Assembly: GCF_011045215.1 (NCBI RefSeq)
Contig: NZ_CP049201.1
Reading direction: 5' to 3' (one strand)
Length of the DNA stretch: 64,000 nucleotides
Origin: Escherichia coli
GTDB lineage: Bacteria > Pseudomonadota > Gammaproteobacteria > Enterobacterales > Enterobacteriaceae
The position numbers were made by a program, and so were the translations under genes. Positions 1 through 64,000 of the stretch are shown here, one piece after another. Under the pieces are notes generated by a model. It was not told the DNA's origin. It made no database searches and was given only the letters and a program-made list of their open reading frames with translations. Positions within the stretch are counted from its first letter, which is position 1. The number at the start of each line of letters is the position of its first letter.

Positions 1-1437
1 CCTGCAGCTGGCGCAACTGGTCGATGCGCGCATCGTAACGCGCTTGTTGCAGGCTGCCTAATTTCACCTGCGAACTGGCGCTACTCAACAGCGAAATGGC
101 CTGATCGAGTCGCCCGGCGAGCGCATAACCTTCTGCTCGCGCAGCCAGTTCCTGATCGCGGTTATTTAGCGCGGCTTCCGCCTGTGCCAGCAAATCCCAG
201 CCGTTGCTGTCATCTTTATTATTAAAGGTGTAGCGATTCAGAATATTGGCCGCTTCTTGTGGTTGACCGCCTTGCAGATAAGCGTTCGCCAGGTTGAGCT
301 GCAACACAGGATTGGTGCGTAAATCGCGGGCATTTTTCAGACGATTGATCGCCTCATTGGCTTTGTTTTGCCCAAGATCGATATCAGTAGCCAGATCGAG
401 ATACCATGCGTTGCCAGGTTCTGCCGCCAGTAACGGTTGCAGCGTTTTACGCGCCTCGTCGTATTTATTGGCTTCCATTGCCTGTAAAGCACGACCATAT
501 TGTGCTGCTCGTTGCTGACGAACGTTTCCTTTCGCCCATTCATCCAGCAAATCACTGGTGAGCTGGTTACGTCCGGAATTATACATCCCCAGTGTGCGCG
601 CTTTCGCCAGATAGAAATCTTCCGACGACTGCACCACCATCGGGCGCATCTGATTAGCACGGTTGCGGGCATCTGCCAGACGACTTTCCGGCAACGGGTG
701 AGTCAATAAAATTTCCGGCGGGCGCGAGGAGTAACGCGCCTGATCGAGTAATTTTTCGAGGAAGGTTGGCATCGCCTGCGGATCGAATCCCGAGCGTTGC
801 AGCACCTGAATACCAATGCGGTCCGCTTCCTGTTCATTTTGCTGGGTGAAACTGATCATCCCCTGACGCGTTCCCGCCAGTGTACCGGTCAGCGCCGCCA
901 TCCCCGCCTGCGGACTGGCCATCGCCAGTAAAATAGAACCTAACGCGCCGACCCAGGTCAGCGGCGCGCTGCGCTGCTGATCTTCCATCGCTCGCGCCAG
1001 GTGACGTTGGGTGACGTGGGAGATTTCGTGCGCCATAACTGAAGCCAGTTGACTTTCGTTATCGGAATAACGGAACAGGGCAGAGTGCAGCACCACGTTG
1101 CCGCCAAAGAAAGCAAAGGCGTTAATTTCGTCGTTGTTGATCAGAAAAAAATGAAACGGTGTCTTAACCGAATTGGCATGCGAAACCAGACGCATCCCCA
1201 GCGAATTAATATATTGCGTTAACAGCGGGTCATTAATTAACGGCGCGCTGCCGCGTAGCTGGCGGACATAATAGTCGCCCATCTGCATTTCCTGACCAAT
1301 GGAAAGCGTGCTTCCTGCGGAGGTTCCCATATCCGGCAAGGTGTCTGCGCTGTCGGCAAACGCCGGGGCTACCTGACCAATGGTCATAGCAGCAATGAGG
1401 GTTGCAACCAGGTTTTTTTTCAACTGCCTGAACATAA
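1..1437 (-). CDS. bepA: Periplasmic TPR-containing M48 zinc metalloprotease BepA (YfgC); 3' end lies beyond window start
   Basis: Minus-strand ATG at 1437 reads [20 protein letters not shown] (signal peptide); HEISH (HExxH) zinc motif encoded around 1013-1027; not in ORF track because it runs off the window edge. Confidence 0.85.
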
Positions 1438-1647
1438 CCTCTATCCTGTATTTCTGGAGATAGTCATTTGACCGATACTGTGAAATATCGTTCCCACCGC
1501 GCCGCCTTTGAGTGTAACGGCGAAGATTAGCCCACTCAAATGACTTTTCAGTTTCCTGAATCCGTCATAAAAAGCGAAGTCTTTTTTGTGACATTTCGAT
1601 ACAATTGCGGATCGCAATCCCGCTCTTGAGGTTCAGGGAAGGTCTTT

Positions 1648-2709
1648 ATGCTCGAAATGTTGATGCAATGGTATCGCCGCCGTTTTAGCGACCCGGAAGC
1701 GATTGCCTTGCTGGTTATTTTAGTTGCCGGATTTGGCATTATCTTTTTCTTTAGTGGCCTGCTTGCTCCGTTGCTGGTGGCTATTGTGCTGGCCTATTTG
1801 CTGGAATGGCCAACCGTGCGCCTGCAATCTATTGGCTGCTCCCGCCGCTGGGCGACGTCGATTGTATTGGTGGTTTTTGTCGGTATATTGCTACTGATGG
1901 CGTTCGTGGTACTGCCTATCGCCTGGCAACAGGGCATCTACTTAATCCGCGATATGCCGGGGATGCTCAATAAGCTTTCTGACTTTGCCGCCACGTTGCC
2001 GCGCCGCTATCCGGCGTTAATGGATGCGGGCATTATTGATGCAATGGCCGAAAATATGCGCAGTCGGATGCTGACCATGGGCGATTCGGTGGTGAAAATT
2101 TCCCTCGTCTCGCTGGTCGGTTTGCTGACCATAGCCGTCTATCTGGTGCTGGTGCCATTGATGGTCTTCTTCCTGCTGAAAGACAAAGAGCAGATGCTGA
2201 ATGCCGTTCGCCGGGTACTGCCGCGTAACCGTGGACTGGCAGGACAGGTGTGGAAGGAGATGAATCAACAAATCACCAACTATATCCGCGGCAAAGTGCT
2301 GGAGATGATCGTGGTAGGGATCGCCACCTGGCTGGGGTTCTTGCTCTTCGGGCTGAACTATTCGCTGCTGCTGGCGGTGCTGGTCGGCTTCTCGGTACTT
2401 ATTCCGTACATTGGCGCATTTGTGGTGACCATTCCGGTGGTTGGCGTGGCGCTATTCCAGTTTGGTGCAGGCACGGAATTCTGGAGCTGCTTCGCAGTGT
2501 ATCTGATTATTCAGGCGCTGGACGGCAACCTGTTAGTACCGGTGTTGTTCTCCGAAGCGGTTAACCTGCATCCGCTGGTGATTATTTTATCGGTGGTGAT
2601 CTTCGGTGGTTTGTGGGGATTCTGGGGCGTATTCTTCGCCATTCCATTGGCGACGCTGATCAAAGCCGTGATCCACGCCTGGCCCGATGGGCAAATAGCG
2701 CAAGAATAA
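1648..2709 (+). CDS. perM: AI-2E family inner-membrane transporter PerM (YfgO)
   Basis: 353-aa ORF, multi-pass hydrophobic profile; divergent from bepA as in E. coli. Confidence 0.8.
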   Translation: MLEMLMQWYRRRFSDPEAIALLVILVAGFGIIFFFSGLLAPLLVAIVLAYLLEWPTVRLQSIGCSRRWATSIVLVVFVGILLLMAFVVLPIAWQQGIYLIRDMPGMLNKLSDFAATLPRRYPALMDAGIIDAMAENMRSRMLTMGDSVVKISLVSLVGLLTIAVYLVLVPLMVFFLLKDKEQMLNAVRRVLPRNRGLAGQVWKEMNQQITNYIRGKVLEMIVVGIATWLGFLLFGLNYSLLLAVLVGFSVLIPYIGAFVVTIPVVGVALFQFGAGTEFWSCFAVYLIIQALDGNLLVPVLFSEAVNLHPLVIILSVVIFGGLWGFWGVFFAIPLATLIKAVIHAWPDGQIAQE

Positions 2710-2713
2710 TCTT

Positions 2714-2747
2714 CAGCCCGACGAACTGTTTCGCCGGGCTGATTTTT
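2714..2747. terminator. Hairpin (cagcccg / cgggctg) plus T-tract between convergent perM and focB
   Basis: 7-bp inverted repeat 2714-2720 / 2735-2741 followed by atttt; sits between two convergent stop codons. Confidence 0.45.
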
Positions 2748-3595
2748 CAGGATTCCTGACGTAAATAAATAGCCCGATAACAAATACTCACCAGCACTGC
2801 ACCGCCGATAATATTACCCAGCATCACCGGGAGCAGATTGGCGGTAATAAAATGGCTGACCGTCAGTGCAGGAAAATTGTCTGCGCTACTGTGCGCCAGT
2901 TGCCAGAAGGGGCGTGGGGCAAAATGGCGAATGGCAATGGCGAACGGAATCACAAACAAATTGGCGATACAGTGCTCAAAGCCACTGGCGACAAACAGGG
3001 TGATGGGCAAAATCATGGCGACGATTTTGTCGCATAATGAACGCCCGCAATAACTCATCCACAGCGCCAGGCAAACCATCAGATTGCACATAATGCCGAG
3101 GCTGACAGATTCAGTAAATGTATGATGCATTTTGCCCTCGGCGCAGTGTAAAACCGCGACTCCCCACATCGCGTTTTCACTCATCACCAGCCCGGAAAAC
3201 CAGATTAACAAACTGAAACAGGCAATACCTGCCAGATTACCGCAGGCCACCAGAAGTGCGTTAATCAGCCAAGTTCGCCAACTAATAACGCCCCGACTTT
3301 TTGCCATCACCGTCATTACCGACGAGGTGAACAGGCTGGTGCCGCAAACCGCCAGCAAAATAAAGCCGAGTGTAAAGCAAAGGCCGCCCACCAGATGGGT
3401 TAATGCCTGTGAAGACGGGGCATCGGCGATAACGGAAAGGTAAAAAGTAAATCCGATCGCCATAAACACGCCAGCGGACATCGCCATTAAAAAGACCGAC
3501 ACTTTACTGCGGGCAATTTTATGGGCGGCAATCCGTTCAGCGATTGCCGCTTTTCTGGCGCTCAACTGCAAGTCGAAAGAGAGTTTGTTTCTCAT
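2747..3595 (-). CDS. focB: Formate channel FocB (FNT family)
   Basis: 282-aa membrane ORF at the distal end of the hyf operon; length and position match FocB. Confidence 0.85.
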   Translation of the reverse strand: MRNKLSFDLQLSARKAAIAERIAAHKIARSKVSVFLMAMSAGVFMAIGFTFYLSVIADAPSSQALTHLVGGLCFTLGFILLAVCGTSLFTSSVMTVMAKSRGVISWRTWLINALLVACGNLAGIACFSLLIWFSGLVMSENAMWGVAVLHCAEGKMHHTFTESVSLGIMCNLMVCLALWMSYCGRSLCDKIVAMILPITLFVASGFEHCIANLFVIPFAIAIRHFAPRPFWQLAHSSADNFPALTVSHFITANLLPVMLGNIIGGAVLVSICYRAIYLRQES

Positions 3596-3616
3596 GCATA
3601 CTCCTGCAAAAGCAGA

Positions 3617-5632
3617 TTACAACACCTCGCGAACCGAGATCCCCAGACGCTGCATTCGTGACAGCAGCGTGGTGCGCTTCATCCCTAATCGTGTCGCCGC
3701 GCCACGGGGCCCGGCAACAATGCCATTGGTTTCTCGCAATACCTGAACAATGCGCTGACGTTCTTCTTCGTCATTCTCTGGCGTCGTCGGGTGCAGCAAC
3801 TGCGCCATTGAACTGCGAAGCGCTGAATCTTCATTTAGCGTCGGCAGTAAACGGCTTTGTCGGACATTTAGATGTAAATTCAGACTGTTACCACGAGTCA
3901 ACAGTACCGCCCGCTCAATCACGTTTTCCAGCTCGCGCACGTTGCCCGGCCAATCCCACGACATCAACTGGCGTAGTGCCTCGGTCGGGATGGCGTCAAT
4001 TGCGCGATTCATATGGCGCGCCATTTTTTGCGTGAAATGCTTTGCTAAAAGAGGGATATCTTCCGGACGATCGCGTAGCGGCGGCAATTCCAGTGGGAAG
4101 ACATTCAGGCGATAAAAGAGATCGCTGCGAAACTGGCGATCTTCAACCATTTGCCACAAATCACGGTTGGTGGCGGCAATGACTCTGACATTCACCGGGA
4201 TCGTTCTACTCCCGCCGAGACGCTCAATCTCCCGCTCCTGCAATACGCGCAGCAATTTAGGCTGAAGTTCTAACGGCAGATCGCCAATTTCATCGAGAAA
4301 CAACGTGCCGCCATCGGCAATTTCAAAACGACCACGATGGGTATTAATCGCACCAGTAAACGCCCCTTTGTCATGACCGAATAACTCACTTTCCAGAAGA
4401 CTGGCGGGGATGGCAGCGCAGTTGATTTTGACCAGCGGCTTGTCGCGTCGCGGGCTAAGTTGATGGATCGCTCTGGCGATCACCTCTTTGCCAGTTCCGG
4501 TTTCACCGCAAATCAACACCGTACTGTCGCTCTTCGCCACAATATCTACCTGCTGGAGCAGGTCTTCCATTGCCTGGCTTTGATAGATAATGTCACCGAC
4601 GCCCAGATTCGAAAGGAGCTGCTCGCTAAGCTGGTGGTTTTCTTGCTGCAAACTTTCCTGCAAATCGGTCATGCTACGCCAGGCATCGGCATTGCCAACG
4701 GCAATAGCGATGCGATCGGCTATGTGTTGTAGTAGCTGGCAGTTTTCCTCACGAAAGAGAGTGGAAGAGGTATGCGCCAGCAACAATGCACCCGGTGTAT
4801 GGTTGCCAAAGGTAAGCGGTATCAGGAGCGCAGATTCGCAGCCGTTAGATGCAAGTAAGAGTAATAACGGGTCGCGTTGCCAGAGAAACAGATCGTCTGC
4901 ACGGTGCGTCAAGGTCGGTTGTCGGGTTTGTAGCGTTTGTGTCAGCAATACACTGTCGCCAGGCATATTGCGTGGCAGACACGCACAATGTGAGGCAGAA
5001 AGATCGCTGCACCACAGGCTGAACTTCTCGTTCTTTCGATGATCGCCCAGTACCATACTGACTGAAGCCAGACCGAAAAAATGATGGATCTCACGAGCGA
5101 CGTCAGCGATCAGATCGTCGAGATCAAGATGTGACAGCACTGCATTAGTGATATCCACCAGTACCCGATGATGATCGCGATCTTTCTCCAGCAAACGCAG
5201 CGCCACCTGTTGTTCTTCATCATTGAGCCATGATTGCAGAACCGGGGTGATAATGCGTGCCAGCCAGTTAAACAGTGTGCAATCCTGGGGAGTAAAACGG
5301 CTGCCGTGGGTACGAATAAAGCGTAGCTCCGCCATTCCACTACTGCCGAGAAGGACGGCGTGACGCGAATAATCGACCATCTCGCCCTGATACTCTACTG
5401 TTGCCGTCACATCGCTGCCATCATCATGGTAGCGGTAATAGAAGTTGCTTTTGAGAACATGCAGTTCAATAAGTTGTACCGGGCTGAACGGCGGCGGCAG
5501 CGGGATGAAGGCGCGTAATAAAGACGCCTTGCCGTGTTTCTGCGCTAACCGCTCCGCGAGCATTCCGTTTACCGCTTCAATTGTTATTCCTTGCGGCGGG
5601 GCAAACATCGCCTCGTCTGACATAGCCATCAA
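3617..5632 (-). CDS. hyfR: Sigma54-dependent transcriptional activator HyfR (FhlA-like)
   Basis: 671-aa ORF with AAA+ Walker A GETGTGKE and the sigma54-contact motif GAFTGA ([15 protein letters not shown]). Confidence 0.9.
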
Positions 5633-5658
5633 CAGTCCTTATTAATGAGAAATCCTTC

Positions 5659-6072
5659 TCACGCAATTTTTCTGGCCATCAGATAGATGGCCGGTTCCTG
5701 CACAATTTCATCCAACAGATGAATGAATTGAATGCTACGCGCCTGCCACACAGACGTCGCGTCATCTGCCAGTGGCGCGAATGCCCGGGTCAACAGGGCG
5801 GTGTGGCTGGTGTCAATAACAATCTCACCAAAAGTCATCACCCCCAGCATCTTACGTCGGGCTTGCTCCTCTTCGACCAGTGCAAGCCAATCTTTGTATT
5901 CCGTCAGTGGGCAGCGGAAGGCGACATTCAGACAATCAATCACGCCAACGTGATGGCCGATAGCTAGCGAGTAATACATTACCTGAGAGCTGTGTTCCGG
6001 CATCTCGTCGCTACTGGCGACAAACTTTTTTCGCAGCGTCCAGAAAACAATTTCCCCGCACTCTTCAGTCAT
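5659..6072 (-). CDS. hyfJ: Hydrogenase-4 component J (HycH-like maturation factor)
   Basis: Track ORF 5659-6135; start trimmed to internal ATG ([10 protein letters not shown]...) to give the 137 aa expected for HyfJ. Confidence 0.75.
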
Positions 6073-6823
6073 GTAACCCCCGGAGTACGCGAAAGAGTTG
6101 CTGAACGATACTATTGAGACGTGGATCGTCGGCATCGCGCAACCAGGTGTTAACCCGATTTCCTGTAGGATCGTCGCTTAAATGGCGCAGGAGCCGATCG
6201 CAAATTTCTCGCCCCTGACGATAGCCCGCCAGCCGCCGCGCTTCTCGCTCAATGGCGATACGCTGTGATGGCGGGATCTGCGGCCACAACGGTTGCATAG
6301 TCACCCCGGTGGGATCGCGATAATCCACCGCGTGAATCTTCTGTTGCAGCAAACCGAGCGCCACGGCGAAACCGTGAATGGTGGCGGCCGGTGTTGGCGG
6401 GCAGCCGGGGATCCAAACATCAATGGGGACAATGGTGTCGCTGCCGCCCCAGACGCTGTAGAGATCGTGGAAAATACCGCCGCCGACGCCGCACGCGCCG
6501 TAGGAAACACAGATTTTATGATCGGGGGCAGACTCATACGCCCGAAGTGCAGGCATACGCATCGCCCGGGTGACTGCGCCAGTAAATAACAAAATATCGG
6601 CGTGACGCGGTGATGAAACAACCTTAATGCCAAAACGTTCTGCATCGAATACTGGTGTGATGGCGGCAAAAATTTCGATTTCACAGGCGTTGCAGCCACC
6701 GCAATCGACGCGATAAACGTAAGCCGAGCGACGGATATCCTGTAGCAAATGCCGCTTCATCTTTTGCGTTTGCTCGTCCAGCGTGATGGGCTGGCTGACA
6801 TGTTGTGTAAGCACTGGACTCAT
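6065..6823 (-). CDS. hyfI: Hydrogenase-4 small subunit HyfI (NuoB-like Fe-S subunit)
   Basis: 252-aa ORF with a conserved cysteine pattern ([10 protein letters not shown]...CPPTP) typical of NuoB/HycG-like subunits. Confidence 0.85.
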
Positions 6824-7365
6824 AGCTGCTCCTTAGCCACCAGCGGTACATCTGTATCGTCGTTGATCAGCGTCGCGCGTTGTTTGCACTCGGGGCAGAC
6901 GCTCGCTTGCGCCCGCAACATTTCGCGGTTTTGTGGCGCATTTTGTTGCTGTGCCAACAATTCAGCAGCCAGTGCGACGGTTTTTTGCGGGGCAAACGGG
7001 CGTTCGCAACGGCTGCAACGTTGTAGATGGAACGTCGCGCGGGTATAGAGATCGGCTTTATTGGTGACGGTCAGTTCAAAGTTATTGGTAAGCTGGATGG
7101 CTCTGGTCGGGCACACTTCTTCACAACGTCCGCAGTAAATACAACGCCCCAGATAGAGCTGCCAGGTGCGCGAATTTTGCTGGTCGTCGGTCTGGATAGT
7201 CAGCGCATTTGCCGGACAAGCACAGGCGCAGGCACCGCAGGCAATACATTGGCTGGGCATCAGGTCCGGTTTCCCGCGAAAGCCTGGGCTGACCTCCAGT
7301 GGCGCGAAGGGATATTTCACCGTCGCGGTTCCGGCGCGCATAATAGTTTTCAGTAACTTCAGCAT
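6820..7365 (-). CDS. hyfH: Hydrogenase-4 4Fe-4S ferredoxin-type subunit HyfH
   Basis: 181-aa ORF with two CxxCxxCxxxCP ferredoxin motifs. Confidence 0.85.
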
Positions 7366-7374
7366 CTTCTGTCC

Positions 7375-9090
7375 TTACTTCAGCGGCGAACGGTTACGAT
7401 CAATGCCGTAGCGTTCGATCTCTTTATACGGCACGGTTTTTGACTGGCGCTTGCGCACATCAACCAGCGTCACACGGTCGGTACAGGAGTAGCAGGGATC
7501 AAGGCTACCGATAATCAGCGGTGCGTCAGAAACGGTATTGCCGCGCAGCATGTAACGCAACACCGGCCAGTTGGCGTAGGTGGCGGCACGGCAGCGCCAG
7601 CGGAACAATTTTTGGTTATCACCGAGCATGCTCCAGTGCACGTCTTCACCGCGTGGCGCTTCAACAAAGCCCAGCGCGAATGCGTGAGGTTTATAGCTAA
7701 AGCCTTCGGTCAGCAGTGGGGTATCCGGCATGTTGTCGAGAGCAAATTCCAGCATTGCCAGCGAATCAAACGTCTCTTTGACACGGACCATCACGCGGGA
7801 GAAAACATCGCCGCCGGTGAAGGTAAACAGTGTTTTTGGAATATTGCCGTAGTCGGCGTAGGGGTGATCAAAGCGCAAATCACGGGCAAAACCACTGCCG
7901 CGGATCAGCGGCCCTACAGGGCTATAATCACGGGCGATTTGTCGGTCGAGAATGCCAATGCCCTGAGTGCGTTGTTCCATATTCGGCGTGGCAAGCAGCA
8001 TCTCTACCAGCTCCGACACGTCGGCGCGCATCTCGCGCACCAGTTTCAGCGTTTGCAGACGTTGCTCTTTGAGAATATCGCGGCGAACACCACCAATCAG
8101 ATTCAGACCGTAGGTTTTACGCGACCCGGTCAGCAATTCCGCCATCGTCATCGACTTTTCCCGCACGCGGAAAAATTGCATAAAGCCGGTATCAAAACCA
8201 ACAAAATGGCAGGAGAGGCCAAGGTTGAGCAAATGACTGTGTAGCCGTTCGACTTCCAGCAGAATCGAGCGAATGGTATGCGCTCGTTGCGGCACCTCAA
8301 TCCCCAGTGCATTTTCAACCGAGTTGGTATAGGCCACACTGTGGGCAAAACCGCAAATCCCACACACGCGGTCCGATAAGAAGGTCACTTCGTTGTAGCC
8401 CATCCGCGTTTCTGCCAGTTTCTCCATGCCGCGATGGACATAAAACAGACGGTAATCAGCATCGACAATTTGCTCGCCATCCACAAACAAGCGGAAGTGA
8501 CCCGGTTCATCGGAGGTGATATGCAGCGGGCCGACAGGGATCACCCGCGCATCGCTGTTGCCCTCATTGATAAACGGATACGTTTCGGAATCAGTCGTCG
8601 GTTCAGGGCGCAGTCGATAATCCATCGCATCTTTGCGCAGCGGATGCATATCTTCCGGCCAGTCATCGGGCAACACCAGGCGACGCTGATCCGGCAGGCC
8701 AACCGGAATCAGCCCGTACATATCGCGAATTTCTCGCTCGCCCCAGACCGCGGCAGGGACGCGCGGTGTGACTGACGGAAACTCCCGACTGTCGGCATCG
8801 ACCAGTGCCTTCACCACGATCCAGCATTTTTCGGCCCCTTCCATAGAAAGGGCATAATAAACCGCGTAATGACCGTTAAGTGTCCGCTCGTCGTTGCCAA
8901 ACAGGACCGGAAGCCAGCCATCATGTTGATAATAAAGATACTGTACAACGTCAGGCAGCAGATTGATTTTCACCGTAATGGTGACCTGTTCAGGCGTTTG
9001 TCGCTCTTCATCCAGCACCGCGCCGGGGAACTGCGTTTTCAGGGCGGCGAGAATCGCTTCGCCACGATTTGACGATGAATTAACGTTCAC
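7375..9090 (-). CDS. hyfG: Hydrogenase-4 large catalytic subunit HyfG (NiFe)
   Basis: Track ORF 7375-9135; probable GTG start at 9090 giving [14 protein letters not shown]...; NuoD/HycE-like; C-terminal DPCxxCxDR Ni-binding motif. Start uncertain. Confidence 0.8.
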
Positions 9091-10660
9091 TTTGTTTCTC
9101 CGAAACAGATGCGGTGCCTGAAGGCAAAAAATCATGCCAGGTGCTACGTTGTGCAGACAGGTCGTGCGTCCCTGAGAGGACTATAGTGGAAGCGCCCGCC
9201 AGGATCCTGATGACAGGTTGTGGAATATGCGTTCCCATCGCCAGCATCATGACCAGCAGAATCACCATTGGCGAGGTGGTCAACCAGCCGAGATCACCCC
9301 GGTTAACGGCCTGCGGCGGTTTCGCCATTAACACCCGCGCAGCCATCCGTACCAGGCCCGCCAGCACCAGCGTTAACAGCAATAACAGCAGGACGATAAT
9401 CAGCAGATGATTACGTGCCAGTCCGGCGGTAACGGTCATAAATTCGCTAAGAAAAATGTTGAAGGGCGGCATCCCTGCCAGCGCCAGCGCACCGCCGCCA
9501 AACAGCACGGCGGTAAATGGCATGATTTTAAGCATTCCGCAGACGACGTTGAGATCGCGCGTGCCGTACTTGAGCAGTACATTGCCGGAACCGCAGAACA
9601 GCAGCGTTTTTGCCAGACTGTGGTTTAAGGTGTGCAGCAGCGCGGCAAAAATTCCCAGCGGCCCGCCAATGCCTAGCGCCACCGCGACCAGTCCCATGTT
9701 CTCCACGCTGGAGTACGCCAGCAGACGCTTAATGTCCCGCTGTACCAGAATGAAAAATGCCGCCACGGCAACCGACAACATGCCGAAGATGAGCAACAAC
9801 CGGTTGGGGAAATCGCTGCCGATGGCCTGGCAAATAATGATGTAATAGCGAATCAGTACCAACAGCGCACAGTTCAGCAATACGGCGGAGAGTAGTGCGC
9901 TGACCGGACTCGGCGCTTCACTGTGAGCATCCGGCAGCCAGGCGTGCATGGGAAATAGCCCGGTTTTGGTACCAAAGCCAATTAGCACAAACACAAAGGC
10001 CAACAGCATTAATGTTGGATCAAGCAAGGACGATTGCTTAAGAACCTCGCTCCAGAATATCGCCATTTCTGCCTGCGGCATAACGCTGGCGGCGTTGGCG
10101 TATACCAGCACGGTACCGAACAGACCAAAAGCGACACCAACAGTACAAATAATGATGTACTTCCATGCTGCTTCCAGCGATGAACGCTGACCGTAAATGC
10201 CTACCAGAAACGCCGAGCTTAAGGTGGTGGCTTCGATCGCCGCCCACATCACAATCAGGTTATTGCTGGTAACAACCAGCAGCATGGTGAACAAAAACAG
10301 ATGGAAGAAACCGTAGTAATCGCACAGCGTAACGGGTGAAAGCTCGCCGTGCTCAACTTCATGACGCATGTAGCCAATCGAGTAAACACCGGTGAGAAAG
10401 CCAATCACACCAAGAATGGCGAGGAACAAACCGCCCAGACCATCAATATGAAGCCACAGTCCCGCAGCGAATATTTCTCCTGCATCAGCGGCAGTTTGGA
10501 CCACCCAGAGTGCCAGAATCAGCAGCAGTGTGATCCCTAAGCTATGTAATACTGTCACCGTGCGAGTCGCAGAGTGCCCTCGTTTCCGGCAGGCAAAACA
10601 GAGCAGCGAAAAAAGCAGCGGAGTGAGCAGGAGTAAAGCGAACATCACAGAATAACTCAT
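9080..10660 (-). CDS. hyfF: Hydrogenase-4 membrane subunit HyfF (NuoN/Mrp-antiporter-like)
   Basis: 526-aa polytopic membrane ORF in operon position. Confidence 0.85.
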
Positions 10661-10664
10661 CTCA

Positions 10665-11314
10665 TTATCCCTTCAGCGCGGTCAAGTTGTTCACGTCCAG
10701 CGTGCCGTGGGTACGCCATATTTTTCTTGCCAGTAACACCATCACAATGACGGCGAAGATGGCGTCGGTAGCGATACCTATTTCCACCAGTTCCGGTGCT
10801 CGCCAGGCAAGAAGCGCCAGCACCAGATGGGAGCCGTTTTCCATCAGGCAGTAACCAAAAATTTGCCGCAGGATATTGCGCTGGCTGACAATGCACAGCA
10901 GGCCAAGCAGAAAATGACCTAACGCTACCGCCAGCGCTGGTTTCAGCCCGGTAGCCATCGGTAGCTTCACGGGCTGAACGACAAATGCGCAAAGCAGGAC
11001 AATTAACGCGCGAGCAGTGCCATCATTGCCGGACCGAATAACGCTTTTTCCGGGATGTTCTGGGGAATATTTCGTGCAGCGTAAGTCATGATTAACGGTA
11101 CCAGCAGCACTTTGGTGATAAAGGCGCTGGCGGACCAGATCAGCAGTTGCTCTGCGGCGAACAGGCACGAGAGGGTGGCGAAAATAGACACCAGCACCAG
11201 TGACTGGCAGGCGTAAAATCCGCATGACAGGCGATAGCTTTTGACGCTAATCACAAACAGCGATGTCAGCATCATCAGTCCCGCCAGATTATTTACGATC
11301 ATAGAACCGGTCAT
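10665..11314 (-). pseudogene. hyfE: hyfE (hydrogenase-4 membrane subunit) interrupted by an apparent 1-nt frameshift near 11003-11012
   Basis: Track splits it into 11003-11314 (103 aa, ...GPAMMALLAR*) and an overlapping different frame 10665-11225 whose last 114 aa (ALIVLLCAF...TALKG) continue HyfE; 102+114 = the 216 aa I recall for intact HyfE; break lies in a gcgcgcg run. Confidence 0.6.
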
Positions 11315-11325
11315 TCATCATCTCC

Positions 11326-12765
11326 TTACTGCAACCAGGTCGCGGCGATTACGCTGGAAATCAGCGACATCACAATCAGTACAATCAGCACCAGGCGCAT
11401 TGACCCTGGCAGCGGTGCGGCATCGGCGACGGCCTCGCTCGGTTTGCCGGGGACGACGCGACCAAACCAGCGAATAAACCAGGCGAAACTGGCGACCGAT
11501 TCAATCATCAGCAGAATCATGGCGGGCAGCAGGATCCAGTACTCCACTGACAACGCAAAACCGGCAGCAAACAGCGGGAATTTACTGAAGAAGCCGTTGA
11601 ACGGCGGTACGCCGGTAATCGCCAGCGCTGCCACGCAGAAACCCACGCCTGGCAACGGCAGGGTGTGCAATACGCCACGCAGACGCGGCAACAAGCGCGT
11701 GCCGCAGCTGTAACTCAGCGCACCTGCTACAAGGAAAAACAGGCTTTTAGCGAACGCGTGGTTGACGATGTAGGCGATGCTGCCCTCCAGCGCCAGCCGC
11801 GAGCCGAAGATGGAGAGCGACAAACCGAAGAACATCCAGCCAAGTTGAGTGATGGTCGACCAGGCCAGCAACCGCTTCATATCCTGCTGTGGCAAATACA
11901 TCAGAAATCCATAAAGAATGGTGACCAGTGCCATGACCATGCCAACGCCGCCAATCACATGCGGGATATTGCCGCCGTCGATAATGGCGCGGGCAAAAAT
12001 GTAAACGCCCACTTTCACCATCGATGCGGCGTGGAGATAGGCACTGATCGGTGTTGGTGCTTCCATTGCATCCGGTAGCCACGCTTGCATCGGTAGCTGG
12101 GCCGATTTCCCCCACGCGGCAAACAGGATGCCGCCATAAACCAGATAACGTGCGTCGCCGTGTAACTCGCTCATCGCGCTAAGCGCAAACGTTCCGGTCT
12201 GCAAAAACAGCGTGGCGGCGGCAAGATACAACCCCAACGAGCCGATATGAGTGATAAGTAACGCTTTTAGTGCTGAACGCTGCGCTTTATCGCTCTGGTA
12301 ATAACTGATCAACGCCCAGGAGCAGCCGCCCGTAATTTCAAAAAACAACAACTGACCGAGCAGCGTCGAGGAGAGTACCAGTCCCGCCATCGCGCCGATA
12401 AACACCAGCAAAAATGCGTAATAACGATTCGTGCCGTTATGCGGGTGTTCGCGATTTTTATCCGTCAGATAACCCGTGGAGTAGATCGTGACCAGCAAAC
12501 CGAGAAACACCACCACAAACAGAATCAGCGTACTCACGCGATCAATGACCAGGCCAAACAATGCCACATCCCCCACGTTGACCAACGTCAACGTGACGGC
12601 AACTTTATCGGCCTGATAAAACGCGGAGATCAGCGACAACATGCACAGTGTGGTCAGCGCGGCGAACAAAACCCCCCATTCGGCGGCCCGACGTTGTGGC
12701 GAAAACGAAACGACCAGTGCGCCGATAAAAGGCAGCATTAACGTCGTCAGAGCAAGATTTTCCAT
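11326..12765 (-). CDS. hyfD: Hydrogenase-4 membrane subunit HyfD (NuoL/M-like)
   Basis: 479-aa polytopic membrane ORF. Confidence 0.85.
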   Translation of the reverse strand: MENLALTTLMLPFIGALVVSFSPQRRAAEWGVLFAALTTLCMLSLISAFYQADKVAVTLTLVNVGDVALFGLVIDRVSTLILFVVVFLGLLVTIYSTGYLTDKNREHPHNGTNRYYAFLLVFIGAMAGLVLSSTLLGQLLFFEITGGCSWALISYYQSDKAQRSALKALLITHIGSLGLYLAAATLFLQTGTFALSAMSELHGDARYLVYGGILFAAWGKSAQLPMQAWLPDAMEAPTPISAYLHAASMVKVGVYIFARAIIDGGNIPHVIGGVGMVMALVTILYGFLMYLPQQDMKRLLAWSTITQLGWMFFGLSLSIFGSRLALEGSIAYIVNHAFAKSLFFLVAGALSYSCGTRLLPRLRGVLHTLPLPGVGFCVAALAITGVPPFNGFFSKFPLFAAGFALSVEYWILLPAMILLMIESVASFAWFIRWFGRVVPGKPSEAVADAAPLPGSMRLVLIVLIVMSLISSVIAATWLQ

Positions 12766-12781
12766 ATTCCGTCAGTGCTCC

Positions 12782-13729
12782 TTACAGACCGGTTAACCAG
12801 AAGACCCATGCAAGCGCAGCAAGGCTGAAGCCAAGCCAGGTCACATGGTGAATGAGTAAAAAACGCCCGCGTGCCAGCGTGTTTTCTGCGATAGAGGCCA
12901 GTACAAAAATCAGCAAAACCTTGAGCAGCGTAACGACAAGTGAAGTCAGCAGGCAGGCGAGAGAAAGTTCTTGCGCGCGCCCAAAGGGCAGAAACAGGGC
13001 CACAAACAGTGCTGCCATCACGACCTGTTTCAGCCCCAGCCCCCATTTCGCCAGCGCCAGCCCGGCACCGGAATATTCTGTCAGCGGGCCTTCCTGTACT
13101 TCCTGTTCTGCTTCAGCAACATCAAAGGGAATTTTTCCCATCTCAATGAAGCAGGCAAAACCACAGGCCAGTAACGCCAGTACGGTGGTTAGCGGCGAGT
13201 TCCAGCCCATCGCCAGCGTATTGCTGATCATCTCGATATGCGTGGAATCCGCTATCAGTGCCAATACCAGCAGTGAGAGAATGAGCATGGGTTCGACCAG
13301 AATGCCGAGCGTCAACTCGCGACTGGCACCGACTCCCGCAAACGGGCTTCCGGTATCCAGCCCGGAAAGAGCAAAGAAAAAACGAAACAGGGCAAGAAGA
13401 TAGATAAGGGTGATCAGATCGCCGCCGCCCGCAAAAGGGGAAACGGTAATAAATAGTGGTAGGGCCATCGCCAGCACCAGCATGCTGCTGATTAATACCC
13501 ACGGCATCAGGCGGAACATCAGACCTGAAGATGTCGGCGCAACTTCCTGGCGTTTAAACAGTTTGTGGATATCGCGATAATCCTGCCAGATCCCCGGTCC
13601 GCGGCGGGAGTGCATTCGCGCGCGTATCTGCCGGGAAATACCCGTAAAAAGTGGGGTTAGCATCAGCAGAATCACGGCCTGTGCTAACGCAAAAATGACC
13701 AGATATCCGTCGCACAGAGTTTGTCTCAT
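12782..13729 (-). CDS. hyfC: Hydrogenase-4 membrane subunit HyfC (NuoH-like)
   Basis: Track ORF 12782-13750; trimmed to ATG giving MRQTLCDGYLVIF... (315 aa). Confidence 0.8.
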   Translation of the reverse strand: MRQTLCDGYLVIFALAQAVILLMLTPLFTGISRQIRARMHSRRGPGIWQDYRDIHKLFKRQEVAPTSSGLMFRLMPWVLISSMLVLAMALPLFITVSPFAGGGDLITLIYLLALFRFFFALSGLDTGSPFAGVGASRELTLGILVEPMLILSLLVLALIADSTHIEMISNTLAMGWNSPLTTVLALLACGFACFIEMGKIPFDVAEAEQEVQEGPLTEYSGAGLALAKWGLGLKQVVMAALFVALFLPFGRAQELSLACLLTSLVVTLLKVLLIFVLASIAENTLARGRFLLIHHVTWLGFSLAALAWVFWLTGL

Positions 13730-13739
13730 GGTGATTTCC

Positions 13740-15758
13740 TTAGACGGCAATAGCGATTAGCAGCACAACCAGTGCGGCGACCACATACAGGCAATAGAGA
13801 CGAAAGTCGCCGCTTTGCAGATGCTGTATTTCTTTGGCCAGCCGTTGGGTGGCGCTCACGATGGGGCGGATCACCCGCTCATCCCAGAAGGGTTCTGTGC
13901 TCTGAGCCCTGGCGGTGACGTGCGCAAGACCTTTATTTAGCCTCAGCGTAGGGTCGAGCTGTTGTCGTAGACGAAATAGCGCAGAGAAGACCACACGCAG
14001 CGGCTGCATCACGCCATTGCCTGACGGGGCCATCGCATTTTCCCAGCCGTAGCCGCATGCCCAGGCATCTCCTGTGCGACGAAACGCTGCGCGGCGCGAA
14101 CGACACCACAGCCAGTAAAGGCCAGGCAGCAAAGGCATCGCCAGTAGTAACAGCAACAGTAATGAGGGAGTGACCCGTGTATGAAACGTGCCGGGTACAA
14201 GTGCTATTCCGCTGGCGACAGTGACGGGAGGGGTATCGGTAAACGCATGGGCAATATGCATTATCTTCGGTGCCAGCCAACTGGCACTAAGCGCAATTAA
14301 TACGCAGAGTGCCGCGAGCAGTAGCATGGCGACGATCATCGTATTTGGCACTTCCTGTGCCTCTTCAGCGTGTGTACTGCGCGGCGCACCACAGAAAGTA
14401 ATACCGTACATTTTTACGAAGCACATTACTGCCAGCCCACCAGTGACTGCCAGCATTACCATAGCAATAGGACCCGCAAGTTGTAGCGCTACGGCTTCCA
14501 CACGACTTAGTGAGAACAGCGACTGCCAGGTGTACCATTCGCTGATAAAACCATTCAGCGGAGGAATGGCTGATATCGCGAGGCAACCAATCAGGCATGC
14601 TGCGGCTGTCCACGGCATCCGTTTTGCCAGTGCCCCCATTTTTTCCATGTCGTGGGTATGCAAACGCGAAATAATCGCGCCCGCGCCGAGAAATAGCAGC
14701 CCTTTGAACAGCGCATGGTTGAGCAGATGAAACAGTGCGCCGAGCAGTCCAACCACGGTGAGCAGCGGGTCGTGCAGTGACAGACCGACCATCGCCACAC
14801 CGACTGCCAGCAAAATAATGCCGACGTTTTCGACGGTACTCCAGGCCAGCAGCCGTTTGATATCCTGTTCCGCCAGCGCATATAGCACGCCCAGGAGCGC
14901 GGAGATTGCGCCGATCGCCATCACCAGAATGCCCCACCACAGAGGCAAACCCGTTTGCGCCAGCAGATCCATCGCTACTTTCAGGATGCCGAAAATACCG
15001 ATTTTGACCATTACGCCAGACATCAACGCCGAAGCGTGCGATGGTGCGGCAGGGTGAGCGCGCGGCAACCAGCTGTGCAACGGCATCATCCCGGCTTTCG
15101 CGCCAAAACCGAAAAAGGCCAGCAGGAACACCGCCGACGCCAGCCCCGGAGAAAGTGAAAGCGTGCGGAAACTGGCAAAATCGAGGCTGCCGCTTTCGCG
15201 CCCCATCAGCAAGAAGGCGATCATAATCAGCACCGATCCGGCGTGGGCGATAAAAAAGTAGAGCATGCCAGCGTTGATTGACGTTTTATCCTGCCTGGCA
15301 ATGACCAGAAACCAGGAAGACAGCGACATCATTTCAAACAGCACGATGAACCAAAAAGCGTTGTCCATCACCAGCAGGGCAACCATCGATGCGATGAAAA
15401 GATTCATAAAGAAGCCCATCGCCGCCGCGCCTTTGCCCTCGTATTCGCGCATATAAGTCAATGAATAGAGCGAACAAACCACCACAAGCAAGGAGATAAC
15501 CAGCACCATAAATGCCGAGAGGCTATCTATTCGCAGGGTTAAATCGGCAAATTCAAAAGGGGTGGCAAAACGGGCGACTAAAGTTACGCCTGCATGTAAT
15601 TGCGTAATTCCGCTGATGATGCCAATCACGCCGCCCACCAGCGATGTGATGCCGGAAAGCTTAATAGCCAGTCTGTCCAGACCGAGTAAAAACAGCGAAG
15701 CCAGACTGGCAAACAGATAGAGGATCAGCGACCAGGTTAATAATTGCAGGGCATCCAT
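13740..15758 (-). CDS. hyfB: Hydrogenase-4 membrane subunit HyfB (NuoL-like)
   Basis: 672-aa polytopic membrane ORF. Confidence 0.85.
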   Translation of the reverse strand: MDALQLLTWSLILYLFASLASLFLLGLDRLAIKLSGITSLVGGVIGIISGITQLHAGVTLVARFATPFEFADLTLRIDSLSAFMVLVISLLVVVCSLYSLTYMREYEGKGAAAMGFFMNLFIASMVALLVMDNAFWFIVLFEMMSLSSWFLVIARQDKTSINAGMLYFFIAHAGSVLIMIAFLLMGRESGSLDFASFRTLSLSPGLASAVFLLAFFGFGAKAGMMPLHSWLPRAHPAAPSHASALMSGVMVKIGIFGILKVAMDLLAQTGLPLWWGILVMAIGAISALLGVLYALAEQDIKRLLAWSTVENVGIILLAVGVAMVGLSLHDPLLTVVGLLGALFHLLNHALFKGLLFLGAGAIISRLHTHDMEKMGALAKRMPWTAAACLIGCLAISAIPPLNGFISEWYTWQSLFSLSRVEAVALQLAGPIAMVMLAVTGGLAVMCFVKMYGITFCGAPRSTHAEEAQEVPNTMIVAMLLLAALCVLIALSASWLAPKIMHIAHAFTDTPPVTVASGIALVPGTFHTRVTPSLLLLLLLAMPLLPGLYWLWCRSRRAAFRRTGDAWACGYGWENAMAPSGNGVMQPLRVVFSALFRLRQQLDPTLRLNKGLAHVTARAQSTEPFWDERVIRPIVSATQRLAKEIQHLQSGDFRLYCLYVVAALVVLLIAIAV

Positions 15759-16375
15759 TAGCGTTGCTCCTGAGTGAGGGAAAGGGGATCCTCCCCGCCA
15801 TTGGCAAACCAGCTTGCGGCAAGGCGCTGTTTTTCTTTCATCTGGCGTTGCAGTCTATCGTCGGTGATCAGCCGTAACGCCTGATTCGGGCAAGCGCGAA
15901 CGCAGGCCGGACCTTCTGGCAAGAAATCACACAGGTCGCATTTCACCGCGACGGTCTGGACACCCGGTTCCCAGCGCAGCAAAGCATGTTGGGTTGGCGC
16001 GTTTTCTTCGCCGTCTTTGAGTGAGCCTTCAGCCTGAAAAACATATTGCGCAGGGGCATTCACCGGACGGCTTCCTGAAGCGCTGATTGCGCCAAATGGG
16101 CAGACCACGGCGCAAAGCTTGCAGCCAATACAGAGGCTTTCGTTGAGTTGGATCGCATCATCCCTCTGGGAGATGGCATTGACCGGGCAGACCTGCAGGC
16201 ACGGGGCTTCCTCACAGTGATGACACACGACAGGGGCAGTGAGTGTTGACGTCTTCGCCAGGGCCAGGCGCGGGTGTTGCTGTAAACCTTGCGTTTTATG
16301 CACGTCCGAACAGGCAGCGAGACAGGTATTACATCCTATACACCACAGTGGTTCGGCCACCACAAAGCGGTTCAT
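15758..16375 (-). CDS. hyfA: Hydrogenase-4 4Fe-4S ferredoxin subunit HyfA
   Basis: Track ORF 15758-16414 trimmed to MNRFVVAEPLWCIGCNTC (205 aa); multiple CxxCxxCxxxCP clusters. Confidence 0.85.
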   Translation of the reverse strand: MNRFVVAEPLWCIGCNTCLAACSDVHKTQGLQQHPRLALAKTSTLTAPVVCHHCEEAPCLQVCPVNAISQRDDAIQLNESLCIGCKLCAVVCPFGAISASGSRPVNAPAQYVFQAEGSLKDGEENAPTQHALLRWEPGVQTVAVKCDLCDFLPEGPACVRACPNQALRLITDDRLQRQMKEKQRLAASWFANGGEDPLSLTQEQR

Positions 16376-16412
16376 GTCGGCTCCTTGAAAATGATATGAA
16401 ACATTGCATTTC

Positions 16413-16430
16413 ATATTGCATAAAGGATGC
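16413..16430 (-). promoter_or_regulatory. Sigma54 (-24/-12) type promoter candidate for the hyf operon
   Basis: Minus strand reads TGGCATcctttATGCA (GG and GC elements at consensus spacing) about 40 nt upstream of hyfA ATG; operon ends with sigma54 activator hyfR. Confidence 0.5.
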
Positions 16431-16627
16431 CAGTATGATTAATTTAATATATTCAATAAGTTATGAATTAACTGGATTCTGAACGGTACAAAAATGATGG
16501 TCATTAACGTTCAGCAAAAAATGGATTCGACACCCGTGTCGCAGGGGAAAGCGAGAATGTGATCTTGATCACGATAAGTGAGGTGTGCTGACCGCAAGCG
16601 CAGCCAGCACGGAATGGAGCAAAGTAA

Positions 16628-17098
16628 TCAGGCGTGTTCTTTCAGCCAGTTCAGCACAACGTCGTGGTGATTGCTGGTTTTGAAATCGTCAAAGACATGT
16701 TCGATTTTGCCATCAGCGTCAATCAGGAAGCTGATGCGATGAATACCATCGTAGGTTTTGCCCATGAAGGACTTTTCACCCCAGACGCCGAATTGTTCGC
16801 ACACCTGGTGGTCCTCATCAGACAGGAGCGTAAAGTTAAGCAGCTCTTTTTCCGCAAAACGGGAGAGTTTTTCGGGTTTATCGGTGCTGATACCCAGCAC
16901 ATCAACGCCCGCTTTTTTCAACTCATCCATGTTATCGCGTAAGCCGCAGGCCTGTACGGTACAGCCGGGGGTCATGGCTTTCGGGTAGAAATAAACCAGA
17001 ACACGCTGTCCCTGGAAGTCGGTCAAATTAACTTGTTCTCCGTCTTGATCCGGCAAGCTAAATTTCGGTGCGATATCACCGGCTTTCAGTGGATTCAT
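16628..17098 (-). CDS. bcp: Thiol peroxidase Bcp (peroxiredoxin)
   Basis: 156-aa ORF with peroxiredoxin active-site context (FYPKAMTPGCT). Confidence 0.9.
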   Translation of the reverse strand: MNPLKAGDIAPKFSLPDQDGEQVNLTDFQGQRVLVYFYPKAMTPGCTVQACGLRDNMDELKKAGVDVLGISTDKPEKLSRFAEKELLNFTLLSDEDHQVCEQFGVWGEKSFMGKTYDGIHRISFLIDADGKIEHVFDDFKTSNHHDVVLNWLKEHA

Positions 17099-17670
17099 TA
17101 CTTAACTCCATCCTGTTCATCATGTTGGGAATAATTGACGACGTTAATACTGCCTTGTGCATTGAGTTCTGTACATAGGGCTTTGAACGCTTGCTCAATA
17201 TTTGCTGCGTCCGCAGATGCGGGGCTGTGGGCAGTAATCTGAATATGCAACTGCGCAGCCCGTTCATTTTCAGCAGGTTGTGTGCGCGACACCAGCTCCG
17301 CAATGTTCATATGATGCGCGTCGAAAAGTGCTGTGAAGCGTTCAATTAAATGCGGGGAGTCTGCCACATCGACCTGAACCCAGACAGATGCTGGCATTGG
17401 CGGACGCGGACGCGCCGTCGTGCGCTTCATCACGATTAAAAGATCCAGTTCTGCACCTTTCAACGGTAACGTTGATTCAATCAGAGTGATGGCATTCCAT
17501 GAACCGGAAAGCAGCATGATAAACGTGAACTCTTCTCCCAGCATCGCCAGGCGACTGTCTTCAATATTACAGCCGCAACTACTGACATGACGGGTGATGG
17601 TGTTCACAATTCCAGGGCGATCGGCACCCAACGCAGTGATCACCAGATAATGTTGCGATGACAGTGTCAA
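17098..17670 (-). CDS. gcvR: Glycine cleavage system transcriptional repressor GcvR
   Basis: Track ORF 17098-17736; start trimmed to TTG at 17670 giving (M)TLSSQHYLVITALGADRPG, 190 aa; two ACT-like domains. Confidence 0.8.
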   Translation of the reverse strand: MTLSSQHYLVITALGADRPGIVNTITRHVSSCGCNIEDSRLAMLGEEFTFIMLLSGSWNAITLIESTLPLKGAELDLLIVMKRTTARPRPPMPASVWVQVDVADSPHLIERFTALFDAHHMNIAELVSRTQPAENERAAQLHIQITAHSPASADAANIEQAFKALCTELNAQGSINVVNYSQHDEQDGVK

Positions 17671-17815
17671 ACTGGTTATTCCTTTAAGGGGTGAGTTGTT
17701 CTTAAGGAAAGCATAAAAAAAACATGCATACAACAATCAGAACGGTTCTGTCTGCTTGCTTTTAATGCCATACCAAACGTACCATTGAGACACTTGTTTG
17801 CACAGAGGATGGCCC

Positions 17816-18694
17816 ATGTTCACGGGAAGTATTGTCGCGATTGTTACTCCGATGGATGAAAAAGGTAATGTCTGTCGGGCTAGCTTGAAAAAACTGATTG
17901 ATTATCATGTCGCCAGCGGTACTTCGGCGATCGTTTCTGTTGGCACCACTGGCGAGTCCGCTACCTTAAATCATGACGAACATGCTGATGTGGTGATGAT
18001 GACGCTGGAGCTGGCTGACGGGCGCATTCCGGTGATTGCCGGGACCGGTGCTAACGCTACTGCGGAAGCCATTAGCCTGACGCAGCGCTTCAATGACAGT
18101 GGTATCGTCGGCTGCCTGACGGTAACCCCTTACTACAATCGTCCGTCGCAAGAAGGTTTGTATCAGCATTTCAAAGCCATCGCTGAGCATACTGACCTGC
18201 CGCAAATTCTGTATAATGTGCCGTCTCGTACTGGCTGCGATCTGCTCCCGGAAACGGTGGGCCGTCTGGCGAAAGTAAAAAATATTATCGGAATCAAAGA
18301 GGCAACAGGGAACTTAACGCGTGTAAACCAGATCAAAGAGCTGGTTTCAGATGATTTTGTTCTGCTGAGCGGCGATGATGCGAGCGCGCTGGACTTCATG
18401 CAATTAGGCGGTCATGGGGTTATTTCCGTTACGGCTAACGTCGCAGCGCGTGATATGGCCCAGATGTGCAAACTGGCAGCAGAAGGGCATTTTGCCGAGG
18501 CACGCGTTATTAATCAGCGTCTGATGCCATTACACAACAAACTATTTGTCGAACCCAATCCAATCCCGGTGAAATGGGCATGTAAGGAACTGGGTCTTGT
18601 GGCGACCGATACGCTGCGCCTGCCAATGACACCAATCACCGACAGTGGTCGTGAGACGGTCAGAGCGGCGCTTAAGCATGCCGGTTTGCTGTAA
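17816..18694 (+). CDS. dapA: 4-hydroxy-tetrahydrodipicolinate synthase DapA
   Basis: ATG at 17816 gives [19 protein letters not shown], 292 aa. Confidence 0.9.
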
Positions 18695-18710
18695 AGTTTA
18701 GGGAGATTTG

Positions 18711-19745
18711 ATGGCTTACTCTGTTCAAAAGTCGCGCCTGGCAAAGGTTGCGGGTGTTTCGCTTATTTTATTACTCGCTGCCTGTAGTTCTGACTCACGC
18801 TATAAGCGTCAGGTCAGTGGTGATGAAGCCTACCTGGAAGCGGCACCGCTTGCGGAGCTTCATGCCCCGGCTGGAATGATTTTGCCGGTGACCTCCGGTG
18901 ATTATGCAATCCCGGTGACCAACGGTAGTGGTGCTGTCGGTAAGGCGCTGGACATTCGTCCACCAGCCCAGCCGCTGGCACTGGTTTCTGGCGCGCGTAC
19001 CCAGTTCACGGGCGATACCGCTTCATTGCTGGTGGAAAATGGTCGTGGCAATACTCTGTGGCCGCAGGTGGTTAGCGTGCTGCAGGCGAAAAACTACACC
19101 ATCACCCAACGTGATGATGCTGGTCAGACACTGACCACCGATTGGGTACAATGGAACCGTCTGGACGAAGACGAGCAGTATCGTGGTCGTTATCAAATCT
19201 CTGTTAAGCCGCAGGGTTATCAGCAGGCGGTTACGGTTAAACTGTTGAACCTGGAACAGGCGGGCAAACCGGTTGCAGACGCGGCTTCCATGCAGCGTTA
19301 CAGCACGGAGATGATGAACGTTATTTCCGCCGGTCTGGATAAATCTGCCACTGACGCCGCGAACGCTGCGCAAAATCGTGCCTCCACCACTATGGACGTA
19401 CAAAGTGCAGCTGATGACACCGGTTTACCAATGCTGGTCGTACGCGGGCCGTTCAATGTGGTTTGGCAACGTCTGCCAGCGGCGCTGGAAAAAGTGGGCA
19501 TGAAAGTGACCGACAGCACCCGTTCGCAGGGCAACATGGCCGTAACTTATAAGCCGCTGTCTGACAGCGACTGGCAGGAACTGGGCGCGAGCGATCCAGG
19601 CCTGGCATCCGGTGACTATAAACTGCAGGTTGGCGATTTAGATAACCGCAGCAGCCTACAGTTCATCGATCCGAAAGGTCATACTCTGACTCAGAGTCAG
19701 AACGACGCGCTGGTAGCTGTCTTCCAGGCTGCGTTTAGCAAGTAA
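18711..19745 (+). CDS. bamC: Outer-membrane protein assembly lipoprotein BamC (NlpB)
   Basis: [27 protein letters not shown] lipobox signal; 344 aa; immediately downstream of dapA. Confidence 0.85.
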
Positions 19746-19848
19746 AAATACAGGGCTGGAATCATCCGGCCCTTTTTTCTGATATGATACGCAAACGTGT
19801 GCGTCGGCAGGAAAACGCGATTTTAGCGGTAATTCGCACGAAATTTGT

Positions 19849-19895
<47 letters not shown>

Positions 19896-19957
19896 CATCC
19901 GGCACACCAGACAGCAAAAGATTTTAAAACGTTAATTCACACCCAGGAGTGATAAAG

Positions 19958-20671
19958 ATGCAAAAGCAAGCTGAGTTGTATCGTGGTAAAGCGAAAACCG
20001 TATACAGCACGGAAAACCCGGACCTGTTGGTGCTCGAATTCCGCAATGATACGTCAGCAGGGGATGGCGCGCGCATTGAGCAGTTTGATCGCAAAGGTAT
20101 GGTGAACAACAAGTTCAACTACTTCATTATGAGCAAACTGGCTGAAGCGGGTATCCCGACTCAAATGGAGCGTCTGCTCTCCGATACCGAATGTCTGGTG
20201 AAAAAGCTGGATATGGTACCGGTTGAGTGTGTCGTGCGTAACCGTGCTGCGGGCTCTCTGGTGAAACGTCTTGGAATCGAAGAAGGTATTGAGCTGAACC
20301 CGCCGCTGTTCGATCTGTTTCTGAAAAACGACGCCATGCACGATCCGATGGTCAACGAATCTTACTGCGAAACCTTTGGCTGGGTAAGCAAAGAGAACCT
20401 GGCGCGTATGAAAGAGCTGACCTACAAAGCGAACGACGTGCTGAAAAAACTGTTCGATGATGCTGGTCTGATTCTGGTCGACTTCAAGCTGGAGTTTGGT
20501 CTGTACAAAGGTGAAGTGGTACTGGGCGATGAGTTCTCCCCGGACGGCAGCCGCCTGTGGGACAAAGAAACGCTGGAGAAAATGGACAAAGACCGTTTCC
20601 GCCAGAGCCTCGGTGGCCTGATCGAGGCCTATGAAGCCGTCGCCCGCCGCCTGGGTGTACAGCTGGACTGA
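19958..20671 (+). CDS. purC: SAICAR synthetase PurC
   Basis: ATG at 19958 gives [28 protein letters not shown], 237 aa. Confidence 0.9.
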
Positions 20672-20838
20672 TTTTTCTGTTCATCATCTTGCCGTGCTGC
20701 TGGCACGGCAAGACAACCATTCTCGTAAGATGTGCATTGAACGCTCATTCCTCCGCCATTTCATCCCGCTTTCCTGTGGTAATCTTCCTCTGAACCACCT
20801 ACGATCATTTCTATAATGAATATATTGTTGAGGTATCT

Positions 20839-21702
20839 ATGCGTTGGCAAGGGCGACGTGAAAGTGACAATGTTGAAGACAGGCGCAACAGCTCTGGTGG
20901 TCCGTCTATGGGCGGTCCCGGTTTTCGCCTGCCGAGCGGTAAAGGCGGGCTGATTTTACTGATAGTCGTGCTGGTTGCAGGCTACTATGGCGTTGATTTA
21001 ACCGGGTTGATGACCGGGCAGCCGGTTTCTCAACAGCAATCAACGCGGTCAATTAGCCCAAATGAAGACGAAGCCGCAAAATTCACCTCGGTGATTCTGG
21101 CAACCACGGAAGACACCTGGGGACAACAGTTCGAGAAGATGGGTAAGACCTATCAGCAACCGAAGCTGGTCATGTACCGTGGAATGACGCGTACCGGATG
21201 CGGGGCGGGCCAGTCCATAATGGGGCCGTTCTATTGCCCGGCGGATGGCACGGTTTATATCGATCTCTCCTTCTATGATGACATGAAAGACAAACTTGGC
21301 GCGGATGGCGATTTTGCCCAGGGGTACGTTATCGCCCATGAAGTCGGTCATCATGTGCAGAAACTGTTAGGCATCGAGCCGAAAGTTCGTCAACTGCAAC
21401 AAAACGCGACGCAGGCGGAAGTGAACCGCTTATCTGTGCGTATGGAACTCCAGGCCGACTGTTTTGCCGGTGTCTGGGGGCATAGTATGCAGCAGCAAGG
21501 CGTTCTGGAAACCGGCGATCTGGAAGAGGCGCTGAACGCGGCGCAGGCCATCGGCGATGACCGTTTACAACAGCAAAGTCAGGGGCGAGTAGTACCAGAC
21601 AGTTTCACTCATGGCACTTCTCAGCAACGCTACAGCTGGTTTAAACGTGGTTTCGACAGCGGCGATCCGGCACAATGCAATACTTTTGGTAAAAGCATTT
21701 AA
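20839..21702 (+). CDS. ypfJ: Putative zinc metalloprotease YpfJ
   Basis: 287-aa ORF with N-terminal TM segment and HExxH motif ([10 protein letters not shown]). Confidence 0.8.
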
Positions 21703-21716
21703 CTTCCGGGGCAGGG

Positions 21717-23732
21717 ATGGCTGAACTGACTGCGCTTCATACATTAACAGCGCAAATGAAACGTGAAGGGATCCGCCGCTTGCTGGTGTTGAGCGGGGAA
21801 GAGGGTTGGTGTTTTGATCATGCGCTTAAGTTACGTGGTGCCTTACCTGGCGACTGGCTGTGGATTTCGCCGCAGCCAGATGCTGAAAACCACTGTTCTC
21901 CCTCGGCACTACAAACTTTACTTGGGCGCGAGTTCCGGCATGCGGTATTCGACGCCCGCCACGGCTTTGATGCCGCTGCCTTTGCCGCACTTAGCGGAAC
22001 GTTGAAAGCGGGAAGCTGGCTGGTTTTGTTACTCCCTGTATGGGAAGAGTGGGAAAACCAACCTGATGCCGACTCGCTGCGCTGGAGTGATTGCCCTGAC
22101 CCTATTGCGACGCCGCATTTTGTCCAGCATTTCAAACGCGTACTTACGGCGGATAACGACGCTATCCTCTGGCGGCAAAACCAGCCGTTCTCGTTGGCGC
22201 ATTTTACTCCCCGTACTGACTGGCACCCCGCGACCGGCGCACCACAACCAGAACAACAGCAACTCTTACAGCAGCTACTGACCATGCCGTCGGGCGTGGC
22301 AGCGGTAACTGCTGCGCGTGGGCGCGGTAAATCGGCGCTGGCAGGGCAACTCATTTCTCGTATTGCGGGTAGTGCGATTGTCACTGCGCCCGCAAAAGCG
22401 GCAACGGATGTACTGGCACAATTTGCGGGCGAGAAGTTTCGCTTTATTGCGCCGGATGCCTTGTTAGCCAGCGATGAGCAAGCCGACTGGCTGGTGGTCG
22501 ACGAAGCCGCAGCCATACCTGCGCCGTTGTTGCATCAACTGGTATCGCGTTTTCCTCGAACGTTGTTAACCACTACGGTGCAGGGCTACGAAGGCACCGG
22601 ACGTGGTTTTTTGCTGAAATTTTGCGCTCGCTTTCCGCATTTACACCGTTTTGAACTGCAACAGCCGATCCGCTGGGCACAGGGATGCCCGCTGGAAAAA
22701 ATGGTTAGTAATGCACTGGTTTTTGACGATGAAAACTTCACCCATACACCGCAAGGCAATATTGTCATTTCCGCATTTGAACAGACGTTATGGCGAATCG
22801 AGCCAGAAACGCCGTTAAAGGTTTATCAGTTATTGTCTGGTGCGCACTACCGGACTTCGCCGCTGGATTTACGCCGCATGATGGATGCACCAGGGCAACA
22901 TTTTTTACAGGCGGCTGGCGAAAACGAGATTGCCGGAGCGCTGTGGCTGGTGGATGAGGGTGGATTATCTCAAGAACTCAGTCAGGCGGTATGGGCAGGT
23001 TTTCGTCGCCCGCGGGGTAATCTGGTGGCCCAGTCGCTGGCGGCGCACGGCAGCAATCCACTGGCGGCGACATTGCGTGGACGGCGGGTCAGCCGGATAG
23101 CAGTTCATCCGGCTCGTCAGCGGGAAGGCACAGGGCGGCAACTTATTGCTGGTGCTTTGCAATATATGCAAGACCTCGACTATCTTTCGGTAAGTTTTGG
23201 TTACACCGGGGAGTTATGGCGTTTCTGGCAACGCTGCGGTTTTGTGCTGGTGCGAATGGGTAATCATCGTGAAGCCAGCAGCGGTTGCTATACGGCGATG
23301 GCGCTGTTACCGATGAGTGATGCGGGTAAACAGCTGGCTGAACGTGAGCATTACCGTTTACGTCGCGATGCGCAAGCTCTCGCGCAGTGGAATGGCGAAA
23401 TGCTTCCTGTTGATCCACTAAACGATATCGTGCTTTCTGACGACGACTGGCTTGAACTGGCCGGTTTTGCTTTCGCTCATCGTCCGCTATTAACGTCGTT
23501 AGGTTGCTTATTGCGTCTGCTACAAACCAGTGAACTGGCATTACCGGCGCTGCGTGGGCGTTTACAGAAAAACGCCAGTGACGCGCAGTTATGTACCACA
23601 CTTAAACTTTCAGGCCGCAAGATGTTACTGGTCCGTCAGCGGGAAGAGGCCGCGCAGGCGCTGTTCGCACTTAATGATGTTCGCACTGAGCGTCTGCGCG
23701 ATCGCATAACGCAATGGCAATTTTTTCACTGA
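21717..23732 (+). CDS. tmcA: tRNA(Met) cytidine acetyltransferase TmcA (YpfI)
   Basis: 671-aa ORF with P-loop region (TAARGRGKSALAG) and a C-terminal GNAT-like region. Confidence 0.85.
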   Translation: MAELTALHTLTAQMKREGIRRLLVLSGEEGWCFDHALKLRGALPGDWLWISPQPDAENHCSPSALQTLLGREFRHAVFDARHGFDAAAFAALSGTLKAGSWLVLLLPVWEEWENQPDADSLRWSDCPDPIATPHFVQHFKRVLTADNDAILWRQNQPFSLAHFTPRTDWHPATGAPQPEQQQLLQQLLTMPSGVAAVTAARGRGKSALAGQLISRIAGSAIVTAPAKAATDVLAQFAGEKFRFIAPDALLASDEQADWLVVDEAAAIPAPLLHQLVSRFPRTLLTTTVQGYEGTGRGFLLKFCARFPHLHRFELQQPIRWAQGCPLEKMVSNALVFDDENFTHTPQGNIVISAFEQTLWRIEPETPLKVYQLLSGAHYRTSPLDLRRMMDAPGQHFLQAAGENEIAGALWLVDEGGLSQELSQAVWAGFRRPRGNLVAQSLAAHGSNPLAATLRGRRVSRIAVHPARQREGTGRQLIAGALQYMQDLDYLSVSFGYTGELWRFWQRCGFVLVRMGNHREASSGCYTAMALLPMSDAGKQLAEREHYRLRRDAQALAQWNGEMLPVDPLNDIVLSDDDWLELAGFAFAHRPLLTSLGCLLRLLQTSELALPALRGRLQKNASDAQLCTTLKLSGRKMLLVRQREEAAQALFALNDVRTERLRDRITQWQFFH

Positions 23733-23805
23733 CTCCTTCAATTTTCTCCCATGGTCATTGTGAGTCAGCGGCGTAAAATTAATGACATCAGTTAAGGAGT
23801 TCGCC

Positions 23806-24504
23806 ATGAAACATGACCATTTTGTTGTTCAAAGCCCGGATAAACCTGCGCAACAGTTGTTACTGCTTTTCCACGGTGTCGGGGATAACCCGGTGGCAAT
23901 GGGGGAAATAGGCAGCTGGTTTGCGCCGCTATTTCCTGATGCGCTGGTGGTGAGTGTCGGAGGCGCGGAGCCGAGCGGTAATCCGGCGGGGCGTCAGTGG
24001 TTTTCGGTGCAGGGTATTACGGAAGATAATCGCCAGGCGCGTGTGGATGCCATCATGCCGACGTTTATTGAAACGGTACGCTACTGGCAGAAACAGAGTG
24101 GAGTAGGGGCTAACGCCACGGCGCTAATTGGTTTCTCACAAGGCGCGATTATGGCGCTGGAGAGCATTAAAGCCGAACCGGGCCTTGCTTCGCGCGTCAT
24201 TGCCTTTAACGGACGCTATGCGAGCCTGCCGGAAACCGCGTCTACAGCCACGACAATTCACTTGATTCATGGTGGTGAAGATCCGGTTATCGATCTGGCG
24301 CATGCGGTTGCGGCGCAGGAAGCGTTAATCAGTGCCGGTGGTGACGTGACGCTGGATATCGTGGAGGATTTAGGCCATGCGATCGACAATCGCAGTATGC
24401 AATTTGCCCTGGATCACTTGCGTTATACCATTCCGAAACATTATTTCGACGAAGCGCTAAGCGGCGGTAAGCCTGGCGATGATGATGTGATTGAAATGAT
24501 GTAA
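23806..24504 (+). CDS. ypfH: Esterase YpfH (alpha/beta hydrolase)
   Basis: Track ORF trimmed to MKHDHFVVQ (232 aa); GFSQG nucleophile-elbow motif. Confidence 0.8.
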   Translation: MKHDHFVVQSPDKPAQQLLLLFHGVGDNPVAMGEIGSWFAPLFPDALVVSVGGAEPSGNPAGRQWFSVQGITEDNRQARVDAIMPTFIETVRYWQKQSGVGANATALIGFSQGAIMALESIKAEPGLASRVIAFNGRYASLPETASTATTIHLIHGGEDPVIDLAHAVAAQEALISAGGDVTLDIVEDLGHAIDNRSMQFALDHLRYTIPKHYFDEALSGGKPGDDDVIEMM

Positions 24505-24509
24505 TAATA

Positions 24510-24577
24510 GCCGGGTAGGCCTGATAAGACCGTATCAGGCATCATGGCCGGATGCGGCGTGAACGCCTTATCCGGCC
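24510..24577. repeat. REP element (ypfH-ypfN intergenic)
   Basis: gccggatgcggcgtgaacgccttatccggcc class palindromic unit. Confidence 0.6.
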
Positions 24578-24584
24578 ACTTAGC

Positions 24585-24785
24585 TTACTTCTTCGGTTGA
24601 TCCTTTTTCGGCCAGTCGTCGTCATCGTCCCACTTATCGTTGAAATCACGATGCGGGGGAAGCTCCGGCTTGTTGGCGAGAAATTTCTTATGGTCGACGC
24701 GCTTGAGATCTTTAATCACGTTCAGCAGGACGCCTACCAAAAAGACAATCACCAGAATCCACCAATATTTAGCCAGCCAGTCCAT
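24585..24785 (-). CDS. ypfN: Small membrane protein YpfN
   Basis: [25 protein letters not shown]... 66 aa with acidic C-terminal tail. Confidence 0.7.
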
Positions 24786-24812
24786 GCTTATTTCCTCTTG
24801 CAGAACCACTCA

Positions 24813-25940
24813 TCACGCGACGAGCTGTTCCATGATACGTTGATACATACGGGCAAGTAGCTGCAGGTCGGCAGCGTTCACACATTCATTAATTTTATGA
24901 ATAGTGGCATTGACCGGCCCGAGTTCCACCACCTGCGCCCCCATGCGGGCAATAAAGCGCCCGTCGGACGTTCCGCCTGTGGTCAGTAGCTGCGGTTTAA
25001 TTTCATTATAGTGCTCAACCGCGTTAACGACCGCATCCACCAGTTTACCGCGCGCGGTCAAAAATGGCTGCCCGGAAAGCCACCAGTCCACCGTATAACG
25101 CAGTTGATGTTTTTCAAGCAGGGCAAGCACCTGTGCTTTGATCATCTCATCAGTCAGTTCGGTGCTGAAGCGGAAGTTAAACTGCACAAACAGTTCACCC
25201 GGAATAACGTTGTTACTGCCCGTTCCCGCCTGAATATTGGCAATCTGCATACTGGTCGCCGGGAAGAATTCATTGCCCTGATCCCACTCAATAGCCACTA
25301 ATTCATTAAGGAAAGGTGCTGCGCGATGTACCGGATTGTCAGCCAGATGTGGGTAGGCAACATGCCCCTGCACGCCATGAATGGTTAGGTTGCAGGTTAA
25401 CGATCCGCGACGACCATTTTTCACTACATCACCTACCACTTCGATACTCGACGGTTCGCCGACCAGGCAGTAATCGAGACGCTCATTACGTGCCATTAAC
25501 GCTTCGACGACTTTTACCGTACCGTTGTGTGCACTGGCTTCTTCATCAGAGGTGATCAGAAATGCCAGTCGCCCCGTATGGTTGGGATGTTGTGCGACAA
25601 AACGTTCTGCCGCTACCACCATCGCCGCCAGCGAGCCTTTCATATCTGCCGCACCGCGCCCGAATAACATGCCGTCACGAATGGTTGGTTCAAACGGCGG
25701 ATTGATCCAACGGTCGGCGTCGCCAGGCGGCACCACGTCGGTATGCCCGGCAAAGGCTAACGTTTCACCTTGCCCACGCCATGCCCAAAAATTCTGCGTA
25801 TCGGCAAAGTCCATGCGTTCAACGGTAAAACCGATCGCCTGCAAACGTTCAATCAACAAAGCCTGGCATCCTGCGTCATCAGGACTCAGGGAAGGGCGGC
25901 GAATAAGCTGTTGTGTCAGCTCAATAACCGGGCACGACAT
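24813..25940 (-). CDS. dapE: Succinyl-diaminopimelate desuccinylase DapE
   Basis: 375-aa M20 peptidase-family ORF starting [17 protein letters not shown]. Confidence 0.9.
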
Positions 25941-25943
25941 AGA

Positions 25944-26318
<375 letters not shown>

Positions 26319-26680
26319 TTATGAGAATAAATACTCATTTAAGGGTGAAAACATTTTGCCTGCAAATGATTATCAGGAAATATAACATTATCGAAGTATT
26401 CAAATTAACAGCTATTAAATAATATTAAACATTTTTAACGTAAACATTAAGAATATTCATCTTGTTATCTGTCTGTATTTTAACCAGAATTAAATCAGTA
26501 TTAGATGCCGTATGAATATCTCGAAATGTTGCTGTGTATCACATACAAATTATCACCGCAGGACCATAGTATTTACATAAGGTTTGTCCCCCGGAGGTAG
26601 TCATCGCAGCAATCGAGTAAATTAGCTTCACCACGGTATATTGTTTCCGTAGAATACCCATAATTATAAGAGAGGTTGTT

Positions 26681-26740
26681 ATGATTGAACGTGAACTGGG
26701 GAACTGGAAAGACTTTATCGAAGTTATGCTTCGTAAGTAA
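26681..26740 (+). CDS. ypfM: Small protein YpfM (19 aa)
   Basis: atgattgaacgtgaactggggaactggaaagactttatcgaagttatgcttcgtaagtaa = MIERELGNWKDFIEVMLRK, preceded by SD-like gagagg; below the ORF-track length cutoff. Confidence 0.6.
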   Translation: MIERELGNWKDFIEVMLRK

Positions 26741-26804
26741 TTCCTGAGACAAAGTACAAACAGCAAGAACCCGCTGAGCAGGTTCTTAATCGGAAAGTTG
26801 AAAA

Positions 26805-26838
26805 AGGCGACACATTGGCATGTCGCCTTTTTTATTGC
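26805..26838. terminator. Bidirectional rho-independent terminator (ypfM / acrD)
   Basis: aaaaaGGCGACAcattggcaTGTCGCCttttttatt: GC stem flanked by A-run and T-run, between convergent ypfM and acrD. Confidence 0.65.
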
Positions 26839-29800
26839 TTATTCCGGGCGCGGCTTCAGCGGGAAGCGGCGGCGCACCAGCACAAAGAACAGCGGCACGA
26901 AGTAAATAGCCAGAATAGTAGCTGAAATCATCCCGCCCATTACGCCAGTACCCACCGCATGCTGACCACCGGAACCGGCACCCGTGCTGGTTGCCATTGG
27001 CAATACGCCGAAGATAAATGCCAGCGAGGTCATCAGAATCGGGCGTAAACGCTGACGGCAGGCGTGGAGCGTTGCTTCAAACAGGTCGTGGCCTTTTTGG
27101 TTCATCTCGTTAGCAAACTCGACGATCAGGATGGCGTTTTTCGCCGATAAACCAATGACCGTTAACAGACCCACCTGGAAGTAAACGTCGTTTTCCAGCC
27201 CGCGCATCCAGGTTGCCAGCAGCGCGCCGATTACCCCCAGCGGCACGACCAGCATTACCGAGAACGGTACCGACCAGCTTTCATACAATGCAGCCAGACA
27301 CAGGAATACCACCAGCAAGGAAATGGCGTACAGCGCCGGAGCCTGCGCGCCGGAAAGCCGCTCCTGATACGACATCGCCGTCCACTCCAGACCAAAGCCG
27401 TTTGGCAACTGCTTCACTAACGATTCCATAATATCCATCGCCGTACCGGTACTGACCCCCGGTGCGGCTTCCCCAACAATCTCAACCGCAGAATAACCGT
27501 TATAGCGTTCCAGACGCGGCGAGCCTGTCTCCCAGCGTGAGGTCGCGAAAGCAGAGAAGGGCACCATGCCGCCATCTTTATTTCGGACATACCAGAGATT
27601 GATGTCATCTGGCAGCATGCGATACGGCGCAGCTGCCTGCACATAGACTTTCTTCACGCGACCGCGATCCATAAAGTCATTCACATAGCTCGAACCCCAG
27701 GCGGTTTGCAGTGTGTCGTTAATATCGTCGATAGCAACGCCCAGCGCCTGAGCTTTACGCTGGTCGATATCAATCTGCAACTGCGGACTGTCGTCGAGGC
27801 CGTTATGGCGCACACGGGTTAGCTTCGGGTTTTCCGCCGCCAGCGCCAGCAACTGGTTACGTGCAGCCATCAGCGCATCGTGACCTGCTCCAGCGTGGTC
27901 CTGCAACTCCATATCAAAACCCGCAGAACTGCCAAGACCGCTAATTGCTGGCGGGCTGCTGGCGATAACGCGAGCTTCTTTAATCTTGTTAAACGCCTTC
28001 GTTGCACGCTCGATAATGGCAAACGAGGTGCCGGTCTTACTGTCGCGTTCGCTCCAGTCTTTCAGGCGGATAAACATTCGCGCCACGTTTTGCCCGTTGC
28101 CCCCAGGACCAGAGCCAACGGTGGCAAACACCGACATGATGTTGTCTTTTTCATGGGTGAAGTAATATTTCTCGATTTGCTCAACGACTTTCAGGGTCTG
28201 TTGTTGGGTTGAACCGCTGGGCAATTGTACCGAGGTAGTAAACATGCCACGGTCTTCCAGCGGTAAGAACGACGTCGGCAAACGCAGGAACAGGAACACC
28301 ATGCCGCCAAGCAGCAGGACATAAATCACAATCCAGCGCAGGCTACGGTGGAGAATTTTCGCCACCCCTTTTTCGTAGCGTTCGGCGTTGCGGTTAAACA
28401 TCTGGTTAAACCAGGCAAAAAAGCCTTTTTGCCCGTGATGCTCACCTTTTTTCAGTGGCTTAAGTAGCGTGGCACACAGAGCCGGAGTGAGGATCATCGC
28501 TACCAGTACTGACAGCACCATCGCCGCAACAATGGTAATAGAGAACTGGCGATAGATGGCACCGGTGGTGCCGCCGAAGAAGGCCATTGGTACAAATACC
28601 GCCGAAAGCACCATCGCAATCCCGACCAGTGCCCCCTGGATCTGCCCCATCGATTTACGTGTGGCTTCGCGAGGAGTGAGTCCTTCCTCACTCATAATAC
28701 GTTCGACGTTTTCCACCACCACGATGGCGTCATCCACCAGCAGACCGATCGCCAGTACCATCGCGAACATGGTTAAGGTGTTGACGCTGTAACCGAAGGC
28801 GTAAAGTACGGAGAAGGTTCCCATCAACACCACCGGCACGGCGATAGTGGGTATCAGCGTGGCGCGGAAGTTTTGCAGGAATAGATACATAACGAGGAAA
28901 ACCAGGGCGATAGCTTCCAGCAGCGTTTTCACCACGTCTTCAATGGAGGCTTTAACAAACGAGGTGGTTTCATACGCCACCTTGTATTCCAGTCCATGCG
29001 GGAAGTACTGCGCCAGCTCGTCGAGACGATTGAGCACCAGCTCCGCTGTCGCCATTTCGTTTGCGCCGGAGGCCAGTTTTACCCCCAACCCGGAGGCTGG
29101 CTTACCATTGAAGCGGCTAAGATAATCGTATTTCTCCGCCCCCATTTCGACGGTGGCGACATCGCCCAGCCTTACCTCTGAGCCGTCCTGATTCACCCGC
29201 AAGGTGATATCGCGGAACTGTTCTGGTGTTTGCAGCAGTGACTGGGCGTTAATGGTGGCGTTGAGCGCCTGCTTATCGACGGAAGGTGTACCACCAAGTT
29301 GCCCAACCGCAATCTGCGCGTTCTGTGACTCAATGGCATCAGTGACATCTTTAGCCGTCATCTGGAAACTGTTGAGTTTCGCCGGGTCCAGCCAGATACG
29401 CATGGAATATTGCGAACCATAGGCATCGATATCCCCGACGCCATTCACGCGGCTTAACGGGTCCTGAATATTACTGGCAACATAATCGGCAATATCCTGT
29501 TTATCCATCGAACCATCGGTAGAGACGAAAGCAATGGTCAGAATATTGGTATCGCCGGTTTTACGCACCGTCACGCCCTGATTTTGCACCGCCTGCGGTA
29601 ACTTTCGCATGGCTGATTGCAGCTGGTTTTGTACTTGCTGCACGGCTTCGTCCGGATCGGTGCCTGCTTTAAAACTTAAAGTGACAGATGCCTGACCGGT
29701 GCCACTGCTCTGAGATGACATATACATGAGATTATCGAGGCCGGTCATATTTTGCTCGATAACCTGGGTCACGGTGTTTTCCAGCGTCTGGGCCGATGCG

Positions 29801-29952
29801 CCGGGATAGTTAGCGGTCACTCGCACATTCGGTGGCGCGAGATCGGGGTATTGTTCAACGGGCAATGAAAAAATCGCCAGGGTCCCTGTCAGACACAACA
29901 GGATTGCCAGCACCCAGGCAAAAATGGGGCGATCAATAAAGAAATTCGCCAT
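26839..29952 (-). CDS. acrD: RND multidrug efflux pump AcrD
   Basis: 1037-aa ORF starting [23 protein letters not shown] (AcrB/AcrD family). Confidence 0.9.
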
Positions 29953-30115
29953 TAAAAGAGGACCTCGTGTTTCTGTGTATCGTTGTAGGCTTGACTTGCT
30001 TCACTGTAGCGGCAAGGTACGAGCCAATCGTGGAGAAAAAAAGGAGTTAATGTAAATTATCATGCCCTTTTATACTGAACCTTAAGTGCAAGTATTCTTT
30101 GGTCAGTAGGTGGCA

Positions 30116-31816
30116 TTACATCAACTGACTTTCCTCACCCTCCGCAGAGCGAAAGCTAATACTCACTAACGTGCCGCCGCCGGAAGGTTGTGAAAAAGTC
30201 AGCGTCCCACCCAGACGTTCCGCGCGTTCGCGCATGATATTCAGACCATAATGACCTTCGGGTTCTTTCGGTTCACCGATACCAATCCCGTTATCACGGA
30301 TATAAACCGTGTGATTGCCGTCCGGCGCGGTGACGCAACTGACGGCGATTTCGCTGGCGTTGGCGTGCTTCATCGCATTCAGCACCGCTTCGCGAATAAT
30401 TTGCAACAAATGCACCTGCATTTGCGCATCCAGTGCCAGGGTTGGCAGACGGCAGTCGAGGGTCAGTTTGGCGCTGGTTTGATTTTGTAACGTATCCAGC
30501 ATTTCCCTCAACGCGGAGGGGAGATCCGCCTGCTGCAGCGTCAGGCGAAAAGTAGTCAACAGCTCGCGTAACTGCCGATAAGCATCATTCAACGCCTGGG
30601 AAAAATCGGCCATGATACTTTGTGCGGTGGCGTTATCTTCCGGTATCGAACGCTTCAGTAACGTCAACTGGATACGTAAGTAAGAAAGTACCTGAGCCAG
30701 CGAGTCGTGCAATTCGCGGGCGATGGTTGCACGTTCTTCCATCAACAATAACTGCTGAAAATGCTTCTGCGCCTGATTAAAGTACAAACCACGTCCCAGC
30801 ATCGACGAAACGCTGTTAAGCAGCGGTTCTGATGATGAAACGTGACTATTTTGCCAGTGCAGTTCGCCGTAAACCGTCTCTTGCATTGTCACCGGTAAAA
30901 TCTGCATCGGCAATTCCGGGTTTGGTTGCCCTTCGCTAATCCGCCAGTTTTCACCGACATTTAACTCCAGATATTCAGCCGCTTCATTGTCGCGAACAAT
31001 CTGCAAAATATGGCGGAAACAATGCACATCAATCTGGCTGGTGTTCAGCGCCTGCGAACACTGATACAACACCTCCAGACGACGCTTGGCCTCGTGGAGA
31101 TCGCGGGTCTTTTCTTCTACTGACGCTTCCAGCGAACGGTACAATTTATGCAGCTCGCTCGACATCTGGTTAAAGGTTTTTGCAAGTAGACCAAGCTCAT
31201 TCGGCAGACTGGTATCCAGCGGCGGCGAGTCGAACTGCCCGTGTTCAATACGCTGACTGGCGGTAACCAGCTGATTCAGCGGGGCAACCACCTGATGGCG
31301 TATGCGGCGCAAAGTAAAAAAGACCAGCGTGAAAATACCGATGCCGCCAGCCAGGGAAATCGCCACCACCAGCAGCATTTTGCGTTCAGCGTAGTGCTGT
31401 AAAGCCAGCACGAACAGGTCTATCTGATTAACATAATTATTAATATTGGCCTGATACCACGGCAAATCGCCCTTGCTGAGCCGATTATTCATCTCCAGCC
31501 AGTTGGCATTCAGATGCGCATAGCGGGTTTTTACTGCTTCTGGCACATACCAGACGTTGAGATTGGTTAATACTGGTGAATGCAGTGCCTGCTGAAATAA
31601 CTGGCGATGTGCATTGAGTTGTGGACTGCCACTTTGCAAGTCGTAGCCCAGGCGGTAACTCTGCATACGCAGCGATCCGGCAATATTGATAGCCTCAGCG
31701 TCGCGCAAACTGCTCGCCAGAGTTAGCAGAGCGATACCCGTGGAAAGAATCGACAGCAGCACAATGTAAAAAAAGGCCCGGGCCAGACTGGCCGAGACGG
31801 GTCGTTTAACAATCAC
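30116..31816 (-). CDS. narQ: Nitrate/nitrite sensor histidine kinase NarQ
   Basis: Track ORF trimmed to GTG start giving (M)IVKRPVSASLARAFFYIV (566 aa); HAMP plus histidine kinase (ELHDSLAQ H-box). Confidence 0.9.
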   Translation of the reverse strand: MIVKRPVSASLARAFFYIVLLSILSTGIALLTLASSLRDAEAINIAGSLRMQSYRLGYDLQSGSPQLNAHRQLFQQALHSPVLTNLNVWYVPEAVKTRYAHLNANWLEMNNRLSKGDLPWYQANINNYVNQIDLFVLALQHYAERKMLLVVAISLAGGIGIFTLVFFTLRRIRHQVVAPLNQLVTASQRIEHGQFDSPPLDTSLPNELGLLAKTFNQMSSELHKLYRSLEASVEEKTRDLHEAKRRLEVLYQCSQALNTSQIDVHCFRHILQIVRDNEAAEYLELNVGENWRISEGQPNPELPMQILPVTMQETVYGELHWQNSHVSSSEPLLNSVSSMLGRGLYFNQAQKHFQQLLLMEERATIARELHDSLAQVLSYLRIQLTLLKRSIPEDNATAQSIMADFSQALNDAYRQLRELLTTFRLTLQQADLPSALREMLDTLQNQTSAKLTLDCRLPTLALDAQMQVHLLQIIREAVLNAMKHANASEIAVSCVTAPDGNHTVYIRDNGIGIGEPKEPEGHYGLNIMRERAERLGGTLTFSQPSGGGTLVSISFRSAEGEESQLM

Positions 31817-32021
31817 ACGCGTCTTCTCCACAAAAAATCATTAATGTTCCAGTTCGCTGAAACGCAATTTAGTCAGTGATGGGATTATTTGATCTGCCAC
31901 AGTTTATAGCGAAATAGTTACTTATTCTGGGCACATGAACATTGCCGATTCCCCTGTAAGTCGGGTAATAACAACACTCATATAAAGAATAAGGTTTTTA
32001 CAACCAAAAAAGAAGGTCGTT

Positions 32022-34001
32022 ATGAATCGTTTTATTATGGCCAACAGTCAGCAATGTCTGGGTTGTCATGCTTGTGAAATCGCTTGTGTCATGGCTCACA
32101 ATGATGAGCAACATGTCCTGAGCCAACATCATTTTCATCCCCGAATTACGGTTATCAAACATCAGCAGCAACGTAGTGCAGTGACCTGTCACCATTGTGA
32201 AGATGCGCCCTGCGCCCGTAGCTGCCCTAATGGCGCAATCAGCCACGTTGATGACAGCATTCAGGTCAATCAGCAAAAGTGTATTGGCTGTAAATCCTGC
32301 GTGGTGGCCTGTCCGTTTGGTACGATGCAAATCGTCCTGACACCCGTCGCAGCGGGCAAAGTTAAAGCCACGGCGCATAAATGCGACCTTTGTGCAGGGC
32401 GCGAAAACGGTCCTGCCTGTGTCGAGAATTGCCCGGCGGACGCGCTGCAACTGGTCACTGATGCCGCACTCTCCGGCATGGCGAAATCCCGCCGCTTGCG
32501 CACCGCACGTCAGGAACATCAACCGTGGCATGCCAGTACCGCTGCACAAGAAATGCCGGTAATGAGTAAAGTCGAACAAATGCAGGCAACGCCCGCGCGT
32601 GGCGAGCCGGATAAACTGGCGATTGAAGTGCGCAAAACCGGTTTTGATGAAATTTATCTGCCATTCCGTGCCGATCAGGCACAACGGGAAGCCTCGCGCT
32701 GCCTTAAATGCGGCGAGCACAGCGTTTGTGAATGGACCTGCCCGCTGCATAACCATATACCGCAGTGGATTGAACTGGTGAAAGCCGGAAACATCGACGC
32801 CGCCGTCGAGCTTTCTCACCTGACCAACACCCTGCCGGAAATTACCGGACGCGTTTGTCCGCAAGACCGTTTGTGTGAAGGTGCCTGTACTATTCGCGAT
32901 GAGCACGGTGCGGTAACTATCGGCAACATTGAACGCTACATTTCAGATCAGGCGTTGGCGAAAGGTTGGCGTCCTGACTTAAGCCATGTCACCAAAGTGG
33001 ACAAGCGGGTGGCGATTATCGGTGCTGGTCCGGCAGGGCTGGCCTGTGCGGATGTTCTGACCCGCAATGGCATGGCGGTGACGGTGTACGATCGCCATCC
33101 AGAAATCGGTGGCTTGCTCACTTTCGGCATTCCTTCTTTCAAACTGGATAAATCCCTGCTGGCACGCCGTCGGGAAATCTTCAGCGCGATGGGGATTCAC
33201 TTCGAACTCAATTGTGAAGTGGGTAAAGATGTCTCTTTGGATTCGCTTTTGGAACAATACGACGCGGTCTTCGTTGGCGTAGGCACTTACCGTTCCATGA
33301 AAGCGGGTTTACCCAATGAAGATGCGCCGGGCGTTTATGACGCGCTGCCGTTCCTCATCGCCAACACTAAACAGGTGATGGGGCTCGAAGAGCTACCGGA
33401 AGAGCCGTTTATCAATACCGCCGGACTTAACGTCGTGGTACTGGGCGGCGGCGACACCGCGATGGACTGTGTGCGTACTGCGCTGCGCCACGGCGCGAGT
33501 AACGTCACCTGCGCTTATCGTCGTGATGAAGCTAACATGCCAGGCTCGAAGAAAGAGGTGAAGAACGCCCGCGAAGAGGGGGCCAACTTCGAATTTAACG
33601 TCCAGCCGGTGGCGCTTGAGCTGAATGAACAAGGTCACGTTTGCGGGATTCGTTTCCTGCGTACGCGTCTTGGCGAGCCGGATGCCCAGGGGCGTCGGCG
33701 TCCAGTACCGGTGGAAGGCAGTGAATTTGTCATGCCAGCCGACGCGGTGATTATGGCGTTTGGCTTCAATCCGCACGGGATGCCGTGGCTGGAGTCGCAC
33801 GGTGTAACGGTAGACAAATGGGGCCGCATCATCGCGGATGTGGAAAGCCAGTACCGTTACCAGACCACCAATCCGAAAATCTTCGCCGGTGGCGACGCCG
33901 TGCGTGGTGCGGATCTGGTGGTTACCGCAATGGCAGAAGGACGTCATGCGGCACAGGGGATTATTGACTGGCTGGGGGTAAAATCAGTCAAATCTCACTG
34001 A
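32022..34001 (+). CDS. aegA: Fe-S/FAD-binding oxidoreductase AegA (GltD-like)
   Basis: 659-aa ORF with N-terminal 4Fe-4S clusters and a GltD-like NAD(P)/FAD domain; divergent from narQ. Confidence 0.85.
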   Translation: MNRFIMANSQQCLGCHACEIACVMAHNDEQHVLSQHHFHPRITVIKHQQQRSAVTCHHCEDAPCARSCPNGAISHVDDSIQVNQQKCIGCKSCVVACPFGTMQIVLTPVAAGKVKATAHKCDLCAGRENGPACVENCPADALQLVTDAALSGMAKSRRLRTARQEHQPWHASTAAQEMPVMSKVEQMQATPARGEPDKLAIEVRKTGFDEIYLPFRADQAQREASRCLKCGEHSVCEWTCPLHNHIPQWIELVKAGNIDAAVELSHLTNTLPEITGRVCPQDRLCEGACTIRDEHGAVTIGNIERYISDQALAKGWRPDLSHVTKVDKRVAIIGAGPAGLACADVLTRNGMAVTVYDRHPEIGGLLTFGIPSFKLDKSLLARRREIFSAMGIHFELNCEVGKDVSLDSLLEQYDAVFVGVGTYRSMKAGLPNEDAPGVYDALPFLIANTKQVMGLEELPEEPFINTAGLNVVVLGGGDTAMDCVRTALRHGASNVTCAYRRDEANMPGSKKEVKNAREEGANFEFNVQPVALELNEQGHVCGIRFLRTRLGEPDAQGRRRPVPVEGSEFVMPADAVIMAFGFNPHGMPWLESHGVTVDKWGRIIADVESQYRYQTTNPKIFAGGDAVRGADLVVTAMAEGRHAAQGIIDWLGVKSVKSH

Positions 34002-34068
34002 TAGCCTGCGCAGACAAACCCGACTTCACAGCGTAAGATAATTGTTCATTTCGCGCTGTGGAGTCGGT

Positions 34069-34644
34069 ATGACGCAACAAATCACCCTCATTAAAGACAA
34101 AATTCTCTCCGATAACTATTTCACCCTGCACAACATTACTTACGATCTCACGCGCAAAGATGGCGAAGTTATCCGCCATAAACGTGAAGTTTACGATCGC
34201 GGTAATGGTGCGACGATCCTCCTGTACAACGCGAAGAAAAAGACCGTGGTTCTGATTCGTCAGTTCCGTGTCGCTACCTGGGTTAATGGCAATGAAAGCG
34301 GGCAGCTGATTGAAACCTGCGCCGGGCTGCTGGATAACGACGAACCGGAAGTGTGTATTCGCAAAGAAGCGATTGAAGAGACGGGCTATGAAGTGGGCGA
34401 AGTGCGCAAATTATTTGAACTGTATATGTCGCCAGGCGGTGTGACTGAGCTAATCCACTTTTTTATCGCCGAATACAGTGACAATCAGCGCGCTAACGCC
34501 GGTGGCGGTGTCGAAGATGAAGATATTGAAGTGCTCGAGCTGCCGTTCAGCCAGGCGCTGGAGATGATCAAAACCGGCGAGATACGTGACGGTAAGACGG
34601 TGTTATTGCTTAACTATTTGCAAACGTCACATTTAATGGACTGA
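34069..34644 (+). CDS. nudK: GDP-mannose pyrophosphatase NudK (Nudix)
   Basis: Trimmed to [18 protein letters not shown] (191 aa); Nudix box region. Confidence 0.85.
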
Positions 34645-34769
34645 AAAATAACAATAATATTTCGTTGTTTATTGTTGGCTCAATCCGACAAATCCGATTG
34701 AGCCGCGCTACCTGCGCAACGAAGATACGACTTGTGCTGTTTGTTTGAACTTCTGGGGTCGTACCGTCC

Positions 34770-35813
34770 ATGCGCTATCGCATTTTCCTTCTCTTTTTTT
34801 TCGCTTTGTTGCCGACGTCTTTGGTGTGGGCGGCACCAGCGCAACGGGCGTTTTCCGACTGGCAGGTCACCTGTAATAACCAAAACTTCTGCGTGGCGCG
34901 TAATACGGGCGATCATAATGGACTGGTGATGACCCTGAGCCGCAGCGCCGGGGCGCATACCGATGCCGTTTTACGTATTGAGCGCGGCGGGTTGAAGTCG
35001 CCGGATGCGTCTGAAGGGGAGATAGCGCCACGGCTGCTGTTAGATGGTGAGCCGTTGGCGTTAAGTGGTGACAAGTGGCGGATTTCACCATGGTTATTAG
35101 TAACCGATGATACGGCAACCATCACCGAGTTTTTGCAGATGATTCAGGAAGGGAAGGCGATCACCTTACGCGACGGCAATCAGACCATTTCTCTGAGTGG
35201 CTTAAAAGCGGCGTTGTTGTTTATTGATGCTCAGCAAAAGCGCGTTGGCAGTGAAACCGCCTGGATAAAGAAAGGGGACGAACCGCCGCTCAGCGTACCG
35301 CCAGCGCCTGCGTTGAAAGAGGTCGCGGTGGTTAACCCAACGCCGACGCCACTCTCACTCGAAGAACGTAACGATTTGCTGGATTATGGAAACTGGCGGA
35401 TGAATGGTCTGCGCTGCTCGCTTGATCCGTTACGTCGTGAGGTGAATGTCACTGCGCTGACTGATGATAAAGCGCTGATGATGATTAGCTGTGAGGCAGG
35501 GGCCTATAACACCATTGATTTGGCATGGATTGTGTCGCGTAAAAAGCCACTAGCCTCGCGCCCGGTTCGGTTGCGTTTGCCGTTCAACAACGGTCAGGAG
35601 ACGAATGAACTGGAACTGATGAACGCAACATTTGATGAGAAATCGCGTGAACTGGTGACCTTAGCGAAAGGGCGCGGATTAAGCGATTGTGGCATTCAGG
35701 CGCGCTGGCGCTTTGACGGTCAGCGTTTTCGCCTAGTGCGTTACGCCGCAGAACCGACCTGCGATAACTGGCATGGGCCAGATGCCTGGCCCACGTTGTG
35801 GATCACCCGTTAA
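34770..35813 (+). CDS. ypfG: DUF1176-family periplasmic protein YpfG
   Basis: 347-aa ORF with signal peptide MRYRIFLLFFFALLPTSLVWA. Confidence 0.75.
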   Translation: MRYRIFLLFFFALLPTSLVWAAPAQRAFSDWQVTCNNQNFCVARNTGDHNGLVMTLSRSAGAHTDAVLRIERGGLKSPDASEGEIAPRLLLDGEPLALSGDKWRISPWLLVTDDTATITEFLQMIQEGKAITLRDGNQTISLSGLKAALLFIDAQQKRVGSETAWIKKGDEPPLSVPPAPALKEVAVVNPTPTPLSLEERNDLLDYGNWRMNGLRCSLDPLRREVNVTALTDDKALMMISCEAGAYNTIDLAWIVSRKKPLASRPVRLRLPFNNGQETNELELMNATFDEKSRELVTLAKGRGLSDCGIQARWRFDGQRFRLVRYAAEPTCDNWHGPDAWPTLWITR

Positions 35814-35820
35814 ACAAAAT

Positions 35821-35910
35821 AGCGGGACATGTAGGCCGGATAAGACGCTGTAGGCCGGATAAGACGCGTCAGCGTCGCATCCGGCAATCAGCGTCCGGCA
35901 ATCAGCATCT
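35821..35910. repeat. REP/BIME array (ypfG-tktB intergenic)
   Basis: Tandem gtaggccggataagacgc units and inverted gccggatgcgacgctgacgcgtcttatccggcc-type sequence. Confidence 0.65.
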
Positions 35911-35921
35911 GCCGGTCAGTA

Positions 35922-37925
35922 TCAGGCATCTTTCACTCCCAGCACCTTATGCGCTTTTGCCACAATATTCTCGGCGGTAAAGCCAAAGAACGGGAACAGC
36001 TTATCCGCCGGAGCAGATTCCCCGTAACCCGTCATCCCGACAATTGCCCCTTTCAGACCAACATACTTGTACCAGTAATCGGCAATACCTGCTTCCACCG
36101 CCACGCGAGCCGCAACGTTAGAAGGCAACACCGACTCCCGATATTCCTCATCCTGGGCGTCGAAAATATCGGTCGAGGGCAGGGAAACTACGCGAACATT
36201 GCGACCTTCTCCCGCTAATTTCTCTGCCGCTTGCAGGGTGATTTCCATCTCTGAACCGGTGGCAATCAAAATAATATCTGGCTTACCGCCGCTGTCTTTC
36301 AGCACATAACCGCCACGAGCAATCTCTTTAACCTGATCCGGCGTACGTTCCACCTGGGCCAGATTCTGCCTGGAGAGAATCAGTGCCGTCGGTCCGTTGT
36401 GGCGCTCAACCGCCAGCTTCCAGCCCACCGCCGCTTCCACCTGATCGCACGGTCGCCAGGTGCTGAAATTTGGCGTTAAGCGCAGGCTGGCCAGTTGCTC
36501 AACAGCCTGGTGCGTCGGACCATCTTCGCCCAGGCCAATTGAGTCGTGGGTATAAACCATAATCTGCCGCGCTTTCATCAGTGCCGCCATCCGCGCGGCG
36601 TTACGGGCGTATTCAACAAACATCAGGAACGTCGCGGTATACGGCACAAAGCCACCGTGGTGCGCAATGCCATTGGCGATAGCGGTCATGCCAAATTCAC
36701 GCACCCCGTAGTGAATGTAGTTGCCCGCCGGATCTTCCTTCAGCGAAACAGAACCTTTCCAGATGGTCAGGTTGCTGGGAGCCAGATCCGCCGAACCGCC
36801 GAGCAGCTCCGGTAGTATCGGCCCGTAAGCGTTAAGCGTATTTTGCGAAGCCTTACGGGTAGCGATTTTCGCCGGATTCGCCTGCAACTCATTGATATAT
36901 TTCTGAGTCGTTTTCTCCCAGTCCTTCGGTAAACCACCGCTCATCCGACGGGTAAACTCTTCTGCCAGTTGCGGATGAGCCTTTTTATAGGCGGCAAACT
37001 TCTCATTCCAGCTCTGCTGCGCTTTTTCGCCTTTTTCGCGGGCATCCCAGGCGTGATAAATCTCTTTAGGGATCTCAAATGGCGGATGGTGCCAGCCCAG
37101 TTTTTGCCGTGCCAGCGCCACTTCTTCTTCCCCCAGCGGTGCGCCGTGCGCCTCTTCCTTACCTGCTTTATTCGGCGAACCAAAACCAATCACCGTACGG
37201 CAGATAATCAGCGACGGCTTATCTTTCACGCTTTGCGCTTCAAGGATCGCTTCCTTCACCGCCTGCGGATCGTGACCGTCGATTTCATGGATCACATGCC
37301 AGTGATAGGCTTCAAAACGTTTTGCCGTATCGTCGGTAAACCAGCCTTCGGTTTCTCCATCAATCGAAATACCGTTGTGATCGTAAAAACCAATCAGCTT
37401 GCCCAGTCCCAGCGTGCCCGCCAGCGAACAGACTTCGTGGGAAATACCTTCCATCAGGCAGCCGTCGCCCATAAACACATAGGTGAAGTGATCGACGATC
37501 TCATGGTCTGGCTGGTTAAACTGTGCAGCCAGCGTACGTTCCGCTATCGCCAGCCCGACGGCGTTCGCCAAACCTTGTCCAAGAGGACCGGTGGTGGTTT
37601 CAACTCCGGGCGTATAGCCGATTTCCGGGTGGCCAGGGGTTTTCGAATGCAGTTGACGAAAGTTCTTCAGCTCTTCCAGCGGCAGGTCGTAACCGGTCAG
37701 ATGCAGCAAACTGTAGAGCAGCATCGATGCGTGACCGTTGGAAAGAATAAAGCGGTCGCGATCATACCAGGTTGGGTCGGTAGGGTTATGTTTAAGAAAA
37801 TCGTTCCACAGCACTTCAGCAATATCAGCCATGCCCATCGGCGCGCCGGGATGACCAGAATTGGCTTTTTGTACCGCATCCATACTGAGTGCGCGAATCG
37901 CATTGGCAAGGTCTTTTCGGGACAT
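35922..37925 (-). CDS. tktB: Transketolase 2 TktB
   Basis: Track ORF trimmed to [33 protein letters not shown] (667 aa). Confidence 0.9.
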
Positions 37926-37944
37926 ATAACACTCCGTGGCTGGT

Positions 37945-38895
37945 TTATAGTTTGGCGGCAAGAAGATCTTCCAGTTTGCGTTGATCAACGGCGAACAGAC
38001 GAATGCCTTCAGACAGTTTTTCTACCGCCATCGCATCCTGATTGTGCTCCCAACGGAACTCCGCTTCGCTCATGGGAGCTGGGCGTGGGAACGTCTGAGA
38101 AGGTGGGATTAATTTACGTACCACTGGCGAAACTTTTTCCTGCAGCTCCTTCAGCAAATTCGGTGCGATAGTCAGTCGATCGCAGCCGGTTAAGGCGAGG
38201 ATTTGTTCGGTGCGACGGAAGCTCGCGCCCATCACAATGGTTTCATAGTGGTGTTGCTTATAGTAGTCGTAGATATTGCGCACCGATTTAACGCCCGGAT
38301 CTTCTTCCACCACATATGGGTCCATCGGCTTGCGTGCCTGATACCAGTCATAAATACGCCCGACAAACGGCGAAATCAGAAAAACGCCCGCTTCTGCACA
38401 GGCCCGCGCCTGTGCAAAAGAAAACAGCAGCGTCAGGTTGCAGTTAATACCTTCTTTTTCCAGCTCTTCTGCCGCGCGAATTCCTTCCCAGGTCGAAGCC
38501 AGTTTGATCAGAATGCGTGATTTCTCAACGCCTTGTTGCTGATACAAGTCCACCAGATGGCGCGCCTTCTCAATACTCTTTTCTTTATCAAAAGAGAGGC
38601 GTGCATCAACTTCTGTTGACACGCGACCGGGTACGATTTTGAGAATTTCAGCACCGAAATTGACCGCCAGTTTGTCACACGCTGCGACCACCTGTTGTTC
38701 CTGGGTCTTGCCATTTTTTTTACCCCAGGCGATAGCATCGTCTATTAAATGCTCATATTGTGATAATCCGGCAGCCTTGAGTAACAGCGAAGGATTGGTG
38801 GTGGCATCCTGGGGATGATAATGGCGAATGGACTCAATATCGCCGCTGTCTGCCACGACAGTGGTGAACTGTTTGATGCCGTCTAACTCGTTCAT
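37945..38895 (-). CDS. talA: Transaldolase A TalA
   Basis: 316-aa [26 protein letters not shown], operon with tktB. Confidence 0.9.
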
Positions 38896-39183
38896 AGGAA
38901 ATACTCCTTGAAAAGTAAAGTGTTAGATGAGTGCGTTAATTCACACTTCTGAGAAATTTCGCTAAACGCATCAAAAAAGCATAGCAGACAGGCATGGTAT
39001 TGCTGGATTAAGCAGGTAACATCAGTGTTATAGGATTATTACCAAAACATTATATTAATGGTGAGAGTTTGGACTTGCTCAAAGTCTGTAGACTCCGGCA
39101 AGGTAATAATGTGCGCCACGTTGTGGGCAGGGGCTGTTGCCCACACACTTTATTTGTGAACGTTACGTGAAAGGAACAACCAA

Positions 39184-41463
39184 ATGGATGACCAGTTAAA
39201 ACAAAGTGCACTTGATTTCCATGAATTTCCAGTTCCAGGGAAAATCCAGGTTTCTCCAACCAAGCCTCTGGCAACGCAGCGCGATCTGGCGCTGGCCTAC
39301 TCACCAGGCGTTGCCGCACCTTGTCTTGAAATCGAAAAAGACCCGTTAAAAGCCTACAAATATACCGCGCGCGGTAACCTGGTGGCGGTGATCTCTAACG
39401 GTACGGCGGTGCTGGGGTTAGGCAACATTGGCGCGCTGGCAGGCAAACCGGTGATGGAAGGCAAGGGCGTTCTGTTTAAGAAATTCGCCGGGATTGATGT
39501 ATTTGACATTGAAGTTGATGAACTCGACCCGGACAAATTTATTGAAGTCGTCGCTGCGCTCGAACCGACCTTCGGCGGAATCAACCTCGAAGACATTAAA
39601 GCGCCAGAATGTTTCTATATTGAACAGAAACTGCGCGAGCGGATGAATATTCCGGTATTCCACGACGATCAGCACGGCACGGCAATTATCAGCACTGCCG
39701 CCATCCTCAACGGCTTGCGCGTGGTGGAGAAAAACATCTCTGACGTGCGGATGGTGGTTTCCGGCGCGGGCGCCGCAGCAATCGCCTGTATGAACCTGCT
39801 GGTAGCGCTGGGTCTGCAAAAACATAACATCGTGGTTTGCGATTCAAAAGGCGTTATCTATCAGGGCCGTGAGCCAAACATGGCGGAAACCAAAGCCGCA
39901 TATGCGGTGGTGGATGACGGCAAACGTACCCTCGATGATGTAATTGAAGGCGCGGATATTTTCCTCGGCTGTTCCGGCCCGAAAGTGCTGACCCAGGAAA
40001 TGGTGAAGAAAATGGCTCGGGCACCAATGATCCTGGCGCTGGCGAACCCGGAACCGGAAATTCTGCCGCCGCTGGCGAAAGAAGTGCGTCCGGATGCCAT
40101 CATCTGTACCGGCCGTTCCGACTACCCGAACCAGGTGAACAACGTCCTTTGCTTCCCGTTCATCTTCCGTGGCGCGCTGGACGTTGGCGCAACCGCCATC
40201 AACGAAGAGATGAAACTGGCGGCGGTACGCGCGATTGCAGAACTGGCCCATGCGGAACAGAGTGAAGTGGTGGCTTCAGCGTATGGCGATCAGGATCTGA
40301 GCTTTGGTCCGGAATACATCATTCCAAAACCGTTTGATCCGCGCTTGATCGTTAAGATCGCTCCTGCGGTCGCGAAAGCGGCGATGGAGTCGGGCGTGGC
40401 GACGCGTCCGATTGCTGATTTCGACGTATACATCGACAAGCTGACTGAGTTCGTTTACAAAACCAACCTGTTTATGAAGCCGATTTTCTCCCAGGCTCGC
40501 AAAGCGCCGAAGCGCGTAGTTCTGCCGGAAGGGGAAGAGGCGCGCGTTCTGCATGCCACTCAGGAACTGGTAACGCTGGGACTGGCGAAACCGATCCTTA
40601 TCGGTCGTCCGAACGTGATCGAAATGCGCATTCAGAAACTGGGCTTGCAGATCAAAGCGGGCGTTGATTTTGAGATCGTCAATAACGAATCCGATCCGCG
40701 CTTTAAAGAGTACTGGACCGAATACTTCCAGATCATGAAGCGTCGCGGCGTCACTCAGGAACAGGCGCAGCGGGCGTTGATCAGTAACCCGACAGTGATC
40801 GGCGCGATCATGGTTCAGCGTGGCGAAGCCGATGCAATGATTTGCGGTACGGTGGGTGATTATCATGAACATTTTAGCGTGGTGAAAAATGTCTTTGGTT
40901 ATCGCGATGGCGTTCACACCGCAGGTGCCATGAACGCGCTGCTGCTGCCGAGTGGTAACACCTTTATTGCCGATACATATGTTAATGATGAACCGGATGC
41001 AGAAGAGCTGGCGGAGATCACCTTGATGGCGGCAGAAACTGTCCGTCGTTTTGGTATTGAGCCGCGCGTTGCTTTGTTGTCGCACTCCAACTTTGGTTCT
41101 TCTGACTGCCCGTCGTCGAGCAAAATGCGTCAGGCGCTGGAACTGGTCAGGGAACGTGCACCAGAACTGATGATTGATGGTGAAATGCACGGCGATGCAG
41201 CGCTGGTGGAAGCGATTCGCAACGACCGTATGCCGGACAGCTCTTTGAAAGGTTCCGCCAATATTCTGGTGATGCCGAACATGGAAGCTGCCCGCATTAG
41301 TTACAACTTACTGCGTGTTTCCAGCTCGGAAGGTGTGACTGTCGGCCCGGTGCTGATGGGTGTGGCGAAACCGGTTCACGTGTTAACGCCGATCGCATCG
41401 GTGCGTCGTATCGTCAACATGGTGGCGCTGGCCGTGGTAGAAGCGCAAACCCAACCGCTGTAA
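39184..41463 (+). CDS. maeB: NADP-dependent malic enzyme MaeB (malic enzyme + PTA-like domain)
   Basis: 759-aa [38 protein letters not shown]. Confidence 0.9.
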
Positions 41464-41755
41464 TTTTTTTTAACTCTCACGCTTACCCTGAATATTCAGG
41501 GTAAGCAGTTTAGCTGCAATATATTAGTAAAGCTTATTACTGAGTTTGCGAATAATAAAAAAAAGCAGTCTATATAATATCTCGATATTATTTTATTTAT
41601 ATTCATGCGTTGCATATGAAAGTTTATGCACCACAGCGAATATCTCTCCATTCTTAGTGATCTACCTCACCTTTTAAACGCGCTTGCCGAATTTTGTTAT
41701 TTACTCTGACGAAAAATTGTCACGATACACGCAAGTTTTTCACAGGCGGCGACTC

Positions 41756-42091
41756 ATGGATAAAGAACGCATCATTCAGGAATTTGTGCCCGGCAAACAG
41801 GTCACGCTGGCGCATCTCATCGCGCATCCCGGCGAGGAACTGGCGAAGAAAATCGGCGTTCCGGATGCTGGCGCAATCGGCATTATGACGCTAACTCCTG
41901 GCGAAACGGCGATGATCGCCGGTGATTTAGCATTGAAAGCCGCCGATGTGCATATCGGTTTTCTCGACCGTTTTAGCGGCGCGCTGGTGATTTATGGCTC
42001 GGTGGGTGCAGTAGAAGAAGCGTTATCACAAACCGTCAGTGGTTTAGGTCGCTTATTAAATTATACGCTTTGTGAAATGACCAAAAGTTAA
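41756..42091 (+). CDS. eutS: Ethanolamine microcompartment shell protein EutS (BMC domain)
   Basis: ATG at 41756 gives [25 protein letters not shown] (111 aa); first gene of eut operon. Confidence 0.85.
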
Positions 42092-42103
42092 TACGAGGCA
42101 TTC

Positions 42104-42583
42104 ATGAAACGAATTGCGTTTGTGGGTACCGTCGGGGCAGGGAAAACAACGTTATTTAATGCGTTGCAGGGGAATTATACCCTCGCCAGAAAAACACAGG
42201 CCGTGGAATTTAATGATAAGGGCGATATTGATACGCCGGGTGAATATTTTAGCCATCCCCGCTGGTATCACGCCTTAATTACCACGCTACAGGATGTGGA
42301 CATGCTGATCTATGTCCACGGCGCGAATGACCCGGAAAGTCGGTTGCCTGCCGGGTTGCTGGATATTGGCGTCAGCAAACGGCAAATCGCCGTCATCAGT
42401 AAAACGGACATGCCAGATGCTGACGTCGCCGCAACGCGAAAGTTATTGCTTGAGACTGGCTTCGAAGAGCCGATTTTCGAGCTAAACAGCCACGACCCGC
42501 AAAGCGTGCAGCAACTGGTGGATTATCTGGCATCTCTCACCAAACAGGAGGAAGCAGGTGAAAAAACTCATCACAGCGAATGA
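42104..42583 (+). CDS. eutP: Ethanolamine utilisation acetate kinase/GTPase-like protein EutP
   Basis: 159 aa with P-loop GTVGAGKTT. Confidence 0.85.
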   Translation: MKRIAFVGTVGAGKTTLFNALQGNYTLARKTQAVEFNDKGDIDTPGEYFSHPRWYHALITTLQDVDMLIYVHGANDPESRLPAGLLDIGVSKRQIAVISKTDMPDADVAATRKLLLETGFEEPIFELNSHDPQSVQQLVDYLASLTKQEEAGEKTHHSE

Positions 42584-43259
42584 TATTCGTGAAGCACACG
42601 CGCGCGGCGAACAGGCAATGTCCGTGGTTCTGCGCGCCAGCATTATTACCCCGGAAGCCCGTGAAGTGGCGGATCTACTGGGTTTTACCATCACCGAATG
42701 TGATGAATCGTCCCCGGTAACGGCGTCCGTTCCCGCCAGCGTGCCAGCCGATAAAACCGAAAGCCAGCGCATCCGCGAAACCATTATCGCCCAACTGCCG
42801 GAAGGCCAGTTTACCGAAAGCCTGGTCGCGCAGCTGATGGAAAAAGTGATGAGGGAAAAACAGTCGCTGGAGCAGGGTGCAATGCAGTCGAGCTTTAAAT
42901 CGGTGACCGGCAAAGGCGGCATCAAAGTGATTGATGGCAGCAGCGTCAAGTTTGGTCGTTTCGATGGCGCAGAGCCGCATTGCGTGGGCTTAACTGATCT
43001 TGTGACCGGAGACGACGGCAGCAGCATGGCCGCTGGTTTTATGCAGTGGGACAACGCATTCTTCCCGTGGACCCTGAACTACGACGAAATCGATATGGTG
43101 CTGGAAGGGGAGCTGCATGTTCGCCACGCAGGAGAAACCATGATCGCCAAAGCGGGCGATGTGATGTTTATCCCGAAAGGCTCCAGCATCGAATTTGGTA
43201 CGACATCCAGCGTGAAATTCCTGTATGTCGCCTGGCCGGCTAACTGGCAATCCCTATGA
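42558..43259 (+). CDS. eutQ: Ethanolamine utilisation cupin-domain protein EutQ
   Basis: 233-aa ORF overlapping eutP 3' end; operon position. Confidence 0.8.
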   Translation: MKKLITANDIREAHARGEQAMSVVLRASIITPEAREVADLLGFTITECDESSPVTASVPASVPADKTESQRIRETIIAQLPEGQFTESLVAQLMEKVMREKQSLEQGAMQSSFKSVTGKGGIKVIDGSSVKFGRFDGAEPHCVGLTDLVTGDDGSSMAAGFMQWDNAFFPWTLNYDEIDMVLEGELHVRHAGETMIAKAGDVMFIPKGSSIEFGTTSSVKFLYVAWPANWQSL

Positions 43260-44059
43260 AAGATTTCATCACCGAAGCATGGCTAAGAGCGAACCATACG
43301 CTCAGCGAAGGCGCAGAGATCCATCTCCCTGCGGACAGTCGCCTGACGCCCTCTGCCCGGGAGTTACTGGAAAGCCGCCATCTGCGCATCAAGTTTATTG
43401 ACGAGCAGGGCCGCCTGTTTGTTGACGATGAGCAGCAGCAGCCACAGCCCGTTCACGGGCTGACCAGTAGCGATGAACATCCGCAGGCGTGCTGCGAACT
43501 GTGCCGCCAGCCGGTGGCAAAAAAGCCGGATACGCTGACTCATCTGTCGGCGGAAAAAATGGTTGCCAAAAGCGATCCGCGTCTGGGTTTTCGCGCGGTT
43601 CTCGACAGCACCATTGCGCTGGCTGTGTGGCTGCAAATTGAACTGGCGGAACCGTGGCAGCCGTGGCTGGCGGATATCCGTTCGCGTCTTGGCAACATTA
43701 TGCGTGCCGATGCGCTGGGGGAACCGCTGGGCGATCAAGCGATTGTCGGGCTTTCTGACGAAGATCTGCATCGGCTTTCTCACCAGCCGCTGCGCTATCT
43801 CGACCACGATCATCTGGTGCCGGAAGCCAGCCACGGGCGCGATGCTGCGTTGCTCAATCTGCTACGCACCAAAGTGCGGGAAACCGAAACCGTAGCGGCG
43901 CAGGTGTTTATCACCCGCAGCTTTGAAGTATTACGCCCGGACATCTTGCAGGCGCTGAACCGCCTTTCGAGCACGGTCTACGTGATGATGATCCTGAGCG
44001 TAACGAAGCAGCCGCTAACGGTGAAGCAGATCCAACAACGACTGGGGGAAACGCAATGA
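43256..44059 (+). CDS. eutT: Cob(I)alamin adenosyltransferase EutT
   Basis: 267-aa ORF, ATGA overlap with eutQ. Confidence 0.8.
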
Positions 44060-45072
44060 TTATTGAACGTTGTCGTGAACTGGCGTTGCGAGCGCCCGCC
44101 AGAGTGGTTTTTCCGGATGCGTTAGATCAACGTGTGCTGAAAGCTGCGCAATATTTACATCAACAAGGTCTGGCAACGCCCATTCTGGTCGCCAATCCGT
44201 TTGAACTTCGTCAGTTTGCGCTCAGTCATGGCGTAGCGATGGACGGGCTACAGGTTATTGATCCGCATGGCAACCTCGCAATGCGGGAAGAATTTGCTCA
44301 TCGCTGGCTGGCCCGCGCGGGCGAAAAAACGCCGCCGGATGCGCTGGAAAAACTTACCGATCCGCTGATGTTCGCCGCCGCAATGGTCAGCGCCGGTAAA
44401 GCGGATGTCTGTATCGCGGGCAACCTCTCTTCCACGGCGAATGTGCTGCGTGCCGGATTACGCATTATCGGCTTGCAGCCAGGCTGTAAAACGCTCTCAT
44501 CCATTTTCCTGATGCTGCCACAGTACAGCGGTCCGGCGTTGGGCTTTGCCGATTGCAGCGTGGTACCACAGCCGACGGCGGCGCAGCTGGCGGATATCGC
44601 GCTTGCCAGCGCCGAAACCTGGCGCGCCATCACCGGAGAAGAGCCGCGCGTGGCGATGCTGTCGTTTTCCAGTAACGGTAGCGCCCGTCACCCCTGCGTT
44701 GCCAATGTCCAGCAGGCGACAGAAATCGTCCGTGAGCGCGCACCAAAGCTGGTAGTCGATGGCGAGTTGCAGTTTGACGCCGCCTTCGTGCCGGAAGTGG
44801 CGGCGCAAAAAGCGCCTGCCAGCCCGCTACAGGGCAAGGCCAATGTGATGGTTTTTCCGTCGCTGGAAGCCGGAAATATTGGCTACAAAATCGCACAACG
44901 ACTCGGCGGATATCGTGCCGTCGGGCCATTGATACAAGGACTTGCCGCGCCGATGCACGATCTCTCTCGTGGTTGTAGCGTGCAGGAAATTATCGAGCTG
45001 GCGCTGGTGGCAGCTGTGCCGCGTCAGACAGAAGTAAACCGTGAAAGCAGTTTACAAACACTGGTTGAATGA
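44056..45072 (+). CDS. eutD: Phosphotransacetylase EutD
   Basis: 338-aa PTA-family ORF, ATGA overlap with eutT. Confidence 0.85.
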
Positions 45073-45110
45073 ACGGTCCCGTTCTGGACCCTGATAAAGA
45101 GGAAAGCACA

Positions 45111-45404
45111 ATGGAAGCATTAGGAATGATCGAAACCCGGGGCCTGGTTGCACTGATTGAGGCTTCTGACGCGATGGTGAAAGCTGCGCGCGTCAAGCTG
45201 GTTGGTGTTAAGCAGATTGGCGGCGGCCTGTGTACTGCCATGGTTCGTGGTGATGTTGCAGCCTGTAAAGCGGCGACCGATGCCGGTGCCGCAGCGGCAC
45301 AGCGTATCGGCGAGCTGGTATCTGTACACGTTATCCCGCGTCCGCACGGCGACCTGGAAGAAGTGTTCCCGATCGGCCTGAAAGGCGATAGCAGCAACCT
45401 GTAA
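45111..45404 (+). CDS. eutM: Microcompartment major shell protein EutM (BMC hexamer)
   Basis: ATG at 45111 gives [26 protein letters not shown] (97 aa). Confidence 0.9.
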
Positions 45405-45510
45405 TCACCCTGTGTGACGTCGATTCGGGCGTCACGCTCTCTCATTTTTCATTTTACCTTCCGCGGAGGGTAGGGGGAGCTTTTACCTGAAATACGCCAC
45501 GGAGGCGGGT

Positions 45511-45798
45511 ATGAAACTGGCAGTCGTCACTGGACAAATTGTTTGTACCGTACGCCATCACGGACTGGCGCATGACAAATTGCTGATGGTGGAAATGATT
45601 GATCCACAAGGTAATCCTGACGGGCAATGCGCCGTCGCCATCGACAATATTGGCGCGGGAACCGGGGAGTGGGTGTTACTGGTGAGTGGCAGTTCCGCCC
45701 GCCAGGCGCATAAAAGCGAAACGTCACCGGTCGATCTGTGCGTGATTGGCATTGTCGATGAGGTGGTGTCTGGCGGTCAGGTAATTTTCCACAAATAA
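45511..45798 (+). CDS. eutN: Microcompartment vertex protein EutN
   Basis: 95-aa ORF MKLAVVTGQIVCTVRHHGL (EutN/CcmL family). Confidence 0.85.
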   Translation: MKLAVVTGQIVCTVRHHGLAHDKLLMVEMIDPQGNPDGQCAVAIDNIGAGTGEWVLLVSGSSARQAHKSETSPVDLCVIGIVDEVVSGGQVIFHK

Positions 45799-45809
45799 GG
45801 CAGAACATC

Positions 45810-47213
45810 ATGAATCAACAGGATATTGAACAGGTGGTGAAAGCGGTACTGCTGAAAATGCAAAGCAGTGACACGCCGCCCGCCGCCGTTCATGAGATGG
45901 GCGTTTTCGCGTCCCTGGATGACGCTGTTGCGGCAGCCAAAATTGCCCAGCAAGGGTTAAAGAGCGTGGCAATGCGCCAGTTAGCCATTGCTGCCATTCG
46001 TGAAGCAGGCGAAAAACACGCCAGAGATTTAGCGGAACTTGCCGTCAGTGAAACCGGCATGGGTCGCGTTGAAGATAAATTTGCCAAAAACGTCGCTCAG
46101 GCACGCGGCACGCCAGGCGTTGAGTGTCTCTCTCCGCAAGTGCTGACGGGCGACAACGGCCTGACTTTAATTGAAAACGCGCCATGGGGCGTGGTGGCTT
46201 CGGTGACGCCGTCCACTAACCCGGCGGCAACCGTAATTAATAACGCCATCAGCCTGATTGCCGCGGGCAACAGCGTCATTTTTGCCCCGCATCCGGCGGC
46301 GAAAAAAGTCTCCCAGCGGGCGATCACGCTGCTCAACCAGGCGATTGTTGCCGCAGGCGGGCCGGAAAACTTACTGGTTACTGTGGCAAATCCGGATATC
46401 GAAACCGCGCAACGCTTGTTCAAGTTTCCGGGTATCGGCATGCTGGTGGTGACCGGCGGCGAAGCGGTAGTAGAAGCGGCGCGTAAACACACCAATAAAC
46501 GTCTGATTGCCGCAGGCGCTGGCAACCCGCCGGTAGTGGTGGATGAAACCGCTGACCTCGCCCGTGCTGCTCAGTCCATCGTCAAAGGCGCGTCTTTCGA
46601 TAACAACATCATTTGTGCCGACGAAAAGGTACTGATTGTTGTTGATAGCGTAGCCGATGAACTGATGCGTCTGATGGAAGGCCAGCACGCGGTGAAACTG
46701 ACCGCAGAACAGGCGCAGCAGCTGCAACCGGTGTTGCTGAAAAATATCGACGAGCGCGGAAAAGGCACCGTCAGCCGTGACTGGGTTGGTCGCGACGCAG
46801 GCAAAATCGCGGCGGCAATCGGCCTTAAAGTTCCGCAAGAAACGCGCCTGCTGTTTGTGGAAACCACCGCAGAACATCCGTTTGCCGTGACTGAACTGAT
46901 GATGCCGGTGTTGCCCGTCGTGCGCGTCGCCAACGTGGCGGATGCCATTGCGCTAGCGGTGAAACTGGAAGGCGGTTGCCACCACACGGCGGCAATGCAC
47001 TCGCGCAACATCGAAAACATGAACCAGATGGCGAATGCTATTGATACCAGCATTTTCGTTAAGAACGGACCGTGCATTGCCGGGCTGGGGCTGGGCGGGG
47101 AAGGCTGGACCACCATGACCATCACCACGCCAACCGGTGAAGGGGTAACCAGCGCGCGTACGTTTGTCCGTCTGCGTCGCTGTGTATTAGTCGATGCGTT
47201 TCGCATTGTTTAA
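45810..47213 (+). CDS. eutE: CoA-acylating acetaldehyde dehydrogenase EutE
   Basis: 467-aa aldehyde dehydrogenase-family ORF. Confidence 0.85.
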   Translation: MNQQDIEQVVKAVLLKMQSSDTPPAAVHEMGVFASLDDAVAAAKIAQQGLKSVAMRQLAIAAIREAGEKHARDLAELAVSETGMGRVEDKFAKNVAQARGTPGVECLSPQVLTGDNGLTLIENAPWGVVASVTPSTNPAATVINNAISLIAAGNSVIFAPHPAAKKVSQRAITLLNQAIVAAGGPENLLVTVANPDIETAQRLFKFPGIGMLVVTGGEAVVEAARKHTNKRLIAAGAGNPPVVVDETADLARAAQSIVKGASFDNNIICADEKVLIVVDSVADELMRLMEGQHAVKLTAEQAQQLQPVLLKNIDERGKGTVSRDWVGRDAGKIAAAIGLKVPQETRLLFVETTAEHPFAVTELMMPVLPVVRVANVADAIALAVKLEGGCHHTAAMHSRNIENMNQMANAIDTSIFVKNGPCIAGLGLGGEGWTTMTITTPTGEGVTSARTFVRLRRCVLVDAFRIV

Positions 47214-47223
47214 GGAGTAACAG

Positions 47224-48060
47224 ATGGCGCACGACGAACAATGGCTCACCCCACGTCTGCAAACGGCGGCAACGCTGTGTAACCAGACGCCCGCCGCGAC
47301 GGAATCTCCGCTGTGGCTGGGGGTGGATCTGGGCACCTGCGATGTGGTGTCGATGGTTGTCGACCGCGACGGTCAGCCAGTGGCGGTATGCCTCGACTGG
47401 GCCGATGTGGTTCGCGACGGCATCGTCTGGGATTTCTTCGGCGCTGTCACCATTGTTCGTCGCCATCTCGACACGCTCGAGCAGCAATTCGGTCGTCGTT
47501 TTAGCCATGCGGCGACTTCATTTCCTCCAGGTACGGACCCGCGTATTTCCATCAACGTGCTGGAATCTGCCGGACTGGAAGTGAGCCATGTGCTGGATGA
47601 GCCAACCGCAGTTGCGGATCTGCTGCAACTGGACAACGCCGGTGTAGTGGATATCGGCGGCGGCACTACCGGCATTGCCATCGTGAAAAAGGGCAAGGTG
47701 ACGTACTCGGCGGATGAAGCCACCGGCGGACATCACATCTCTCTGACTCTCGCCGGAAATCGCCGTATTTCGCTGGAAGAGGCGGAGCAGTACAAGCGCG
47801 GTCACGGTGACGAGATTTGGCCTGCGGTGAAACCGGTGTACGAAAAAATGGCGGACATTGTCGCCCGGCATATTGAAGGGCAGGGCATTACTGATTTATG
47901 GCTGGCGGGCGGCTCTTGTATGCAACCGGGCGTGGCGGAACTGTTTCGCAAACAATTCCCGGCGTTACAGGTGCATTTACCGCAGCACAGTTTGTTTATG
48001 ACCCCGCTGGCGATCGCCAGTAGTGGGCGAGAGAAAGCGGAGGGGCTATATGCAAAATGA
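47224..48060 (+). CDS. eutJ: Ethanolamine utilisation chaperone-like protein EutJ (Hsp70/actin fold)
   Basis: 278 aa with DLGTCDV and DIGGGTTG ATPase-fold motifs. Confidence 0.85.
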   Translation: MAHDEQWLTPRLQTAATLCNQTPAATESPLWLGVDLGTCDVVSMVVDRDGQPVAVCLDWADVVRDGIVWDFFGAVTIVRRHLDTLEQQFGRRFSHAATSFPPGTDPRISINVLESAGLEVSHVLDEPTAVADLLQLDNAGVVDIGGGTTGIAIVKKGKVTYSADEATGGHHISLTLAGNRRISLEEAEQYKRGHGDEIWPAVKPVYEKMADIVARHIEGQGITDLWLAGGSCMQPGVAELFRKQFPALQVHLPQHSLFMTPLAIASSGREKAEGLYAK

Positions 48061-49237
48061 ATTGCAGACCGCGCTCTTTCAGGCGTTCGATACCCTGAAT
48101 CTGCAACGGGTAAAAACATTTAGCGTTCCACCGGTGACGCTTTGCGGTCCGGGCTCGGTGAGCAGTTGCGGACAGCAAGCGCAAACGCGTGGGCTGAAAC
48201 ATCTGTTCGTGATGGCAGACAGCTTTTTGCATCAGGCAGGGATGACCGCCGGGCTGACGCGTAGCCTGGCCGTTAAAGGTATCGCCATGACGCTCTGGCC
48301 ATGTCCGGTGGGCGAACCGTGCATTACCGACGTGTGTGCAGCCGTGGCGCAGTTGCGTGAGTCAGGTTGTGACGGGGTGATCGCATTTGGCGGCGGCTCG
48401 GTGCTGGATGCGGCGAAAGCCGTGGCGTTGCTGGTGACGAACCCGGATAGCACGCTGGCAGAGATGTCAGAAACCAGCGTTCTGCAACCGCGCTTGCCGC
48501 TGATTGCCATTCCAACTACCGCCGGAACCGGCTCTGAAACCACCAATGTAACGGTGATTATCGACGCGGTGAGCGGGCGCAAGCAGGTGTTAGCCCATGC
48601 CTCGCTGATGCCGGATGTGGCGATCCTCGACGCCGCATTGACCGAAGGTGTGCCGTCGCATGTCACGGCGATGACCGGCATTGATGCGTTAACCCATGCC
48701 ATTGAAGCATACAGCGCCCTGAACGCTACACCGTTTACCGACAGTCTGGCGATTGGTGCCATTGCGATGATTGGCAAATCGCTGCCGAAAGCGGTGGGCT
48801 ACGGTCACGACCTTGCCGCGCGCGAGAGCATGTTGCTGGCTTCATGTATGGCGGGAATGGCGTTTTCCAGTGCGGGTCTTGGGTTGTGCCACGCGATGGC
48901 GCATCAGCCGGGCGCGGCGCTGCATATTCCGCACGGTCTCGCGAACGCTATGTTGCTGCCAACGGTGATGGAGTTTAACCGGATGGTTTGTCGTGAACGC
49001 TTTAGTCAGATTGGTCGGGCACTGCGAACTAAAAAATCCGACGATCGTGACGCTATTAACGCGGTAAGTGAGCTGATTGCGGAAGTTGGGATTGGTAAAC
49101 GACTGGGCGATGTTGGCGCGACATCTGCGCATTACGGTGCATGGGCGCAGGCCGCGCAGGAAGATATTTGTCTGCGCAGCAACCCGCGTACCGCCAGCCT
49201 GGAGCAGATTGTCGGCCTGTACGCAGCGGCGCAATAA
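48050..49237 (+). CDS. eutG: Iron-containing alcohol dehydrogenase EutG
   Basis: Trimmed to MQNELQTALFQAFDTL (395 aa); overlaps eutJ 3' end. Confidence 0.85.
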   Translation: MQNELQTALFQAFDTLNLQRVKTFSVPPVTLCGPGSVSSCGQQAQTRGLKHLFVMADSFLHQAGMTAGLTRSLAVKGIAMTLWPCPVGEPCITDVCAAVAQLRESGCDGVIAFGGGSVLDAAKAVALLVTNPDSTLAEMSETSVLQPRLPLIAIPTTAGTGSETTNVTVIIDAVSGRKQVLAHASLMPDVAILDAALTEGVPSHVTAMTGIDALTHAIEAYSALNATPFTDSLAIGAIAMIGKSLPKAVGYGHDLAARESMLLASCMAGMAFSSAGLGLCHAMAHQPGAALHIPHGLANAMLLPTVMEFNRMVCRERFSQIGRALRTKKSDDRDAINAVSELIAEVGIGKRLGDVGATSAHYGAWAQAAQEDICLRSNPRTASLEQIVGLYAAAQ

Positions 49238-49238
49238 A

Positions 49239-49420
49239 TGCCGGATGCGACGCTTGCCGCGTCTTATCCGGCCTACGGGATTGCACATGTAGAGCGGATA
49301 AAGCGTTCACGCCGCATCCGCCAGTGGCGCGGTGCAATTGCCGGATGCGACGCTTGCCGCGTCTTATCCGGCCTACGGGATTGCACATGTAGTGCGGATA
49401 AGGCTTCACGCCGCATCCGC
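49239..49420. repeat. BIME/REP array between eutG and eutH
   Basis: Two identical 54-bp copies tgccggatgcgacgcttgccgcgtcttatccggcctacgggattgcacatgtag (49239-49292, 49339-49392), each followed by a gcggataa..gccgcatccg unit. Confidence 0.8.
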
Positions 49421-49452
49421 TAATAAATAACAACTAACAGGGAGTAAAGGCG

Positions 49453-50679
49453 ATGGGAATTAACGAAATCATCATGTACATCATGATGTTCTTTATGCTG
49501 ATAGCTGCCGTAGACAGGATCCTGTCGCAGTTCGGCGGTTCTGCTCGTTTCCTCGGTAAGTTCGGTAAAAGTATCGAAGGATCAGGCGGTCAGTTCGAAG
49601 AAGGCTTTATGGCAATGGGCGCACTGGGCCTGGCGATGGTCGGTATGACCGCGCTGGCACCGGTACTGGCTCACGTACTCGGGCCGGTAATTATCCCGGT
49701 TTACGAAATGCTCGGCGCAAACCCGTCAATGTTCGCCGGAACGCTGCTGGCGTGCGATATGGGCGGCTTCTTCCTCGCCAAAGAGCTGGCGGGCGGCGAC
49801 GTAGCAGCGTGGCTATACTCTGGGTTAATTCTCGGGTCGATGATGGGGCCAACGATTGTGTTTTCCATTCCGGTGGCGCTCGGCATTATCGAACCTTCTG
49901 ACCGTCGTTATCTGGCGCTCGGCGTGCTGGCGGGCATTGTGACCATTCCGATTGGTTGTATCGCTGGTGGTCTGGTAGCTATGTACTCCGGTGTGCAGAT
50001 CAACGGCCAGCCGGTGGAATTCACTTTCGCCCTGATCCTGATGAACATGATCCCGGTGATCATTGTTGCGATTCTGGTGGCGCTGGGGCTGAAATTCATC
50101 CCGGAAAAAATGATCAACGGCTTCCAGATCTTCGCCAAATTCCTCGTTGCATTGATCACCCTCGGTCTTGCCGCTGCGGTAGTGAAATTCCTGCTTGGCT
50201 GGGAACTGATCCCCGGTCTGGATCCTATCTTTATGGCCCCTGGCGATAAACCCGGTGAGGTGATGCGCGCCATTGAAGTTATCGGTTCTATCTCCTGCGT
50301 TCTGTTAGGGGCGTATCCGATGGTGCTGCTGCTGACCCGCTGGTTTGAAAAACCGCTGATGAGCGTCGGTAAAGTGCTGAATATGAACAACATCGCGGCA
50401 GCCGGCATGGTGGCAACGCTTGCCAACAACATCCCGATGTTCGGCATGATGAAGCAGATGGATACCCGCGGCAAAGTCATCAACTGCGCCTTCGCCGTTT
50501 CTGCTGCTTTCGCCCTGGGCGACCACTTAGGGTTCGCCGCTGCCAACATGAATGCCATGATCTTCCCGATGATTGTCGGCAAGTTGATCGGCGGCGTAAC
50601 GGCGATTGGCGTGGCGATGATGCTGGTGCCAAAAGACGACGCGACCGCAGCTAAAACCGAAGCGGAGGCACAATCGTGA
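49453..50679 (+). CDS. eutH: Ethanolamine permease EutH
   Basis: 408-aa polytopic membrane ORF. Confidence 0.85.
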   Translation: MGINEIIMYIMMFFMLIAAVDRILSQFGGSARFLGKFGKSIEGSGGQFEEGFMAMGALGLAMVGMTALAPVLAHVLGPVIIPVYEMLGANPSMFAGTLLACDMGGFFLAKELAGGDVAAWLYSGLILGSMMGPTIVFSIPVALGIIEPSDRRYLALGVLAGIVTIPIGCIAGGLVAMYSGVQINGQPVEFTFALILMNMIPVIIVAILVALGLKFIPEKMINGFQIFAKFLVALITLGLAAAVVKFLLGWELIPGLDPIFMAPGDKPGEVMRAIEVIGSISCVLLGAYPMVLLLTRWFEKPLMSVGKVLNMNNIAAAGMVATLANNIPMFGMMKQMDTRGKVINCAFAVSAAFALGDHLGFAAANMNAMIFPMIVGKLIGGVTAIGVAMMLVPKDDATAAKTEAEAQS

Positions 50680-52079
50680 ACACTCGCCAGCTACTGAGCG
50701 TCGGTATCGATATCGGCACTACCACCACCCAGGTGATTTTCTCCCACCTGGAACTGGTTAACCGTGCGGCGGTGTCGCAGGTGCCGCGCTACGAATTCAT
50801 CAAACGCGAAATTAGCTGGCAAAGCCCGGTGTTCTTTACCCCTGTCGATAAACAGGGTGATTTAAAAGAAGCGGAACTGAAATCGCTGATTTTAGAGCAA
50901 TATCAGGCTGCGGGCATTGCACCGGAAAGCGTTGATTCTGGTGCCATCATCATCACCGGTGAAAGCGCGAAAACCCGCAATGCTCGCCCGGCGGTGATGG
51001 CGCTCTCTCAGTCGCTGGGCGATTTTGTCGTTGCCAGCGCCGGGCCGCACCTCGAATCCGTGATCGCCGGTCACGGAGCCGGGGCACAAACCCTTTCTGA
51101 ACAACGGCTGTGTCGGGTACTGAATATCGACATCGGCGGTGGCACCGCGAACTACGCCCTGTTCGATGCCGGAAAAATCAGCGGCACTGCCTGCCTCAAC
51201 GTCGGTGGTCGCCTGCTGGAAACCGACAGCCAGGGGCGCGTGGTTTACGCTCATAAACCGGGGCAGATGATTGTGGATGAGTGCTTCGGCGCAGGCACCG
51301 ACGCCCGTTCGCTGACCGGCGCGCAGCTGGTGCAGGTTACCCGGCGGATGGCAGAGCTGATTGTCGAAGTGATTGACGGAACGCTCTCGCCGCTCGCGCA
51401 GGCATTGATGCAAACCGGTTTGCTGCCCGCAGGTGTTACGCCCGAAATCATTACGCTTTCTGGCGGCGTGGGCGAATGTTATCGCCACCAGCCCGCCGAC
51501 CCGTTCTGTTTTGCCGATATTGGCCCGCTTCTGGCAACGGCGCTGCATGACCATCCGCGCCTGCGTGAGATGAACGTGCAGTTTCCGGCGCAAACCGTGC
51601 GTGCCACGGTGATTGGCGCGGGGGCACATACCCTTTCGCTCTCTGGCAGCACAATCTGGCTTGAGGGCGTACAACTGCCGCTGCGCAATTTGCCGGTGGC
51701 GATCCCGATTGATGAAACGGATCTGGTGAGTGCCTGGCAACAGGCGCTGATTCAACTGGATCTTGATCCCAAAACTGACGCGTACGTGCTGGCGCTTCCC
51801 GCCTCGCTGCCTGTGCGTTACGCCGCGGTACTGACGGTCATCAACGCGTTGGTCGATTTCGTCGCGCGTTTTCCGAATCCGCATCCCCTGCTGGTGGTGG
51901 CCGGGCAGGACTTTGGTAAAGCTCTGGGCATGTTGTTGCGCCCACAGCTACAACAACTCCCGTTGGCAGTCATTGACGAAGTGATTGTCCGCGCGGGGGA
52001 CTATATCGACATTGGTACGCCTCTTTTTGGCGGATCGGTTGTGCCGGTGACGGTGAAATCACTCGCATTTCCTTCCTGA
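50676..52079 (+). CDS. eutA: Ethanolamine ammonia-lyase reactivase EutA
   Basis: 467-aa ORF, ATGA overlap with eutH; ends at the island junction. Confidence 0.85.
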   Translation: MNTRQLLSVGIDIGTTTTQVIFSHLELVNRAAVSQVPRYEFIKREISWQSPVFFTPVDKQGDLKEAELKSLILEQYQAAGIAPESVDSGAIIITGESAKTRNARPAVMALSQSLGDFVVASAGPHLESVIAGHGAGAQTLSEQRLCRVLNIDIGGGTANYALFDAGKISGTACLNVGGRLLETDSQGRVVYAHKPGQMIVDECFGAGTDARSLTGAQLVQVTRRMAELIVEVIDGTLSPLAQALMQTGLLPAGVTPEIITLSGGVGECYRHQPADPFCFADIGPLLATALHDHPRLREMNVQFPAQTVRATVIGAGAHTLSLSGSTIWLEGVQLPLRNLPVAIPIDETDLVSAWQQALIQLDLDPKTDAYVLALPASLPVRYAAVLTVINALVDFVARFPNPHPLLVVAGQDFGKALGMLLRPQLQQLPLAVIDEVIVRAGDYIDIGTPLFGGSVVPVTVKSLAFPS

Positions 52080-52172
52080 ATACTGTAGTTATCAGGCGTG
52101 GCGCTGGGTTGCGGGGTGTTAGTGGGATTATATCCGGCTGTGTATCCGGTCGGGGTGATTGGTCTGTATAGC

Positions 52173-52198
52173 AAAACCCGGCGCGGGGCCGGGTGAAC
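52173..52198 (-). terminator. Rho-independent terminator after island gene 52201-52764
   Basis: Minus strand reads ACCCGGCcccgcGCCGGGTTTTG; an identical hairpin recurs at 53821-53843. Confidence 0.55.
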
Positions 52199-52200
52199 TA

Positions 52201-52764
52201 TCATTCAGGGAACAAGTTGATTTGAAGCAAACTGCCAATGTATTTACCAGTGCTTTTAATTTTTCGCTTTGATGGCTTACACGAATTCAGGTTGACACCA
52301 GCCTGGCTAGATATTGGCTTGTATTGCCGCTCCGCCAGTACGATCAGGTCTGCCGCGTCTTTTAGCTTTCCATCGTTAGCCAGTTCCAATGCTCGATCCG
52401 CCATTTGCCCGCATTGTTGAATCAGCTTAAGTTGCGATACCTCCAGTCGCAATTGCTGGATTCGTTCTACCACTTTCGCCCTAATGCGCTTAGTTTCACG
52501 CATTCCCATTCTTAATGCCTGGTTGCCAGTAAGTGAGTAAACCTCTTTTTCTTTCCTGAAGTTTGCGGCTTTACCGTCAGCTTGGACGCGCATTTTATGC
52601 GCTTCCAAGAATTCGCCCTCCAATTCATCCCTGATCTTCGCGTTGAATCTGTCGTTCTTGAGTTCATTTAACCCTTCCGCCTTGCGGATCTGGTTGATTA
52701 ACTCCAACAATTCATCACTGCGGATACGCCACTCGCTATCAACCTGTACCAAGTCAAACATGTT
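52201..52764 (-). CDS. Hypothetical island protein (about 187 aa from ATG MFDLVQVD; track ORF extends to a TTG at 52854)
   Basis: ORF track; SD-like gggag upstream of the internal ATG; coiled-coil-rich; no confident family assignment. Confidence 0.5.
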   Translation of the reverse strand, partial: NMFDLVQVDSEWRIRSDELLELINQIRKAEGLNELKNDRFNAKIRDELEGEFLEAHKMRVQADGKAANFRKEKEVYSLTGNQALRMGMRETKRIRAKVVERIQQLRLEVSQLKLIQQCGQMADRALELANDGKLKDAADLIVLAERQYKPISSQAGVNLNSCKPSKRKIKSTGKYIGSLLQINLFPE

Positions 52765-52920
52765 GTTGCTCCCGTTTTGCTGCCATAGGGCAACGGCTCG
52801 CCAGCCTTTATCACCTCCTTTAGTTGTTGCGATTCTTAACTGAATGGTTATCAAAACGCTGCGTTAATATCATTGATATGTATCAAATTTGTTTTGTGAC
52901 GCGACAATGCCTTGTGAATA

Positions 52921-52948
52921 TCAATAAAAAACCCAGCGCTATGGCTGG
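52921..52948 (-). terminator. Rho-independent terminator after island gene 52995-53723
   Basis: Minus strand CCCAGCcatagcGCTGGG followed by TTTTTTATTG. Confidence 0.55.
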
Positions 52949-52994
52949 GCTTCTCTTGATGGCTGGTTTTGTAGCTAATCGTTGGCTTTAAGGG

Positions 52995-53723
52995 TTAAGC
53001 AACAATATTAATCCCGCTCCTTGTCGCTGCCTCTTTGGCAATTTTCCCCTCGTCCTCCAGTTTAGCTAACGCCTTGTACATCCAGTGGCGGCCCGGTGCG
53101 CCATGCAGCTTGCCATCTTTGCCGATCTTACCGAACGCATGTAACGCCAAATCGTCGATAGTCCCCTTGTATCCGCCTTGCTCCTTAAGCCATTGCTCAA
53201 GCTGTTCTACTTTGAATTTTGCCGGACGTCCGCCAGCCGCTTTTTGTTGTTTAGCTGGTTCTTCTGCAATATCGCTTTTGTTGTTTAAGTCCGTCATGAC
53301 TGGTTCTCCTACAATAGCGTCGCCCTTGGTCTCGATTTGTTGATTAACTGGTTTGTCTACAATATCGATTTTGTTGTTTAGCTGGTTTTTCAACATATCA
53401 ATCTCAGCCTTTAGCGCCTCGTTTTCTCTGGCTAGTTCTTCGCAACGCTTGATAAATTTTTGTTCCATGCCGTCCGGGCTATCAACGTGCGCCGTACCCA
53501 TTACGATCTTCCCGTTGCTATCGAAGATGACAGCTTGCCAACCGACTGCGGCGAGCATTTTAAACACATCATCAGCGGTCTTGTTTGTTGTATCGCGACG
53601 CCCTTTAAACTTGTGGCTAGCAGCGCCTTTGCCTTTGAAGCCCATTGCCTCAGCGACATCTTGCCGCGTCATCTTGCGAGCGCGCTTGTTCATGCCTAAC
53701 TCAACCCAATCCATGTATTCCAT
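52995..53723 (-). CDS. Hypothetical island protein, basic N-terminus plus coiled-coil and internal repeats
   Basis: 242-aa ORF; repeated NNKIDIVDKPVNQQ / NNKSDIAEEPAKQQ segments, mirrored by imperfect DNA tandem repeats around 53280-53400. Confidence 0.55.
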   Translation of the reverse strand: MEYMDWVELGMNKRARKMTRQDVAEAMGFKGKGAASHKFKGRRDTTNKTADDVFKMLAAVGWQAVIFDSNGKIVMGTAHVDSPDGMEQKFIKRCEELARENEALKAEIDMLKNQLNNKIDIVDKPVNQQIETKGDAIVGEPVMTDLNNKSDIAEEPAKQQKAAGGRPAKFKVEQLEQWLKEQGGYKGTIDDLALHAFGKIGKDGKLHGAPGRHWMYKALAKLEDEGKIAKEAATRSGINIVA

Positions 53724-53820
53724 ACATTACCTCATTTTGTCGCTAAACGTTTTGCTTTCTAATTTATCAACAAAAAAGCGGGTGATGGTAGCCGCTTTGA
53801 TGGGGAAGTTGACAGGGATC

Positions 53821-53843
53821 AAAAACCCGGCGCGGGGCCGGGT
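53821..53843 (-). terminator. Rho-independent terminator (second copy of the 52173 hairpin)
   Basis: Minus strand ACCCGGCcccgcGCCGGGTTTTTGATC, just downstream of gene 53861-54091. Confidence 0.55.
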
Positions 53844-53860
53844 ATTAGCAAGTTAGATGA

Positions 53861-54091
53861 TTACTGGGTATCGCTGTCAGAAAGTAGTCCAATTGATTTA
53901 AAGAATTTCATCACATCCTGATAGCGATACATGACGCCCCGCCCGGTTCCCAGCACATCAACAGGGTCGGGGAATGGAGTTCCGTTCTGTTCCCATTTCT
54001 TACGCCACGAATAAAACGTTCCCCTGCTAATTCCGCCCAGCATCCGGCAGATGGCAGGGCGGCTAAGAAGGATTACTTCATTTTTATCCAT
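53861..54091 (-). CDS. AlpA/excisionase-like HTH DNA-binding protein
   Basis: 76 aa; LSRPAICRMLGGISRGTFYSWRKKW resembles the AlpA-family HTH. Confidence 0.5.
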   Translation of the reverse strand: MDKNEVILLSRPAICRMLGGISRGTFYSWRKKWEQNGTPFPDPVDVLGTGRGVMYRYQDVMKFFKSIGLLSDSDTQ

Positions 54092-54110
54092 TGTTTAATC
54101 TCCCGTGTGT

Positions 54111-54299
54111 TTATTTTGCGTAGATTAAGGCAAATGCTCTTTTGGCTTTGCTTAGTTCGTATTCGCGTTTTTCTATGATTGCCATCAGTTCTTGTGCGGT
54201 GGCTGGCACGCCCGCTCTTATCAGCGCAATCTTAGTATCCATAGCGCACACTCTTTCACGCACCATATCGAAGATAATTTCCGCTCTATCGTGTTTCAT
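54111..54299 (-). CDS. Small hypothetical island protein (62 aa)
   Basis: ORF track; co-directional and closely spaced with the AlpA-like gene. Confidence 0.4.
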   Translation of the reverse strand: MKHDRAEIIFDMVRERVCAMDTKIALIRAGVPATAQELMAIIEKREYELSKAKRAFALIYAK

Positions 54300-54502
54300 G
54301 ATTTCACCTCATATTTGTTGCTAAACCTTGTAAACCCTTGTTTGACTACAAAATACACCTGGTTAAGCGACTGATAAAATGATTTAGGTCAATTTATTGG
54401 TTGATGATTTATGTCTGATTGGATTTGTCTACAAATGGCAGGTTAGTCAACAAATGATGAAACCAGGGAATGGCGGTTATAATGTCAGCGGGGATTGTGA
54501 GA

Positions 54503-54545
54503 AAGGCCCGGGTAGGTTGCTAACTGCCTGGGCCTTTATTTTTGG
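54503..54545 (+). terminator. Plus-strand rho-independent terminator candidate inside the minus-strand gene array
   Basis: aaaggcccgggtagg..cctgggccttt hairpin (about 14 bp stem with two G-U pairs) followed by atttttgg; on the minus strand no U-tract follows. Confidence 0.45.
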
Positions 54546-54648
54546 CGCGTGTACGTGAAATCTGGAAAATTTGCAGGGTAGTTGTTGAGGGATTTTTCGC
54601 GTAGGAGCGTGAAGGGTCCGCCAGTCATCGCCCTGACGTAGCGGTGAA

Positions 54649-55050
54649 TTACTTGCGAGGCTCACCCATCGGCCAGGCACCTTCATTGCGACGATAACCA
54701 ATCCGGTACTCTTCCGGCAGCGGCAAGCCCTGCTCACGATATGGACGCAGATCGAAGCCAAAAACAGGATCGTCGTCGTAGGCGAGGAATAGCCCGGCAG
54801 GCTCTGCCACGCGTTCGATAATCAGTTCCCCATCTTCAACGAAGAAGATCAGATTATCGCGAAAGTCCGTTACCTCACTGACGTGATAACATTCGGCATG
54901 TGCGTCCAGCCAGGCTTCTCGGTATTCCTGAATCTCGGCTTCTGACCATGTTGAAACAGGACGCTCCCAAATTCCCAGGCTGGATTTGCCCTGGCGGGAG
55001 AATAATTTTGCCTCTTTGCTCTGCTCTGGTTTTCTGTTTAAAAAGCTCAT
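54649..55050 (-). CDS. Hypothetical island protein (133 aa)
   Basis: ORF track; SD ggagaa upstream of ATG; start overlaps a TAA of an upstream open frame (TAATG). Confidence 0.5.
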   Translation of the reverse strand: MSFLNRKPEQSKEAKLFSRQGKSSLGIWERPVSTWSEAEIQEYREAWLDAHAECYHVSEVTDFRDNLIFFVEDGELIIERVAEPAGLFLAYDDDPVFGFDLRPYREQGLPLPEEYRIGYRRNEGAWPMGEPRK

Positions 55051-55186
55051 TATTCTTCTCCTTTGAACGGATTGTTCTTGCTCTCTAATAACTTAGCGCG
55101 ACCCAGTAACGTCCGGGCAAGCGCCTCCGCCTTCCTTAGCCTAAGCCCTGCGTCTTCTGCGTCCAGATCTACATTCCTGATAGCCT

Positions 55187-55450
55187 CTACAGCCTGCTCC
55201 GCTGCGTCCGGGCGTGAATCCACTTAAATATGCCGATATGCTCACGAAAGTCTGGATGCTCATATTGCCAGCGGCAGATTGTTCTGAAGCTCGGCATGTC
55301 AGGCATGTTGCCAATCTCTCTGAGACTATGGCCTTCAGCTACCAGCAAGCAGATTTCTTCAGCGATAGCGACCCCATACTTAGCGCTTTTTCTGCTTAAA
55401 CTTGTGACATCAACAGGTAAGTTATTGATTTCTTTATCATCACCCTTCAT
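55187..55450 (-). CDS. Hypothetical HTH-like island protein (87 aa)
   Basis: ORF track; SLREIGNMPDMPSFRTICRWQ segment is HTH-like; preceded by the 11-bp repeat array. Confidence 0.45.
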   Translation of the reverse strand: MKGDDKEINNLPVDVTSLSRKSAKYGVAIAEEICLLVAEGHSLREIGNMPDMPSFRTICRWQYEHPDFREHIGIFKWIHARTQRSRL

Positions 55451-55522
55451 AATTACCCCCGAATTGATAGCGAATTGATAGCGAATTACCCCGAATTACC
55501 CCCGAATTACCCCCGAATCACC
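55450..55522. repeat. Array of seven 10-11 bp direct repeats (gaattaccccc / gaattgatagc)
   Basis: taattaccccc, gaattgatagc x2, gaattacccc, gaattaccccc x2, gaatcacc, read directly from sequence. Confidence 0.9.
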
Positions 55523-55527
55523 ATCAT

Positions 55528-55809
55528 TTAACCCTCGCCTACGTCTGCGTCGATGCTTGCTAACTGGCTGTGTAGATCGCGTTCAATCATTTTTACCTTT
55601 TTCACAAAATCCCTTTCCTCGGCGGTGGCGGGCGCGCCCTGGGCTATGTTTTTCGTGAGGTCGTGGAAAGTGCCGAAAACATAAAGGGAGAACAGCCTTA
55701 ATTGTTGCCGCTTCATTGGCAAATCACTGTTGCTATGTTTGATCTCAGCGACGCCTTTCGAAATAACACGGGCCATCCCATGACAAATTCTTAACGTAAG
55801 CGCAGACAT
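55528..55809 (-). CDS. Hypothetical island protein (93 aa)
   Basis: ORF track only. Confidence 0.4.
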   Translation of the reverse strand: MSALTLRICHGMARVISKGVAEIKHSNSDLPMKRQQLRLFSLYVFGTFHDLTKNIAQGAPATAEERDFVKKVKMIERDLHSQLASIDADVGEG

Positions 55810-55930
55810 GATATTTACTCCCCGACTGGTATAATGAACGTGGTTTTAAACGTTGCTATTTGCTAACCATTTAATCTGTTAACTCAATTTCGCATTGTTG
55901 GCCCGGCACGAACACCGGGCTTTTCTTTAC

Positions 55931-56272
55931 CTATTCGAAATAGCTTCCAATATCCGGTGTCCGGGTATCAGTTTTCCGGGTCGGCTCGAAGTACGATTCC
56001 AGATCCGGCGTTTTCGGCCCACGCTGGGCGTTGGCGGCGGGTTGCTTTTCTTCTGGCTGTTCCGGCTGTTTACTACCAAATCGGCGCTCCAGTTGGTCCA
56101 TCAGCACTACCATCATTTCCTGGACCAGCTTTTCATCGGCTTTATCAAGGTTCTCCAATACCATCGCCATCCCTTTGCGGAATTTAAGCTCAGCGTCGTC
56201 CGGTTCCGGTGCTGATTCGTTTGCTTTAACTGCCAGGGCGATCCGGCGTTTTGCTTCATCCAAAAAATTCAT
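55931..56272 (-). CDS. Hypothetical acidic island protein ending in SYFE motifs (113 aa)
   Basis: ORF track; C-terminus DLESYFEPTRKTDTRTPDIGSYFE. Confidence 0.5.
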   Translation of the reverse strand: MNFLDEAKRRIALAVKANESAPEPDDAELKFRKGMAMVLENLDKADEKLVQEMMVVLMDQLERRFGSKQPEQPEEKQPAANAQRGPKTPDLESYFEPTRKTDTRTPDIGSYFE

Positions 56273-56277
56273 TTTGT

Positions 56278-56721
56278 TTATTCCCCCATGTGGAAATAGT
56301 CATCTAAGCGGCGATTAAACTCGTCGCTGCCATCGAAATATTCACGGATACTTTTATTGACCAGATCATCACCGTCGAAATACTGGCGCGTGAAATCGTC
56401 CAATTCCCCATCGAAGTATTGACGTGTGAAATCGTCTAATTCCCCTTCAAAATATTGACGCGCATCAGGCGCTCTGTTTGGCGCTGTAGCAATCTCAGAT
56501 TGATTGCCCTGTAACTTATCGACGTTTGCTAAATACACGCCCAGTGAGCTGTTTGTTCCCATTACCGCAAGCATTTTCCGGCGATCTGCCATGTTCGGCG
56601 CGAGCGATGATAATTGAGCTTTAATTTTGTCCACTTCCTGATTAACAATACGGTCAATCAGTGGTTGATTCGTGCGAATAATTTCCTGTGCCAACTGGCG
56701 AATATATTCTTTGCGTGTCAT
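56278..56721 (-). CDS. Hypothetical island protein with tandem QYF[ED]GELDDFTR repeats (147 aa)
   Basis: ORF track; encoded by 36-bp tandem DNA repeats at about 56376-56463. Confidence 0.5.
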   Translation of the reverse strand: MTRKEYIRQLAQEIIRTNQPLIDRIVNQEVDKIKAQLSSLAPNMADRRKMLAVMGTNSSLGVYLANVDKLQGNQSEIATAPNRAPDARQYFEGELDDFTRQYFDGELDDFTRQYFDGDDLVNKSIREYFDGSDEFNRRLDDYFHMGE

Positions 56722-56739
56722 TTCTTATCTCCGTTCATC

Positions 56740-57123
56740 TCATTTCTGTAAAAAACCCATACCGTGGCCCAGGCGATTTGAAATTTTCCCGGCAAGCATC
56801 CGGCGAATATGTTTTTCGTTGATGATGTCGTGAGTGACCGGATCTTCACCTTTCATACATTCCGGCATCTGGTCAAACAATACGGAAGCGCCTTCATCAA
56901 TAATCTCAGTTAAGACTGCTGGCAGCATATTAATGATGCGTTCTGCTTCGTCGTTCATTGCTTTATCGAACGCTTTTTTATCCATTGCTTCGGCGGATGG
57001 TTTGTAATTGTCGCCAGTCAGGTTAAGGTAAGTGTTGTTTGGGTGATACATGGCATTCACTCCTTTTACTTTGATTGTTGCGATTTCTTTGTTTTTGTTA
57101 ATTGTGGTGCCTTTGACTTTCAT
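56740..57123 (-). CDS. Hypothetical island protein (127 aa)
   Basis: ORF track; ATGA start/stop overlap with the upstream HNH-like gene. Confidence 0.45.
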   Translation of the reverse strand: MKVKGTTINKNKEIATIKVKGVNAMYHPNNTYLNLTGDNYKPSAEAMDKKAFDKAMNDEAERIINMLPAVLTEIIDEGASVLFDQMPECMKGEDPVTHDIINEKHIRRMLAGKISNRLGHGMGFLQK

Positions 57124-57539
57124 GCTGCTTCTTCCTTCAATAATTGTGGCAATTTGCCTGTTAGTTCGATTTCTTCATTAATAGATGCAAGTAACTGTCT
57201 CAGTTTGCGATGTAATAGCTGGTGACGCTCTCTCGGCATTTTTACCAGGTTGCTTAAGCGGTTATTCTGCGGATCGTAGTCCCGGTGATGGATATCATAT
57301 TTTCGCTCATCGTAAACACCGTAGCACCATAACCAGGCAGCCTTTTCTATTGTCATGCAGGTACGTTTTCCGTTGCTTAAACAAATGGTTATACTCAGGT
57401 GACCGCGATGTTTTTCGTTTAAGCTGCCTTTAATTACCTGGCCTGTGCTGCGGTTGTGAAATAAACCAGTTTCAGGGTCGTAGTGATATTTCTGTCGTAA
57501 TATATCAACTGATAACCGTAGTCTTGTAAGATTGTCCAT
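57120..57539 (-). CDS. HNH-family endonuclease-like protein
   Basis: 139 aa; AAWLWCYGVYDERKYDIHHRDYDPQNNRLSNL resembles the phage HNH_3 pattern (from memory). Confidence 0.55.
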   Translation of the reverse strand: MDNLTRLRLSVDILRQKYHYDPETGLFHNRSTGQVIKGSLNEKHRGHLSITICLSNGKRTCMTIEKAAWLWCYGVYDERKYDIHHRDYDPQNNRLSNLVKMPRERHQLLHRKLRQLLASINEEIELTGKLPQLLKEEAA

Positions 57540-57571
57540 GATGTTCTACCTCAATGTGATTGCTGTGTTAA

Positions 57572-57757
57572 TTATCTTTCTTCTTGTGGCCTATTCAGCC
57601 AGGCCTCGATCTCGCTACGCCAGAATAATAAACGACAATTTCGCGGCGTAAATGGTTGGGGTATTGTCTTATCTTTTAATAGCCATCTTCGAATCGTTCT
57701 TGTTGATACCCCCGCTATTAATGCGAAAGCTCGCAGATCTATAACTTCATCTCTCAT
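57572..57757 (-). CDS. AlpA-family transcriptional regulator
   Basis: Internal ATG with SD gaggt; MRDEVIDLRAFALIAGVSTRTIRRWL...LFWRSEIEAWL matches the AlpA HTH signature; the track's N-terminal extension is low-complexity repeat translation. Confidence 0.6.
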   Translation of the reverse strand: MRDEVIDLRAFALIAGVSTRTIRRWLLKDKTIPQPFTPRNCRLLFWRSEIEAWLNRPQEER

Positions 57758-57780
57758 GTTCTTACCTCGATTAAAAAGGA

Positions 57781-57839
57781 CCGCCCCCAGGGAAAGAAGA
57801 AAGAGGAAAGAGGAAAGAGGAAAAACTTCCTGGAGGCGG
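57781..57839. repeat. Homopurine heptamer repeat (GAAAGAR x4) inside an 11-bp inverted repeat
   Basis: ccgcccccagg [agggaaagaagaaagaggaaagaggaaagaggaaaaa] cttcctggaggcgg; 24-82 nt upstream of the AlpA-like start codon. Confidence 0.85.
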
Positions 57840-58537
57840 GTAATTCGGATTCCTTGAATCAATATCCCATGTGATACTTAATATTATAAAGGGCGGCGGG
57901 CTATGTCGCTATTTTTGCCATAGTGTGACACCATTAATTTATTAACAAAAAGTGCTATTTATTAAATCTTTTTTCGGCAGGTGCAAGAAAAATAATTGCG
58001 ACACGGTAGGGTAGCGGGCGATAATAATCATGTAAGGAGTAGCCACCTTACGCCTCCAAATGTGATCGATAAAAATAATAGTCTCAATTCTTTCTCCCGC
58101 TTCTCGGCGGTTTTTTTGCCTGCAATCACACATCAAAAAAACACATCGAATTGATATGCCTTTAAAACGCAATATAACGCATTTTGACGGCCTTAATTTT
58201 TGCCTATCCACTCGGAAGCGTAAGCCTGTTTTGATTCGTCTGGCGTGGAATGGTGCGGCGGTAATATCAGATCTCAGCGTTCTGTGTGGTGGGATGGAAT
58301 AGCCTGGCAGGATCTGCGTGTGATTTCATTCATCCAACCTTGGATGAATGGTCCGATCTGGTCAGTAGTCCGGCACAAATAAAAAGCGCCTGCGGGCGTA
58401 GCAGACGCTTTGTGTACAGGCTTATCAGTACGGGATGTGCACGAATGATTATACCACCCTCAGAAAAACGTTTGCTTTTGCACTTAAACGGATAAGTGGT
58501 ATTTCTTGGTCTTCATTGGTTTTAGCTCACCATAGGC

Positions 58538-58765
58538 TCATTTAGGTGCGCCCCTGTCGATAATTCGGTACATGTTCTCGGTATATCTCCCGTTAATCAC
58601 CGTTCTGGTAACAACAATCACACCGTTTTCCTCCAGAAAGGCAATGGCCCGCTTCACTCCCTGGCGGCTTACACCGGATAGCTGCGCCAGCCTGTCAATG
58701 GAGATGTTGTATTTGTCCGGCTGGCTTGTCAGGATCTGGAATACCGCTCGTGCTGTTTTCGTCAT
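58538..58765 (-). CDS. Winged-helix/HTH DNA-binding protein (75 aa), candidate island regulator
   Basis: ISIDRLAQLSGVSRQGVKRAIAFLEENGVIV HTH-like segment; divergent from the plus-strand cargo module. Confidence 0.5.
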   Translation of the reverse strand: MTKTARAVFQILTSQPDKYNISIDRLAQLSGVSRQGVKRAIAFLEENGVIVVTRTVINGRYTENMYRIIDRGAPK

Positions 58766-59037
58766 GGCAAAAACTCATTGAAATTGGATACCCTTAGAAC
58801 GCTCTCAAACGCTCCGTAATGCGATGAGAATTTTACCTAAGCAAGTGTAGCTCTTTATTAGTTTTATGATGCCGTAGGCCGATAGAAGGTGCGCTCTCTG
58901 AAGTTTCATTGTCTATCAGTGGTGGGTAATGCTGCCTTTACTATTGGCGTCAAGAAAATCACTGGTGTAGATTGGGCGAATAGTTTACTATTCAAACAAG
59001 GCACAATGGCCTTAGCGGATTGATGTCAGGAGATACC

Positions 59038-59385
59038 ATGTCAAAAATAGTTACTTTGTTTGCGACTAAGCGAGAAGGGAAATCCCTTTCTGTGCGCACT
59101 CGTAAGCCAAAAGCTATGACTGGCTTGCGTAAAACAAATCGTCTGACGCATCTTGACGCGTTAGCGTATCGACTAGGATACCAGTTGGTGCGCGGTAAAA
59201 GTGTCATGTTTCGCTACACTGCTACTCTCGATCACGAAGAAAACAAAGTGATGAATGCGGCCTCGCCTATGGCTGTACCACGAGTAAAAAAAATGACGTT
59301 CACACAAGCGTGTGATTTATCAAAAGATTTATTCGATTCACGAGAAGAACGCTTAAAGAGTGTAAGCTTTGATGGTCCAGAATGA
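59038..59385 (+). CDS. Hypothetical basic protein (115 aa), candidate antitoxin or partner of downstream gene
   Basis: ATG at 59038 with SD aggaga 5 nt upstream; stop overlaps the downstream start by 14 nt; AT-rich. Confidence 0.5.
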   Translation: MSKIVTLFATKREGKSLSVRTRKPKAMTGLRKTNRLTHLDALAYRLGYQLVRGKSVMFRYTATLDHEENKVMNAASPMAVPRVKKMTFTQACDLSKDLFDSREERLKSVSFDGPE

Positions 59386-59887
59386 ATTTATTGGTAAGGT
59401 CTACAGTGATAACAAGTTTAAAACAAACGATGAATTAAAGAGCTTTAAGGATTCGTTTATTTATCATTGGAGATATGGACATCATCCTGATTTTGGAAAG
59501 GATACTCTTTTCCATAAACCCCCGTGTGTATATCCTATCCATTTACGTAAAGTCCATGTAAATATTGGTCTTTATACCAATCAGTACGGCTATAGCGGGA
59601 CAGAACAATGCTGGGATGACTGGTCTACTGGTCGTTATGGTCCCGGTGGTTTCGAAAAAGTTACCCCTACATCTGATGCTTATCTTATATACGCTGTATG
59701 TAAAAATAGAAATGCTGGCGTGTTAGACTTCTGGTTTCCTCCCGCACACAAAAACGCTGAGTTCGAATCCTCTGTACAGTTTGTGGCTGAGATGGCTGAT
59801 AAGTTTTATGAGTCTATCAAGGCGGACCCGATGCCGCGCGATCAGAATCCTTGGCATACGGGGTATATAGTTAAAAAACCAGCCTGA
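59372..59887 (+). CDS. YafO-like toxin-domain candidate (171 aa)
   Basis: FIYHWRYGHHPDFGKDTLF...HLRKVHVN...SDAYLIYAV resembles remembered YafO motifs (FISYKRDG..PDTFGRDALY, HIHL, AHLVYC); family assignment unverified. Confidence 0.45.
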   Translation: MVQNEFIGKVYSDNKFKTNDELKSFKDSFIYHWRYGHHPDFGKDTLFHKPPCVYPIHLRKVHVNIGLYTNQYGYSGTEQCWDDWSTGRYGPGGFEKVTPTSDAYLIYAVCKNRNAGVLDFWFPPAHKNAEFESSVQFVAEMADKFYESIKADPMPRDQNPWHTGYIVKKPA

Positions 59888-60438
59888 TCCACGCAATACT
59901 GATTGTTTTTGGCCTTGTATGGTGTGGTCTGATTTGAGGCAAAATTATTTAATCCCTTAAAAAACTAACTTCAAAAGACTAAAACCAGGGGGATGGTCCC
60001 TCTCGCTCCGCTCCAGGTACCATCCCTGTCGGGATGGGTTTATTGTAGAGTTAAAATTAATTACTCACATCGTCACACCTTGCGAAAGTTTTGCTCAATT
60101 ATCATTCAAACATAGCACAAAAAATATTCGATTTAGTTAGTGTGCACTGACTTTTTTATCAATTTACTTTCATTCGAAAGTCATGGGTTAAATATTAATC
60201 ATCTGGCTGTGGCACGCATGGATTCACCGAGGGTATTTTGGACCATTTGGTCAAAATTCATAAGTACATGATTTCATGGTGATTTATTTTTCTGTATCTT
60301 GCTTTCATTCGAAAGTGGAAACGAAGAATTGGCAATTTATTGATTCAGATCATTGACATTGCATATTTGTGGCGGTTGTCACGGTTGTTTTTTGAGCGCT
60401 TCAACCGTCGATATTGAGTATAAACCCGGCCTTATAGT

Positions 60439-61644
60439 TCACGGTTCAAGTGGATTACCGTCACCAGCCAATATTGAATCAATAGCGTCGGCGTAATCCT
60501 GCATCATTGCTCGCCGTTGCTTCAGGTAGGCCGCCTGGTTATAAACGCCGCGCACACCTTTCGGGACGTGGGCCAATTGGATTTCGATCCAGTCTGGTGA
60601 GTATCTGCCAGACTCATTAAGCGCCGTTGAAAAGGTGGTCCGCCAGCCATGACCAGTGGCAATGGATTTATAGCCGATCCTCTCAAGCGCCTTCAGTATC
60701 GCGCTGGCTGAAAGTGGCTTATCCATGAATCGACCAGGGAAGACGAAAGCACTGTATCCGCTCCTTGTAAACTGGTCCTGTAATAGCTCCACCGCCTGCC
60801 GTGATAGCGGGACCACATGCGGGCGGCGGGCCTTCATGACTTCAGCGGGCAATGTGATTGTTGCGTCCTCCAGGTTTATCCATTCCCAACGGCACAAACG
60901 CAGTTCTGCGGTCCTTAATGCCGTTAATATAAGCAAACGTATTGCCGTCTGAATCTGGACGCTCCCGGCCCTCTCAAGGGCTTTGTAGAAGGCCGGAATT
61001 TCACTAATCGGTATCCACGCGTTGTGACCAGGTCGGCGGGCCTTCAGTGCCGTATCAAGATCTGCAACCGGATTCCTCGTTACCAGTTCGGTGATAACGG
61101 CAAACTTGAAGATCTCACCGATGCGCTGGCGTAGCTTGCGGGCCTGCTCCGGTGCGGTACGTTCTTTCTTCTGGAGTAATGCCAGCACGTCACGGGCGGT
61201 TATATCGACAATCGACCGCTTGCCAAGTACCGGATAGACGTCTTTTTCTAGGGCCGATCTGACCTGTTTTGCATAGGATTCCGACCACCCTCCAACCCTA
61301 GTAGCAAACCAGTCTTCCGCCACCTTCTTAAATCCTGCCGCCATGTTGAGCGCATCAATGGCTTTTTCCTTGCGGGCTTGTTCCACTGGGTTAATTCCAT
61401 TGGCAATAAGGGATCTGCTCTCCGTGGCGCGCCTGCGTGCTTCTTTGAGTGTGATTAGCGGGTAAACACCAATAGCCTGCAAAAACTCTCGTTTATTCAA
61501 CCAATACCTGAATCGCCAGTATTTCGAACCGTTGGGATGCACCAGCAAAAACAGCCCCGGCGTCAGTGAATCGGTGAGTTTATAGGGCTTGTCCTGCGGC
61601 TGTGCGGCGTCTATGGCCTTTGCTGTGAGTGGTGTCTTGCTCAA
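60439..61644 (-). CDS. intZ: P4-type tyrosine integrase
   Basis: 401-aa ORF; N-terminal arm-binding-like domain plus catalytic region (HGWRTT...RGVYN); at the island edge next to eutB as for CPZ-55 IntZ. Confidence 0.85.
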   Translation of the reverse strand: MSKTPLTAKAIDAAQPQDKPYKLTDSLTPGLFLLVHPNGSKYWRFRYWLNKREFLQAIGVYPLITLKEARRRATESRSLIANGINPVEQARKEKAIDALNMAAGFKKVAEDWFATRVGGWSESYAKQVRSALEKDVYPVLGKRSIVDITARDVLALLQKKERTAPEQARKLRQRIGEIFKFAVITELVTRNPVADLDTALKARRPGHNAWIPISEIPAFYKALERAGSVQIQTAIRLLILTALRTAELRLCRWEWINLEDATITLPAEVMKARRPHVVPLSRQAVELLQDQFTRSGYSAFVFPGRFMDKPLSASAILKALERIGYKSIATGHGWRTTFSTALNESGRYSPDWIEIQLAHVPKGVRGVYNQAAYLKQRRAMMQDYADAIDSILAGDGNPLEP

Positions 61645-61832
61645 AACCGGATACCTTGATTTAACGACTGGATAACCCCGATCATGTATCCGGCGCGTTC
61701 GGTTGCGTTCGGCAGGATAAGTAACGGGCGTATTAAGTGGAACACCTTACAGGACAAGGGCTAACGATGAAATAGAATTGTTTGCAGGCTGTGAGAAATG
61801 TTAATCGTCACTTCTTCCTGAGGGAACGACTT

Positions 61833-63194
61833 ATGAAACTAAAGACCACATTGTTCGGCAATGTATATCAGTTTAAGGATGTAAAAGAGGTGCTGGCTAA
61901 AGCCAACGAACTGCGTTCGGGGGATGTGCTGGCGGGCGTCGCAGCGGCAAGCTCACAGGAGCGCGTGGCGGCAAAGCAGGTGTTGTCGGAAATGACCGTA
62001 GCGGACATCCGCAATAATCCGGTGATTGCCTATGAAGATGACTGCGTGACGCGGCTGATTCAGGACGATGTTAACGAAACGGCCTACAACCAGATTAAAA
62101 ACTGGAGCATCAGCGAACTGCGTGAGTATGTGCTGAGCGATGAAACCAGCGTGGACGACATTGCCTTTACCCGCAAAGGGCTGACCTCGGAAGTGGTCGC
62201 GGCGGTAGCGAAGATTTGCTCCAACGCGGACCTGATCTACGGCGCGAAGAAAATGCCGGTAATCAAAAAGGCCAATACCACCATCGGTATTCCGGGCACC
62301 TTCAGCGCCCGTTTGCAGCCAAATGACACTCGTGACGACGTGCAAAGTATCGCCGCGCAAATCTACGAAGGGCTTTCCTTCGGGGTGGGCGATGCGGTGA
62401 TCGGCGTTAACCCGGTGACTGACGACGTGGAAAACTTAAGCCGCGTGCTGGATACCATTTATGGCGTGATCGACAAATTCAACATCCCAACTCAGGGCTG
62501 CGTACTGGCGCACGTCACCACTCAGATCGAAGCGATTCGTCGTGGCGCACCAGGCGGGCTGATTTTCCAGAGTATCTGTGGCAGTGAAAAAGGGCTGAAA
62601 GAGTTTGGCGTGGAACTTGCGATGCTCGACGAAGCGCGCGCAGTGGGTGCAGAGTTCAACCGTATCGCCGGGGAAAACTGCCTCTACTTCGAAACCGGAC
62701 AAGGTTCAGCGCTATCCGCTGGCGCTAACTTCGGCGCAGACCAGGTGACGATGGAAGCACGTAACTATGGGCTGGCGCGTCATTACGATCCGTTTATCGT
62801 CAACACCGTGGTCGGCTTTATTGGGCCGGAGTATCTCTACAACGACCGCCAGATTATCCGTGCGGGCTTAGAAGATCACTTTATGGGCAAGCTGAGCGGC
62901 ATCTCTATGGGCTGTGACTGCTGTTACACCAACCACGCTGACGCTGACCAGAACCTCAACGAAAACCTGATGATCCTGCTCGCCACCGCAGGCTGCAACT
63001 ACATCATGGGGATGCCGTTGGGCGATGACATCATGCTCAACTACCAGACCACGGCCTTCCACGACACTGCCACTGTGCGTCAGTTACTCAACCTGCGCCC
63101 GTCACCGGAGTTTGAACGCTGGCTGGAAAGCATGGGCATTATGGCAAACGGTCGCTTGACCAAACGGGCGGGCGATCCGTCACTGTTCTTCTGA
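61833..63194 (+). CDS. eutB: Ethanolamine ammonia-lyase large subunit EutB
   Basis: ATG at 61833 gives MKLKTTLFGNVYQFKDVKEVLAKANE (453 aa); SD gaggga. Confidence 0.9.
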   Translation: MKLKTTLFGNVYQFKDVKEVLAKANELRSGDVLAGVAAASSQERVAAKQVLSEMTVADIRNNPVIAYEDDCVTRLIQDDVNETAYNQIKNWSISELREYVLSDETSVDDIAFTRKGLTSEVVAAVAKICSNADLIYGAKKMPVIKKANTTIGIPGTFSARLQPNDTRDDVQSIAAQIYEGLSFGVGDAVIGVNPVTDDVENLSRVLDTIYGVIDKFNIPTQGCVLAHVTTQIEAIRRGAPGGLIFQSICGSEKGLKEFGVELAMLDEARAVGAEFNRIAGENCLYFETGQGSALSAGANFGADQVTMEARNYGLARHYDPFIVNTVVGFIGPEYLYNDRQIIRAGLEDHFMGKLSGISMGCDCCYTNHADADQNLNENLMILLATAGCNYIMGMPLGDDIMLNYQTTAFHDTATVRQLLNLRPSPEFERWLESMGIMANGRLTKRAGDPSLFF

Positions 63195-63215
63195 TGACGC
63201 GGAGATAACACATCA

Positions 63216-64000
63216 TGGATCAAAAACAGATTGAAGAAATTGTACGCAGCGTGATGGCGTCAATGGGACAAACGGCCACCGCGCCGTCAGAAGCAAAGTG
63301 CACCACCACCACCTGTGCGGCACCGGTGACCTCGGAAAGCTGCGCGCTGGATTTAGGTTCTGCGGAAGCAAAAGCGTGGATTGGTGTTGAAAACCCACAT
63401 CGTGCGGATGTGTTAACAGAACTGCGTCGCAGCACCGTGGCCCGCGTTTGTACCGGTCGTGCCGGTCCGCGTCCGCGTACCCAGGCGTTGCTGCGTTTCC
63501 TGGCCGATCACTCTCGTTCGAAAGATACCGTACTTAAAGAAGTGCCGGAAGAGTGGGTGAAAGCGCAGGGCTTGCTGGAAGTACGCTCTGAAATTAGCGA
63601 CAAAAATCTCTACCTGACTCGCCCGGATATGGGCCGCCGCCTGTGTGCAGAAGCTGTTGAAGCGCTGAAAGCACAGTGTGTTGCTAATCCGGACGTACAG
63701 GTCGTTATTTCTGATGGCCTGTCAACTGATGCCATCACTGTGAACTACGAAGAGATCCTGCCGCCGCTGATGGCGGGCCTGAAACAGGCCGGGCTGAAAG
63801 TCGGCACGCCATTCTTTGTTCGTTATGGTCGCGTGAAGATTGAAGATCAGATCGGTGAGATCCTCGGCGCGAAAGTGGTGATCCTGCTGGTGGGGGAACG
63901 TCCGGGGTTAGGGCAGTCAGAAAGCCTCTCCTGCTACGCCGTTTACTCGCCGCGTATGGCGACCACCGTTGAGGCCGATCGCACCTGTATCTCTAACATT
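63216..64000 (+). CDS. eutC: Ethanolamine ammonia-lyase small subunit EutC (3' end beyond window)
   Basis: ATG at 63216 gives [18 protein letters not shown]; open to window end. Confidence 0.85.

Follow-up and report, generated by a model that had tools for sequence, protein, structure and literature searches.

How small terminases (TerS) recognize packaging sites is still an unsettled question. In phage lambda, cosB (R3-I1-R2-R1) lies upstream of Nu1, an IHF site helps to bend the DNA, and the specificity module consists of the site together with the N-terminal DNA-binding part of the small terminase. SaPIs encode a TerS but no TerL, and this island-encoded TerS redirects the packaging motor of a helper to island DNA; the E. 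coli PICIs, which carry cos sites, are also satellites that exploit helper terminases. In R1 parC, ParR polymerizes on ten 11-bp iterons and forms a curved scaffold around which the DNA is wrapped; it also autoregulates. The direct repeats of SPP1/SF6 pac cover the promoters as well as the beginning of the TerS gene. A TerS ring has a circumference of ~300 Å, with adjacent helix-turn-helix (HTH) motifs about one turn of B-DNA apart, and such rings are believed to select DNA that has an intrinsic bend (PMC4737164). The TerS of Sf6 is an octamer (PMC9611059). Earlier work pointed out that YffO is homologous to Sf6 gp1 and has an AT-hook GRP motif (PMC10380284). The yffN-yffO spacer is mentioned neither in that paper nor in the literature that we searched.

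The window, by which we mean the whole 64-kb stretch of DNA that was analysed, contains a 77-bp spacer (55451-55527) that has minus-strand genes on both sides and consists wholly of direct repeats of 10-11 nt. The features of the locus are as follows.

55528..55809, minus strand: upstream 93-aa gene, function unassigned; its stop codon TAA (55530-55528) abuts the array
55451..55527, minus strand: the array, W-type version of the family element, found by repeat detection, lag identity and Fourier power
55515..55527, minus strand: degenerate leading unit ATGATGGTGATTC, right after the upstream stop codon and identical in 12 of 12 W-type loci
55483..55514, minus strand: three A units (relatives carry two to four)
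55504-55514 and 55493-55503, minus strand: the two copies of A unit GGGGGTAATTC
55483-55492, minus strand: 10-nt A copy GGGGTAATTC
55472-55482 and 55461-55471, minus strand: two B units GCTATCAATTC (relatives carry two or three)
55451..55460, minus strand: last A unit GGGGGTAATT, constant in all W-type loci
55050..55450, minus strand: Sf6-type TerS-like gene (YffO family), a pseudogene here as judged by homology and a frameshift
55187-55450, minus strand: 87-aa ORF, ATG at 55450-55448
55050-55223, minus strand: 57-aa ORF
55418..55430, minus strand: perfect IHF consensus AATCAATAACTTA (WATCAANNNNTTR), at +20 to +32 of the TerS-like coding sequence, found by exact-consensus scan
54649..55050, minus strand: downstream 133-aa gene, function unassigned; its start overlaps the TerS-like stop codon (ATGA)

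Read 5′ to 3′ on the minus strand, the order is ATGATGGTGATTC, GGGGGTAATTC twice, GGGGTAATTC, GCTATCAATTC twice, GGGGGTAATT, and ATG. The last unit doubles as the Shine-Dalgarno region, with GGGGGT positioned 5 nt before the TerS-like ATG. Tandem Repeats Finder reported a period of 11 at 55460-55487 (score 56) and at 55482-55522 (score 68). The lag-11 self-identity of the spacer is 0.70 (z = 9.5), a value reached by 0 of 500 shuffles, and the array is the top 77-nt segment of the 64-kb window at any lag from 4 to 30 (0.71 versus 0.58 for the runner-up), the tandem-lag background across the window having a mean of 0.377 and an sd of 0.036. Furthermore, the Fourier power of A/T versus G/C at 10.75 bp is the highest of 720 island segments and was matched by 0 of 1000 shuffles. 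These results confirm that the array of seven phased 10-11-bp direct repeats is real. They also bear out the sequence-only reading, in which the 77-bp spacer was described as consisting entirely of GAATT-type direct repeats at about one helical turn; the listing given there of four, two, and one units of three types agrees with ours, except that one unit is 10 nt long and not 11.

The gene abutting the array had been described as an HTH-like gene of 87 aa. The HTH and the abutting ATG stand, but the 87-aa ORF is a truncated piece of a pseudogene. It corresponds to the front part, cut off by a frameshift, of a 133-aa Sf6-type TerS-like protein, and a 1-nt deletion between 55210 and 55209 splits the gene into the 87-aa and 57-aa ORFs. 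In its intact version, the protein shares 50% identity with E. coli K-12 YffO and matches Pfam PF20901 (Sf6_terminase, E = 1.3e-11) as well as phrog_1482. The match to Sf6 gp1 in the PDB (3HEF/4DYC) has E ~1e-11 over residues 23-107 with an identity of ~27-28%, and the alignment ends at gp1 residue 99. An AlphaFold model of the monomer (pLDDT 83) consists of a disordered arm (residues 1-21), an N-terminal HTH domain (helices 27-38, 43-47, and 55-64), and a central helical hairpin with long helices (66-92 and 101-126) that represents the oligomerization core. The six best Foldseek matches of the model were all to Sf6 gp1 (probability 1.00 each), with TM values of 0.50-0.56 over 109 columns. The C-terminal β-barrel/stalk of Sf6 gp1 is absent, as the model contains no strands and residue 133 is the last of the protein, and the GRP arm of YffO has been lost from the window protein through a 4-aa gap. 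These data establish the TerS homology and fold of the protein encoded next to the array.

All 36 of the family loci that were sampled carry an element of 67-117 bp, with a period of 10.5-11 bp, directly upstream of the TerS-like gene; the element abuts the TerS-like ATG in every case and spans 6-10.6 helical turns. The sample comprised 12 W-type, 14 T-type, and 3 S-type loci, together with 7 loci in two A/T-tract classes. We found five spellings, namely AATTCGGGGGT/AATTCGCTATC, TTAGCGAnnCC, GTCAGAGAGGG, and two versions that contain no repeats and consist of phased A/T tracts only. The reverse complement of the B unit contains TAGCGA, a sequence that sister islands have at the core of their TTAGCGA units. 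In the repeat classes, lag-11 identity gave z = 3.8-13, and in the window and in loci L001, L016, and L021, the spacer has the strongest 10.5-11-bp A/T periodicity of the entire locus (0 of 1000 shuffles). The 117-bp yffN-yffO spacer of E. coli K-12 (2,561,994-2,562,110 of NC_000913.3) is phased at ~10.5-11 bp, and the L016 spacer is 86% identical to it. The spacer of the K-12 lineage is exactly 117 bp in three diverged islands, and its identity of 85.5-88%, versus 65-82% at the third codon positions of yffO, indicates that purifying selection acts on it. The family comparison thus demonstrates the array, its conservation, and its phasing. A comparable array is absent at 14 distant phage TerS loci and at Sf6 itself, where gene 1 has just 7 bp upstream, and this rules out the array as a general trait of Sf6-like TerS genes. 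A cross-species profile search of genome contigs with the TerS alignment gave no matches, a scan of viral contigs gave no family member (relatives only, at 28-50% identity), and a metagenome scan for the W-type junction gave one additional locus. No second cluster of the unit core, which would be a pacR-like partner, was found elsewhere in the islands.

Repeat number varies among the 12 near-identical W-type loci, in which the alleles are A2B2, A3B2, A2B3, and A4B2. The sequence-only reading had held that free variation in repeat number, with no effect on expression, would speak against its proposal. Half of this argument is borne out, since arrays of 6, 7, or 8 units occur in homologous islands. 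The array lengths differ only by complete 11-bp units, and every locus retains the element. The 10-nt unit of the window results from a G5-to-G4 change that is absent from all 11 other W-type islands. As for a contingency locus, the array lies between cistrons, neither its last unit nor the Shine-Dalgarno-to-ATG spacing varies, and no promoter hexamers span the array, so that a change of reading frame or promoter spacing of the contingency type was not found.

The identity of the TerS-like protein to the W-type reference is at least 98% at intact W-type loci, 70-91% at T-type loci, and 42% at S-type loci; the frameshifted copy of the window matches this reference only in part. Examples of the intact W-type protein are WP_231290322 and WP_053275001. 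The rest of the island, including the genes on either side of the array and TerS-like gene and the AlpA-like genes, forms a mosaic that is independent of array class. For example, the 93-aa upstream protein shows 66-100% identity within the W-type loci, yet 65% in S-type loci, and the 133-aa downstream protein shows 95-97% identity between W and T loci. These uncoupled identities disfavour the 93-aa and 133-aa proteins as array binders, and the AlpA-like proteins, which had been put forward as candidates, do not track the array type either. The W/T mosaic boundary lies ~90 nt inside the TerS-like gene, so the array and the first ~30 codons move as one module; beyond nt 90, the W and T genes show 97-100% nucleotide identity. 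In these alignments, only the TerS-like protein was found to co-vary with array class, through its N-terminal module, a correlation that rests on physical linkage and essentially a single W/T recombination event. One could envision the recognition helix as the specificity determinant, but this was rejected because the same helix 3 (SFRTICRW) is found with W or T arrays. Since helix 3 does not co-vary with the unit, either the arm together with helix 1 or the shape of the DNA would have to provide specificity.

This E. coli island is a member of the CPZ-55 family (intZ, eutA/eutB site), which here consists of integrative elements of 7-12 kb. Genes for a large terminase, portal, or capsid were found in none of the islands examined; packaging would therefore need a helper, and to our knowledge no helper of the CPZ-55 family has been described. 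Many family members have a tape-measure-like gene, an HNH gene, and a product that weakly matches an HK97-gp10-like head-tail adaptor in Pfam. Some also have genes for a 75-aa winged-HTH protein and a DUF5906 protein, the sole replication-type genes, which are located kilobases from the array. Our literature search found no paper in which CPZ-55, islands at the eutB site, or PICIs are connected with satellites or with this array. Intact islands occur in E. coli C41 (NZ_CP127252), CFIAFB20180540, and OW1E2, whereas in the window island, a 2.6-kb tape-measure-like region is deleted. With this deletion, the frameshift in the TerS-like gene, and a unit that is short of one G, the window copy looks decayed, and the array in the window is therefore probably a relic.

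The exact IHF match mentioned above is the sole one and lies inside the TerS-like gene; it is kept at the same offset in 5 of the 5 W-type loci and 8 of the 9 T-type loci that were checked. The B units were also considered as IHF sites, but their 12/13 matches were made by eye only and the exact-consensus scan did not pick up the array.

The interpretation that we prefer, and to which we give about an even chance, is that the array is a docking track for a ring-shaped oligomer of the TerS-like protein, with one contact per helical turn, and that it is a pac- or cosB-like site that is possibly autoregulatory. Like Sf6 gp1, a relative that forms octamers, the TerS-like protein would assemble into a ring, and the DNA would be laid around the rim of the ring so that each repeat is contacted by one N-terminal arm/HTH. 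A Cn-symmetric ring calls for direct repeats arranged head to tail at intervals of one helical turn, whereas a dimeric regulator would call for an inverted repeat. Bending of the DNA may be aided by the conserved IHF-consensus site, which lies 20 bp beyond the array. The complex would mark the island DNA for the large terminase of a helper phage, and because the last unit overlaps the ribosome-binding site, it could also throttle synthesis of the TerS-like protein itself. Like pac and cosB, the array adjoins a small-terminase gene and offers multiple repeated or phased contact points, as seen in the lag-11 identity and the 10.5-11-bp A/T periodicity. Eight units of 11 bp amount to 88 bp, or ~300 Å. 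Binding, ring stoichiometry, packaging, and autoregulation are inferred. The sequence-only reading had suggested a protein that contacts the array from a single side of the helix, the neighbouring HTH protein being the suspect and a packaging-type site one of the options; the comparative evidence fits this general idea.

A bolder version, which we consider unlikely, is that the CPZ-55 family, including the K-12 "cryptic prophage", represents unrecognized TerS-bearing satellites with a packaging signal that is read by geometry and not by sequence. The TerS ring would then recognize any DNA with 6-10 contacts spaced 10.5-11 bp apart, and the unit count (6-8 here) would be tuned to the ring stoichiometry. 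Such a mode of recognition would explain why the units have been rewritten in at least five ways while period, length, and position have stayed fixed.

One alternative, which we think unlikely, is that the TerS-like protein now serves as a regulator and that the array is nothing more than the operator or translational brake of its own gene, with no packaging role. In that case the protein might occlude the ribosome-binding site or act as a roadblock within the operon, in keeping with a last unit that overlaps the Shine-Dalgarno region and abuts the ATG, and with islands that lack a TerL, portal, or capsid gene. CPZ-55 has been regarded as a grounded prophage, with a new DNA-binding role suggested for YffO (PMC10380284), and Greive et al. 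have proposed that TerS switches between transcription and packaging at pac (PMC4737164). However, no promoter or terminator was detected on the coding strand of the spacer in the window, K-12, L014, or L018 (four classes), and it is because no promoter was detected there that the classical operator of the earlier reading is not favoured. Moreover, the 6-10 phased units far exceed the needs of an operator, and the tape-measure-like genes, HNH genes, and weak head-tail-adaptor match in many members point to a virion-related life style. Control might instead be exerted by RNA, with the repeats in a polycistronic mRNA binding a protein or forming a structure that governs translation of the TerS-like protein. 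The array is transcribed within the operon, its A units are Shine-Dalgarno-like, and a 27-nt fragment of yffO mRNA (position unchecked) binds QorA in vitro with a Kd of ~7 µM (PMC10380284). Against this, a scan of the array with Rfam gave no match at E ≤ 1, its predicted folding was no better than that of shuffles (z = +0.66), and the period is that of the DNA helix, even in classes without Shine-Dalgarno-like units; we consider an RNA element very improbable.

We regard as quite unlikely the explanation that the array is a neutral minisatellite, the W-type version being a functionless slippage amplification of the ribosome-binding segment. Such an origin would account for four copy-number alleles that differ by whole units in 12 near-identical islands and for the near-identity of units within one array. 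The A units do resemble a tandem amplification of the ATG-proximal, ribosome-binding segment of sister arrays (TTAACCGGGGGTAAATATG versus AATTCGGGGGTAATTATG), and replication slippage could therefore yield an array without selection. On the other hand, the element is missing from 0 of the 36 family loci, five unrelated spellings share period, length range, and position, two classes have phased A/T tracts only, one of these (the K-12 lineage) keeps a fixed 117 bp under purifying selection, and units are 10-11 nt and never 9 or 12, which is unexpected from slippage alone. It is decidedly unlikely that the array is a track for another protein, be it IHF, H-NS, or Fis, a helper-phage terminase or regulator, or an AlpA-like or the 93-aa product. 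Phased A/T tracts make curved DNA, a classic target of nucleoid proteins, an IHF consensus adjoins the array, and satellites that use helper terminases are known; but array class is not coupled to the 93-aa, 133-aa, or AlpA-like genes or to any other gene of the islands, the T and S units, which are GC-rich, are poor targets for H-NS or AT-hooks, and the islands contain no second cluster of the unit core. Finally, the likeness of tandem 11-bp direct repeats to the anatomy of R1 parC, along with the proposal of iterons in the earlier reading, raises the question of whether the array is a replication origin or a plasmid-type centromere, which we consider extremely improbable. Replication iterons are 17-22-bp units accompanied by an initiator and DnaA boxes, whereas the units here are 10-11 bp, no initiator gene or AT-rich unwinding element was found beside the array, and the DnaA-like boxes closest to the array lie at 53764 and 58555. 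The 11-bp tandem repeats of a type II centromere are present, but no parM/parR or ParA/ParB genes adjoin the array and no promoter is embedded in it, and the replication-type genes of some members lie kilobases away.

If the TerS docking track is the correct interpretation, the array would offer a clean model substrate for the idea that DNA is wrapped around the TerS ring, an uncharacterized K-12 gene would acquire a function, and CPZ-55-type "cryptic prophages" would appear to be, or to have been, helper-dependent satellites. If it is not, then a conserved phased element is left without explanation, which is still unusual for an intercistronic spacer. In either case, the island family provides a natural series in which one protein family faces five spellings of a helically phased track at its gene start; it includes alleles of 6, 7, and 8 units, W/T mosaics in which just the array and the first ~30 codons have been exchanged, and a member, yffO with its 117-bp spacer, that is experimentally accessible because it sits in E. 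coli K-12.

Among the known systems, R1 parC resembles the array in its tandem 11-bp direct repeats and differs in its ribbon-helix-helix ParR, its ParM partner, and the promoter flanked by its iterons, none of which are found here. SaPIs are likewise small mobile islands with their own TerS and no TerL, but their TerS belongs to a different family, and the tape-measure-like gene of the present islands is atypical of SaPIs and PICIs. Lambda cosB has TerS-binding sites immediately upstream of the TerS gene and an IHF site nearby, as is predicted here; its R elements, however, are 16 bp long, non-tandem, read by a winged-helix dimer, and placed alongside cosN, and its IHF site lies between the repeats and not, like the IHF consensus of the islands, inside the TerS-like gene. 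The pac of SPP1/SF6 (pacL/pacC/pacR; boxA, boxB, and boxC; G1P ring) has direct repeats at or just before the start of the TerS gene, as in the islands, and its DNA is bent and AT/GC-phased, with numerous weak HTH contacts spaced by roughly a helical turn on the ring (PMC4737164), as would also hold for the array. In contrast to that pac, the site described here is a predicted one in which clean head-to-tail 10-11-bp units or A/T tracts fill an intercistronic spacer, with no promoter detected, no large terminase nearby, an island and not a phage as the host, and a protein of the Sf6 (Shigella phage) type that lacks the β-barrel. Sf6 gp1 (3HEF, 4DYC), the closest solved relative, has the HTH and the helical oligomerization core in common with the island protein; the β-barrel is found only in gp1, and the array only at the island gene. 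Another close system is yffO of K-12 CPZ-55, which belongs to the same island family, with a spacer made of phased A/T tracts in place of exact repeats and a protein that has kept the GRP arm.

The 77-bp spacer in front of the 87-aa open reading frame is made up of direct repeats. Its coding strand reads, 5' to 3', ATGATGGTGATTC / GGGGGTAATTC / GGGGGTAATTC / GGGGTAATTC / GCTATCAATTC / GCTATCAATTC / GGGGGTAATT and then ATG; we refer to GGGGGTAATTC as the A unit and to GCTATCAATTC as the B unit. A sequence-only reading had described seven direct repeats filling the spacer, a period of about one helical turn and a start codon abutting the array. The unit set matches its plus-strand list, Tandem Repeats Finder returned a period of 11 (scores 56 and 68), the A/T-versus-G/C periodicity peaked at 10.75 bp, and the spacer ends at 55451, next to the ATG, so that all three points stand. 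The last A unit also serves as Shine-Dalgarno sequence. Self-identity at lag 11 was 0.70 (z = 9.5), a value reached by none of 500 shuffles, and the array is the most periodic 77-nt segment of the 64-kb window (0.71, with the runner-up at 0.58 and a background mean of 0.377, sd 0.036). Its A/T-versus-G/C periodicity was the highest of 720 island segments, and 0 of 1000 shuffles reached it. The array is real and non-random.

Features at and around the array
55528-55809, minus strand: 93-aa open reading frame, stop codon TAA at 55530-55528
55451-55527, minus strand: array spacer, 77 bp between the 93-aa and 87-aa open reading frames
55187-55450, minus strand: 87-aa open reading frame, start codon ATG at 55450-55448
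55050-55223, minus strand: second fragment, 57-aa open reading frame, overlapping the 87-aa frame
55050-55450, minus strand: TerS-like gene, split, one A lost between 55210 and 55209
55418-55430, minus strand: perfect IHF consensus, WATCAANNNNTTR / AATCAATAACTTA, +20 to +32 of the TerS-like gene

The same segment occurs at 94-98% identity in 8 of 5,426 complete E. coli genomes, in which the gene after the array encodes 133 aa and is annotated in some records as 'terminase small subunit-like protein'. The lesion reads GCCC-GGAC in the window versus GCCCAGGAC in the relatives, and this single-base deletion makes the 87-aa and 57-aa frames the two halves of one gene. The 87-aa HTH-like gene proposed earlier is thus the front piece of a split 133-aa gene, whose intact homologue does possess an HTH domain. 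In its intact form the protein is homologous to small terminases (TerS), with matches to Pfam PF20901 'Sf6_terminase' (E = 1.3e-11), PHROG 1482 'terminase small subunit' and the solved Sf6 gp1 structures 3HEF/4DYC (E about 1e-11). Its AlphaFold model (pLDDT 83) comprises a disordered arm (residues 1-21), a three-helix HTH domain and a long helical hairpin, and the six best PDB matches of the model were all Sf6 gp1 (TM 0.50-0.56, identity 27-28%), although gp1 has a C-terminal beta-barrel that the island protein lacks. Many of its 565 distant relatives are 200-340 aa long (P0012, P0015, P0024, P0025 and others), and along these the HTH region of the query aligns two to four times at distinct positions; a single chain may here carry several copies of this DNA-binding module in tandem.

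The island in the window has an intZ-type integrase and is inserted between eutA and eutB, where K-12 carries its cryptic prophage CPZ-55, and K-12 YffO (b2446) is 50% identical to the intact TerS-like protein. The likeness of YffO to Sf6 gp1 and its AT-hook-like GRP motif were noted in 2023, together with binding of QorA to a 27-nt yffO mRNA fragment by SELEX/EMSA (PMC10380284); the DNA upstream of yffO is mentioned neither there nor in the literature searched. YffO keeps a KKRGRP AT-hook-like arm, whereas the protein of the window has no such arm. The island relatives also encode an AlpA-like regulator, often an HNH endonuclease, a tape-measure-like protein of 726-790 aa (phrog_1538, E = 1e-105) and, in some, a weak HK97-gp10-like match or a DUF5906 primase-type gene. 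Genes for large terminase, portal and capsid were absent from every island relative examined, and a tape-measure-like gene is odd in a 7-12-kb island that lacks capsid and terminase genes. A near-identical island with the same intZ-type integrase (L001, NZ_CM143725.1 773237-792039) sits in yghO rather than eutA/eutB, giving the family two chromosomal sites at least.

We compared 36 family loci, the window counted, whose TerS-like proteins are 41-100% identical. In all 36, a 67-117-bp spacer phased at about one helical turn directly precedes the TerS-like gene, and its spelling differs by lineage.

Classes of the phased spacer among the 36 loci
W class (the window included), 12 loci, 67-89 bp: GGGGGTAATTC two to four times, GCTATCAATTC two to three times, final A unit
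T class, 14 loci, 73-99 bp: four to seven full TTAGCGAnnCC units (14 distinct full-length units in the class) and variants, then an ATG-proximal partial unit
S class, 3 loci, 81 bp: seven units GTCAGAGAGGG / GTTAGCGAGGG
A/T-tract class, K-12 lineage, 4 loci, 117 bp: A/T tracts every 10.5-11 bp, exact repeats absent
A/T-tract class, second lineage, 3 loci, 94 bp: A/T tracts every 10.5-11 bp, exact repeats absent

Lag-11 identity was significant in each repeat class (z = 3.8-13, 0 of 500 shuffles), and in the window and three related islands (L001, L016 and L021) the spacer has the strongest 10.5-11-bp A/T periodicity of the entire 8-19-kb locus. In K-12 itself (L031), the A/T-tract version is the yffN-yffO spacer (5995-6111 of the locus; NC_000913.3 2,561,994-2,562,110). 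Three diverged islands of the K-12 lineage have spacers of exactly 117 bp that are 85.5-88% identical, as against 65-82% for yffO third codon positions, so that the non-coding spacer is under purifying selection there. At the family level, the phased spacer is a conserved non-coding element. Nothing comparable was found at 14 distant phage TerS loci (28-50% identity): maximal A/T power anywhere in them was 2.79, versus 3.3-4.5 in the four A/T-phased family spacers, and maximal lag identity was 0.50, versus 0.47-0.85 in the family repeat arrays. Phage Sf6 has just 7 bp upstream of gene 1. In the window, the upstream stop overlaps a possible mini-ORF start (55515-55530, minus strand; TAAATGATGGTGATTCGGGGGTAA, coding for MMVIRG and a stop), and some T-type islands have an analogous TGATG and a 9-codon frame entering the array, absent in others.

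Because the family is highly mosaic, we could test which gene is associated with the class of array. W and T islands share a downstream 133-aa protein at 95-97% identity; for the upstream protein, identity ranges from 66% to 100% among W islands and is 65% in S islands. The AlpA-like genes, other small frames and integrase are freely mixed as well. Among the island genes compared, only the TerS-like protein follows the array, with identities to the W-type reference of at least 98% at intact W loci, 70-91% in T and 42% in S; the frameshifted copy of the window matches that reference only in part. When W islands are compared with the T islands closest to them, the TerS-like gene is about 77% identical over its first 90 nt, versus 97-100% from there into the next gene, indicating that the array and the first ~30 codons travel as one module. 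This stretch codes for the basic, disordered arm and for the beginning of helix 1 (RKS-AKYGVAI in W, RKR-AKYTIAL in T). We rejected the recognition helix as the discriminator, since SFRTICRW is present with both W and T arrays. The covariation is what coevolution of the protein's N-terminal part and its site would produce, and is suggestive, not conclusive, because the two are physically linked and recombination events are few.

The island in the window has three lesions relative to its closest relatives: the TerS-like frameshift, a G5-to-G4 change that cuts one A unit to 10 nt and is unique among the 12 W-type loci, and a deletion of ~2.6 kb that includes the tape-measure-like gene (junction 54608-54647, versus L002, a related island locus, 5918-8548). 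The element may be decaying here, or assembly errors may explain some of the single-base differences; on both readings, the array's own protein probably no longer acts on it.

Other repeats were observed in the window. A heptamer repeat (GGAAAGA, x4.7; 57791-57823, plus strand) lies ~35-65 bp upstream of the ATG at 57757, which is probably where the AlpA-like gene really starts, the 96-aa frame from TTG 57862 being likely over-extended; the heptamers could form a second regulatory site built of repeats, placed at the operon head. A 36-bp coding repeat (x2.4; 56375-56462, minus strand) reiterates RQYFDGELDDFT/RQYFEGELDDFT in an uncharacterised protein (147-aa frame, 56278-56721), and three direct repeats of 34-45 nt (60-100% identity; 53243-53414) code for a KIDIVDKPVNQQ-like segment that recurs within a putative HTH protein (242-aa frame, 52995-53723). 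The perfect 22-nt direct repeat AAAACCCGGCGCGGGGCCGGGT (52173-52194 and 53822-53843; third copy 68%, 52928-52949) occupies gaps just downstream of minus-strand frames and resembles a GC-rich hairpin or terminator module that has been used more than once.

TerS rings are ~90 A across and ~300 A around, with neighbouring HTH motifs about one B-DNA turn apart (PMC4737164), and Sf6 TerS is an octamer (PMC9611059). Since a Cn-symmetric ring requires head-to-tail repeats of one turn, and 8 x 11 bp gives 88 bp or ~300 A, we propose the array as a docking track for TerS-like subunits assembled in a ring. This mechanism is plausible; we hold it with confidence about evenly divided. Bending might be helped by the IHF consensus inside the gene, which is kept at the nucleotide level in 5 of 5 W-type and 8 of 9 T-type loci checked while flanking codons vary. 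Satellite TerS proteins mark island DNA for the large terminase of a helper phage, and the ring-array complex would do likewise. With the last unit serving as ribosome-binding site, the complex could also limit synthesis of the TerS-like protein. All four elements of this model (binding, stoichiometry, packaging and autoregulation) are inferences from sequence.

Several observations weigh against docking. W copy number is polymorphic among near-identical islands, with four alleles at 12 loci: A2B2 (67 bp, five loci), A3B2 (78 bp, three loci, among them the window with its 77-bp spacer), A2B3 (78 bp, three loci) and A4B2 (89 bp, one locus). The comparison of repeat number across islands proposed in the sequence-only reading revealed variation within W, in whole 11-bp units, and a spacer retained throughout the family. 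The A unit also resembles an amplified ATG-proximal segment of sister arrays (TTAACCGGGGGTAAATATG versus AATTCGGGGGTAATTATG), and slippage clearly shapes the W array; a neutral minisatellite would show such traits, and we consider it quite unlikely given the selection on the K-12-lineage spacer. In addition, we know of no helper phage for the family, and no family member was found in the viral contigs searched.

That the array is purely an autoregulatory site of a repurposed protein, as its overlap with the ribosome-binding site might suggest, seems unlikely; the coding strand of the spacer has no sigma-70-type promoter or intrinsic terminator in four classes. A track read by some other protein (IHF, H-NS or a helper factor) has the IHF consensus nearby and is decidedly unlikely, the TerS-like protein being the one that follows the array; the AlpA-like proteins, earlier listed for binding tests, can be set aside on the free mixing of their genes. 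An RNA-level element is very improbable: the array RNA had no Rfam match and folded no better than shuffles (z = +0.66). The earlier iteron suggestion found no support, as neither a DnaA box nor an initiator or partition gene lies near the array, and origin or centromere iterons are hardly tenable. No second cluster of the unit core was found elsewhere in the islands.

The docking reading has counterparts in known packaging systems. In the Nu1-cosB modules of lambda and 21, the DNA site and the protein's N-terminal part coevolve. In SPP1/SF6, pac consists of direct repeats across the promoters and the beginning of the TerS gene, and intrinsically bent DNA is thought to be recognised there by conformational selection via many weak contacts (PMC4737164). 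The array belongs to an uncharacterised island family that includes K-12 CPZ-55, and the proposed mechanism is experimentally accessible in K-12. By comparison with these systems, the array is best classed as a putative pac/cosB-like phased recognition array for a small-terminase-type ring.

Follow-up and report, generated by a model that had tools for sequence, protein, structure and literature searches.

In the staphylococcal phage 80alpha, the last 16-21 residues of the scaffolding protein dock on the capsid protein, and the CpmB protein of SaPI1, whose C-terminal RIIK helix-and-hook is common to the 80alpha scaffold, competes for the same site on the capsid protein and thereby gives rise to small capsids (PMC5644958). 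In a second case, the Rcm protein of SaPIpT1028 resembles the scaffold of its helper, interacts with the major capsid protein and makes small capsids (PMC12409344). The principle of scaffold-tail mimicry is known from these staphylococcal SaPIs and has so far been shown only in Staphylococcus. The EcCICFT073 island carries no capsid morphogenesis genes (PMC6092414). Here we describe two adjacent genes of an Escherichia coli island, o147 and o113, the products of which carry reiterated YF motifs resembling the C-terminus of a head-module protein of siphophages. Judged from the sequences, o147 and o113 may be scaffold-tail mimics that compete for the capsid protein of a helper phage, a reading to which we assign a probability of about 0.5.

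The window, i.e., the entire 64-kb stretch of DNA analyzed, contains an island of ∼9.5 kb (roughly positions 52100-61700) inserted between eutA and eutB. Leftward from the integrase gene, the minus strand encodes in order an HTH protein, an AlpA-like protein, an HNH endonuclease, o127, o147, o113, o93, a small terminase (TerS), o133 and regulators, with o147 and o113 upstream of terS on the same strand. The features of interest are the following, where coordinates are those of the window unless a contig is named.

60439-61644, minus strand: IntZ integrase, at the island end beside eutB; 99% identical to K-12 IntZ of CPZ-55
57120-57539, minus strand: HNH endonuclease, present in the window and in the related island L007, absent in the related islands L001 and L006
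56740-57123, minus strand: o127, upstream in the same operon; its position is conserved in all relatives
56278-56721, minus strand: o147, 147 aa, with a long N-terminal helix, a linker and an acidic tail with five YF[D/E/H] motifs
56443-56508, minus strand: o147 residues 72-93, the linker and first YF motif (…IATAPNRAPDARQYFEG), which align with the C-terminus of the phage head-module protein
56375-56462, no strand assigned: 36-bp tandem DNA repeat, 2.4 copies, encoding QYF(E/D)GELDDFTR units
55931-56272, minus strand: o113, 113 aa, with a helical N-terminal domain, a Pro/Gln/Thr-rich tail and two PD(L/I)xSYF motifs, the second C-terminal
55934-56047, minus strand: o113 tail, residues 76-113 (…QPAANAQRGPKTPDLESYFEPTRKTDTRTPDIGSYFE, to the stop codon), with two copies of the phage-tail-like motif
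55528-55809, minus strand: o93, downstream of o113
55050-55450, minus strand: Sf6 gp1-type small terminase (PHROG 1482), split in the window
L001 8317-10497, L006 5369-7549 and L007 4695-6902, minus strand: tape measure gene of the relatives (phrog_1538)

Owing to the near identity of the integrase with that of K-12, the insertion site is the attachment site of CPZ-55. The island is satellite-like in its organization, in that an integrase, an AlpA-like gene and a TerS of its own occur together with a lack of capsid genes. In terms of the features that define PICIs, int and the AlpA-like gene are present and a pri-rep module is not recognised; neither the window nor L001, L006 or L007 contains a recognisable primase or replication protein. 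The absence of a replication gene, together with the tape measure gene of the relatives, sets the island apart from the described PICIs. Rfam searches gave no match within the island. In the literature searched, we found no report of mobilisation of the eut-site island and nothing on CPZ-55 as a satellite or on o147 and o113.

Related islands occupy the same eut site in 35 of 5426 complete E. coli genomes, and the same eutA/eutB insertion was found in L001, L006 and L007. Just after o133, these relatives encode a full-length tail tape measure protein of 726-735 aa (E=2e-105 to phrog_1538), and no capsid, portal or tail-tube genes were found in the islands that bear it. The same large gene had also been considered as a primase, an assignment that was rejected. 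It is unusual for an island of ∼11 kb to bring its own tape measure. The copy in the window has no tape measure gene, owing to a deletion of ∼2.6 kb (gap at 54608/54647), and its terS has a 1-nt deletion near 55209/55210, which leaves ORFs of 87 and 57 aa; from these two losses, the island copy in the window is decaying. Intact TerS proteins of 133 aa are encoded in E. coli C41 and OW1E2, and the intact 133-aa TerS of L001 matches the Sf6 gp1 structures 4dzj and 4dyc (E=2.5e-8). The o147 gene product of the window is 100% identical to that of the intact island of strain C41, which lies at 4,069,661-4,082,136 of NZ_CP127252. Instead of homing, the HNH endonuclease may assist in packaging, in the manner of HNH-dependent cos phages.

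In a distant relative of 49% identity (contigs L003-L005), the AlpA, o127-like, o147-like and o113-like genes follow one another in the same order, with the Sf6-type TerS and o133-like genes further on, and the YF motifs are kept as well. The K-12 element CPZ-55 (L002) has only the integrase and the TerS-like gene yffO in common with the window island; no YF proteins were found in it, and yffM and yffN stand in their place. YffO (L002 6112-6528) is 49% identical to the N-terminal part of the island small terminase, a similarity that places the K-12 "cryptic prophage" CPZ-55 in the same island family.

Several additional features of the island were recorded. On the plus strand near the integrase (59020-59887), ORFs of 121 and 172 aa gave no match in NCBIfam or PADLOC and no tblastn match in L001; the RefSeq annotation of L001 has a YafO-family toxin at the equivalent position. 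The spacer between o113 and o93 (55808-55930) contains, on the plus strand, a strong promoter-like site (10 of 12 positions matching, with an extended -10), followed after ∼85 nt by a hairpin and a T-run. The core of this spacer (TTAATCTGTTAACTCAATTTCGC) and the hairpin are conserved in L007, in which the flanking genes are substitution-saturated and one stem pair is altered on both sides. The spacer has no Rfam match and a fold z-score of only -1.6, and the element could be a small RNA, a protein-binding site or a packaging site. Strong mosaicism marks the eut-site island family. The window and L001 have identical o147 genes, and their adjacent o113 genes differ at a dS of 0.88, while L001 and L006 differ by a single nonsynonymous and no synonymous change in o113, and at a dS of 0.54 in o147; such discordant divergence points to frequent recombination between island variants. 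Many contigs with o147 or o113 homologues are 8-12 kb long, approximately the size of the island, which may often assemble as its own contig, e.g., when excised, multicopy or repeat-flanked.

The original prediction had described two adjacent ORFs of 147 and 113 aa with reiterated acidic YF tail motifs, encoded in the former by a 36-bp tandem repeat. Both ORFs were recovered exactly as described in the ORF list and its translation, the repeat was returned by Tandem Repeats Finder (82% matches), and the motifs are real, five in o147 and two in o113. In o147, the YF pairs are located at residues 90/91, 102/103, 114/115, 128/129 and 142/143, of which the first three lie within 12-residue units, (Q)YF(E/D)GELDDFTR, on the 36-bp repeat; the protein ends in DDYFHMGE. 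The o113 motifs are TPDLESYFE (within …KTPDLESYFE…; YF at 94/95) and the C-terminal TPDIGSYFE (YF at 111/112). As to the acidity of the tails, the description holds for o147, which is strongly acidic (net -12), and less so for o113, which is mildly acidic (net -2) and rich in Pro, Gln and Thr. Each of the two genes is preceded by a Shine-Dalgarno-like sequence, and the gaps to neighbouring genes are 18 nt and 5 nt, with 5 nt between o147 and o113. The AF2 model of o147, of low confidence (pLDDT 59), begins with a long N-terminal helix, continues through a disordered linker and has short helices within the repeats. When all six-frame ORFs of the 64-kb window (87,075 residues) are scanned, the pattern PDxxxYF occurs three times, twice in o113 and once in o147, which exceeds the chance expectation of ∼0.2 (our own calculation from typical residue frequencies).

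Homologues of o147 were found in 339 clusters at 90% identity, almost all from E. coli, and those of o113 in 260 clusters, nearly all from the same species. Among the matches listed, two YF motifs are kept in 120 of 120 o113 homologues; the C-terminal sequence is SYF plus a final D, E or N in 119 of these and NYFD in the other. Of the 120 o147 homologues listed, 102 have five YF motifs and 18 have four, and forms of 135 and 139 aa are without exactly one 12-residue unit. The comparison of repeat number among homologues, which the original prediction had proposed, thus reveals variation in unit number; the absence of the motifs from homologues, named there as counting against it, was not encountered among the homologues listed, in which the motifs are kept. 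In an alignment of 16 o147 sequences, including one relative of 49% identity, no substitution occurs at Y90, F91, Y128, F129, Y142 and F143 (motifs 1, 4 and 5) or at F115 of motif 3, and Y114 of motif 3 is almost invariant; motif 2 is part of the unit missing from the short forms. Pairwise dN/dS values are 0.10-0.20 for o147 and 0.12-0.21 for o113, at dS values of 0.5-1.4. Both are real genes under purifying selection, and their YF motifs are conserved short linear motifs common to the two proteins.

The family is very narrow, since no more than 8 matches were obtained among 1.84 billion representative proteins, one of them a spurious cadherin-like repeat protein. No significant match to o147 or o113 was found in Pfam, PHROG, NCBIfam, PADLOC or the PDB sequences, and none to the full-length proteins by tblastn among 50,697 phage records. 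Foldseek searches of the PDB with AF2 models gave nothing at E<=0.001; the models of o147 (pLDDT 59) and of the phage protein discussed below (pLDDT 50) are too poor for fold comparison. Cadherin-like or Ca-binding repeats, which are embedded in beta-sandwich domains of ∼100 residues, do not fit: the repeat period is 12-14 residues, the prediction is helical and the only match, to one such protein (P0247), is compositional.

The link to a phage emerged only from a local, relaxed tblastn search of all island proteins against 35 kb of mEp013, a temperate E. coli siphophage. This phage had been chosen independently through the tape measure, as the closest phage relative of the island gene; the tape measure of L007 is 50% identical to that of mEp013. 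Three matches were obtained. The island TerS is 38% identical to the mEp013 TerS (E=3e-10), the island HNH protein is 31% identical to mEp013_67 (E=8e-4), which is encoded upstream of the mEp013 terminase genes, and both YF motifs of o113 align with the last ten codons of mEp013_75. The latter protein, of 423 aa, ends in …GGNKPATPDINNYFA, and its C-terminus (…ATPDINNYFA) holds the single occurrence of PDxxxYF among 40,035 ORF residues in the 35 kb of mEp013. In 119 of 120 mEp013_75 homologues, YF or HF is located <=4 residues from the C-terminus. The main end forms are …ATNAASEGKKGEVPDFNTYF, …AANSAAGGNKPATPDINNYFA and …GTNSAQQQKETGAPNPDEYFK, with …GEVPDFNTYF, …ATPDINNYFA and …GAPNPDEYFK as short forms; for comparison, o113 ends in …QPAANAQRGPKTPDLESYF…TPDIGSYF(D/E).

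The likeness extends upstream of the motif itself. The family consensus of o147, …IATNAFTAxQQAPNPR(D/E)YF… (…IATAPNRAPDARQYF… in the window variant), compares with …LGTNSAQQQKETGAPNPDEYFK at the phage C-terminus, and the common pattern spans ∼20 residues, (A/G)(T/A)N(A/S)-x(5-10)-(A/T)P(D/N)xxxYF. Parallel variants occur on the two sides, minor ones among the satellites: satellite tails in IPDFNSYFE correspond to phage tails in (V/I)PDFNTYF, and satellite tails in TPDIDNYFN to phage tails in TPDI(N/D)NYFA, the former of this second pair being carried by L007, whose tape measure is closest to that of mEp013. An HMM built from phage tails only ranked o113 and o147 first and second among the 1226 six-frame ORFs of the window, at E-values of 0.17 and 0.19, and hhalign aligned the o147 profile with the phage C-terminus over 26 columns (E=0.006, probability 6%); the brevity of the motif keeps any single statistic of this kind weak. 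In motifs 2 to 5 of o147 (YFDGELDDFTR), the YF core is all that is common to the phage tail, and the N-terminal domains of o147 and o113 are unrelated to the phage protein. Among the 5426 complete E. coli genomes, 35 carry the island, 35 carry an mEp013-like head module and none carries both, a count that is uninformative because the expected overlap is only 0.23.

The gene for mEp013_75 follows those for TerS, TerL, the portal and a MuF-like protein, and immediately precedes the decoration and major capsid genes, the latter being mEp013_77. Its family, phrog_760, is labelled "unknown function" in PHROG; no match to mEp013_75 was found in Pfam, NCBIfam or the PDB, and the paper describing the mEpimmI phages, which are described as prevalent in the human gut, identifies no scaffold (PMC11893012). 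The AF2 model (pLDDT 50) predicts a long helix at residues 310-376, followed by a disordered tail. The position before the decoration and capsid genes, the conservation of the N-terminal domain and the combination of a long helix with a conserved, disordered tail make mEp013_75 a putative scaffold; from gene position and predicted architecture, it is likely a scaffolding or protease-scaffolding protein.

The docking-motif interpretation of the original prediction stands in part. The YF motifs that o147 and o113 share very probably bind a single partner common to both proteins, for which they would compete with some other protein. A partner among the host replication and recombination proteins, the class that the original prediction proposed to screen, is not supported; the match to the C-terminus of a phage head-module protein and the location in a packaging operon make a capsid component of the helper phage the likely one.

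Under scaffold-tail mimicry, o147 and o113 would belong to a phage-satellite-like island, one of the CPZ-55/IntZ family, within the eut operon, and their tails would copy the C-terminal docking tail of the helper's putative scaffold, phrog_760 of mEp013/mEpimmI-type siphophages. Upon induction of the helper, both would be made from the packaging operon of the satellite. Their PDxxxYF and YF motifs would then occupy the procapsid site that normally takes the scaffold tail, most likely on the major capsid protein, and multivalency (two motifs in o113, five in o147) would allow the scaffold to be out-competed by avidity. Helper head assembly would then either be blocked or yield capsids of a redirected size; redirection of capsid size specifically by o147 and o113 carries a lower probability than the mimicry itself. 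The identity of phrog_760 as the scaffold, the binding of its tail to the capsid protein and all of the downstream effects are steps that we infer.

Alternatively, the copied tail could be a capsid-targeting signal, which would load o147 and o113 into helper procapsids as cargo without perturbing assembly, e.g., as acidic proteins that accompany the DNA and act against host defences. The same phage C-terminus match fits such a role, as does the net charge of -12 in the o147 tail, which is reminiscent of DNA-mimic proteins, and in HK97 C-terminal tails are known to target the protease or cargo into procapsids. We nevertheless consider cargo loading unlikely: no similarity to known internal, ejection or anti-restriction proteins was found, a docking motif repeated five times is better explained by competition through avidity than by simple targeting, and proteins that bind the scaffold site are normally expelled when DNA enters.

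A role of o147 and o113 in tail assembly, in which they would serve the tape measure protein of the island family itself as chaperones or adaptors, is suggested by the relatives, in which the full-length tape measure gene is oriented in the same direction only a few genes downstream. However, o93, TerS and o133 intervene, the matched phage protein belongs to the head module and not to the tail module, and there is no frameshift pair of the lambda G/GT type, as the two ORFs do not overlap and have no common N-terminus; we therefore regard this role as quite improbable. Slightly less credible still is the view that the tails represent a non-functional relic of the scaffold gene of a decayed prophage, or a mere compositional likeness of the Ca-binding type (YFxDxDGD). 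CPZ-55 does carry the annotation of a cryptic prophage, decay is evident in the window copy, and one weak match was obtained to a cadherin-like repeat protein with YFSDPDGD (P0247, E=1e-5); against this stand the strong purifying selection, N-terminal domains unrelated to the phage protein, an amplified motif with invariant or nearly invariant YF residues, and a gene order that is kept in the relative of 49% identity. Least probable of all is mimicry of the SSB C-terminus for docking on host replication or recombination proteins, the analogy drawn in the original prediction: the tails do resemble the SSB tip as acidic, aromatic docking peptides, C-terminal in o113, but the tip of SSB-type tails is …DDDIPF, with a terminal Phe, whereas the o113 homologues listed end in D, E or N, the residue pattern differs, the motif together with its linker matches a phage head-module C-terminus, and the genes adjoin terminase genes rather than replication genes.

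With scaffold-tail mimicry as the preferred reading, a broader and more tentative proposal can be formulated, which we hold to be possible though somewhat doubtful. The CPZ-55/IntZ islands at the eut site would constitute an undescribed satellite family that parasitises the mEpimmI siphophages (mEp013/mEp021-type), equipped with its own TerS, sometimes an HNH endonuclease and even a tape measure, and directing two proteins with multiplied copies of the scaffold tail against helper capsid assembly. The K-12 "cryptic prophage" CPZ-55 and its family would then be satellites of common, little-studied gut coliphages, and a function would be provided for two hypothetical proteins that account for hundreds of E. 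coli protein clusters. The reading also predicts a capsid-docking motif, PD(F/I)NxYF, at the C-terminus of phrog_760.

In terms of mechanism, this would be the first case of internal-scaffold mimicry in a Gram-negative satellite, and the first by way of a reiterated short linear motif. It would extend the CpmB principle, in which the satellite copies the docking tail of the scaffold, so that mutation of the capsid protein gives the phage no escape, from staphylococci to enterobacteria in a multivalent short-motif form. The new elements would be the protein family, the Gram-negative host, the mEpimmI helper group and the multiplied form of the short motif.

Several known systems can be compared with the eut island. 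P4 Sid and PLE TcaP are also satellite proteins that act on capsid assembly of the helper, and P4 is likewise an E. coli element (PMC7552001, PMC10002752); they form external cages, do not mimic an internal scaffold tail and have no sequence similarity to o147 and o113. EcCICFT073 is similar as an integrase island of ∼10 kb with an AlpA-like regulator and a TerS-related packaging-specificity protein (PMC6739421, PMC6092414). It differs in that the latter protein is Rpp, whereas the eut island encodes an Sf6 gp1-type TerS and no recognised pri-rep; moreover, the packaging genes of the eut island are located close to the integrase end, and its relatives carry the tape measure gene. No counterpart of o147 or o113 appeared in the papers on Tai tail interference and on Rpp. 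Rcm copies the multi-helical topology of a scaffold, whereas o147 and o113 would copy only a disordered tail of ∼20 residues, in multiplied form.

CpmB (with CpmA), set against the 80alpha scaffold gp46, is a small helical satellite protein with a C-terminus that copies the capsid-binding segment of the scaffold, as proposed for o147 and o113, and its gene likewise precedes the satellite terS in the packaging operon. No homology between o147 or o113 and CpmB was found in PHROG, Pfam or the PDB sequences. CpmB is staphylococcal, whereas o147 and o113, known from sequence alone, belong to a Gram-negative host with an mEpimmI siphophage as the presumed helper. Finally, CpmB bears the RIIK segment in one copy per chain, whereas in the eut island the PDxxxYF or YF motif is distributed over two proteins, with 2 copies in o113 and 5 in o147.

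Follow-up and report, generated by a model that had tools for sequence, protein, structure and literature searches.

A terminator-like leader hairpin with an unusually long, conserved pyrimidine-rich loop in a phage-satellite-like island at the eutA/eutB site of Escherichia coli

The eutA/eutB island and the inverted repeat ahead of its regulator gene

The window, by which we mean the whole 64-kb stretch of DNA analyzed, contains an island of ~9.5 kb located between eutA (50676-52079) and eutB (61782-63194), with a GC content of ~45% compared with 57% in the flanks of this enterobacterial genome. The insertion site is that of the CPZ-55 prophage (intZ) in E. coli K-12. A minus-strand operon 3' of the hairpin described below encodes an HTH protein, an HNH endonuclease, unknown proteins, and a TerS-like fragment, and relatives at the eutA/eutB site in E. 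coli and near-identical genomes add an Sf6-type small terminase and a TMP_3 protein. This gene content makes the island resemble a phage satellite, as does the combination of an integrase, an AlpA-type regulator, packaging-related genes, a size of ~10 kb, and a fixed site. No primase/replicase (pri-rep) match was found among the ten island proteins scanned, and no similarity was detected between island proteins and the proteins of phage TR1. From its gene content, the island looks like a small, phage-satellite-like element. CPZ-55 of K-12 was considered as a comparison and set aside, as it has different content, including iterons, at the position of the hairpin; because of this difference, the K-12 transcript maps are unusable for the leader analyzed here.

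The first gene of the operon encodes a 61-aa regulator (Table 1). It matches PHROG 66, "excisionase and transcriptional regulator," with an E value of 1.5e-7 and, in Pfam, HTH_17 at E = 9.7e-4 in addition to MerR-type matches. Its PDB matches included no solved AlpA chain, even at E <= 1, and the Pfam analysis gave no Phage_AlpA homology; on this evidence the label "AlpA-like" is loose. An exact-protein look-up and a word-based homology search both came back empty for the regulator, while a peptide-pattern scan of one genome per species returned two irrelevant loci only and the same scan of viral contigs returned no match. The gene has been overlooked by gene callers in several assemblies.

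Directly upstream of this gene, the plus strand at 57781-57839 reads CCGCCCCCAGG-GAAAGAAGAAAGAGGAAAGAGGAAAGAGGAAAAACTT-CCTGGAGGCGG, with a middle part of 37 nt. The all-purine run at 57789-57825, also 37 nt in length, is the longest homopurine/homopyrimidine run in the window; the second longest is exactly 20 nt, and no further run reaches 20 nt. Tandem Repeats Finder places a period-7 array at 57791-57823, with 4.7 copies, 92% matches, and the consensus GGAAAGA. An inverted repeat of 11 nt (57781-57791 and 57829-57839) encloses the 37-nt loop of GGAAAGA-type heptamers. Thus, the 37-nt purine tract and the inverted repeat with 10 of 11 complementary positions, which constituted the original prediction for this site, are confirmed.

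As DNA, the arms are complementary at 10 of 11 positions. In the minus-strand RNA, however, the odd position forms a U.G wobble, so that all 11 positions of the stem are paired, whereas in plus-strand RNA it would be a C.A mismatch. The minus-strand RNA consists, in order, of CCGCCUCCAGG, the loop AAGUUUUU(CCUCUUU)3CUUCUUUC, CCUGGGGGCGG, and UCCUUUUUAAUCGAGGUAAGAACAUG, and the 11-bp stem is present in both its minimum-energy and its centroid fold. Comparable GC-rich 11-nt inverted repeats with at most one mismatch occur 25 times in the window, compared with a mean of 11.4 in block shuffles. Because the inverted repeat alone is statistically unremarkable in the window, the single-sequence case for structure is weak; by these counts, the significance of the inverted repeat rests on its relatives and not on the window.

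Table 1. Coordinates of the leader, its upstream region, and associated genes
Feature	Position	Strand	Description
AlpA-like small HTH gene	57572..57757	-	61 aa; first gene of the minus-strand operon; ATG at 57757
Shine-Dalgarno GAGG of the AlpA-like gene	57765..57768	-	7 nt 5' of the ATG
U-rich tail directly 3' of the stem	57773..57780	-	UCCUUUUU; TransTermHP-style tail score -3.28
Hairpin 3' arm	57781..57791	-	CCUGGGGGCGG
Loop/heptamer tract	57792..57828	-	37 nt, 92% pyrimidine as RNA; AAGUUUUU(CCUCUUU)x3 CUUCUUUC
Hairpin 5' arm	57829..57839	-	CCGCCUCCAGG in gene sense; identical across all type-A relatives
Leader box UUCAAGGAA	57850..57858	-	AUUCA-N-GG in all lineages; 5-22 nt 5' of the hairpin
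Predicted -10 TATAAT of putative proximal promoter	57883..57888	-	~43 nt 5' of the hairpin in the window
Conserved box CACUAUGGCAAAA	57913..57925	-	-10-like TATGG; 18-19 nt after the phage motif
Copy of T1-like (Drexlerviridae) promoter motif, AATAGCACTTTTTGTTAATAA	57939..57959	-	Oriented toward the gene
Divergent candidate small-RNA gene	58020..58117	+	-10 GATAAT at 58020-58025; -35 TTGCGA at 57996
P4-type integrase	60439-61644		Within the eutA/eutB island

Stem conservation and loop variation among related islands

Relatives of the leader were reached by sensitive blastn, through neighboring proteins, and by a metagenome scan, and they are eutA/eutB (intZ) islands. When the region was compared by Megablast with 5,426 complete E. 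coli genomes, no match was obtained, while sensitive blastn against E. coli gave a match limited to the noncoding region upstream of the gene, at ~74% identity. A pattern consisting of the two arms plus a gap found nothing in viral contigs and had 73 matches in metagenomes, five of which are true relatives and the rest chance matches in GC-rich DNA. The type B and C leaders described below showed no match to phage genomes.

In every eutA/eutB lineage examined, a hairpin is located at the equivalent position, directly 5' of a U run and (C)GAGG-N6-11-ATG. The stems fall into five types (Table 2) that together contain 47 pairs, 45 of them Watson-Crick and 2 G.U, with no mismatches, and two to three pair types are found at nearly every stem position when numbered from the stem base. 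For this count the register was set by hand from the conserved 3' tail; MAFFT combined with RNAalifold could not recover the hairpin because the 5' arms share no sequence and were misaligned. The compensatory changes are accompanied by strand polarity: both G.U pairs, in types A and E, form only in the gene sense, and the sense hairpin is more stable than the antisense hairpin in seven of eight variants. In RNAfold predictions, the minimum-energy fold of each of the ten leaders tested contains the hairpin, with hairpin energies of -12.8 to -21.2 kcal/mol and stems of 7-11 bp across the five types. Four of the five stem types carry an NNC-U5-6 tail 3' of the stem, and in subtype A' the tail is CAUCUUUU, with U4. 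The Shine-Dalgarno sequence is kept as (C)GAGG in all types but E, where it is GAAGAGG. Loops measure 14-37 nt in every lineage; in four of the five types they are rich in pyrimidines and poor in G. The loop motif UCCAUAUUU is common to types B, C, and E. Type-A arms precede three regulator alleles (MRDEV..., MKAITLEQ..., and MNDS...), and, as read from these alleles, the leader recombines as a module.

Table 2. Stem types of the leader hairpin in eutA/eutB lineages
Type	5' arm / 3' arm	Loop	Lineages
A	CCGCCUCCAGG / CCUGGGGGCGG	22-37 nt	Window, L001, L002, L007-9, L026, L053, L063, L070, L072
B	GCGGUGAGG / CCUCACCGC	16-17 nt	L003, L004, L093-95
C	GGCGGC(U)GUG / CACGCCGCC	14 nt	L010-12, L014-16
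D	AAGCGGC / GCCGCUU	23 nt	L013
E	AGCGGCGGUUG / CAGCCGCCGCU	16 nt	L092

The five pairing stem types, the two sense-only G.U pairs, and the conserved U run support the earlier suggestion that this is a terminator- or attenuator-like hairpin. As expected for an intrinsic terminator, the stem is GC-rich and is followed by a U tract; the loop, however, is longer in every lineage than the 3-8 nt that are typical. A gap of 2-4 nt separates the stem from the U run, which comprises U4-6, and the proximal 2-4 nt are not all U. TransTermHP-style tail scores range from -2.2 to -4.5, with six of eight variants passing the cut-off of -2.5 and two failing it. A pattern scanner did not call the site, and it is because of the long loop that standard predictors miss the putative terminator. 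The element is most likely a leader terminator whose pyrimidine loop is conserved and unusually long, and it belongs to an uncharacterized family of satellite-like islands. As to function, we lean, by somewhat more than an even chance, toward a leaky intrinsic terminator or attenuator that gates the main operon of the island.

The original prediction also held that the heptamers could undergo slipped-strand mispairing, with repeat-number polymorphism in related strains as the check. The number does vary. There are three copies of CCTCTTT in the window, two in L007-L009 and L097-L099, and one in L063, a metagenomic relative with type-A arms and a different alpA allele. The two-copy lineages are the nearest relatives of the window, with an identical HNH protein and flanks that are ~95% identical, and across ~600 nt around the leader they show two differences only, namely one CCTCTTT fewer and one extra A in a distant A run; the change in copy number between such near-identical relatives bears out the slippage idea. 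The loops of L026 and L053 read CCTTTT-CCTCTTT, and E. coli subtype A' has a 27-nt loop without a CCUC unit. Stems never change while loop length varies widely among type-A relatives, and the predicted hairpin energy is -21.2, -20.8, and -20.5 kcal/mol for one, two, and three copies, respectively. The heptamer tract is a lineage-specific, slippage-prone expansion (one to three copies) of the pyrimidine-rich loop found in most lineages and not a functional unit itself. The copy-number variation is real and probably represents a neutral or fine-tuning change in a long loop.

Two further proposals, that slippage provides an on/off switch by phase variation and that the homopurine tract functions as H-DNA, fare less well. 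They belong to a set of interpretations in which the element acts as DNA, as a phase-variable repeat, as a homopurine mirror tract that forms H-DNA, or as an operator whose inverted repeat is bound by a protein dimer. These draw on the difference in heptamer number between close relatives and on the tract being the only long homopurine run in the window, but we regard them as very improbable. The copy-number data compare different strains and not cells within one strain; the repeat is located in the hairpin loop, in neither a reading frame nor the spacer between -35 and -10, and the associated energy change is <=0.7 kcal/mol. Sister lineages B-E keep the hairpin without the homopurine tract, and the 37-nt purine run is only partly mirror-symmetric. 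The spacing between the arms varies from 14 to 37 bp, with 7-bp steps that amount to two thirds of a helical turn, which would not readily suit a protein that contacts both arms. Finally, the G.U pairs would be C.A mismatches on the other strand of a cruciform, which argues for RNA as the functional form.

The idea that the repeats could be coding, by way of an upstream ATG at 57862, fails at the codon itself: the minus strand has TTG at this position and not ATG, and the nearest upstream ATG (57870-57868) encounters an in-frame TGA two codons on (ATG GGA TAT TGA). In the window the TTG does share the reading frame of the gene, and a regulator starting there would be a 96-aa protein with the heptamers inside it. 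We consider this so improbable as to be nearly negligible. The frame is broken by the 7 nt by which the tract of the closest relatives differs, the difference amounts to 10 nt in E. coli relatives, loops elsewhere contain 1-nt indels, and a good GAGG-N7-ATG is conserved at 57757; moreover, translation of the stretch would give a low-complexity Leu/Phe/Ser/Pro sequence. For types B and C, a leader peptide involving a GUG within the stem was also considered and rejected, as 1-nt loop indels change both frame and peptide.

Upstream sequences, small-RNA candidates, and possible modes of control

The best-conserved noncoding motif upstream of the regulator gene is AATAGCACTTTTTGTTAATAA, which agrees at 30 of 31 positions with intergenic sequence of virulent T1-like phages. 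The sequence AATAGCACTTTTTGTTAA is a motif of T1-like phages, for example phage TR1. In TR1 the motif occurs four times, compared with 0 expected, and all four copies are intergenic and face downstream genes. In IMG/VR it is present in many genomes of 42-52 kb, with several exact copies in each. A TATAAT-like hexamer is located exactly 21 nt downstream of the motif in 71 of 109 distinct instances; the -10-like box of the island itself lies 18-19 nt from the motif, not 21. The presence of a phage promoter motif ahead of the regulator suggests that the island may be wired to infection by a helper phage, and is the only pointer to such a link.

Closer to the hairpin, a predicted -10 hexamer (TAAAAT, TATAAT, or GATAAT) is conserved 35-45 nt upstream of it in all lineages. 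The -35 of this proximal promoter is poor, and a pattern scanner made no call. There is no promoter space between the hairpin and the start codon, and hence every mRNA of the regulator gene must cross the hairpin. Transcription would probably start ~35-45 nt upstream of the hairpin, from a promoter whose -10 (TATAAT) is good but whose -35 is poor. RNA polymerase would then pass through the GC-rich stem of 11 bp and next UCCUUUUU, a combination that is the hallmark of Rho-independent termination. With a loop of this length and a tail whose first three residues are not all U, termination should be partial. Such a leaky attenuator would allow hardly any expression of the regulator and the packaging-type genes while the island is at rest, and full expression would require a boost in initiation, read-through, or both. 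Candidate inducers are an infecting helper phage and the island's own regulator, the latter by analogy to AlpA of E. coli PICIs, which is self-activating, and to Pseudomonas AlpA, which is an antiterminator.

Conserved long loops that are pyrimidine-rich and G-poor in four of five types, together with the shared UCCAUAUUU, suggest a role beyond that of a plain terminator. One such role would be exerted in cis after transcription, with the hairpin acting as a structural insulator or stabilizer just upstream of the ribosome site, with the U run and the pyrimidine loop serving as a platform for ribosomal protein S1 or for ribosome standby, or through pairing of loop CCUC with GAGG, an anti-Shine-Dalgarno-like interaction that would damp translation and that copy number would tune. 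Consistent with this, the hairpin ends 8-12 nt 5' of the Shine-Dalgarno sequence in all lineages, the pyrimidine-rich loops of four of the five types are unstructured, and the predicted loop:RBS duplex in type A strengthens from -9.9 to -12.5 to -15.2 kcal/mol for one, two, and three copies. In addition, types B and C allow the AUUCA box to pair with the start region AUGAAU, and type E carries a corresponding change (GUUCA/UGAAC); this pairing was read by eye, and the minimum-energy folds show a closing helix for B but not for C. However, loop:RBS pairing is no better than in composition-matched shuffles in any lineage and falls below the shuffles in types C and E. The box:start pairing is limited to 4-7 bp and does not occur in the allele of the window, and the conserved U5-6 right after a GC-rich stem is more simply explained by termination. 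We therefore view a cis post-transcriptional role as doubtful.

Alternatively, the terminated leader, of ~100 nt from the proximal promoter to the hairpin, could be a trans-acting small RNA that uses the CU-rich loop as a seed for purine-rich ribosome sites of host, island, or helper-phage mRNAs. Heptamer expansion would then multiply the seed, and the proposal is compatible with a terminator. It is favored by the long, G-poor loops with CCUC or CUCC that are conserved in types A, B, and E, which is more than a plain terminator needs, and by a weak Rfam alignment to Listeria LhrC that falls exactly on the hairpin. This alignment scores 23.6 bits against a gathering score of 110, a resemblance only and at chance level; the consensus terminator hairpin of LhrC in the alignment also has a CU-rich loop (UUUACUCC...CUUUU). 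LhrC-type RNAs pair with ribosome sites via CU-rich/UCCC motifs, including a motif in the terminator loop. The similarity to LhrC is not homology, however, and Rfam assigned no family, with STnc430, LhrC, and GcvB matches all sub-threshold and not indicative of homology. No target was identified for the candidate seed, the type D loop lacks the motif, and type C has only UUCC. A trans-acting role thus seems distinctly unlikely.

The region also contains a divergent candidate small-RNA gene (Table 1), present in 150 of 5,426 E. coli genomes. The candidate RNA (~58031-58117) is composed of a 5' hairpin, a conserved single-stranded AAAUGUGAUC, and a terminator at 58097-58110 followed by T7; its -10 is conserved, and both the 5' hairpin and the terminator show compensatory changes. 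Rfam contains no family for it, and pairing between this RNA and the leader was not above shuffled controls and was not conserved.

A broader view unites the leaky terminator in the leader with the upstream sequences. According to this view, which we consider unlikely as a whole, the eutA/eutB (intZ) islands would be an undescribed family of satellites of virulent T1-like phages, with the long-loop leader terminator as the lock and infection as the key. On infection, the master operon would be opened either by the borrowed phage promoter motif together with antitermination or by a loop-binding factor. Extra RNA regulation would come from the terminated leader and from the divergent small RNA, and slippage of the heptamers in the loop would tune the leakiness of the lock. 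For the question of how phage satellites of Gram-negative bacteria sense their helpers, the locus presents a compact cassette of a phage-type promoter motif, a predicted weak promoter, a terminator-like hairpin, the regulator gene, and a divergent small RNA. The natural series of one, two, and three heptamers and the five compensatory stem variants constitute ready-made mutants.

Comparison with known systems

Like the leader, simple-sequence contingency loci have a short tandem repeat that varies in copy number among close relatives. In contrast to such loci, only one to three copies are found here, the repeat belongs to a hairpin loop in untranslated leader RNA, and its length sets neither a reading frame nor a promoter spacing. 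The terminator hairpin with its large C/U-rich, G-poor loop containing CCUC or CUCC is also reminiscent of Listeria LhrC and of the Staphylococcus RNAIII and Rsa RNAs, in which CU-rich hairpin or terminator loops serve as anti-Shine-Dalgarno seeds. The leader differs from these RNAs in having no homology to them and no known target, in its Gram-negative host, and in its location within an mRNA leader.

The element also resembles the Rho-independent terminators and attenuators of enterobacteria, with which it shares a GC-rich stem of 7-11 bp, energies of -13 to -21 kcal/mol, a position in a 5' leader, and 4-6 U residues within 8-9 nt after the stem. Unlike these terminators, the leader has a very long loop and a U run shifted by 2-4 nt. 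In contrast to attenuators, there is no conserved leader peptide, as 1-nt and 7-nt indels shift any frame, and no conserved antiterminator alternative was found in the leaders.

At the level of the island, the PICIs EcCICFT073 and EcCIMP1 provide a parallel in overall organization: a small integrase-bearing island with an AlpA-type gene heading an operon, packaging-type genes (HNH, TerS-like), and a phage-derived motif in the promoter region. The differences are that no pri-rep gene is seen in the island and that the motif comes from virulent T1-like phages and not from lambdoid prophages. In E. coli PICIs, AlpA stimulates its own expression, and the helper phage turns it on via an unidentified inducer (PMC6092414; PMC11773190); as of PMC6092414, the phage-encoded inducer of alpA had not been identified. 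The alpA leader of EcCICFT073 has no equivalent hairpin and U run, which makes the analogy to PICI or Pseudomonas AlpA a borrowed one.

In Pseudomonas, AlpA lets RNA polymerase read past an intrinsic terminator located downstream of the promoter that AlpA targets (PMC7969949; PMC9371919). Both the lambda PR'-tR'/Q system and AlpA/alpBCDE of Pseudomonas aeruginosa resemble the predicted arrangement of the present locus, with a promoter, a short leader, and a GC-rich hairpin with a U run before an operon that must stay off until induction, and, as with Pseudomonas and PICI AlpA, a small AlpA-type HTH protein is involved, here encoded by the first gene (PMC6092414; PMC7969949; PMC9371919). However, there are differences. 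The putative terminator in the island precedes the regulator gene itself, its loop is 14-37 nt compared with a few nucleotides in the lambda Q and Pseudomonas systems, no binding element or sigma-dependent pause was identified in the leader, and the 61-aa protein is not detectably homologous to solved AlpA. Given the weak HTH_17 match and the lack of a solved-AlpA match, the parallel to Pseudomonas and PICI AlpA is one of analogy and not of membership. If the hairpin does terminate transcription, induction must include read-through, which would link satellite induction to antitermination, as in Pseudomonas AlpA.

Phage-type promoter motif and the regulator gene

Upstream of the AlpA-like regulator gene on the minus strand lies the sequence AATAGCACTTTTTGTTAATAA, a promoter-type motif that is present in multiple copies in virulent T1-like (Drexlerviridae) phages. 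The motif occurs four times in the T1-like phage TR1, and many IMG/VR genomes contain several copies each; in the phage genomes a TATAAT-like hexamer usually follows 21 nt after it. The presence of this promoter-type motif suggests that the island is wired to a T1-like helper phage. Several public annotations and gene-call sets for near-identical islands (L007-L009, L001, and L002) omit the regulator gene itself (57572-57757), and none of the protein collections searched contains its exact sequence. The missing call is an annotation gap affecting a likely master regulator.

Features of the island and of the CPZ-55 locus
Feature	Coordinates	Strand	Location or remark
Low-GC island	52100-61700		between eutA and eutB
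Small ORF, 76 aa	53861-54091	minus	far end of island
147-aa ORF	56278-56721	minus	tandem peptide repeat
AUUCA-N-GG(A) box	57850-57858	minus	equivalents in L003, L004, L012, L013, L092
GGCGGCGGG	57892-57910	plus	near-copy of hairpin arm GGAGGCGGG
AATAGCACTTTTTGTTAATAA, phage-type motif	57939-57959	minus	upstream of regulator
Candidate divergent small-RNA gene	57996-58117	plus	promoter, 5' hairpin, terminator
Two overlapping ORFs	59020-59887	plus	between integrase and HTH gene
Iteron-like array, four tandem GGTGGGTCAAAAGTTGCCGTTAA copies	L096 4940-5045		E. coli K-12 CPZ-55, between yffL and yffM

Leader elements and a candidate divergent small RNA

In the leader RNA, the AUUCA-N-GG(A) box lies 5-22 nt 5' of the hairpin and is kept in all lineages despite differing surroundings; in some of them it is able to pair with the AUGAAU start region. 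On the plus strand, GGCGGCGGG, which lies 60 nt from the hairpin arm GGAGGCGGG and nearly copies it, makes up a terminator-like site that is restricted to the window's lineage and is not conserved in the E. coli relatives.

The candidate divergent small-RNA gene has a TTGCGA-18-GATAAT promoter, and compensatory changes are found in relatives for both its 5' hairpin and its terminator; a single-stranded AAAUGUGAUC is conserved as well. The gene is contained in 150 of 5,426 E. coli genomes, and Rfam holds no family for it. Downstream of its terminator, a noncoding block, cctttaaaacgcaatataacgcattttgacggccttaatttttgcctatcc (58160-58209), is conserved in most island lineages.

Cargo and comparison with related islands

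The two overlapping plus-strand ORFs are probably a toxin-antitoxin pair: annotations of E. coli relatives describe the equivalent two genes as a toxin of the YafO family plus a small partner, and PHROG 1651 is matched by the 172-aa ORF (E = 9e-43). The 147-aa ORF, which has no family match, contains the tandem peptide repeat RQYFEGELDDFT / RQYFDGELDDFT / RQYFDGDD. By eye, the N-terminal half of the 76-aa ORF resembles the HTH region of the regulator.

Two proteins of its closest relatives, the ~12-kb islands L097-L099, are missing from the window's island: a small terminase of the Sf6 type and TMP_3 (731 aa). Its TerS-like content consists only of an 87-aa ORF (55187-55450). The iteron-like GGTGGGTCAAAAGTTGCCGTTAA array of the K-12 prophage CPZ-55 is not present in the window's island, which occupies the same site (intZ) as CPZ-55 in E. 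coli K-12.

Follow-up and report, generated by a model that had tools for sequence, protein, structure and literature searches.

The window, a 64-kb stretch of an Escherichia coli chromosome, was analysed around a long non-coding gap within a mobile island. Of 5426 complete genomes, 5423 match the flanks of the island, and 1414 do so at an identity of at least 99%. The island itself extends over approximately 52.1-61.7 kb (about 9.6 kb), between eutA (50676-52079) and eutB (61782 onward), the same site that the cryptic prophage CPZ-55 occupies in strain K-12. This copy is a mosaic, and at least 80% of it was covered by none of the 5426 complete genomes. Except for a YafO-family toxin pair on the plus strand, all of the island genes are on the minus strand, in the order integrase, 75-aa winged-helix gene, gap, 61-aa Xis/AlpA-like gene, 139-aa HNH gene, genes of no assigned function, a gene resembling the Sf6-type small terminase, and others. 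The genes that bear on the gap are:

60439-61644, minus strand, IntZ-type integrase gene (open reading frame list and homology)
58538-58765, minus strand, 75-aa winged-helix gene (Pfam HTH_11/HTH_36)
57572-57757, minus strand, 61-aa Xis/AlpA-like winged-helix gene, first gene of the operon (PHROG 66, 'excisionase and transcriptional regulator', E 1.5e-7)
57120-57539, minus strand, 139-aa HNH endonuclease gene, second gene of the operon and predicted target of a small RNA (Pfam HNH_3, E 5e-7; PHROG 99, HNH endonuclease, E 9e-11)

The 75-aa protein is the counterpart of the C-terminal DNA-binding domain of the YffL family, as found by BLASTP against 169-aa HTH proteins of other islands, and its PHROG matches were to the winged helices of replication initiators. 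The 61-aa protein gave no match to Pfam Phage_AlpA (PF05930); it scored 20.3 bits with HTH_17, below the cut-off of 27, and E 0.08 against lambda Xis. It may be regarded as a generic Xis/AlpA-type winged helix, for which antitermination is proposed by analogy only. Judged from its gene content (integrase, YffL-like winged-helix, Xis/AlpA-like, HNH and small terminase-like genes), the island is a member of the CPZ-55 family. With the K-12 element (intZ-yffL...yffS, between eutB and eutA) it shares the insertion site, the IntZ integrase and the YffL-family winged-helix gene.

The first-pass annotation had described the gap as 675 bp starting at 57863. The left border is probably 57758, because the AlpA-like open reading frame most likely starts at the ATG at 57757, which is served by a GAGG Shine-Dalgarno sequence, and the annotated homologues are 62-63 aa long; the gap is then 57758-58537, or 780 bp. 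A 96-aa reading frame with a TTG start was rejected as an artefact, since it passes through a repeat-encoded hairpin and its homologues are only 62-63 aa long. The gap was indeed the largest non-coding stretch of the island (the next intergenic gaps are 551 and 349 bp). It had also been called AT-rich, which is true only mildly and at the margin (GC content 0.43; the island has 0.46 and the flanking chromosome 0.54). The view that it holds no credible open reading frame was borne out: frames annotated in relatives differ in strand and phase and are broken in the window, and the commonest variant stops them all. Between 177 and 211 of the 5426 complete E. coli genomes match parts of the gap, which is not orphan DNA; all of these matches are chromosomal, and nearly all have 'none' as the annotation.

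A compact transcription unit was found on the plus strand of the gap. Its parts are:

58032-58117, plus strand, candidate small RNA (sRNA) of about 86 nt (covariance model R1, folds and terminator scan)
57996-58025, plus strand, promoter of the sRNA: -35 TTGCGA, 18-nt spacer, -10 GATAAT (promoter scan and alignment)
58032-58051, plus strand, 5' hairpin of the sRNA (predicted fold)
58053-58066, plus strand, single-stranded seed of the sRNA, CCUCCAAAUGUGAU (unpaired in every predicted fold)
58097-58117, plus strand, Rho-independent terminator of the sRNA: stem 58097-58110, U7 58111-58117 (terminator scan)

In 14 aligned E. coli relatives the -35 TTG and the -10 GATAAT were invariant and the terminator was kept; the promoter as a whole reads TTGCG(A/C) at -35, a spacer of 17-18 nt and GATAAT. 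The GUAAGG/CCUUAC arms of the 5' hairpin are the gtaagg..ccttac pair that had been picked out earlier as a short palindrome, here located at 58032-58051. The sequence of this hairpin differs with the island type, and AAGGG/CCCUU, GAGGAU/AUCCUC, UGAG/CUCA and AGGUU/AACCU were found elsewhere. The unstructured middle is more conserved than the hairpin and reads CCUCAAAAUGUGAUCUAUAACUACAACGAU in most copies. The terminator of the relatives is a G+C hairpin followed by 7-9 U.

The fold, with a 5' hairpin, an open middle and a terminator, was common to all 26 distinct variants, and covariance model R1 was built on 15 of these. R1 found exactly one copy in each related locus; in the 64-kb window its sole match was 58032-58117 (57 bits, E 5e-9). 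The copy in the window is the most divergent, scoring 57 bits against 82-110 bits for the others, and its terminator stem has just 4-5 bp. On the model-fitted alignment, which leans towards the model, 89.7% of cells were paired, compared with 35-53% when the partners were slid, and no shuffle reached the observed covariation score. Four base pairs change on both sides, e.g., C-G to A-U in the terminator, in an alignment of close relatives with an effective number of 2.0, which makes the covariation thin. The terminator was kept in 39 of 39 copies, and the compensatory C-G to A-U change is present in seven copies (three distinct sequences). RNAalifold, run on the model-fitted alignment, returned the terminator as the only column-consistent helix; it missed the 5' hairpins because they sit in different registers. 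The covariation analysis suggested for this region gave compensated pairs, if few of them, and by RNAalifold recovered the terminator alone. Folding energies were not exceptional (z -0.3), and this held for every segment of the gap on either strand. In most variants, stop codons interrupt the strand antisense to the sRNA. An Rfam search at E<=1 with permissive filters gave no match in the gap, the c4 family included.

The unit combines its own sigma-70 promoter, a Rho-independent terminator with a U tail and a conserved single-stranded seed, the sequence features of enterobacterial trans-acting sRNAs with the Hfq-type architecture. On this anatomy, 58032-58117 is most likely a previously unannotated small RNA gene. 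A non-coding RNA had been one of several roles proposed for the gap, and it is the one best supported by the conserved promoter, 5' hairpin, seed and terminator and by some compensatory changes.

About 185 of 5426 complete E. coli genomes (~3%) carry the sRNA, each once and on the chromosome, and none annotates it as an RNA; a few records place a hypothetical-protein reading frame over it. Strain ATCC 8739 is one of the carriers and has the L002 variant. It was also found in one circular record of 9 kb, the single plasmid match of the gap. The metagenome search yielded 25 genuine copies, which all belong to E. coli types known from the other loci, and seven random AT-rich matches. No copy was found in viral contigs, the exact degenerate pattern of the sRNA was absent from 100,044 species-representative genomes, and a 20-mer from the core of the gap (58231-58289) was absent from the one-per-species genomes. 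CPZ-55 of K-12 differs from the present island in having no sRNA (the best R1 score there was 12.9 bits, E 0.37), and its yffL-yffM gap carries four tandem repeats instead. The sRNA was probably overlooked, and is missing from Rfam and from RefSeq annotation, because the K-12 element, which has been treated as inert, does not carry it. Among the papers searched, none contained the sRNA sequence and none connected CPZ-55 with an sRNA or with a PICI.

Targets of the seed were sought by complementarity. Within the window, plain complementarity gave no run of 10 nt or more outside the antisense strand of the sRNA itself, and full-length duplex folding for trans targets was uninformative. A search in the relatives pointed to one recurrent site, about 430 nt from the sRNA and on the opposite strand:

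57549-57561, minus strand, predicted sRNA binding site AAUCACAUUGAGG, covering the Shine-Dalgarno sequence of the HNH gene (duplex -15.3 kcal/mol)

In the window, AAUCACAUUGAGG and CCUCCAAAUGUGAU would form 8+5 bp with a 2-nt bulge (-15.3 kcal/mol, p ~0.005 against shuffles). The site ranks 15th among 352 candidate translation initiation regions (TIRs) over the whole window, and its duplex is the second weakest but one. The seed was complementary to the HNH TIR in all 12 distinct seed/TIR pairs, from 17 loci, with energies of -11.4 to -22.6 kcal/mol, p<=0.001-0.03 in shuffle tests and up to 14 contiguous base pairs. The latter were found in locus L015, in which the mRNA AUCACAUUUUGAGG and the sRNA CCUCAAAAUGUGAU would pair over 14 contiguous bp including the Shine-Dalgarno GAGG (-22.6 kcal/mol). 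When ranked against other TIRs, the HNH TIR was first or second in six of the seven loci so tested and eighth of 53 in L001.

In L003, the commonest island type, the gene after alpA has no complementary site, and 22 of the 39 sRNA-bearing loci show no such HNH gene in the sequence examined; the HNH gene is therefore not the sole reason for retention of the sRNA, which must have another role or be a relic in islands of the L003 type. Pairing of the seed with the motif CCAUAUUU in the leader loop described below was also considered; it amounts to 8 bp in some types and is lost in the window and in L048, and this candidate was rejected.

The complementarity of the seed to the HNH Shine-Dalgarno region suggests a translational brake like that of RalA on RalR. 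In the rac prophage of E. coli, the RalA sRNA represses the mRNA of the RalR DNase through 16 nt of trans complementarity (PMC4041452). Both arrangements have a prophage-borne sRNA near, and not overlapping, a nuclease gene, and the complementarity is of similar extent (16 nt for RalA, 13-15 nt here, over the Shine-Dalgarno). They differ in that the nuclease here is an HNH protein of 131-139 aa encoded in an operon, whereas RalR has 64 aa, in the lack of sequence similarity, and in that repression here is a prediction. An antitoxin RNA that pairs with the toxin mRNA is the mark of type I toxin-antitoxin systems, and the predicted duplexes over the HNH Shine-Dalgarno have this form. The candidate sRNA itself is new; its kind, a prophage or satellite sRNA near a nuclease target such as RalA/RalR (PMC4041452), is already known, and no new principle is implied.

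Between the sRNA and the Xis/AlpA-like gene, on the minus strand, two further elements were recognized:

57883-57911, minus strand, candidate promoter of the AlpA-like operon: -10 TATAAT 57888-57883, weak -35 57911-57906, transcription start at about 57876 (PWM score 9.1)
57773-57840, minus strand, leader hairpin and U tract, terminator-like (sequence, fold and tandem-repeat search)

The -10 sequence is TATAAT or TAAAAT in every island type, at the same distance, about 115 nt before the AlpA-like ATG. The leader stem has 11 bp of G+C (57829-57839 with 57781-57791), a CU-rich and unusually long loop of about 30-35 nt, and a U tract at 57777-57773; in the window the loop holds a tandem repeat of GGAAAGA (x4.7). 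The Shine-Dalgarno sequence and ATG of the AlpA-like gene come straight after the hairpin and U tract. This layout of hairpin, U tract, Shine-Dalgarno and ATG is kept with at least six unrelated stem sequences, all with G+C-rich stems of 9-11 bp and a pyrimidine-rich loop. Since no promoter fits downstream of the hairpin, transcription of the operon must traverse it. The hairpin is best read as a terminator-like attenuator of the AlpA-like operon. A further role proposed for the gap, that of carrying the regulator's promoter, thus gains support by inference from the conserved -10 at 57888-57883 together with the structurally conserved terminator in front of the AlpA-like gene.

As in AlpA- and Q-type modules, an intrinsic terminator lies between the promoter and the first open reading frame of the operon, although the protein falls outside the Phage_AlpA family. 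In Pseudomonas aeruginosa, AlpA lets RNA polymerase bypass an intrinsic terminator located just upstream of the first open reading frame (PMC7969949). The locus described here resembles that of P. aeruginosa AlpA and the lambda Q-type systems in the succession of promoter, intrinsic terminator and first reading frame of the operon, and in having a small winged-helix regulator of the Xis/AlpA kind; it differs from the AlpA case in that the terminator precedes the regulator's own gene, that the protein fails the Pfam Phage_AlpA model and that read-through is proposed by analogy.

Taken together, these elements suggest that the gap is a control region of the island, in which an sRNA gene stands beside a promoter and leader terminator that gate the Xis/AlpA-like/HNH operon, and from which the sRNA blocks translation of the HNH cistron. 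A probability of about 0.55 is assigned to this reading. In the resting island, transcription towards the AlpA-like/HNH operon would mostly end at the leader terminator. On the transcripts that leak through, the seed of the constitutively made sRNA, CCUC(C)AAAUGUGAU, would anneal to the HNH Shine-Dalgarno region; translation of HNH would be blocked and the mRNA perhaps destabilised as well. Upon induction, by a helper phage and/or by terminator read-through due to the AlpA-like protein, mRNA of the operon would exceed the sRNA and the nuclease/packaging programme would be expressed. If the predicted pairing is true, the island is a compact case of an sRNA that gates the nuclease of a mobile element, coupled to a terminator-controlled Xis/AlpA-like operon.

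In the right-hand part of the gap, the following features were recorded:

58383-58411, minus strand, intrinsic terminator of the 75-aa HTH gene transcript, an 11-bp stem followed by UUAUUUGUG (terminator scan)
58125-58210, no strand assigned, conserved non-coding block directly 3' of the sRNA terminator (70-82% identity in ~37 loci)
58231-58289, no strand assigned, nearly invariant core (alignment A3, ten relatives)
58327-58350, no strand assigned, perfect 11+11 nt inverted repeat (repeat search and alignment A3)

The sRNA unit faces the other way from the two elements that flank it, the HTH terminator (58411-58383) and the alpA-side promoter, a position that is compatible with a convergent or antisense insulator. 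On that explanation, the sRNA promoter fires against the minus-strand genes upstream (HTH, toxin-antitoxin and integrase side), and collision and antisense pairing stop read-through into the AlpA-like operon, the RNA having no target in trans. The layered terminators fit this, and in some islands a minus-strand gene of 125-150 aa has its 3' end no more than about 25 nt from the sRNA terminator, which has no U tract on the minus strand. Nevertheless, an insulator is considered unlikely: the greater conservation of the unstructured middle than of the hairpin argues for a role that depends on sequence, an insulator leaves the complementarity to the ribosome-binding site of HNH unexplained, and no conserved minus-strand promoter reads into the unit.

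The stretch 58125-58365 (about 240 bp) is conserved non-coding DNA; no consistent reading frame, conserved promoter, unusual folding energy or complementarity elsewhere in the island was found in it. A second plus-strand promoter, at 58151-58178, was rejected as its spacing is not conserved. For the core, resemblances to sigma-54, Xer/dif, DnaA-box and IHF sequences were judged by eye only, and none fitted. The phage genomes searched for a shared cos site or target gave no match to the gap at E<=1e-5; at E<=10 the only match was one of 47 nt (79-81%) between 58154-58202 and the ends of T5-like Klebsiella phages (E 0.03-0.3), which was treated as unproven.

Several traits of this stretch would suit decaying mosaic DNA, in which the gap is mostly debris of lost or swapped genes and its elements are functionless leftovers. 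Swaps are cassette-like: a winged-helix gene of 125-150 aa takes the place of 58210-58285 in some islands, the homology of L002 and L012 stops at 58289, and L003 has a duplication. In some islands the block 58125-58210 is overlapped by the 3' end, i.e., the C-terminal codons, of a 150-aa gene (in L008 it is non-coding), and long open frames cross the core in L002 and L005, where they belong to no Pfam or PHROG family. The divergence of the sRNA copy in the window points the same way, and if the sRNA is not expressed the region would be mere mosaic regulatory debris. Against this, island types whose flanks are only 70-80% identical still share the sRNA promoter, terminator and seed as well as the leader hairpin, with compensatory changes, and the core is nearly invariant despite stops in every frame of the commonest type. 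Decay is thus rather improbable as the explanation of the gap. In other strains, a copy that lacks the sRNA adjoins ychJ.

A replication origin for the excised island had also been among the suggested roles, with the conserved block as its site and perhaps with the sRNA as a copy-control antisense RNA or the 75-aa protein as an origin binder. The 9,003-bp circle CP057168.1 is in its favour, as it has the same operon and no recognisable rep gene or replicon type and keeps the sRNA, the block and the core in a non-coding stretch of 1.1 kb; so are the likeness of the 75-aa HTH to the DNA-binding domain of phage replication initiators (PHROGs) and the four iteron-like tandem repeats, of ~23 bp each, beside yffL in the K-12 CPZ-55. 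The window, by contrast, has neither iterons nor an arrangement of DnaA boxes with a marked AT-rich unwinding region; its repeats are chance two-copy ones apart from the tandem repeat of the leader loop, and its only palindrome varies between islands and is missing from the circular relative. No conserved primer-RNA promoter faces the sRNA, which consists of one 5' hairpin and a terminator and not of three stem-loops, and the circular record, although deposited as a plasmid, may be an excised island caught in assembly. An origin is accordingly a distant prospect.

The palindrome catccaaccttggatg noted in the first-pass annotation is real, being part of the perfect repeat 58327-58350, and lies at 58331-58346, 3 nt from where it had been placed. 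The CACATC repeats noted with it (plus strand at 58129 and 58142, minus strand at 58434) are due to chance, given 35 copies in the window for 35.9 expected from shuffles and a second copy that is not conserved in relatives. That the 24-bp palindrome and neighbouring sequences are operators bound by the 75-aa HTH protein as a repressor is very improbable: an inverted repeat of 11+11 nt without mismatch is what dimeric HTH operators typically look like, and both half-sites change together between islands, but the palindrome of L001 differs from that of the window although the HTH gene DNA is 94-97% identical, it is dispensable in some islands (deleted in L048, the circular relative, and absent from L013) and duplicated in L003, and it stands some 450 nt ahead of the alpA-side promoter and some 190 nt past the end of the HTH gene.

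To our knowledge, very few phage satellites have a described regulatory RNA (P4 CI RNA and PLE SviR). The CI RNA of P4 and the c4 RNAs of P1 and P7 are small RNAs that keep the lytic operon of a satellite or prophage silent; they arise by processing of the leader of the operon on the same strand, and act by termination or by blocking ant translation. Unlike these, the sRNA described here has a divergent gene of its own, complete with promoter and terminator, and it matches no Rfam family at E<=1. SviR, an sRNA of the Vibrio cholerae satellite PLE, has targets that were found experimentally both in the satellite and in its phage (bioRxiv 10.1101/2022.04.08.487710). Both are regulatory sRNAs from a phage-satellite-like island; host, island family and sequence are unrelated, and here the only target, a predicted one, is internal to the island.

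PMC11773190, citing PMC6092414, describes AlpA of Gram-negative PICIs as a helper-induced, self-activating master regulator. The island resembles such elements in having an integrase and then a small AlpA-type regulator at the head of a same-strand operon, in its size of ~9.6 kb, in its terminase-small-subunit-like gene and in the absence of structural genes from the copy in the window; it differs in having no primase/replicase gene and in a regulator that is not a bona fide Phage_AlpA protein, and some relatives carry tail genes. A bolder and doubtful extension of the control-region reading is that the sRNA is an immunity or 'stand-by' factor of an undescribed, minimalist family of E. coli phage satellites, CPZ-55, and that with the leader terminator it forms a two-layer RNA switch that silences the nuclease/packaging genes until a helper phage arrives or the Xis/AlpA-like protein allows read-through. 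If such a satellite switch exists, the CCUC...AUGUGAU seed might also target transcripts of the helper phage or the host, and the core could be a further RNA or DNA element, e.g., a packaging or replication signal of rep-less circles such as pRHB34-C15_2. A family of 'uncharacterized cryptic prophages' would, if this were true, become a tractable model of satellite control. The circular 9-kb relative is the only hint of PICI-like, helper-dependent induction, excision and packaging.

The conserved block (58125-58210) and core (58231-58289) of the non-coding gap were found in a second setting in E. coli, as a copy of window positions 58138-58360 in two related loci (L007, 3001-3222; L013, 2501-2692). 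There they lie on the border of a different island remnant, next to ychJ/purU. The candidate small RNA (58032-58117, plus strand) is absent at both ychJ-side copies, and the homology begins exactly at the expected end of its terminator. Positions 58154-58202 also gave weak matches (47 nt, 79-81% identity, E values of 0.03-0.3) to T5-like phages of Klebsiella and Escherichia, in their terminal or repeat regions, a likeness that may be due to chance.

An insertion between 58210 and 58285 (window numbering) gives some islands an additional gene, convergent with the small RNA terminator:

L004 3366-3818, L011 2628-3080 and L008 2948-3325: gene for a winged-helix-like protein of 125-150 aa (MRDIDWS...)

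No Pfam or PHROG family was found for this protein. At another locus (L003, 6230-6366), a unit of about 44 nt, comprising GGATCTGCGTGTGATTTCAT plus a hairpin, is duplicated in tandem, as it is in L043 and L044; the palindromes of the two copies differ (GGTCCAGATTTGGACC versus TCATCCAACCTTGGATGA).

The E. coli record CP057168.1, 'plasmid' pRHB34-C15_2, is circular, with a total length of 9,003 bp. The window is homologous to it over about 53-58.3 kb, and the AlpA-like/HNH operon is present on both. The record also carries a copy of the small RNA (72.9 bits) and the conserved block, and a serine recombinase takes the place of the tyrosine integrase. No rep gene or replicon type was recognisable in the 9,003 bp. 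This record could represent the island family in excised or plasmid-like form.

The loop of the hairpin that precedes the AlpA-like gene differs in other island types; the CCAUAUUU motif is conserved there. The window has the following loop:

57791-57823: GGAAAGA tandem repeat (4.7 copies), the CU-rich loop of the leader hairpin on the minus strand

The -35 regions of the gap's two divergent promoters (57904-57916 and 57991-58003) share a 13-nt inverted similarity (TGTCGCTATTTTT / AATAATTGCGACA), seen in the window only, which might reflect a site for a common regulator or chance.

Two features concern the YffL family, whose members in other islands have 169-255 aa:

58538-58765, minus strand: gene for the 75-aa HTH protein, equivalent to only the C-terminal winged-helix domain of the family

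L049 4440-4560: repeat unit of about 23 bp (GGCAACTTTTGACCCACC..) present four times in tandem, between yffL and yffM in CPZ-55 of E. coli K-12 MG1655

The best PHROGs scores of the 75-aa protein were to the DNA-binding domains of phage replication initiators (O-like, DnaD-like). The CPZ-55 repeats adjoin yffL and resemble iterons, or operators to which the YffL winged-helix protein would bind; K-12 lacks the small RNA.

A probable type II toxin-antitoxin pair separates the HTH gene from the integrase:

within 59041-59887, plus strand: YafO-family toxin gene, 172 aa (PHROG 1651, E value of 9e-43)

within 59041-59887, plus strand: overlapping upstream gene of about 114 aa

What the first reader, a model, noticed from the sequence alone, without database searches (positions are those of the whole stretch)
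59038..59887. Integrase-proximal AT-rich two-gene module with a YafO-like toxin candidate and an unrelated upstream partner
The only plus-strand genes in the island form an overlapping pair (14-nt stop/start overlap) wedged between the integrase and a divergent HTH gene. Gene 2 carries motifs that I recall as diagnostic of YafO-family ribosome-dependent mRNA interferases. Gene 1 (115 aa, very basic N-terminus, acidic C-terminus) does not resemble the canonical YafN antitoxin. The pair is flanked by AT-rich non-coding DNA with repeats (tttactatt twice upstream; a GGGATGGT/ACCATCCC hairpin about 100 nt downstream). Cargo slots next to P4-type integrases are known hotspots for toxin-antitoxin and anti-phage systems, so this may be an undescribed pairing of a YafO-like toxin with a novel antitoxin or an abortive-infection module.
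Basis: partly seen in the sequence, partly recalled or inferred. Interest (0 to 1): 0.8.

Follow-up and report, generated by a model that had tools for sequence, protein, structure and literature searches.

The report
Long YafO toxin with new antitoxin
Next to the integrase of a decayed E. coli island sits an intact two-gene toxin-antitoxin cassette: a long relative of the YafO RNase toxin, always paired with a previously unnamed partner protein; this is a new variant of a familiar system, not a new kind.

Summary
Two overlapping plus-strand genes (59038-59385 and 59372-59887, 14-nt overlap) lie in AT-rich DNA between a P4-type integrase and an HTH gene, in a CPZ-55-type island between eutA and eutB.

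Gene 2 is a real but distant YafO relative. On its own it only scores E 0.009 against Pfam YafO_toxin. Profile-profile comparison with canonical YafO gives 98.7% probability (E 3e-16). A confident AlphaFold model (pLDDT 96) matches RelE/HigB/YoeB/YafQ toxins in the PDB and YafO proteins in AFDB. It is a rare long form of 171 aa.

Gene 1 matches no known family and is unrelated to YafN. In all 52 related loci examined, an upstream partner overlaps the toxin start by 11 or 14 nt. Only the partner's last ~36 residues are conserved; they are a predicted helix and co-diverge with the toxin. The N-terminal parts fall into nine unrelated classes.

The cassette (59002-59930) is swappable cargo. The flanking repeats and the hairpin belong to the conserved slot, which carries other cargo in other strains.

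Most likely this is a type II toxin-antitoxin module with a new modular antitoxin. Toxicity, neutralisation and any anti-phage role are untested. RefSeq already labels gene 2 as a YafO family toxin.

The parts
59038..59385 (+). Gene 1: a 115-aa candidate antitoxin. It has a basic, mostly low-confidence N-terminal part and a conserved C-terminal ~36 residues (about nt 59275-59382) with a predicted helix at residues 88-108.
   Evidence: ORF and Shine-Dalgarno sequence. No Pfam, NCBIfam, PHROG, PADLOC or PDB-sequence match. AF2: pLDDT 64 overall, 83-89 over the C-terminal helix. The C-terminal motif is conserved in all partners.
59372..59887 (+). Gene 2: a 171-aa long-form YafO-family toxin with a RelE-type fold; presumed endoribonuclease.
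59372..59385 (+). 14-nt stop/start overlap between the two genes; probable translational coupling.
   Evidence: Sequence. An overlap of 11 or 14 nt is kept in all 52 related loci.
59002..59930 (+). Exchangeable cargo cassette: gene 1 plus gene 2, with 36 nt upstream and ~43 nt downstream.
   Evidence: Homology with island L064, which carries a different cassette, ends at 59001 and resumes at 59931.
58766..59001 (+). Conserved left flank of the slot, the likely promoter region. It contains TTTACTATT at 58937-58945 and 58984-58992. It is backbone DNA, not part of the cassette.
   Evidence: Shared, including both repeats, upstream of a different cassette in L064: 94% identity over the blastn segment 58181-59001 and near-identical through window 59001 in the alignment. 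No strict sigma-70 match was found.
59990..60037 (.). Stem-loops (GGGATGGT../..ACCATCCC and CCATCCC-TGTC-GGGATGG) in the conserved right flank of the slot. Possibly a terminator between the convergent gene 2 and the integrase gene.
   Evidence: Conserved in L064 and L063, which carry other cargo.
58538..58765 (-). Divergent 75-aa HTH gene. It is island backbone and not an obligatory part of the module.
   Evidence: An identical protein sits beside a different cassette in L064. It is absent in L066 and IS1-disrupted in L076 with the pair intact.
60439..61644 (-). P4-type (IntZ-like) tyrosine integrase, which defines the island end next to eutB.
   Evidence: Arm-DNA-bind_3 + Phage_int_M + Phage_integrase domains. 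PGAP gene name intZ in relatives.

Best explanation
A bicistronic type II toxin-antitoxin cassette, carried as swappable cargo in the integrase-proximal slot of a decayed CPZ-55-type integrative element.

Gene 2 is a long-form member of the YafO branch of the RelE/ParE superfamily. When free, it would cleave mRNA and arrest translation. Whether that needs the ribosome is unsettled even for YafO itself.

Gene 1 is its cognate antitoxin. Its C-terminal ~36 residues (a short extended segment plus an amphipathic helix) bind and block the toxin. The basic, poorly ordered N-terminal part is a replaceable module of unknown role, possibly nucleic-acid binding, regulation or trigger sensing.

The two genes are translationally coupled through the 14-nt overlap and are probably transcribed from a promoter that belongs to the slot.

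Shown here: homology and fold of gene 2; strict pairing; the modular architecture of the partner; and the cassette boundaries.

Inferred: RNase activity, toxicity, neutralisation by the C-terminal helix, and the biological role. The role could be stabilising the element, or killing or arresting the host on infection by a competing phage.
For: Gene 2:
- hhalign of the family against canonical YafO gives 98.7% probability, E 3e-16, 122 columns, and 90.6% with the 13 closest homologues.
- BLASTP against K-12 YafO gives 25% identity over 135 aa.
- The shared motifs are FG(K/R)D, (H/K)xH, TSDxxL(I/V)Y and (A/P)HK.
- AF2 gives pLDDT 96.4 and pTM 0.90.
- AFDB50 neighbours are YafO toxins.

Pairing:
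- 52 of 52 loci (37 distinct pairs) have an upstream partner overlapping by 11 or 14 nt.
- More distant members also have short basic upstream partners. Two overlap the toxin start (L067, L069); the L070 candidate lies 142 nt upstream.
- Distances between partner C-terminal 36-residue segments track toxin distances (Pearson 0.96; Mantel 0 of 2000), while the N-terminal parts form 9 unrelated classes.
- One N-terminal class is found with two different C-terminus/toxin clades.

Gene 1 on its own is mostly low-confidence apart from a confident C-terminal helix, as expected of a type II antitoxin.

The gene order, antitoxin first, matches YafN-YafO (PMC11980606 Table 1).

The cassette stays intact while the surrounding island has lost 2.5 kb and carries a frameshifted gene.
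Against: - No experiment shows toxicity or rescue.
- Gene 2 alone is below a convincing Pfam score (16.5 bits), and no NCBIfam model hits it.
- Gene 1 has no recognisable DNA-binding domain.
- The upstream repeats cannot be gene 1's own operator, because they are shared with a cassette that encodes an unrelated partner. Classical autoregulation is therefore unsupported.
- Co-divergence of adjacent segments is expected from linkage alone.
- No complex model could be made with the tools available.
- Neither protein matches a PADLOC defence model.
Confidence: 0.7

Rival explanations
1. The pair is a phage or satellite 'moron' used offensively, not a toxin-antitoxin pair. Gene 2 would be an RNase deployed during the element's own lytic or induction cycle to shut off host or competitor gene expression. 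Gene 1 would be a co-factor, chaperone or targeting subunit rather than an inhibitor.
For: Homologues lie in accessory regions of ~40-kb prophages, between tail, tail-spike and lysis genes and next to Bro-N genes, and in isolated phages EC.W1-9 and TL-2011b. The hypervariable N-terminal parts of the partner could be targeting modules.
Against: The architecture is the classical antitoxin-toxin one: a small upstream gene, translational coupling, and a disordered partner with one conserved terminal helix. The module persists intact in a decayed island that can no longer make particles, and in islands of differing backbone.
Confidence: 0.1
2. Gene 2 is a catalytically dead or non-toxic RelE-fold protein, and the pair is a neutral remnant travelling with a cryptic element.
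For: The island is degraded. The family is rare: 73 representative clusters among 1.84 billion. The Pfam score is marginal. K-12 YafO itself gave weak cleavage in transcriptome-wide mapping (bioRxiv 10.1101/2021.07.08.451724).
Against: Both ORFs are intact and conserved across Escherichia, Klebsiella, Cronobacter, Serratia, Enterobacter, Yersinia and beyond. Residues G42, H62 and H126 are invariant and D44, S101 and Y107 nearly invariant, and they align with YafO's own invariant residues. The partner is retained in every locus, which is hard to explain if the downstream protein were harmless.
Confidence: 0.1
3. The real regulatory or neutralising partner is the divergent HTH protein (58538-58765), making a three-gene unit, with gene 1 an accessory.
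For: The HTH gene is divergently adjacent and shares the intergenic region that holds the TTTACTATT repeats. The same HTH gene and promoter region accompany a second YafO-type cassette in L064.
Against: The pair occurs intact without the HTH gene (L066) and with an IS1-disrupted HTH gene (L076). Prophage homologues have no such neighbour.
Confidence: 0.05

Closest known systems
YafN-YafO type II toxin-antitoxin system of E. coli K-12 (dinB-yafN-yafO-yafP operon; Pfam PF13957 YafO_toxin with a Phd/YefM antitoxin)
   Same: The toxin is homologous over essentially the whole YafO length, and the conserved motifs align with YafO's invariant residues. The antitoxin-first gene order and the stop/start overlap or abutment are also shared.
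   Different: The toxin is ~40 residues longer (171 against 132 aa), with a ~20-25-residue insertion (about residues 68-90, holding the invariant C80, W81 and W84) and a C-terminal extension. The partner is not a Phd/YefM protein and has no detectable similarity to YafN. The module sits in mobile-element cargo, not in the SOS-regulated dinB operon.
RelE/ParE-superfamily (BECR-fold) mRNA interferases: HigB2, HigB1, RelE, YoeB, YafQ
   Different: Sequence identity is 5-16%, with extra helices and an insertion. The catalytic residues are not mapped here. The partner does not belong to any of the antitoxin families of those toxins.
Cargo hotspots of phage satellites and prophages that hold toxin-antitoxin and anti-phage systems (P4-like and PICI-type elements; from my own knowledge of the literature, not re-read here)
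   Same: An integrase-proximal slot with conserved flanks holds different cargo in different strains: this pair, a second YafO-type pair, yffL, or small hypotheticals.
   Different: No defence phenotype is known for this pair and no PADLOC model matches it. Apart from the integrase type, the element was not shown to be a P4 or PICI satellite.
Modular type II antitoxins and hyperpromiscuous antitoxin domains (e.g. Panacea/SocA)
   Same: The partner is a two-part protein in which one part is tied to the toxin and the other is exchanged by recombination.
   Different: Here the conserved part is the short toxin-proximal C-terminal helix, and the exchanged parts are nine unrelated N-terminal regions with no recognised domain. 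Panacea is the reverse: one conserved domain serving many toxins.

Membership tests
YafO toxin family (Pfam PF13957) | Significant match of the protein to the family HMM | tested here: inconclusive
   Gene 2 alone scores E 0.0093, 16.5 bits, covering model positions 13-100 of 101. Among 13 homologues, 8 match at E<=0.1 and 2 at E<=0.001, and no other family matches. No NCBIfam model hits.
YafO toxin family (Pfam PF13957) | Homology to bona fide YafO at profile level over the whole domain | tested here: met
   hhalign of A3 against A2 gives 98.7% probability, E 3e-16, 122 columns, covering YafO 4-132. A1 against A2 gives 90.6%. BLASTP gives a pairwise E of 3e-5.
YafO toxin family (Pfam PF13957) | Conserved motif residues (FGRD, HxH, TSD..LVY, HK) | tested here: met
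   Gene 2 has F41-G42-K43-D44, K60/H62, T100-S101-D102...Y107 and A125-H126-K127. These align with the YafO invariant residues F38/R40, H60/H62, T80, Y88 and H109, and with the near-invariant G39 and D41.
YafO toxin family (Pfam PF13957) | Upstream Phd/YefM-type antitoxin YafN | tested here: not met
   Canonical YafO homologues all have a PhdYeFM gene upstream. Gene 1 has no Pfam hit and no similarity to YafN.
YafO toxin family (Pfam PF13957) | mRNA cleavage and growth arrest on expression | not testable with these tools
   This needs expression and RNase assays.
RelE/ParE (BECR-fold) superfamily | RelE-type alpha/beta fold | tested here: met
Type II toxin-antitoxin module | Two small adjacent co-oriented genes, coupled, that always occur together | tested here: met
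   14-nt overlap. 52 of 52 related loci have the partner, with an 11- or 14-nt overlap. The C-terminus co-diverges with the toxin.
Type II toxin-antitoxin module | Antitoxin binds and neutralises the toxin | not testable with these tools
   Only indirect support: a conserved C-terminal helix in an otherwise low-confidence protein. No complex prediction was possible.
Type II toxin-antitoxin module | Antitoxin carries a DNA-binding domain and autoregulates the operon | tested here: inconclusive
   No DNA-binding domain was detected in any of the partner classes. The upstream region with the repeats is slot DNA shared with an unrelated cassette.
Known anti-phage defence systems (PADLOC-DB v2) | Match of either protein to a defence-system model | tested here: not met
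   No families at E<=1 for either protein.

The most novel reading that the evidence does not exclude
The partner is not just an antitoxin but a modular sensor. On this reading its conserved C-terminal helix holds a YafO-type RNase in check. Its hypervariable N-terminal module (at least nine unrelated classes on the same toxin scaffold, shuffled by recombination in prophage and satellite cargo slots) recognises a specific trigger from a competing phage. The family would then be an uncatalogued, trigger-programmable abortive-infection system that mobile elements use against rivals.
Probability: 0.15. Interest if true: 0.7.

Novelty: new variant of a known kind. Interest (0 to 1): 0.4.

Why it matters
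This defines a distinct long-form branch of the little-studied YafO toxins, which has no solved structure or described partner. It also supplies that branch's missing partner: a family currently annotated only as 'hypothetical protein' and absent from Pfam and NCBIfam.

The partner's architecture gives a clean, testable prediction of which part neutralises the toxin. A ~36-residue C-terminal segment is tied to the toxin, while the N-terminal modules are freely exchanged.

The locus also shows a cassette-exchange slot with conserved flanks beside IntZ-type integrases in E. coli.

If the variable modules turn out to sense phage triggers, the family would add to the toxin-antitoxin-based immune systems. 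If not, it is a routine addiction module.

Tried and rejected
- NCBIfam and PADLOC scans of both proteins found nothing useful.
- PDB sequence searches with both family profiles gave only chance-level hits.
- The structure of gene 1 was too uncertain (pLDDT 64, pTM 0.28) for a fold search, so none was run on it.
- I tested whether the partner's C-terminal helix is a diverged YafN C-terminus. hhalign against one YafN placed the helix against the YafN C-terminus, at 0.2% probability. Against four YafN sequences the best match lay elsewhere, at 0.1% probability. The idea was rejected as unsupported.
- I tested whether TTTACTATT is gene 1's operator. Rejected: the repeats are not conserved upstream of the same partner class in other species, and they are shared with a cassette that encodes an unrelated partner.
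- I tested whether the hairpin is an unusual RNA element. Its z-score is -1.2 and there is no Rfam match in 58400-60500.
- I tested whether the HTH gene is part of the module. Rejected.
- Literature searches for YafO with phage defence, anti-phage, satellite, NetFlax and 'YafO-like', and for CPZ-55 with PICI, found no description of this pair.

Full report
**What is in the sequence**

The window is E. coli. Its eut flanks match nearly all of 5,426 complete E. coli genomes at >=99% identity. Between eutA (50676-52079) and eutB (61782-63194) lies a ~9.6-kb island. It ends in a tyrosine integrase (60439-61644, minus strand) with the P4-type domain set Arm-DNA-bind_3 + Phage_int_M + Phage_integrase. 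PGAP names that integrase intZ in relatives. This is the position of the intZ/yffL-type element.

Two plus-strand ORFs lie between the integrase and a divergent 75-aa HTH gene:
- Gene 1 is 59038-59385 (115 aa) and has an AGGAGA Shine-Dalgarno sequence at 59028-59033.
- Gene 2 is 59372-59887 (171 aa). The two overlap by 14 nt.

The region is AT-rich. GC is 0.41-0.43 in the genes and 0.38-0.43 in the flanks, against 0.526 for the window.

**Gene 2**

On its own it hits only Pfam YafO_toxin, and weakly: E 0.0093, 16.5 bits. No NCBIfam or PADLOC model matches. It matches phrog_1651 (unknown function) at 1e-42. RefSeq already labels identical proteins 'type II toxin-antitoxin system YafO family toxin'.

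I tested the relationship independently.
- Eight of 13 homologues hit YafO_toxin at E<=0.1, the best at 2e-4, and no other family matches.
- BLASTP against K-12 YafO aligns 135 residues at 25% identity.
- hhalign of the 13 closest homologues against a canonical YafO alignment gives 90.6% probability.
- With 58 family members the probability is 98.7%, E 3e-16, over 122 columns spanning YafO residues 4-132.

The residues conserved in the long family are G42, H62 and H126 (invariant) and D44, S101 and Y107 (nearly invariant). They align with YafO's own conserved FGRD, HxH, TSD..LVY and HK motifs.

Gene 2 is therefore a true but divergent YafO relative. It is a long form, 171 aa against 132, with an insertion of about 20-25 residues and a C-terminal extension.

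The family is rare. An exhaustive search of 1.84 billion representative proteins gave 73 at E<=1e-3. Three of 50,697 phage records carry it, and 56 of 5,426 complete E. coli genomes match the window locus.

**Gene 1**

It matches nothing in Pfam, NCBIfam, PHROGs, PADLOC or PDB sequences. It has no similarity to YafN. BLASTP finds no alignment, and hhalign of the partner family against one or four YafN sequences gives <1% probability. By contrast, three diverse canonical short YafO genes, as well as K-12 yafO, sit directly behind a Phd/YefM-type gene.

AlphaFold2 finds gene 1 mostly low-confidence (pLDDT 64, pTM 0.28), with one confident element: a C-terminal helix at residues 88-108.

**Co-occurrence and architecture**

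I collected 52 loci that encode a relative of gene 2. They comprise 44 IMG/VR viral contigs, prophages or elements of Klebsiella, E. coli, Serratia, Yersinia and Enterobacter, and the window itself. They make 37 distinct protein pairs.

Every locus has an upstream co-oriented ORF of about 108-190 aa that overlaps the toxin start by 11 or 14 nt.

Only the last ~36 residues of these partners are alignable. The motif resembles PRVKKM(S/T)FxEAxxLSRxLxxSRxERLxxxxFDGPE, with variants ending YDDAE, FDVFE or FDECE. Pairwise distances in this segment track those of the toxin (Pearson 0.96; Mantel 0 of 2000 permutations). The N-terminal parts fall into nine classes with no BLASTP similarity to one another. 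None of the classes has a Pfam domain. Some match only PHROGs of unknown function.

One N-terminal class is found fused to two different C-terminus/toxin clades. This shows recombination between the N-terminal module and the unit formed by the C-terminal segment plus the toxin.

More distant long-form members also have short basic upstream partners: 60 and 84 aa overlapping the toxin start, and a 65-aa candidate that ends 142 nt upstream. Two of them, L067 and L069, show a similar terminal pattern.

Linkage alone would produce co-divergence. The contrast with the shuffled N-termini is the informative part.

**The module is a cassette in a conserved slot**

I compared the window with related intZ islands. 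Homology with strain ampC_0069 (L064) runs to window position 59001 and resumes at 59931.

Between those points L064 carries a different cassette. It has a 48-aa basic ORF overlapping by 16 nt a 159-aa protein that is another YafO relative: hhalign 80% against canonical YafO, and only a marginal BLASTP match to gene 2. Other islands carry yffL or small hypothetical genes in the slot.

The left flank, with both TTTACTATT copies, is nearly identical in L064. The right flank, with the stem-loops at 59990-60037, is conserved in L064 and in L063, which carries no YafO gene in the slot. So the repeats and the hairpin are slot features, not features of the toxin-antitoxin pair. They are probably a promoter region on the left and a terminator between convergent genes on the right.

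The HTH gene is also backbone. It is absent in L066 and IS1-disrupted in L076, with the pair intact in both.

The island in the window is decayed relative to a 12.5-kb relative inserted in yghO (L001). It has lost ~2.5 kb, including a 2.2-kb gene, and its terminase-small-like gene is frameshifted near 55208. The cassette itself is intact.

**Mechanism**

The best-supported reading is a type II toxin-antitoxin module:
- Gene 2 is a YafO-type endoribonuclease.
- Gene 1 neutralises it through the conserved C-terminal segment.
- Expression is coupled through the overlap.
- The N-terminal module is replaceable and of unknown role.

YafO has been described as a ribosome-dependent mRNA interferase, but transcriptome-wide mapping questioned that dependence (PMC11980606; bioRxiv 10.1101/2021.07.08.451724). 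I therefore do not commit to ribosome dependence.

The biological role is inferred only from context. The pair sits in the accessory regions of prophages next to tail, Bro-N and lysis genes, in a satellite-type island slot, and once beside a Panacea-domain gene. That context fits either stabilisation of the element or defence against competing phages. No known defence model matches.

**Novelty and verdict**

The toxin's family assignment is already made automatically in RefSeq. Six searches of a library of about 8 million open-access papers and preprints found no description of three things:
- the long-form branch as a distinct group;
- its obligatory non-YafN partner with a conserved C-terminal helix and shuffled N-terminal modules;
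- the cassette-exchange slot.

This is a new variant of a known kind, of moderate interest.

Noticed in passing
L064:10726-11336 (E. coli ampC_0069; same slot as window 59002-59930): The same integrase-proximal slot, with the same promoter-side and terminator-side flanks, carries a different cassette. A 48-aa very basic ORF overlaps by 16 nt a 159-aa second YafO-type protein (hhalign 80% against canonical YafO). PGAP annotates only the toxin.
   Followed up: partly
window 60164-60181 and 60299-60316: Two copies, 135 nt apart, of an 18-nt element TT(A/G)CTTTCATTCGAAAGT containing the palindrome CTTTC-ATTC-GAAAG. They lie in the 550-bp AT-rich (GC 0.377) non-coding stretch between gene 2 and the 3' end of the integrase gene. 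Function unknown.
   Followed up: no
window 54617-54626 and 55050-55450, compared with L001:5423-7913 and L001:8347-8748: The island in the window is decayed relative to its 12.5-kb relative. About 2.5 kb is missing, including a 2.2-kb gene variously annotated as hypothetical, coiled-coil or tape measure. The terminase-small-like gene is split by a frameshift near 55208.
   Followed up: yes
L001 (E. coli CFIAFB20180540, NZ_CM143725.1 776644-789140): A closely related island, with the TA locus 99% identical, is integrated inside yghO instead of between eutA and eutB. This IntZ-type element family therefore uses at least two chromosomal sites.
   Followed up: partly
window 55451-55519: Three copies of AATTACCCCCGAAT(T/C), two exact, clustered just upstream of the terminase-small-like gene on the minus strand. 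They may be operator or iteron-like sites of the island.
   Followed up: no
window 52173-52194 and 53822-53843: Two exact 22-nt copies of AAAACCCGGCGCGGGGCCGGGT, a GC-rich hairpin-forming sequence, lie 1.65 kb apart inside the island. A 68% copy lies at 52928.
   Followed up: no
L018-L023, about 30-80 nt upstream of the partner gene start: Prophage loci of other species that carry the same N-terminal class of partner as the window mostly share a palindrome TTACC..GGTAA. Most also share a second palindrome, TCAAC....GTTGA. Both lie between a promoter-like region and the start codon, and both are absent from the window's upstream region. They could be operators or 5'-UTR hairpins.
   Followed up: no
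L076:410-1343 (E. coli Ec-RL2-1X): An IS1A insertion truncates the divergent HTH gene next to an intact copy of the pair.
   Followed up: yes
L012:2335-3227 (Serratia fonticola element): Near the Serratia homologue of the pair there is a SocA_Panacea-domain gene with a 144-aa neighbour, and there are AlpA-like genes. This suggests a cluster of toxin-antitoxin-type cargo in that element.
   Followed up: no
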